Shown here piece after piece: positions 1 through 7,850 of a DNA stretch of 7,850 nucleotides. The translations under genes and the position numbers were made by a program. Under the pieces are notes generated by a model. It was given only the letters and a program-made list of their open reading frames with translations, was not told the DNA's origin and did no database searches. The stretch lies in IMG/VR virus record IMGVR_UViG_2690316241_000021, one strand, 5' to 3'. The DNA comes from a virus. Its lineage: Duplodnaviria > Heunggongvirae > Uroviricota > Caudoviricetes. How positions within the stretch are numbered: the first letter of the stretch is position 1; each line of letters starts with the position of its first letter.

Positions 1-483
1 ATGACGAAGAAAAAAGCACATAAACCTGGTTCAGCGACCATCGCGCTTAACAAGCGCGCCCGTCACGAATACTTTATCGAAGAAGAGTTCGAAGCGGGAC
101 TTGCCCTGCAAGGCTGGGAGGTTAAATCCCTGCGCGCAGGAAAAGCCAATATCAGCGACAGCTACGTCCTTCTGCGTGACGGAGAGGCATTTCTGTTTGG
201 CGCTAACATCACGCCAATGGCCGTGGCCTCCACGCATGTGGTGTGCGATCCTACCCGTACCCGCAAGTTACTTCTCAACCAGCGCGAACTGGACTCATTG
301 TACGGTCGCGTCAATCGAGAAGGCTATACCGTAGTGGCGCTCTCCCTGTACTGGAAAAATGCCTGGTGCAAAGTGAAAATCGGCGTCGCCAAAGGTAAAA
401 AACAGCACGATAAACGTTCAGATATCAAAGAACGCGAATGGCAGGTGGATAAAGCACGTATCATGAAAAACGCCCACCGTTAA
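1..483 (+). CDS. smpB: SsrA-binding protein SmpB
   Basis: Complete 160-aa ORF from ATG at 1 to TAA at 481-483. The protein is recognised from memory as enterobacterial SmpB, and it sits directly upstream of ssrA as in Enterobacteriaceae. Confidence 0.95.
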
Positions 484-653
484 ACCTGCACTCCAATTAT
501 TGACCAGTTCCTCACCGCGCCTCCCTCTCCGGCGGCGCGAATCAACATCTTATTGGCTATCACATCCGACACAAATGTTGCCATCCCATTGCTTAATCGA
601 ATAAAAATCAGGCTACATGGGTGCTAAATCTTTAACGATAACGCCATTGAGGC

Positions 654-683
654 TGGTCATGGCGCTCATAAATCTGGTATACT
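654..683 (+). promoter_or_regulatory. Putative ssrA promoter (extended -10)
   Basis: TGgTATACT at 675-683 (extended -10 type) with a weak -35-like TGGTCA at 654-659, about 15 nt upstream of the mature tmRNA 5' end. Consistent with a short precursor leader. Motif reading only. Confidence 0.35.
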
Positions 684-697
684 TACCTTTACACATT

Positions 698-1060
698 GGG
701 GCTGATTCTGGATTCGACGGGATTTGCGAAACCCAAGGTGCATGCCGAGGGGCGGTTGGCCTCGTAAAAAGCCGCAAAAAATAGTCGCAAACGACGAAAA
801 CTACGCTTTAGCAGCTTAATAACCTGCTTAGAGCCCTCTCTCCCTAGCCTCCGCTCTTAGGACGGGGATCAAGAGAGGTCAAACCCAAAAGAGATCGCGT
901 GGAAGCCCTGCCTGGGGTTGAAGCGTTAAAACTTAATCAGGCTAGTTTGTTAGTGGCGTGTCCGTCCGCAGCTGGCAAGCGAATGTAAAGACTGACTAAG
1001 CATGTAGTACCGAGGATGTAGGAATTTCGGACGCGGGTTCAACTCCCGCCAGCTCCACCA
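698..1060 (+). ncRNA. ssrA: tmRNA (transfer-messenger RNA, 10Sa RNA)
   Basis: Begins GGGGCTGATTCTGGATTCGACGGG at 698 and ends GGTTCAACTCCCGCCAGCTCCACCA at 1060 (363 nt), matching E. coli tmRNA as I recall it. It contains the tag reading frame and a tRNA-like 3' end with CCA. Confidence 0.95.
787..819 (+). other. tmRNA proteolysis-tag reading frame (ANDENYALAA, then stop)
   Basis: GCAAACGACGAAAACTACGCTTTAGCAGCTTAA inside ssrA translates to A-N-D-E-N-Y-A-L-A-A followed by a stop, the canonical E. coli degradation tag. Confidence 0.85.
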
Positions 1061-1190
1061 ATCATGATTGGACGGTGTAAGGACAACACCAACAAAAACA
1101 GGAAGTTAGCAGTCTCAGCAGGACACCGACCAGACGGTGAGGAGACAAAAAAGGATACGCAAAGGAGCCGCGGCTCTCAAGTGTGAAAGA

Positions 1191-1216
1191 AGCCCGCAAA
1201 TTGCGGGCTTTTTTAT
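1191..1216 (+). terminator. Rho-independent terminator downstream of ssrA
   Basis: GC-rich hairpin AGCCCGC-aaatt-GCGGGCT (1191-1209) followed by the T-tract TTTTTTATT. A short palindrome GAGCCGCGGCTC lies just upstream (1166-1177). Confidence 0.7.
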
Positions 1217-1269
1217 TGATCAGTCAACAATAAACAGTAACCGAATGAGAATTTAATAAGGATATTCAT

Positions 1270-2301
1270 ATGGAAGCTACTGTGGATTCGATTGATTTTC
1301 TGATCCGTAGTGAAGATGATTTTCTAAACTTTCTGGAAGAAATGAAAGCCCGAGAGGGGCTTGATTCTAAAGAGTTTATTTTCCCTAACGTAAAGTTTGC
1401 AGGCTGGCCATCCTTAGACATAAATGTAAAAGGAGAGCGGTATCATTCATCAATTACATCAGCAATGTTGTTTGGTATGTCAATGCTCAACGAGGAGATA
1501 CAGCGGGCGTTTGCAACCATACGATACGGATCGCAGAATCTTCAACGCTTGACTAATGAAGACAAGCAACGACTTGATATAAATTTTAAAATTAGCGAAG
1601 GTTCTAGTGATGCGGAAGGCACCACTGACAAGATCATCAACGCAGTAACTGATTTTTTGCGAGATACTATGTCTGGACTGAACGGCTGGCAGAAAATGCT
1701 TGTTATAATCACAATGGTTGGCGCGGCCAGCACATGTGGTTATCACTACATTTCAGAAAATGCCGTAACAGAAAGACATGCAACTGATCGGCAGGTTGAA
1801 ATTGCAAAAACCACATCCGATGGCATAAACAAAGCCATAGAAGCAACATTAGATTATAAAATCTATGGGAAATCAGCGATTAGCGATAAAGTTACTAGTC
1901 ACGGACAAGCAGGTAAAAGTGCTTTAGTGAAGCAATTAGCTGCTGATCCTACTGTCGAAACCGTGACTTTAGGAAATGAGAAACTAACACGACAAGACCT
2001 AAATACCTACAACAGCCGACAATCTGTAGATAGAGAACGTAAAGAACGAACTGATATATTTTCCATCAAAGGTGTAACCAGAACAGGGCCAACAAATCAG
2101 GATATTAATATTAACGTTGTTAGGGTCTCTAATGACGAATGCTTCACAATCAAAGCTTCAGCTGATGTTATCACCCAAGATGAGTTGACAGCTATTGTTG
2201 ACGCTTTGTCAAACAACTCTCATATTAAAATCAGTTACTTAGAGGTAATTGAAAAGGGTGCTGTTTCTATAGGTCAGTTCAACACTATTGTTTCAGAATA
2301 A
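1270..2301 (+). CDS. Hypothetical protein (343 aa), AT-rich accessory gene
   Basis: Long uninterrupted ORF with an SD-like AAGGA 7 nt upstream of the ATG. By eye it is clearly more AT-rich than smpB (not computed). One internal hydrophobic stretch (WQKMLVIITMVGAASTCGYHYI) could be a membrane helix. I recognise no conserved motif. Confidence 0.6.
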   Translation: MEATVDSIDFLIRSEDDFLNFLEEMKAREGLDSKEFIFPNVKFAGWPSLDINVKGERYHSSITSAMLFGMSMLNEEIQRAFATIRYGSQNLQRLTNEDKQRLDINFKISEGSSDAEGTTDKIINAVTDFLRDTMSGLNGWQKMLVIITMVGAASTCGYHYISENAVTERHATDRQVEIAKTTSDGINKAIEATLDYKIYGKSAISDKVTSHGQAGKSALVKQLAADPTVETVTLGNEKLTRQDLNTYNSRQSVDRERKERTDIFSIKGVTRTGPTNQDININVVRVSNDECFTIKASADVITQDELTAIVDALSNNSHIKISYLEVIEKGAVSIGQFNTIVSE

Positions 2302-2352
2302 TCACTTAACCCCATTTATGTCGGTTGAGGTTATAAGTCACGGAGACCAGAT

Positions 2353-2697
2353 ATGTCCTTAAAGTATGCACATGAAAAATTTCATACTGCAGTACTTACT
2401 CTTGCGGGCCATGGAAGTATTCAAGAACGCTTGATTAATTCGTATGTTTTTAGCCTTGGGCATCTTAAAACAGCCGATGATATTCCAAATGCCTTACAAA
2501 GCAGGTTCGATGAATTATGTAAGGAACTGACTAAGTTTGATGCCACTGGCGATGAGGGGCGAGTTCAAGCAACAGTATCAAAACTTAACGATTTCGAGAT
2601 CAATAAACTGATCGAAGATATTGTCAGTCTTAACGATGATATTTGCATGAAATTGGCTCTGACGGATGAGACTTACCAAGACATACACCAAAGTTAA
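2353..2697 (+). CDS. Hypothetical protein (114 aa), probable operon partner of the upstream ORF
   Basis: ORF with SD GGAGA 6 nt upstream of the ATG, 51 nt after the stop of the 343-aa ORF, same strand, similarly AT-rich. Its last four codons and stop (I-H-Q-S-TAA, 2683-2697) lie inside the outer end of the left inverted repeat. No recognisable motif. Confidence 0.5.
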   Translation: MSLKYAHEKFHTAVLTLAGHGSIQERLINSYVFSLGHLKTADDIPNALQSRFDELCKELTKFDATGDEGRVQATVSKLNDFEINKLIEDIVSLNDDICMKLALTDETYQDIHQS

Positions 2698-2724
2698 TTG
2701 ATTAAATTCAAAAAGTTAACGTTC

Positions 2725-2756
2725 AACCAGCCAGTTTTTGGCTGGTTTATTGTCTT
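2725..2756. terminator. Hairpin terminator (left copy), probably bidirectional
   Basis: Stem AACCAGCCA-gtttt-TGGCTGGTT (2725-2747) followed by TTTATTGTCTT on the plus strand. This suits termination of the 343/114-aa operon. On the minus strand it follows the 70-aa ORF with a weaker T-rich tail. Confidence 0.5.
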
Positions 2757-2781
2757 ATAATATTCTTGCTCGAATGATGCA

Positions 2782-2994
2782 CTATTTATGATGTAATCCG
2801 GACATCAGTTCATGGACAAGATTATCTCTTTCATTGTGTTGCAACCGTAAATGCATAGCAAAAAGGTGAGCACTATCCTCATTCCTCTTCAAGCCATGCT
2901 GTTCAAGATACCCGAAAAAACGGCTTCTCTTATCCGCTATTTCCTGAGTCTGACGTGCAACATTTACCAAATTTTCTAGCGTTTTTCTTGGCAT
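2782..2994 (-). CDS. Hypothetical small protein (70 aa), left copy
   Basis: ORF with a strong SD (AGGAGG, 7-nt spacer) lying downstream of the invertase within the repeat arm and followed by the hairpin. Identical to the copy at 6580-6792. Function not recognised. Confidence 0.55.
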   Translation of the reverse strand: MPRKTLENLVNVARQTQEIADKRSRFFGYLEQHGLKRNEDSAHLFAMHLRLQHNERDNLVHELMSGLHHK

Positions 2995-3192
2995 ACTATT
3001 TCCTCCTGAAATTGTTGTAATTCACTAGGATATTCATTTTAATTTGTATCATTTAGTACCAAAACCGCTATCAATTAACAAAGCCATCGTTGTGGTTTAC
3101 CTTGCAGCCGTTTTTTGTCATTGACTCTATGTGAAAATAATGAATCATCATGAGATTGGCTCACACGTTCTTGAATTCGACGAGCTGTGTCT

Positions 3193-3747
3193 TTATTTAT
3201 CTCCTGCCGGAAACCTCTGATACAAAGTCGATACGCCAACATCATAGATAATCGCAACTTTCTGGCGCGGAACTCCTGATGCAATTAATCGTCCGGCTTG
3301 TGCCCATTGTTCTGGTGTAAGTTTGGGACGACGTCCACCAATTCGTCCCTGTGCGCGAGCAGCTTCCAGTCCAGCTTTTGTTCGTTCAACAATCAGTTCT
3401 CGTTCCATTTCAGCCAGGGCCCCCATCACATGAAAGAAAAAGCGCCCCATTGGGGTACTGGTATCAATTGAATCCGTCAGACTACGAAAGTTGATGCCTC
3501 GTTCGCGCAACTCCTCCACCAGCACGACAAGATGCCGCATACTGCGCCCCAGTCGGTCCAGTTTCCAGACCACCAGCGTATCGCCTGCCGATAATGTCCT
3601 GAGCAGTTTTTTCAGTCCCGGCCTTTCGGACTTTGTACCGCTTATCTTGTCTTCAAAAATCAGCTCGCATCCTGCACAGTTCAGCGCATTACGTTGTAGA
3701 TCTGTGTTCTGGTCATTTGTTGACACACGTACATAGCCAATAAGCAT
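3193..3747 (-). CDS. Serine DNA invertase, Hin/Gin/Cin/Pin family (left copy)
   Basis: The protein MLIGYVRVSTNDQNTDLQRNAL...VVWKLDRLGRSM...GRFFFHVMGALAEMERELIVERT...KVAIIYDVGVSTLYQRFPAGDK carries the catalytic-serine N-terminal motif of small serine recombinases and a Hin-like C-terminal HTH. The start is placed at the internal ATG (3747), which is preceded by SD AGGGAGA. The ORF track's upstream ATG at 3783 would add 12 residues. Confidence 0.9.
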   Translation of the reverse strand: MLIGYVRVSTNDQNTDLQRNALNCAGCELIFEDKISGTKSERPGLKKLLRTLSAGDTLVVWKLDRLGRSMRHLVVLVEELRERGINFRSLTDSIDTSTPMGRFFFHVMGALAEMERELIVERTKAGLEAARAQGRIGGRRPKLTPEQWAQAGRLIASGVPRQKVAIIYDVGVSTLYQRFPAGDK

Positions 3748-3773
3748 GGTAGATCTCCCTGACAAAAGCAGGA

Positions 3774-4286
3774 ATGATGCCATTTGCTCGTTATTTCTGC
3801 ATTTTCATAAACGTTGGTTTGGGAGAAGGTTCGGCATTACCCGTTGGTGTGCCTGTTCCGTGGCCTTCCGCCACTCCGCCAACGGGGTGGCTAAAATGTA
3901 ACGGAGCAGTATTTTCTTCTGAAAAGTACCCAAATCTGGCAAAGGCTTACCCAACATTAAAATTACCAGATTTACGCGGTGAATTTATTCGTGGCTGGGA
4001 TGATGGGCGCGGGATTGACTCTGGTCGTAACTTATTATCTGCACAGAATGATGCAATTCAGAATATTGTTGGTTCTTTTGGGCGTACCCAGCTTTTTAGA
4101 GACGTACTTAGTTCAGGGCCATTTAGTCAACATGGGCAAGTATTATCTACAGGTCTAAAGGAAGCCGCAATTATTGAGGGTTATGGCGCTTATAACTGGA
4201 CATTCGACGCATCTCGCTCAGTTCGCACAGCATCTGAAACCCGCTCCCGTAACATCGCCTTTAATTATATTGTGAGGGCTGCATGA
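3774..4286 (+). CDS. Tail-fibre variable C-terminal cassette Sv (receptor-binding domain); not fused to a constant region in this orientation
   Basis: The frame is open across site A. The translation contains VPVPWPSATPPTGW...YP.L...YP...PDLRG and ends ...NIAFNYIVRAA, matching the C-terminal region of lambda Stf / Mu S-type side tail fibres as I recall them. The ATG-ATG at 3774 is probably not the physiological start. The stop overlaps the tfa start (ATGA). Confidence 0.7.
   Translation: MMPFARYFCIFINVGLGEGSALPVGVPVPWPSATPPTGWLKCNGAVFSSEKYPNLAKAYPTLKLPDLRGEFIRGWDDGRGIDSGRNLLSAQNDAIQNIVGSFGRTQLFRDVLSSGPFSQHGQVLSTGLKEAAIIEGYGAYNWTFDASRSVRTASETRSRNIAFNYIVRAA
3802..3827. promoter_or_regulatory. 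hix/gix-like 26-bp crossover site A
   Basis: TTTTCATAAACG-TT-GGTTTGGGAGAA: two imperfect 12-bp inverted half-sites around a 2-bp core, resembling hixL and gix as recalled. It lies about 20 bp upstream of the invertase gene and at the inner edge of the repeat arm. Confidence 0.7.
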
Positions 4287-4888
4287 TAAGTAAAGCTGTA
4301 TTAAATAATGAACTCATCGCCACAAAGGCCGGAGACATTACCGTTTATAATTATGATGGTGAAACACGGGAATATATTTCCACATCAACTGAATATCTTG
4401 CTGTGGGTGTTGGTATCCCGGCATGTTCCTGTTTAGATGCTCCTGGCTCATATAAAGCTGGTTATGCAATTTGCCGTTCTGCAGATTTTAACTCATGGGA
4501 ATATGTGCCAGACCATCGCGGTGAAATCGTCTATAGCACCGAAACAGGAGAATCAAAAGAAATCACACTTCCGGGTGATTACCCTGAAAATACAACCACT
4601 ATCGCCCCGTTAACGTCATACGATAAATGGGATGGTGAGAAATGGGTGACCGATACTGAGGCACAGCATAACGCCGCAGTAGACGCGGCAGAAGTACGGC
4701 GCCAGTCACTGATTGATGCTGCTATGGCTTCCATTAGTCTGATTCAGCTGAAATTGCAGGCCGGGCGGAAGCTGACGCAGGCAGAAACAACCCGGCTTAA
4801 CGCTGTGCTGGATTACATTGACGCGGTGACTGCAACAGATACCAGCACCGCGCCGGATGTCATCTGGCCTGAACTACCGGAGGCGTAG
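4283..4888 (+). CDS. tfa: Tail-fibre assembly chaperone (Tfa / Mu U family)
   Basis: 201-aa ORF whose start overlaps the Sv stop. Its C-terminus ...DTSTAPDVIWPELPEA and central ...W.YV.DHRG..VY... match the lambda Tfa family from memory. Confidence 0.85.
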   Translation: MISKAVLNNELIATKAGDITVYNYDGETREYISTSTEYLAVGVGIPACSCLDAPGSYKAGYAICRSADFNSWEYVPDHRGEIVYSTETGESKEITLPGDYPENTTTIAPLTSYDKWDGEKWVTDTEAQHNAAVDAAEVRRQSLIDAAMASISLIQLKLQAGRKLTQAETTRLNAVLDYIDAVTATDTSTAPDVIWPELPEA

Positions 4889-5303
4889 GCCATTCAATAT
4901 CTGGAGCACTGGAGGTATCAACCAGTTCCAGTGCGTCCAGATAATCCAGCCATAAATTATATTGTTCCAGCTCGTAACCTTTCAGACGACCAATAGCAGC
5001 TTTGCCAGGCCACTGATGGGTATTGATGTAGGTATTGACTTCTGAAACCAAAGATATCTTTTTCATTTCAGCCGCCAGCATCTCATCCTCTTTTGAAGGC
5101 GGCGGGGAATTAATCCATATTGGCCGTCCTGAACTGTCAGCGCCAATTTCTTTCCCTTCTGGATGCAGCCCAAGAAATTGCTCATATGTTTCTCTGGTAA
5201 TTTCAATAACATCATCAGGAAGCGTTCCCGCATCCTCATATTCTGGAAACAATTCTTGCAGATAAAAACTTTTACTTGCGGGTGAAAAGAATACTGAGTT
5301 CAT
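4860..5303 (-). CDS. tfa: Alternative tail-fibre assembly chaperone (Tfa' / Mu U' analogue)
   Basis: 147-aa ORF convergent with the other tfa, with 29 nt of 3' overlap. Its C-terminus ...VDTSSAPDIEWPTPPVVQAR carries the Tfa motif. It lies directly downstream of the second variable cassette. Confidence 0.8.
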   Translation of the reverse strand: MNSVFFSPASKSFYLQELFPEYEDAGTLPDDVIEITRETYEQFLGLHPEGKEIGADSSGRPIWINSPPPSKEDEMLAAEMKKISLVSEVNTYINTHQWPGKAAIGRLKGYELEQYNLWLDYLDALELVDTSSAPDIEWPTPPVVQAR

Positions 5304-5305
5304 TC

Positions 5306-5800
5306 TTACCGTCCAATGATTAACGCTGAGACGCTGGTATCTGAAGGAAAGGCTGCATTCAGTGGTTTGTCGACTTTGAACACAATCGTATTATTCCCCC
5401 TGACAGCGGCAAAAGAACAAACCGCCGTCGCGTATGAACCTGTAATATTACTGGATACACCACCATAAGCTGTTGTTGATACCAGAGGGATAACGCCCAG
5501 CACCTTATTAGGAAATACAAAGGGCAATGTGGCTGTGGCAATATAAGACTTATTAGAACCTGTAATGGCATAAGCATTATCAGTCATTCCATTCATCGCC
5601 ACTGGACCGCTTATACTTACAGTAACCATCTGAATGATTAGCCCGTCAGGTTGACGAATCACAAAATTTCCATTGCCACCAGTAACCGTCCAGAAAGACA
5701 TATCAGGGATTTGGTTTTCCCCGTTGCCCACATTTCGTTTTGCCGCTTCTCCCAAACCAACGTTTATGAAAATGCAGAAATAACGAGCAAATGGCATCAT
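5306..5800 (-). CDS. Alternative tail-fibre variable C-terminal cassette Sv'
   Basis: The frame is open across site B and shares the repeat-encoded prefix ...INVGLGE with Sv before diverging into a different sequence. Assigned by its mirror position and its pairing with Tfa'; the domain itself is not recognised by me. Confidence 0.6.
   Translation of the reverse strand: MMPFARYFCIFINVGLGEAAKRNVGNGENQIPDMSFWTVTGGNGNFVIRQPDGLIIQMVTVSISGPVAMNGMTDNAYAITGSNKSYIATATLPFVFPNKVLGVIPLVSTTAYGGVSSNITGSYATAVCSFAAVRGNNTIVFKVDKPLNAAFPSDTSVSALIIGR
5747..5772. promoter_or_regulatory. hix/gix-like 26-bp crossover site B
   Basis: TTCTCCCAAACC-AA-CGTTTATGAAAA, the exact reverse complement of site A, about 20 bp upstream of the right invertase copy. 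Confidence 0.7.
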
Positions 5801-5826
5801 TCCTGCTTTTGTCAGGGAGATCTACC

Positions 5827-6381
5827 ATGCTTATTGGCTATGTACGTGTGTCAACAAATGACCAGAACACAGATCTACAACGTAATGCGCTGAACTGTGC
5901 AGGATGCGAGCTGATTTTTGAAGACAAGATAAGCGGTACAAAGTCCGAAAGGCCGGGACTGAAAAAACTGCTCAGGACATTATCGGCAGGCGATACGCTG
6001 GTGGTCTGGAAACTGGACCGACTGGGGCGCAGTATGCGGCATCTTGTCGTGCTGGTGGAGGAGTTGCGCGAACGAGGCATCAACTTTCGTAGTCTGACGG
6101 ATTCAATTGATACCAGTACCCCAATGGGGCGCTTTTTCTTTCATGTGATGGGGGCCCTGGCTGAAATGGAACGAGAACTGATTGTTGAACGAACAAAAGC
6201 TGGACTGGAAGCTGCTCGCGCACAGGGACGAATTGGTGGACGTCGTCCCAAACTTACACCAGAACAATGGGCACAAGCCGGACGATTAATTGCATCAGGA
6301 GTTCCGCGCCAGAAAGTTGCGATTATCTATGATGTTGGCGTATCGACTTTGTATCAGAGGTTTCCGGCAGGAGATAAATAA
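5827..6381 (+). CDS. Serine DNA invertase, Hin/Gin/Cin/Pin family (right copy)
   Basis: Identical protein to the left copy. SD AGGGAGA lies 6 nt upstream of the ATG at 5827. It diverges outward from crossover site B. Confidence 0.9.
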   Translation: MLIGYVRVSTNDQNTDLQRNALNCAGCELIFEDKISGTKSERPGLKKLLRTLSAGDTLVVWKLDRLGRSMRHLVVLVEELRERGINFRSLTDSIDTSTPMGRFFFHVMGALAEMERELIVERTKAGLEAARAQGRIGGRRPKLTPEQWAQAGRLIASGVPRQKVAIIYDVGVSTLYQRFPAGDK

Positions 6382-6579
6382 AGACACAGCTCGTCGAATT
6401 CAAGAACGTGTGAGCCAATCTCATGATGATTCATTATTTTCACATAGAGTCAATGACAAAAAACGGCTGCAAGGTAAACCACAACGATGGCTTTGTTAAT
6501 TGATAGCGGTTTTGGTACTAAATGATACAAATTAAAATGAATATCCTAGTGAATTACAACAATTTCAGGAGGAAATAGT

Positions 6580-6792
6580 ATGCCAAGAAAAACGCTAGAA
6601 AATTTGGTAAATGTTGCACGTCAGACTCAGGAAATAGCGGATAAGAGAAGCCGTTTTTTCGGGTATCTTGAACAGCATGGCTTGAAGAGGAATGAGGATA
6701 GTGCTCACCTTTTTGCTATGCATTTACGGTTGCAACACAATGAAAGAGATAATCTTGTCCATGAACTGATGTCCGGATTACATCATAAATAG
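6580..6792 (+). CDS. Hypothetical small protein (70 aa), right copy
   Basis: SD AGGAGG at 6567-6572 with a 7-nt spacer, then MPRKTLENLVNVARQTQEIADKRSRFFGYLEQHGLKRNEDSAHLFAMHLRLQHNERDNLVHELMSGLHHK. Followed by the hairpin at 6827-6849. Confidence 0.55.
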   Translation: MPRKTLENLVNVARQTQEIADKRSRFFGYLEQHGLKRNEDSAHLFAMHLRLQHNERDNLVHELMSGLHHK

Positions 6793-6818
6793 TGCATCAT
6801 TCGAGCAAGAATATTATA

Positions 6819-6849
6819 AGACAATAAACCAGCCAAAAACTGGCTGGTT
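6819..6849. terminator. Hairpin terminator (right copy), probably bidirectional
   Basis: AACCAGCCA-aaaac-TGGCTGGTT at 6827-6849. On the minus strand it is followed by TTTATTGTCTT, so it would stop transcripts coming from the tail-fibre constant region. Confidence 0.5.
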
Positions 6850-6872
6850 GAACGTTAACTTTTTGAATTTAA

Positions 6873-7196
6873 TCAATTAACTTTGGTGTATACTTCTCCC
6901 AAACCAAGGTTTTCGAGAGCCGTTTTCACCGTGCCATCAGATTTGATATCGCCAAACGGATTCTTGCGGCTTAACAGCAGCGCACGAAGCGCGGTAAGCA
7001 GCTGGTCATGCCGCCCCTTCTCCAGGCTGGCACCGGATGCCTCCACCACGCTGCAGAGTTCTTCCTGCAACATGTCAAAGTAGTCATCATCCAGATCGGT
7101 GGCAGGTGTGCCGGTCTGGGGGTTACCACGGGTAAAACCGTTCTTACCCGCGCCGAACTTATCCTTCTGCGCGGTTTTCGTGTCTATACGATGCAT
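6873..7196 (-). CDS. Tail-fibre N-terminal constant region (Sc analogue), ending in a repeat-encoded stub
   Basis: 107-aa ORF starting 3 nt after the stop of the upstream baseplate gene. Its 3' end runs through crossover site C and then reads only V-Y-T-K-V-N-stop from the repeat's outer end. Assigned from position and the in-frame crossover site, not from recognised homology. Confidence 0.55.
6894..6919. promoter_or_regulatory. hix/gix-like 26-bp crossover site C, inside the 3' end of the tail-fibre constant region
   Basis: TTCTCCCAAACC-AA-GGTTTTCGAGAG. Its first 14 nt are identical to site B and it is a near-palindrome of the hixL type. It lies 3 bp outside the repeat arm. On the minus strand it encodes ...ENLGLGE, in the same frame relative to the core as the ...NVGLGE encoded at sites A and B. 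Confidence 0.65.
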
Positions 7197-7199
7197 GGA

Positions 7200-7850
<651 letters not shown>

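Follow-up and report, generated by a model that had tools for sequence, protein, structure and literature searches.

What does the AT-rich pair of genes between ssrA and a DNA invertase gene in a tailed-phage genome do, and do the two genes work together? We addressed this question on a stretch of 7,850 nt, hereafter the window, from a virus of the class Caudoviricetes (IMG/VR record IMGVR_UViG_2690316241_000021), for which the original prediction had proposed a foreign two-gene cargo system, possibly for anti-phage defence.

The cargo genes and their island at ssrA

In the window ssrA occupies positions 698-1060, and its rho-independent terminator lies at 1186..1220 on the plus strand (hairpin AAAGAAGCCCGCAA/TTGCGGGCTTTTTT). 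A short leader read from the sequence (1221..1269, plus strand) carries the Shine-Dalgarno-like site AAGGA 8 nt 5' of the ATG of ORF1, a plus-strand gene of 343 aa (1270..2301), and ORF2, of 114 aa (2353..2697), follows on the same strand after 51 nt with GGAG 7 nt 5' of its own ATG. The two co-oriented reading frames, their lengths, their spacing and a Shine-Dalgarno site for each had been predicted, and both coordinates and sites were verified. They are real genes under purifying selection, because dN/dS against the variant locus L018 (DNA identity 87.5%) is 0.066 in the C-terminal part of ORF1 and 0.15 in ORF2. A scan of the plus strand of the leader found no convincing sigma-70 promoter; transcription of the pair in the window may start at a weak local promoter or continue from ssrA through its terminator, which lies 50 nt upstream. 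No terminator-like site was found in the gap between the genes, and the single terminator 3' of ORF2 (2725..2747; a 10-pair stem, then a T-run) is bidirectional and stands between ORF2 and the convergent ORF3. This third gene (70 aa; 2782-2994, minus strand), overlooked earlier, is located downstream of pin and in the same orientation. The pin gene itself (3193..3783, minus strand; Pfam Resolvase and HTH_7) encodes a Pin-type serine invertase homologous to e14 pinE and is context rather than cargo. Within the last 15 nt of ORF2 begins the left arm (2683..3828) of a perfect 1146-nt inverted duplication, the right arm of which lies at 5746-6891; the pin-ORF3 region is present in one copy in related loci and complete genomes, as against the two inverted arms of the window.

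The stretch 1061-1220 is shared, at 88-95% identity, with 4170 of 5426 complete E. coli genomes, and at its end the sequence common to most E. coli breaks off; the island junction is at about position 1220. The cargo block at 1221-3190 (ORF1, ORF2 and ORF3) was found in 46 of the same 5426 genomes, and this rarity, together with the AT-richness of the pair (G+C 0.395 in ORF1 and 0.386 in ORF2 vs 0.516 in smpB; GC3 0.34 vs 0.57), bears out the foreign origin that had been suggested. On the other side, homology to e14 (ymfQ, stfP, tfaE, stfE, pinE), with a DNA identity of 91-94% between pin and pinE, ends exactly at the pinE stop codon (window position 3191), beyond which e14 carries mcrA and this element carries ORF3, ORF2 and ORF1. 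The expected accessory-gene slot beside the invertase is thus supported. McrA is encoded at the matching cargo position of e14, with pinE on one side and the end of the element on the other, but it is an unrelated type IV restriction enzyme co-oriented with pinE, whereas in the window ORF3 alone shares the orientation of pin and ORF1 and ORF2 converge on it. The role of ssrA as an island hotspot was likewise upheld: elsewhere, other islands that target ssrA have inserted upstream of ORF1 homologs, with 3' fragments of ssrA left behind, and the ssrA-terminator hairpin is kept 5' of ORF1 homologs in other genera. The element in the window is a cryptic, decayed e14-like remnant at ssrA. P2-like surroundings, suggested by tail genes in NZ_CP070071, were rejected in view of the homology to e14 and of the single copy present in other genomes, and the lone "plasmid" match is a 2.6-kb single-cell contig that gives no evidence for plasmid carriage.

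The ORF1 protein family, its build and its genomic slots

Scans of ORF1, ORF2 and ORF3 against Pfam, NCBIfam and PADLOC gave no usable match (Pfam cut-off E<=0.1 for ORF1), and the defence models of PADLOC-DB 2.0.0 were matched by none of the three at E<=1. The original prediction could match neither protein to a known family, and this stands for these three collections. ORF1 does however match PHROG 6191, a family of unknown function, over its full length (E 6.8e-38; residues 7-340 against profile positions 5-331 of 338), whereas PHROGs gave no family for ORF2 or ORF3. Relatives of ORF1 formed 76 clusters at 90% identity in a first search and 117 in a profile search, every one named "hypothetical", and an exhaustive profile search at E<=1e-3 gathered 844 clusters at 50% identity, nearly all of 315-360 aa (about 330 aa). 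When 120 diverse relatives were scanned with Pfam and PADLOC, no model was matched by more than one member. The type II secretion name GspM that a PhiR12 homolog bears in GenBank was rejected, as ORF1 has no GspM/T2SSM match and the 120 relatives no consistent Pfam match; profile searches of PDB sequences returned only weak, composition-driven matches to membrane-anchor regions (MotB, Tom20). The family is confined to prophages and islands, its hosts including Pantoea, Rahnella, Lonsdalea, Xenorhabdus, Pseudoalteromonas and P. putida, among them commensals, plant-associated bacteria and insect pathogens, and it is carried by the cultured phages phi458, PhiR12_1 to _5 and Mcat17. Literature searched by phi458, PhiR12, RefSeq accessions and PHROG number, the phi458 paper itself aside, contained no statement on proteins of the family.

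ORF1 is predicted to consist of an acidic N-terminal domain, a hydrophobic helix, a helical hairpin and a C-terminal OB-fold, all encoded on the plus strand. The N-terminal domain (aa 1-138; 1270..1683), delimited by alignments and an AF2 model, is mixed alpha/beta and the best-conserved part of the family, with motifs that include GWPxLxINVKG, NLQRLT..DK..LD and ISEGSS. Its modelled pLDDT is moderate overall and low at these motifs and at the hydrophobic helix, and structure comparison of the domain found no fold match. Net charge is negative in 95-100% of family members. The one internal hydrophobic segment noted originally was recovered as the sole such stretch of the protein, at residues 143-161; aa 142-162 (1693..1755) probably form a single transmembrane helix, to judge from hydrophobicity. 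For ORF1 itself the signal is marginal (Kyte-Doolittle 19-residue mean 1.41, range 1.05-1.41), and the corresponding stretch of homologs reaches 1.2-1.8. What is retained across the family is the hydrophobicity and not the sequence, the median identity to ORF1 being 16-24% here, a value lower than in any other region of close relatives and near the bottom of the range in the broad family. Flanking charges (K+R 1.8 and D+E 1.1 on the N-side; K+R 1.2 and D+E 2.9 on the C-side) mildly favour an N-in/C-out topology. The hairpin (aa 165-228; 1762..1953), modelled by AF2 as two long helices at 170-200 and 203-225, is variable across the family, and so is the C-terminal domain (aa 255-343; 2032..2298), which is predicted to be an acidic OB-fold. 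This contrast between a conserved N-terminal domain and a variable C-terminal part is also seen in the 844-cluster search, many matches of which cover residues 5-180 only.

A co-oriented cI-type repressor gene (HTH_3 and Peptidase_S24), of eight distinct types, lies 26-288 nt upstream in 19 of the 40 relatives with a visible upstream gene, and downstream there is typically a gene for an arginine-rich, N-like protein; the cro/cI/homolog order recurs in Moraxella phage Mcat17. At three representative loci no terminator separates cI from the homolog and a strong one follows 9-43 nt after it, and we infer that these relatives are co-transcribed with cI. This cI-N slot is the position of lambda rexAB; the region is a hotspot of mosaicism, home to both rexAB and bstA, with strong transcription in lysogens (PMC8585504). 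Klebsiella relatives sit between the tail chaperone gene DUF6246 and the tape measure gene, the slot of HK97 gene 15, which encodes an inner-membrane exclusion protein (PMC3594210). Other relatives were found at a prophage end adjoining host yejM and tRNA-Pro, in an icd|homolog|int arrangement and beside tail fibres.

The ORF1 family is a good candidate for a new anti-phage protein because its members in lambda-like phages lie behind a repressor gene, in the place of lambda rexAB. The reading that we prefer, and to which we give about an even chance, is that ORF1 is a stand-alone moron of a large undescribed prophage family, made in the lysogen and protecting the cell, and with it the prophage, against other phages. 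ORF1 would be a bitopic inner-membrane protein with its N-terminal domain in the cytoplasm and its hairpin and OB-fold in the periplasm, where the variable OB-fold may recognise a component of the incoming phage (for example its tail tip, its tape measure or its ejection proteins) or an envelope factor on which the phage depends; the outcome could be that genome entry is blocked (superinfection exclusion) or that the conserved cytoplasmic domain receives a signal. The context for the defence role that had been proposed is strengthened by the recurrence of relatives in cI-N and classic moron slots, but the function itself is one that we infer from context only. Several points count against this reading: no experimental or homology link ties ORF1 to any defence protein, its hydrophobic segment is marginal, the AF2 model is of low confidence at the N-domain motifs and the helix, and the window copy, inside a decayed remnant, is neither behind a repressor nor preceded by a clear promoter.

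Comparison with known exclusion and abortive infection systems

ORF1 relatives resemble lambda RexA/RexB in being downstream of cI and co-oriented with it, with no terminator between, a terminator after and N beyond, and a membrane component is involved in both, predicted in the case of ORF1. This location is that of 19 of the 40 related loci and not of the window copy. RexA/RexB is however a two-gene unit of a soluble RexA and a polytopic RexB, whereas the ORF1 family consists of single genes with one hydrophobic segment, and hhalign gave a probability of 0.1% with each Rex protein, which amounts to no similarity. BstA of Salmonella BTP1 is, to our knowledge, not described as a membrane protein, and it has no characterised domain in common with ORF1 because ORF1 is without any Pfam match. 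Like many ORF1 relatives it is a single gene downstream of a prophage repressor, and it confers defence (PMC8585504). HK97 gp15 and P22 SieA, superinfection-exclusion proteins of the inner membrane, are lysogen-expressed single-gene morons whose proposed site of action is that membrane (PMC10883804), as it would be for ORF1 in the reading that we prefer. Unlike ORF1, with 343 aa and two soluble domains, they are small (SieA about 162 aa with three helices) and without large soluble domains. Membership of ORF1 in a modelled family such as YebO is argued against because ORF1 has no Pfam match, the comparison with gp15 and SieA being one of size and build.

Similar in build are PdpSau (S. aureus phage 53 ORF016) and lactococcal AbiP, single prophage accessory genes whose products combine one hydrophobic helix with an OB-fold (PMC10127798); the OB-fold expected of such membrane-anchored Abi proteins is present in ORF1 as a predicted domain. 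ORF1 might instead be an abortive infection protein of the AbiP/PdpSau or RexAB type in one chain, with a cytoplasmic OB-fold that binds nucleic acid of the phage or an intermediate of its replication and a helix that then perturbs the membrane, so that the infected cell is killed or its growth halted before phage maturation. PdpSau comes from Gram-positive hosts and has its helix at the extreme N-terminus, followed by a basic, cytoplasmic C-terminal part, whereas the helix of ORF1 is located at 142-162 after a conserved 140-aa domain and its C-terminal part is acidic and predicted to be periplasmic. An hhalign comparison, which covered PdpSau alone, gave a probability of 0.06% with no similarity detectable. 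We regard an abortive infection role as credible but unlikely.

The small genes, a possible role in lysogenic conversion and the meaning of the family

It could also be asked whether ORF1 needs its neighbours, as in an obligate system of ORF1 and ORF2, perhaps with ORF3, in which an effector is paired with a regulator, or a toxin with an antitoxin, and ORF1 requires ORF2 to work or to be tolerated. The arrangement of the two genes, co-oriented and 51 nt apart with one terminator after ORF2, speaks for this, as does the purifying selection on both; ORF1-ORF2 and ORF3 are each found, as a single copy, in 46 complete E. coli genomes, and the pair is retained in the diverged locus L018, where ORF3 has decayed. 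Across the wider family the picture is different. ORF2 accompanies an ORF1 relative in 9 of 76 loci, all of them near-identical versions of the window locus, and is absent from the other 67, including close relatives: in Mangrovibacter (81% identical ORF1) pin comes directly next, in Cronobacter (82%) unrelated genes do, and a relative at 65% identity in the cI-N slot is equally without it. The genes that follow ORF1 homologs include no small one that keeps its size or orientation. ORF2 itself, acidic and all-alpha by prediction, with a model too poor for structure search (pLDDT 49), had no match in the phage collection and, among 5.8 billion clusters searched, relatives in only 6, all at about 84% identity or more. 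A conserved two-gene system is therefore not supported: with ORF2 missing in 67 of 76 loci, the pair lacks the conserved pairing whose absence the original prediction had itself named as refuting it, while ORF1 alone is widespread and unaffected by this result. ORF2 and ORF3 are small lineage-specific genes, found with ORF1 only in this E. coli element; the wider family does not require them, and an obligate system is improbable.

A similarly low probability is given to a role in lysogenic conversion or prophage regulation, unrelated to phage exclusion (envelope remodelling, host fitness or virulence, or the lysis-lysogeny switch): moron slots also house lom, bor, effectors and O-antigen modification genes (PMC3594210), which counts against exclusion as well, RexAB is credited with assisting the switch to lytic growth in a reference cited in PMC12315714, and the locus has been kept in a decayed remnant, which has no need to protect itself, but a variable C-terminal domain on a conserved N-terminal one looks like arms-race recognition, and a host-specific virulence role is argued against by the breadth of hosts, from commensals to plant-associated bacteria and insect pathogens.

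For ORF1 as a stand-alone protective moron, the familiar part is a lysogen-expressed prophage gene in a known cargo slot, and the new part is the protein family, as ORF1 stands for hundreds of sequence clusters without a curated model, a solved relative or a paper. In its boldest form, to which we attach only a slim chance, the family would be a new, widespread one-protein anti-phage class of Gram-negative prophages that signals through the inner membrane: in the periplasm a variable OB-fold, carried on a helical stalk, would detect the injection machinery of an incoming phage and relay this to a conserved cytoplasmic domain, of a fold unseen in solved structures, which would execute the block. 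The family would then join rexAB and bstA as a third occupant of the cI-N slot. The family is a cheap and well-defined target because no exclusion slot in phage biology is better known than the one that it shares with lambda rexAB, and phi458, PhiR12_1 to _5 and Mcat17, together with a standard phage panel, could reveal an overlooked exclusion or defence family. If the predicted topology is true, ORF1 would be an unusual case of periplasmic phage sensing by an OB-fold.

Cargo between ssrA and the invertase

The window starts with smpB (1-483) and ssrA (698-1060, tag ANDENYALAA), which are followed by two co-oriented genes, ORF1 (1270-2301, +, 343 aa) and ORF2 (2353-2697, +, 114 aa), and by a terminator with a 10-bp stem 3' of ORF2 (2725-2747). 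ORF3 (2782-2994, -, 70 aa) lies downstream of the Pin-type invertase gene pin (3193-3783, -) in the same orientation, and to the right of the invertase come, in order, invertible tail-fibre and tail-fibre-assembly cassettes, the constant part of the fibre gene and a Mu gp48/YmfQ-like baseplate gene. Sequence common to most E. coli stops at approximately 1220, at the ssrA terminator: 1061-1220 matches 4170 of 5426 complete genomes but no further. On the other side, the element resembles the K-12 cryptic prophage e14 (97% identity over ymfQ-stfP, 89% in tfaE, 91–94% over stfE-pinE) up to position 3191, the pinE stop codon, past which e14 continues into the restriction gene mcrA and the window element into ORF3, ORF2 and ORF1. 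The 2-kb block 1221-3190 is thus what an e14-type element carries as cargo at its pin end. The original prediction, which had placed the two genes in an accessory slot beside the invertase, was therefore right on position, and its argument from context is supported and sharpened.

The ORF1-ORF2 segment and the ORF3 segment are each found in 46 of the 5426 complete E. coli genomes, as a single copy with at least 99% identity. In one of the complete genomes (NZ_CP189657) the element is a short remnant, reading ssrA-ORF1-ORF2-ORF3-pinE-cassettes-fibre-ymfQ-IS3-ypjA fragment. ORF3 has no family match, and in L018, a diverged variant of the locus, only a remnant of it is left.

As originally described, ORF1 and ORF2 are separated by 51 nt, each is preceded by its own Shine-Dalgarno-like sequence, and both are more AT-rich than smpB (G+C 0.395 and 0.386 against 0.516; GC3 0.34 versus 0.57). 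The gap holds no terminator-like site. Comparison with L018, at a DNA identity of 87.5%, gives dN/dS of 0.066 for the C-terminal part of ORF1 and 0.15 for ORF2; both are genuine genes.

A perfect inverted duplication of 1146 nt (2683-3828 and 5746-6891) is also present in the window; it takes in ORF3 and pin together with the final 15 nt of ORF2, the terminator and a crossover site. Related IMG/VR loci (L024, L025, L029, L065) have the segment once, and so do all 46 complete E. coli genomes. The extra copy is therefore likely to be an artefact of assembling a mixed invertible population, or else a rare rearrangement or inverted duplication; ORF1 and ORF2 are unaffected by it. Pin crossover sites number three instead of two (3809-3828, 5746-5765, 6893-6912), and the constant part of the fibre (6873-7196, -) reads into the duplicated arm and stops, with no C-terminal fibre cassette attached in the arrangement of the window. 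In the complete genome NZ_CP070071 (L001, 14133-17314), a second recombinase gene, only ~82% identical to pin, comes after the fibre cassettes and is itself followed by tail genes of P2-like type (sheath, tube, E, T, U, D, ogr), as if two different prophages had undergone inversion between their invertible segments.

Local pairing of ORF1 with ORF2

The pair had been proposed as a two-gene cargo system, a reading that finds no support, and its co-occurrence in other genomes does not extend beyond one locus: ORF2 is absent from 67 of the 76 fetched loci with a relative of ORF1, and the 9 that have it are all versions of the same E. coli locus. Only six ORF2 relatives were found among 5.8 billion protein clusters (full-length ones at least 84% identical, with two matches being only partial), and none in the phage collection. 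The Mangrovibacter relative of ORF1 (81% identical) follows smpB-ssrA with pin directly next, the Cronobacter relative (82% identical) has unrelated genes after it, and a 65%-identical relative stands alone between cI and N, all lacking ORF2. In L018 the pair is kept while ORF3 has decayed, and a yedK/SRAP-like gene (896-1276, N-terminus MCGRFAQ...) follows in place of ORF3-pin, so that no fewer than two different neighbours have become linked to the pair. Absent beside close relatives of ORF1 and retained in L018, ORF2 thus forms a local unit with ORF1 and not a family-wide system. ORF2 itself is acidic and predicted to be all-helical, with a model (pLDDT 49) too poor for fold comparison.

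The ORF1 family and its positions in prophages

The original prediction matched neither protein to a known family, which holds for ORF1 in Pfam, NCBIfam and PADLOC, all of which gave nothing, but not in PHROG, where it matches family 6191 (function unknown) over its full length (E 6.8e-38). Homology search gave 76 clusters at first and 117 including a distant subfamily, all from Enterobacterales, in which every named member is labelled "hypothetical" and none carries a Pfam domain. An exhaustive profile search extended the family to 844 representatives at 50% identity (E<=1e-3; 501 at E<=1e-10), almost all of 315–360 aa and aligned end to end or across the N-terminal half. Distant members were found, too, in Pseudoalteromonas, Pseudomonas putida and a phage of Moraxella. 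Pfam and PADLOC scans of 120 diverse members revealed no family common to more than one of them, and the GenBank label "T2SS GspM containing protein" of the distant relative in phage PhiR12_2 (L003, 5899-6924) has no Pfam support in ORF1 or in these 120. The search for a sequence-related solved structure found none. The family is without a curated model, and literature searches on the RefSeq accessions, the PHROG number and PhiR12 found no paper on these proteins.

Gene calls and a neighbour scan were made in 50 related loci, in 40 of which the upstream gene is visible. In 19 of the 40, a co-oriented HTH_3 + Peptidase_S24 repressor lies immediately upstream at a distance of 26–288 nt; these repressors are of eight different types, and the downstream gene is usually arginine-rich and N-like. 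The repressor-relative order is present in the cultured phages phi458 and PhiR12_1 to _5 and in metagenomic prophages with the 65%-identical homolog, and in Moraxella phage Mcat17 the genes run cro, cI, homolog. In three representative loci the interval between cI and the homolog has no terminator-like site, and a strong terminator follows 9–43 nt after the homolog; cI and homolog would there be a single transcription unit. Position and layout match lambda cI-rexA-rexB, and neither RexA nor RexB is similar to ORF1. This cI-N interval is a mosaic hotspot that carries rexAB and bstA under the strong lysogenic promoter of the repressor (PMC8585504). Klebsiella prophages have the homolog between the tail chaperone DUF6246 and the tape measure, which is the position of the HK97 gene 15 moron (PMC3594210). 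Others lie at the prophage end beside host yejM and tRNA-Pro (Enterobacter), between icd and int (Scandinavium and several IMG/VR prophages), or adjoining tail fibres (Xenorhabdus). Relatives of ORF1 recur where temperate phages keep lysogen-expressed genes that act on other phages.

The link with ssrA is also conserved, as homologs begin 50–72 nt past the ssrA terminator in E. coli, Mangrovibacter and a further locus (L030), and ORF1 may be transcribed by read-through from ssrA. In Cronobacter (L004-L007) and other loci, different ssrA-targeting elements have inserted upstream of the homolog and left 15–45-nt ssrA 3' fragments; thus ORF1 marks the far side of the ssrA integration hotspot named in the original prediction. 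These islands include CP4-57-like and 186-like types. The same Cronobacter loci have a second gene of ~343 aa 1.1 kb downstream of the homolog (10157-11188), its product hydrophobic by eye, without a Pfam match and dissimilar to ORF1.

Predicted topology and putative function of ORF1

The AlphaFold model of ORF1 (36 homologs; mean pLDDT 68.6, ~90 for residues 255-343) consists of a mixed alpha/beta N-terminal domain (9-135), a hydrophobic helix, a hairpin of two long helices (170-200 and 203-225) and a C-terminal beta-barrel with one helix, the predicted OB-fold. The single internal hydrophobic segment noticed originally is at residues 143-161; its hydrophobicity is kept while its sequence is poorly conserved (median identity to ORF1 16–24%), the pattern expected of a lipid-facing anchor. 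Its N-terminal flank has charges of K+R 1.8 and D+E 1.1, its C-terminal flank K+R 1.2 and D+E 2.9. These values and the absence of a signal peptide before the 140-aa domain favour a predicted topology with a cytoplasmic N-domain and with hairpin and OB-fold in the periplasm; membrane insertion is likewise a prediction, and the segment is marginal in ORF1 itself. The OB domain is acidic (pI 4.9, net charge negative in 97% of close relatives), which makes nucleic-acid binding less likely. The conserved core is the N-domain, with a median identity to ORF1 of 28% across the broad family, against 11–14% in hairpin and OB-fold.

The data show ORF1 to be a prophage gene that is functional, moves horizontally and stands alone, and we infer that its role is most likely superinfection exclusion or defence. 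In the preferred mechanism ORF1 would span the membrane, its variable periplasmic OB-fold contacting the entry machinery of an incoming phage, or else an envelope factor which that machinery needs, and the work would be done by the conserved cytoplasmic domain, the part that stays constant. The joint claim of an anti-phage ORF1 that acts broadly by this mechanism has about an even chance; a block specifically at the envelope is a rather doubtful refinement. One alternative is a role in conversion or regulation that has nothing to do with phage exclusion. Another is an Abi protein like AbiP and PdpSau, which are known from prophages and combine a membrane anchor with an OB-fold (PMC10127798); ORF1 shares the prophage setting and, by prediction, the anchoring helix and OB-fold, but domain order and charge differ and the sequences show no detectable similarity. 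The missing pairing family-wide argues against an obligate ORF1-ORF2(-ORF3) system.

The category, a lysogen-expressed moron in an established cargo slot, is itself known, and ORF1 is not surprising in kind. The family nevertheless leaves a sizeable gap in the most classical of exclusion slots, one that can be tested with phages already in culture.

Follow-up and report, generated by a model that had tools for sequence, protein, structure and literature searches.

An apparent perfect inverted duplication of a Pin invertase module beside ssrA is very probably an assembly artefact

The stretch of DNA analyzed here (7850 nucleotides, hereafter the window) contains a perfect inverted repeat with two invertase genes, which very probably is not a feature of the genome. 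We consider it highly likely that the apparent duplication is an assembly artefact, in which the two orientations of an ordinary e14-type Pin switch were stitched together across a single N. The window equals the public contig save for this N, both sides of the N tile onto ordinary isomers of the locus and the relatives are single-copy. The genuine feature here, a Pin switch of the e14 type, belongs to a prophage remnant adjoining ssrA and was probably inverting in the sequenced culture.

The inverted repeat and the base that joins it to the locus

The first-pass annotation had described a perfect inverted duplication of about 1146 bp carrying two intact invertase genes, which is exact for the letters of the window. 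Self-comparison of the window delimits two inverted arms (2683–3828 and 5746–6891) of 1146 nt each that are 100% complementary and lie 1917 nt apart, a repeat length far above chance expectation. Direct sequence comparison of both arms upheld their identity and bore out that no mismatch separates them. Each arm consists of a crossover site, a 184-aa invertase ORF, a 198-bp spacer, a 70-aa ORF and a hairpin with a 10-bp stem. A third crossover site, located within the 3′ end of the constant fibre ORF, adjoins the right arm (Table 1) and had been overlooked, as had the identity of the base between arm and site in the public record. The repeat is present in the text of the window, yet it is no evidence of a duplication in the organism.

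Table 1. Features of the window. Strand is given relative to the window.
Feature	Position	Strand	Evidence or remark
smpB, chromosomal flank	1–483	+	ORF; smpB annotated at the equivalent place in L001 and L003
ssrA (tmRNA)	698–1060	+	ARAGORN; Rfam RF00023, 295.8 bits
343-aa ORF	1270–2301	+	matches phrog_6191, a PHROG without assigned function
114-aa ORF	2353–2697	+	
Genuine invertase module	2683–3828	-	single copy with the same flank in 46 complete genomes
Hairpin of genuine module	2725–2747		
70-aa ORF of genuine module	2782–2994	-	
pin, 184-aa invertase, genuine copy	3193–3747	-	Resolvase and HTH_7 domains
Invertase-proximal crossover site C	3802–3827		26 bp; core TT at 3814–3815
Invertible segment	3829–5745		both orientations among complete genomes
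Fibre C-terminus cassette Sv (Collar domain)	to 4286	+	Pfam
Tail-fibre assembly gene, Sv side of segment	4283–4888	+	Pfam
Tail-fibre assembly gene, Sv′ side of segment	4860–5303	-	Pfam
Cassette Sv′ (gp53-like)	5306–5745	-	Pfam
Second module, very probably artefactual	5746–6891	+	reverse complement of 2683–3828; ends at contig end
Right-arm crossover site B	5747–5772		26 bp
pin, 184 aa, very probably artefactual copy	5827–6381	+	Resolvase and HTH_7 domains
Scaffold join	6892		N in CYBL01000042.1, A in window
Constant 5′ part of tail-fibre gene	6893–7196	-	99% identical to StfP residues 1–101
Constant-side crossover site A	6894–6919		26 bp; core at 6906–6907; ends constant fibre part
ymfQ, Mu Gp48-like baseplate gene	7200–7772	-	Pfam PF10076; 98% identical to K-12 YmfQ
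IS3-family element edge	7764–7850	+	IS3-family transposase annotated there in L001

Positions 1–7850 correspond to 3719–11568 of contig CYBL01000042.1 in the draft assembly GCA_001284025.1 (locus L178) with one mismatch in 7850 bases. This sole mismatch is position 6892, an A in the window and an N in the record, where it is the only N of the locus. Nothing but base 6892 connects the second module to the remaining locus, so this junction was never sequenced and represents a scaffold join. The outer junction of the duplication hence lacks support, being a single N in the source record and absent from all collections searched, i.e. 5,426 complete E. coli genomes, the GTDB species representatives, IMG/VR and the JGI metagenomes. 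Searches with the junction-spanning 107-aa protein gave no match either, probably because the N codon of the record is an undetermined residue; the corresponding ORF (6873–7196, minus strand) runs through the N and does not encode a real product.

To the right of the N lies a piece of 958 nt (6893–7850) whose first base is exactly the last one common to both orientation alleles (...GGGAGAAG), the point at which the two orientations part; the piece runs on into an IS3-family element. After ...GGGAGAAG, every natural cassette continues with G or C, and a branch point at the N is that expected of a single-copy locus with mixed orientation. Were the junction real, reads would extend the 958-nt piece into the module; judging from the N and the contig end positions, junction-spanning reads appear to be absent. 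Homology to IS-free loci stops at 7763 and the public contig ends 2 nt past the window; the run into the IS (87–91 nt) was uninformative as to the k-mer size of the assembler.

Single-invertase relatives and sister assemblies

The remainder of the window tiles onto loci with one invertase gene. Positions 1–5765 match the ordinary single-invertase locus L003 with 4 mismatches, 3809–6891 align in reverse complement to L001 (4584–7666), a single-copy locus in the flipped orientation, at 99.9% and 6893–7850 match both loci at 100%. In silico removal of 1147 nt leaves a sequence with 2 differences from L001 over 6703 positions, and the window nests within the diversity of single-copy loci (2 SNPs from L001 versus 3 from L003). 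The segment of L001 is oriented opposite to that of L002 and L003 in otherwise near-identical sequence, so both orientations are observed, and the window itself holds both the module–Sv and the module–Sv′ adjacency. Counting of the module in related genomes, as the first-pass annotation had proposed, revealed one copy throughout: its specific 510 nt occur once in each of 46 complete E. coli genomes and once in each of 10 distinct neighbourhoods. The earlier argument that perfect identity implies recency is weak, given that the module is 99.4–100% identical across all 46 carrier genomes. Homology continues unbroken through 2683 in 16 of 16 module-bearing loci (2300–3300 compared), which leaves no natural boundary at the outer breakpoint and led us to dismiss a mosaic boundary at this position. 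A point against the artefact reading is that the second copy stops after exactly 1146 nt at this position, which has no recognisable feature.

We further considered whether a real second pin module might lie inverted between the constant fibre part and the segment, as a private and very recent rearrangement. Such a copy could have arisen, for example, by a 1147-bp tandem duplication and a later Pin flip between sites A and C. The layout is consistent with Pin chemistry in that sites A and B share their core and are repeated in direct orientation, an A-to-B deletion restores the ordinary locus exactly and the constant part would become joined to Sv by A × C inversion. However, the junction is an N found in no collection searched, the right-hand piece stops at the Sv/Sv′ branch point and does not continue into the module, all relatives are single-copy, and the junction possesses neither microhomology nor a quasi-site above chance. 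We thus regard a real copy of this kind as very unlikely. Several specific origins were tried and rejected. The candidate quasi-site for a Pin-mediated event (2685–2696) has 3 mismatches, which is chance level (12 such matches found, 9.8 expected), and in an analysis by hand no conservative exchange at a 2-bp core reproduces the junction. For a tandem duplication or template switch at microhomology, the only nearby AAG predicts ...GAGAAG-AC-ATACACC, whereas ...GAGAAG-T-ATACACC is observed. Replication fork stalling at a Pin-bound site is a model made unnecessary by the N. An excised circle seemed to be offered by the 2,637-bp 'plasmid' NZ_CP148395.1, which equals window positions 1177–3813; this record ends at those limits and is an unplaced contig breaking at the crossover site, not a circle junction.

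The sister contigs, i.e. the others whose tail-fibre assembly protein is the same variant (L at residue 96), were compared as well. The locus is normal in L177, L182 and L184–L186. L179 is a mirror-image artefact composed of the constant-part contig, the segment and the inverted constant-part contig with a single N, while L180 and L181 are chimeras whose joins carry one or eleven Ns. One sister chimera creates an ORF fusing Resolvase and Caudo_TAP, and in the sister assemblies one N again directly follows ...GGGAGAAG. Two further places resemble L178; if they are independent isolates sharing its layout, this could mean either a reproducible artefact or, in favor of a real copy, a real variant. 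Against a real copy, the sister assemblies show mutually inconsistent N-marked chimeras besides the mirror-image artefact.

It has previously been described that tail-fibre segments of mixed orientation give rise to spurious contigs, the integration of which results in 'artefactual duplications in phage regions' (PMC4134206). This EC958 case resembles ours in that a mixed-orientation culture led to a region represented twice in opposite orientations; it differs in that long reads yielded separate contigs there, whereas here a short-read draft holds one scaffold with a single N. SSPACE and GapFiller are greedy programs capable of false joins, and in one published pipeline they are fed only reads that do not map as proper pairs (PMC5320598). 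Such a selection would enrich reads of the minority orientation, and a workflow of this kind may lie behind GCA_001284025.1.

Relation to the e14 Pin switch and other inversion systems

The assignment to a Hin-family inversion system was correct in the first-pass annotation, which had recognized the invertase, the crossover sites and the fibre cassettes; domain searches and comparison with e14 confirm all three. The invertase is a serine recombinase with a C-terminal HTH (PF00239, E = 1.5e-51; PF02796, E = 3.6e-13), its N-terminus reads MLIGYVRVSTNDQ and Ser10 occupies the conserved position. The motif TTCTCCCAAACCAAsGTTT occurs 3 times in the window against 0 expected, and in the real locus the segment is bounded by two 26-bp sites, C and A, in inverted orientation.

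Against the cryptic prophage e14 of E. coli (pinE, stfP, tfaP, tfaE, stfE), protein identity amounts to 97.8% for Pin (K-12 PinE), 99% for the constant part (StfP residues 1–101) and 98% for YmfQ (K-12 YmfQ). Both site types are letter-identical (GGCTCTCGAAAACC-TT-GGTTTGGGAGAA and CATTTTCATAAACG-TT-GGTTTGGGAGAA) and the gene order, ymfQ, constant fibre part, cassettes with assembly genes and pin, is shared. On the level of sequence, the recombinase, constant part, baseplate neighbour and sites qualify as orthologs of the e14 Pin/P-segment system. The loci differ in that the present one lies beside ssrA and e14 at icd, that the Collar cassette is only 60% identical to StfE while the gp53-like cassette has no detectable identity, that pin is followed by the 70-aa ORF and genes without assigned function where e14 has mcrA, and that the remnant, which sits downstream of ssrA, is truncated by the IS3-family element. 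The second pin copy does not count among the true differences. In the relatives L001–L003 the constant fibre part continues into a cassette, so that proteins of 247 or 253 aa result; taken alone, the constant part aligns only to the first ~100 positions of fibre profiles of 322–1018 positions. The 343-aa and 114-aa ORFs accompany the pin module in 16 of 16 fetched module-bearing loci and have no Pfam or PADLOC match. For the 114-aa and 70-aa ORFs, Pfam, PHROGs and PADLOC yield no function, and no further context for the 70-aa module emerged from the phage and plasmid collections.

Gin/G of Mu, Cin/C of P1 and Hin/H of Salmonella likewise employ a small serine recombinase with a Resolvase domain and C-terminal HTH, inverted 26-bp sites with two 12-bp half-sites around a 2-bp core, and alternative fibre C-termini swapped by inversion; they carry one invertase gene, the same as the real locus here. 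In Hin, Gin, Cin and Pin systems, a Fis-bound enhancer with two Fis sites ~48 bp apart lies in the 5′ part of the invertase gene. A scan of pin for such sites turned up nothing better than two weak Fis-like matches, which agree at 8 of 11 defined positions. They lie 47 bp apart, at +131 and +178, and the former but not the latter has an equivalent in K-12 pinE. A crossover-site consensus is quoted in PMC4134206.

Natural loci with two pin genes do exist. In at least 18 complete E. coli genomes, a cassette segment has pinE on either side, as in the defence islands exemplified by FORC_031 (NZ_CP013190.1), where divergent Pin genes flank a segment of ~1.9 kb and both flanking sites have the invertase-proximal half-site. 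These fully sequenced loci lend some plausibility to a real second copy, and also to the idea that a two-invertase layout is old and conserved, its arms homogenised by gene conversion and the one-invertase loci derived by A–B deletion. Yet their pin copies are diverged (80–94% mutual identity; 94% in L128, ~80% in L119 and L140), the flanks are unrelated, with a GIY-YIG protein on one side and Avs2 on the other, and both the constant fibre part and a long perfect repeat are missing. Together with the position of the window inside single-copy diversity and the N at its junction, this renders an ancient layout extremely improbable.

Origin of the apparent duplication and its meaning

We propose that the genome contains an ordinary e14-type Pin switch in a prophage remnant beside ssrA, with one invertase module, one constant fibre 5′ part and one 1.9-kb invertible segment that holds two fibre C-terminus cassettes and their assembly genes. 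The sequenced culture was probably a mix of both segment orientations. During short-read assembly, scaffolding or gap filling (the program and step are our surmise), the far side of the segment may have been left along the flipped allele (Sv′–site–pin), whereby the module would have been written again in reverse complement for 1146 nt. The 958-nt constant-part contig would then have been placed by read-pair scaffolding, leaving a one-N gap unclosed, and preparation of the window presumably turned this N into an A, such that the structure looked like a fully sequenced perfect duplication. This reading agrees with the assembly artefact named as an alternative in the first-pass annotation, which the N join, the tiling onto isomers and the single-copy relatives favor. 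The main reading given there, a very recent duplication or gene conversion with RecA-dependent flipping, is not supported, as the second copy hangs on a single-N join and the rest tiles onto isomers.

Should the N instead be one uncalled base hiding a real junction, which we judge highly unlikely, the locus would be a three-site e14-type switch drawn in an isomer that uncouples the constant part. In this isomer the constant fibre part would be truncated, the cassettes would be expressed only as short leader–cassette proteins resembling StfE/StfE2 and inversion of the central segment would be silent, while the inverted orientation would protect the copies against RecA-mediated loss.

On the artefact reading, the locus that really exists adds a further example of the well-known e14-type Pin tail-fibre switch. 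The finding carries little biological weight and chiefly calls for care when raw sequence is scanned: draft assemblies of actively inverting cultures can hold hairpin-like chimeras that mimic perfect inverted duplications, and replacement of an N by a real base during sequence preparation removes the only telltale mark. The artefact at the same time provides indirect evidence of inversion by the switch in the culture that was sequenced.

Architecture of the inverted arms and of the Pin switch

The first-pass annotation had described a perfect inverted repeat of about 1146 bp, and a repeat search followed by a repeated direct comparison confirmed that the two arms, as written in the window, extend over 1146 nt, are 100% complementary and enclose a gap of 1917 nt. 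Each arm contains all elements ascribed to it (crossover site, invertase gene, spacer, 70-aa ORF and hairpin), and both invertase genes point outward from the central segment as proposed. A third crossover site, which had been overlooked, is located one base past the right arm within the 3′ end of a 107-aa ORF.

Features of the window in their order along the DNA
Feature	Coordinates	Strand	Description
smpB	1-483
ssrA	698-1060
Two ORFs			343 aa and 114 aa, function unknown; between ssrA and left module
Left invertase module	2683-3828		after the 343-aa and 114-aa ORFs
Invertase, each arm			184-aa ORF; Resolvase and HTH_7 domains
Spacer, each arm			198 bp
Further ORF, each arm			70 aa
Hairpin, each arm			10-bp stem
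Leader-cassette ORF	3774-4286	+	starts in leader MMPFARYFCIFINVGLGE, beside left invertase copy
Central segment	3829-5745		1.9 kb; two convergent pairs of fibre C-terminus cassette and tail-fibre assembly gene (Collar, Caudo_TAP, Caudo_TAP, gp53-like)
Leader-cassette ORF	5306-5800	-	starts in leader MMPFARYFCIFINVGLGE, beside right invertase copy
Right module	5746-6891		between central segment and constant fibre part
Third crossover site	6894-6919
Tail-fibre gene, 5′ constant part		-	fibre profiles are matched over their first ~100 positions only
ymfQ			Mu Gp48-like; beyond constant fibre part
IS3-family element			edge only, at the far end

By sequence, the switch is an orthologue of the Pin/P-segment switch that prophage e14 carries. 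Its Pin shares 97.8% identity with PinE of K-12, the constant fibre part is 99% identical to residues 1–101 of StfP and YmfQ 98% identical to its K-12 counterpart, and both types of crossover site match those of e14 exactly. Membership in the e14 Pin system was tested on recombinase, sites, neighbours and inversion, and all four agreed with it. A scan for a Fis enhancer gave weak Fis-like matches (8 of 11 defined positions) at +131 and +178 of the invertase gene, 47 bp apart, of which the first but not the second has an equivalent in K-12 pinE. The genuine switch comprises a single Pin invertase and two inverted 26-bp sites, one within the constant fibre gene, one beside pin. Pin flips the 1.9-kb segment and thereby fuses the constant part to either the Collar-type (Sv) or the gp53-like (Sv′) C-terminus, as the two isomers in relatives show. 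Each C-terminus cassette is followed by its own assembly gene, and the pin-adjacent cassette has a short leader next to the invertase (MMPFARYFCIFINVGLGE) from which it is read, the same arrangement as in K-12 stfE. The leader-cassette inversion product of e14, StfE2, has been reported to block adsorption of phage T2 (PMC12529663).

The 343-aa (matching phrog_6191), 114-aa and 70-aa ORFs (window 1270–2994) are found with this pin allele in all fetched loci that contain the module, and none of them had a match in Pfam or PADLOC. The context past these ORFs varies between loci, being ssrA, a P4-like element or an integrase island.

Copy number of the module and the junction at 6892

In complete E. 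coli chromosomes, the ssrA-linked locus carries one module, and the segment is found both ways round (locus L001 versus L002 and L003). The window minus exactly 1147 nt corresponds to L003; with these 1147 nt removed in silico, 2 of the 6703 positions differ from L001 and 3 from L003. The module-specific 510 nt are present in 46 of 5,426 complete genomes, once in each (99.4–100% identity), and 10 distinct neighbourhoods from an exact-protein index likewise hold one copy each. An old, conserved two-invertase architecture has a negligible probability.

Two non-synonymous differences, exactly 400 nt apart, distinguish the window from its four closest complete-genome relatives: A instead of E at Sv residue 132 (position 4168) and L instead of V at assembly-protein residue 96 (position 4568). 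An exact look-up of the latter private variant identified contig CYBL01000042.1 of GCA_001284025.1 (L178), which shows the two-module gene order. The window equals positions 3719–11568 of L178 with one mismatch, an 'A' at 6892 that is 'N' in the record and the only N in this locus; the contig ends 2 nt past the window end. Preparation of the window seems to swap N for a real base, so that scaffold gaps are no longer visible to the reader.

Since 6892 is N in the public record, the junction has never been sequenced. The duplication lacks the sequenced junction that is basic to a genuine one and is very probably not a real feature. The sole adjacency peculiar to the window, ...GGGAGAAG-T-ATACACC... 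(minus strand, 6885–6900), was not found in complete E. coli genomes, GTDB representatives, IMG/VR or JGI metagenomes, and neither useful microhomology nor a quasi-site above chance was detected at it. No natural boundary lies at its outer side (2683); its inner side is the exact point where all natural cassettes begin to diverge, which would be a branch point in an assembly graph from a mixed-orientation culture. At the junction, scaffolding joined a contig that ends in a reverse-complement module copy to a 958-nt contig limited by the Sv/Sv′ divergence point and the IS. Window 1–5765 is of the L003 type and 3809–6891, once reverse-complemented, of the L001 type, so that all sequence left of the N tiles onto two ordinary isomers and no real second copy is required. 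A real duplication private to the strain is very unlikely, as its junction base is the N and the right-hand contig halts at the branch point rather than continuing into the module, which argues against a real junction. The N and the tiling instead support an assembler artefact, which the first-pass annotation had named as an alternative, and the apparent second module is very probably of this kind.

Other assemblies broken at the locus

Among other contigs encoding the same tail-fibre assembly protein variant, the locus is normal in five (L177, L182 and L184–L186). GCA_001284985.1 (L179) contains a mirror-image artefact, in which the constant-part contig, the segment and the inverted constant-part contig are followed by a single N. 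GCA_001286265.2 (L180) and GCA_001284765.1 (L181) are chimeras with joins marked by one or eleven Ns; among these, one N stands directly after ...GGGAGAAG and one chimera yields a Resolvase+Caudo_TAP fusion ORF. For the EC958 genome, invertible tail-fibre regions were described as giving spurious alternative-allele contigs, together with a warning of artefactual duplications (PMC4134206). A widely used short-read pipeline employs SSPACE for scaffolding and GapFiller for gaps, both called greedy and liable to make false joins, and supplies them only with reads not mapping as proper pairs (PMC5320598). Such a selection would favour the minority orientation, and we infer that GCA_001284025.1 was made by a workflow of this type.

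The 2,637-bp record NZ_CP148395.1 (L004), annotated in RefSeq as circular plasmid pZ1323HEC0010-5, equals window 1177–3813 with the 343-aa, 114-aa and 70-aa ORFs and pinE. The record stops at the island edge and at the crossover-site core; rather than a plasmid, it almost certainly is an unplaced chromosomal contig. In CP123010.1 (L011, about 5885–7802), the site next to pin adjoins the fbaA-pgk region, and in MJIO01000050.1 (L183, 7171–8004) a cassette is fused to nrdI, yielding an ORF that combines the Flavodoxin_NdrI and Collar domains. Both layouts may stem from large rearrangements made by Pin at secondary sites, or from further misassembly.

Natural loci with two pin genes

Trabulsiella odontotermitis (L027, NZ_JNGH01000101.1, about 1800–7550) has two diverged pin genes on either side of a stretch of about 4.6 kb that contains numerous perfect repeats of 56–82 nt and a 952-nt inverted repeat of 85% identity; the arrangement resembles a Min-like, multi-site inversion cluster served by two invertases. 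Two different pinE genes around an orphan cassette segment of about 1.9 kb are present in at least 18 complete E. coli chromosomes (e.g. NZ_CP013190.1, L174, 7140–10093; also L175, L128, L119 and L140). These natural loci are unrelated to the artefact in the window. Their paired pinE genes are 80–94% identical to each other and divergently transcribed, both sites contain the invertase-proximal half-site, and the constant fibre part is absent. With this arrangement, short leader-cassette proteins would be the only products of either cassette, in both orientations. The loci lie within a defence island, with a GIY-YIG protein on one side and Avs2 on the other, and they may merit separate study.

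Follow-up and report, generated by a model that had tools for sequence, protein, structure and literature searches.

Two gene ends at the termini of an inverted repeat in a Pin-type tail-fibre switch: a native stop codon on the left and a novel joint on the right

An invertible tail-fibre switch beside ssrA

The DNA analysed here, called the window, is a stretch of 7,850 nt from the IMG/VR virus record IMGVR_UViG_2690316241_000021, and its features are collected in Table 1. The product of pin carries the two domains of a serine invertase (PF00239, E=1.5e-51; PF02796, E=3.6e-13), and its residues 1 to 181 match the structures of Gin of phage Mu, 3uj3 and 4m6f, at E values of about 1e-93. RefSeq calls the gene pinE in three collinear loci, L001, L002 and L003. 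Each of these loci holds a single pin, in the order orf343, orf114, orf70, pin, crossover site, invertible segment, crossover site, Sc and ymfQ, where Sc is the constant N-terminal region of the tail fibre. Within this order, the terminator stands between orf114 and orf70, the crossover site that follows pin is site A, the one that precedes Sc is site C, and the segment between them holds two variable cassettes that point towards each other, Sv followed by its assembly gene tfa, and Sv' with its own gene, tfa'. L001 and L002 differ in that the segment is inverted exactly between the sites, and both isomers are natural. The crossover sites of the window, A, B and C, are each 26 bp long and consist of a half-site followed by TT-GGTTTGGGAGAA, and all three fit the consensus given in Table 3 of PMC4134206. 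Thus, a recombinase with resolvase and helix-turn-helix domains is found together with sites made of two 12-bp half-sites around a 2-bp core, with opposed cassettes and with both orientations of the segment. On these comparative grounds, the locus is an ordinary Pin-type invertible tail-fibre switch of the Gin/Cin/Hin family.

Table 1. Features of the window, with positions, strands and the observations on which each assignment rests
Feature	Position	Strand	Observations
smpB	1..483	+	160-aa ORF; annotated smpB in the collinear loci L001 to L003
ssrA (tmRNA)	698..1060	+	ARAGORN, tag ANDENYALAA; chromosomal anchor of the island/prophage remnant
orf343	1270..2301	+	hypothetical, phage-associated; phrog_6191 (unknown function), E=7e-38, full length; no Pfam match
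orf114 (WP_000054185.1)	2353..2697	+	C terminus native by comparison; last 15 nt within left arm
Left arm	2683..3828		perfect inverted repeat; taken as the original module copy (orf114 3' end, terminator, orf70, pin, site A); flanked as in every single-copy locus
Terminator-like hairpin	2725..2747	+	terminator scan; between convergent orf114 and orf70; second copy 6827..6849
orf70	2782..2994	-	hypothetical; ORF list; always adjoins pin; second copy 6580..6792 (+)
pin (pinE, WP_000904997.1)	3193..3747	-	serine DNA invertase; Resolvase and HTH_7 domains; second copy 5827..6381 (+)
Crossover site A	3802..3827	+	TTTTCATAAACG-TT-GGTTTGGGAGAA; fits 26-bp invertase consensus
Sv	3829..4286	+	collar domain; variable cassette for the tail-fibre C terminus; joined to Sc in L001, unfused in window
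Assembly gene cognate to Sv (tfaE-like)	4283..4888	+	Caudo_TAP domain
Assembly gene cognate to Sv'	4860..5303	-	Caudo_TAP domain
Sv'	5306..5745	-	alternative variable cassette; weak Gp53-like_C match; fused to Sc in L002, unfused in window
Right arm	5746..6891		extra inverted module copy; L002 4183-5328 in reverse complement; seen in no other genome examined
Crossover site B	5747..5772	-	same as site A, in right arm; sequence comparison
Sc	6873..7196	-	tail-fibre constant N-terminal region, premature end; matches tail-fibre PHROG profiles
Filler base at novel joint	6892		A on plus, T on minus; templated by neither parent
Crossover site C	6894..6919	-	CTCTCGAAAACC-TT-GGTTTGGGAGAA; end of constant region, intact; same site joins Sc to Sv/Sv' in L001 to L003
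ymfQ-like baseplate gene (Mu Gp48 family)	7200..7772	-	Phage_Mu_Gp48 domain; annotation in L001/L002; 5' end replaced by IS3-family element
IS3-family transposase gene start	7832..7850	+	truncates the prophage; window 6893-7850 = L001 7246-8203; IS3 coding sequence starts at L001 8185

The element that houses the switch is, judged by its gene content, a cryptic Mu-like prophage remnant beside ssrA, truncated by an IS3-family element. The IS3-family element (window 7773 to 7850; L001 8185 to 9362) stands in place of the 5' end of ymfQ and of all that lay upstream, including baseplate J, gp46 and V, and is followed by a truncated ypjA/ehaD autotransporter gene. The baseplate J, gp46, V and accompanying genes are present in L003, L009 and L010. 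The gene orf343 always accompanies orf114, beside ssrA or other ssrA-integrated elements (L006, L011 and L013), and neither orf114 nor orf70 had a match in Pfam or PHROG. The match of Sv' to Gp53-like_C (E=5e-5) scored 24.2 bits, just below the Pfam cut-off of 24.9 bits. Several genomes (H25 to H30; the Ec-042 lineage and AR24.2b) match the window only to 3667, where the gene is annotated "recombinase family protein," and these may represent another independent decay state of the locus.

The exact Pin protein was found in ten distinct genomic contexts, all of them single-copy and all with the order pin, orf70, orf114, orf343. The window is collinear with L002 apart from 1147 extra nt, namely, the right arm plus one base, and the two arms form a perfect inverted repeat of 1146 nt that is 100% complementary. 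The structure bearing the duplication was absent from 5426 complete E. coli genomes, the GTDB representative genomes, IMG/VR and the JGI metagenomes.

The two outer ends of the repeat

A preliminary description of the window had claimed that orf114 and Sc both take their stop codons from the repeat's outer terminus, and we found the codons within the arms. The terminal codons of orf114, ATA CAC CAA AGT TAA (2683 to 2697), are all inside the left arm, and the first 15 nt of that arm do encode I-H-Q-S and the stop, as had been described. On the minus strand, Sc ends with the codons GAA GTA TAC ACC AAA GTT AAT TGA. The right arm had been credited with the whole of V-Y-T-K-V-N and TGA; Y-T-K-V-N and TGA (6890 to 6873) are indeed all inside it, but to the V codon it gives the third base only (6891), as the base at 6892 is an extra one from neither parent and G6893 is part of crossover site C. 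The same 19 nt of the arm end are read in different frames by orf114 and Sc, which confirms that one terminal sequence ends both genes. The outer 23 nt of the arm contain a stop in each of the three frames (TAA at 2695, TGA at 2699 and TAA at 2703), and an ORF that enters the outer end in any frame stops after at most 6 sense codons. Across the whole window, 28% of random entry points reach a stop within 6 codons, and all three frames are closed within 6 codons at just 1.2% of positions. Closure of three frames over so short a distance is consistent with a genuine gene end closely followed by a terminator hairpin, and Sc stops after 6 codons in the right arm because the AT-rich end of orf114 has stops in all three frames. 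We conclude that the repeat itself is beyond chance and that the shared termination of orf114 and Sc is unsurprising and trivial in cause.

The left terminus, at 2683, is by comparison with single-copy loci no joint, and orf114 keeps its native C terminus and its own stop. When the window was compared with complete E. coli genomes, the orf114 protein was identical in the single-pin loci L001 to L003, and homologues in unrearranged loci thus have the same ending, ...YQDIHQS*. The 90 nt across 2683 were intact, once per genome, in 46 of the 5426 complete E. coli genomes, and no partial match among the 5426 placed them in another context. Moreover, two relatives without pin (L004 and L005, 86 to 87% identical) remain collinear with the window over 2683, from about 2015/2185 to 2821. 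Since the left end is intact in single-pin loci and the relatives without pin are collinear, we take the left arm to be the original and the right arm to be the copy, with 2683 marking no more than the place in native DNA at which the copied stretch starts. Homology to the diverged metagenomic/Logan relatives of orf343 and orf114 stops at about 2821 (805 in L004 and 635 in L005), inside the 3' end of orf70, with a different gene beyond. On this comparison, the older boundary, where the orf343-orf114 module gives way to the pin module, lies near 2821.

The preliminary description had gone further and proposed that both outer ends are rearrangement joints and that the 114-aa protein may have lost or swapped its native C terminus, a combination that we regard as very improbable. 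A hint in its favour comes from P0002 and P0003, diverged orf114 homologues of 108 aa (84 to 86% identical) that end six residues early with ...LALTERAY*, near the arm boundary. The DNA that encodes them, however, is collinear over 2683 to about 2821, and the two proteins are shorter because a TAA in L004/L005 replaces the CAA (Q109) of E. coli orf114 at codon 109, which is a point difference and not a swapped C terminus. The idea that 2683 is an ancient module boundary, to which the same short homologues had pointed, was ruled out by the same collinearity. Moreover, all single-pin loci carry the identical 114-aa protein together with the identical downstream DNA. Thus, the proposal holds for the right end, where Sc is cut off from its cassettes, and fails for the left, and an annotation of orf114 as C-terminally altered is unwarranted. 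Still less credible is a mobile cassette, in which the 1146-nt block would move as a unit and insert beside crossover sites by a true element terminus, ATACACC..., at its outer end. A discrete block with a recombinase does stand twice in the window, the second time next to a recombination site, as such a cassette might, but the outer end did not appear with different flanks in different genomes: it was joined to orf114 in 46 of the 46 complete genomes with the block and in no other context. The diverged relatives without pin keep the outer 140 nt or so contiguous with orf114, and the older module boundary is the one near 2821 rather than 2683.

The right terminus is, by comparison with unrearranged loci, a true novel joint, in that its sequence is new, and it severs Sc from the variable cassettes. 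Sc matches the N-terminal 100 or so positions of tail-fibre PHROG profiles (e.g., phrog_1396, E=1e-54), and it is 107 aa long in the window, with the ending VYTKVN*, against 247 to 266 aa for its full-length homologues. In the unrearranged loci, Sc runs past ...NLGLGE into Sv (253 aa in L001 and 266 aa in L003) or Sv' (247 aa in L002), and comparison of the C termini thus marks the end in the window as non-native. The truncated product was not on record in an exact-protein look-up, and none of the 5426 complete E. coli genomes searched spans the joint at 6891 to 6893. The parental sequences read GAAG|C (with Sv') or GAAG|G (with Sv) on one side and GAC|ATACACC on the other, and the joint (6891|6892|6893) reads GAAG-T-ATACACC. 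It lies 13 to 14 nt outside the core of site C, which is intact, and falls exactly at 6893, the first base common to the Sc-Sv and Sc-Sv' junctions. The preliminary description had looked to microhomology at the joints; comparison with the parental sequences found none at the right joint, and one untemplated base is there instead. An AAG near both parental ends was considered as microhomology and rejected, as it would yield GAAG-ACATACACC and the observed sequence is GAAG-TATACACC. A natural variable cassette starting GAAG-TAT was considered as donor of the filler base and likewise rejected, as the partial matches were to an unrelated cassette reading GAAT-TAT. The joint is the single new junction in the structure, and all other junctions are those of isomer L001 or isomer L002.

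Origin of the extra copy

We give an even chance to the account in which the left end is native, the right end belongs to an extra copy, and the duplication is real, private to this sequence and later inverted by Pin. In that account, a single non-homologous join, GGGAGAAG-T-ATACACC, would have generated a tandem duplication of 1147 nt of the pin module, and inversion by Pin from site A to site C would then have converted the direct repeat, which is unstable, to a stable inverted one. Alternatively, a two-step template switch with re-entry through the 15-nt homology of the sites would give the same product. The extra block would consist of the last 15 nt of orf114, the terminator, orf70, pin and a crossover site (1146 nt plus the filler base) and would have come to lie between site C and Sv', so that Sc would run into the copied end of orf114 in another frame and stop after 6 codons. 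When recombination between sites A and C was carried out in silico, inversion produced a perfect tandem repeat with a period of 1147 and the junction ...GGGAGAAG-T-ATACACC..., and the Sc-Sv product was intact at 253 aa, one residue different from that of L001. Deletion in silico of the 1147 nt between the cores of sites B and C yielded a sequence that differs from L002 at 3 of 6703 nt and encodes the same 247-aa tail protein, and inversion in silico between sites A and B left Sc truncated.

The reading of the structure as a non-homologous tandem duplication of the pin module captured by Pin inversion, and hence as a three-site, three-state switch (OFF, Sc-Sv and Sc-Sv') with one invertase copy inside the invertible segment, is one to which we assign slightly less than an even chance. 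If the structure is real, both the present state and its isomer by A x B inversion would be OFF, with Sc at 107 aa. Inversion between A and C would give Sc-Sv, and deletion between B and C would give the wild-type Sc-Sv' locus and a 1147-nt pin circle. Sites B and C are direct repeats, and the wild-type invertases Gin and Hin disfavour deletion between directly repeated sites. The rearrangement would probably be neutral, since the other baseplate and tail genes were lost to the IS3-family element and no virion is possible.

Serine invertases exchange strands at the 2-bp core, and two natural sequences related to the window have joints at that place. A secondary, or quasi, crossover site lies within orf114 at 2575 to 2600 (plus strand) and reads GTATCAAAACTT-AA-CGATTTCGAGAT. 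In L006 (GCA_042170565.1, ABUVSP010000049.1; 4560 to 5788), segment 2589 to 3813 is inverted between this quasi-site and site A, with the joint at the core, and the inversion splits orf114 and yields a 122-aa fusion protein, P0005. Thus, to judge from this one natural isolate, Pin can flip its own gene through a secondary site. In L017 (GCA_019008335.1, JAETNI010000001.1; 1900 to 5110), a hix-type half and a pix-type half are fused at the core of a hybrid site that bounds the segment, TTATCAAAAACC-TT-GGTTTGGGAGAA, which suggests cross-recombination of a flagellar phase-variation switch with the tail-fibre switch. A flagellin gene, a gene of the flagellar-repressor family (PF03614) and a second invertase (187 aa, its gene about 66% identical to pin in DNA) stand in L017 where Sc would be.

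The outer joint of the window is, by its position, not invertase-made, and the invertase appears to have produced the inner junctions alone. The joint sits 13 to 14 nt off the core and lacks microhomology, whereas the joints of L006 and L017 sit at the core, and it shows neither the central dinucleotide nor the hybrid half-sites of a conservative site-specific joint. Natural use of the secondary site in orf114, recombination of heterologous sites in L017 and documented use of quasi-sites by Cin (Iida and Hiestand-Nauer 1987, cited in PMC4134206) all lend some colour to the idea that Pin made the outer joint through a quasi-site at the end of orf114, with inversion, excision and re-integration of a pin circle then giving the structure. 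Site C, however, is intact on both sides of its core with the new sequence beginning some distance away, the native left flank GAGACTTACCAAGAC is without any GGTTTGGGAGAAG half-site to carry along, and the known quasi-site is at 2575 to 2600 and not at 2683. A Pin-made joint near 2683 was rejected by the joint position and would need a donor that natively reads core-GGTTTGGGAGAAGT-ATACACC, and we consider such an origin highly improbable. An assembly artefact is a far more serious candidate, though we place it somewhat below an even chance. Here, the isolate would have a single-pin locus and its culture would mix the isomers, such that the assembler or a later finishing step stitched B-Sv of one isomer to the reversed Sv'-B of the other, and, as part of the same reading and with the same doubt, the dangling end would then have been abutted to a contig starting at site C. 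The structure is unique to the window among all collections searched, its arms are 100% identical and every junction save 6891/6893 is a genuine junction of one isomer or the other, just as an assembly chimera would look. Moreover, the joint is at the edge of isomer-shared sequence, where a de Bruijn assembly of a mixed population would start a unitig and where a random illegitimate break would fall by a coincidence of about 1 in 1000, and it is without homology and bears one stray filler base that a real event leaves without explanation. Merging alternative-allele contigs of invertible tail-fibre regions has been warned to cause "artefactual duplications in phage regions" (Forde et al. 2014, PMC4134206), and another assembly has mishandled this very locus as a "circular plasmid." On the other side, a wrong but legal walk through the graph would run on into the reverse-complemented orf114 and not jump at 2683 to site C, so that the artefact would itself depend on an unsupported join. 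The long reads of modern complete genomes span a structure of 4.2 kb, and a consensus should not invent a joint. Finally, real rearrangements are common at the locus, as seen in the IS3 truncation, the inversion of L006 and the hybrid of L017.

The "circular plasmid" just mentioned is a RefSeq record of 2637 bp (L007, NZ_CP148395.1, pZ1323HEC0010-5) that equals window 1177 to 3813, its end coinciding exactly with the core of site A. It contains orf343, orf114, orf70 and pinE only, and the genome has no other copy of the region. None of the complete genomes searched has a chromosomal joint reciprocal to such a deletion, and the closing joint of the record is without a convincing partner site; a real excised pin circle was rejected on both counts. 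The record is probably no plasmid but a fragment that the assembly left unplaced.

The conclusions on the stop codons are identical whether the structure is a real rearrangement or an artefact. If it is an artefact, the cell contains neither the truncated Sc nor a second pin. Until reads confirm them, the 107-aa "tail protein" and the second pinE are best regarded as a truncation and a duplication private to this sequence and should not be propagated.

Relation to known inversion systems

The closest known systems are Pin with the P segment of the e14 element of E. coli K-12, Gin with the G segment of phage Mu and Cin with the C segment of phage P1. Like these, the window has a serine invertase, one very close to Gin, and inverted crossover sites of 26 bp around a 2-bp core. 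Likewise, the constant 5' part of the tail-fibre gene lies outside the invertible segment, the two mirror-image variable C-terminal cassettes each have an assembly gene of their own, and both isomers occur among genomes, in L001 and L002. By analogy, a Fis-dependent enhancer is expected in the 5' part of pin. The window differs from Pin, Gin and Cin in that its locus stands beside ssrA in an IS3-truncated remnant, in that a second, inverted copy of pin and orf70 lies between Sc and the segment (in the window only), and in that there are three sites and an OFF state with Sc fused to neither cassette. The invertase family and the crossover consensus are summarised in PMC4134206 (Table 3).

With more than two crossover sites and overlapping segments, the window also resembles the multiple-inversion systems, Min of plasmid p15B (Sandmeier et al. 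1990, cited in PMC5903667) and the R64 shufflon, as its A x B and A x C segments would overlap if the sequence is real. In Min and the shufflon, however, several functional C-terminal cassettes are shuffled and conserved, whereas the third "cassette" of the window is six out-of-frame codons from the end of another gene. The alternative ending there is VYTKVN*, the arrangement was absent from all other genomes searched and is private to one sequence, and one of the overlapping segments holds the invertase gene itself. Quasi-site recombination by Cin and Gin (Iida and Hiestand-Nauer 1987, cited in PMC4134206) has its match in L006, where the joint is at the core, and not in the window, where the joint is neither at a core nor at a look-alike site. 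The window shares with the artefacts of Forde et al. (2014, PMC4134206) a duplication confined to the invertible region, identical copies and the junctions of both isomers. Unlike those artefacts, which involve whole alternative contigs, it also needs an unsupported abutment and a stray base.

The switch itself is textbook, and the window is at most a private variant of it and possibly not real. Its biological weight is little, as the locus belongs to a dead prophage remnant, and the two stops coincide because the gene end that was copied happens to close all three frames. If the structure is real, it would be a natural example, of modest interest, of an illegitimate duplication stabilised by site-specific inversion. 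It would then capture a possible early stage in the rise of systems with several inversion sites, such as Min.
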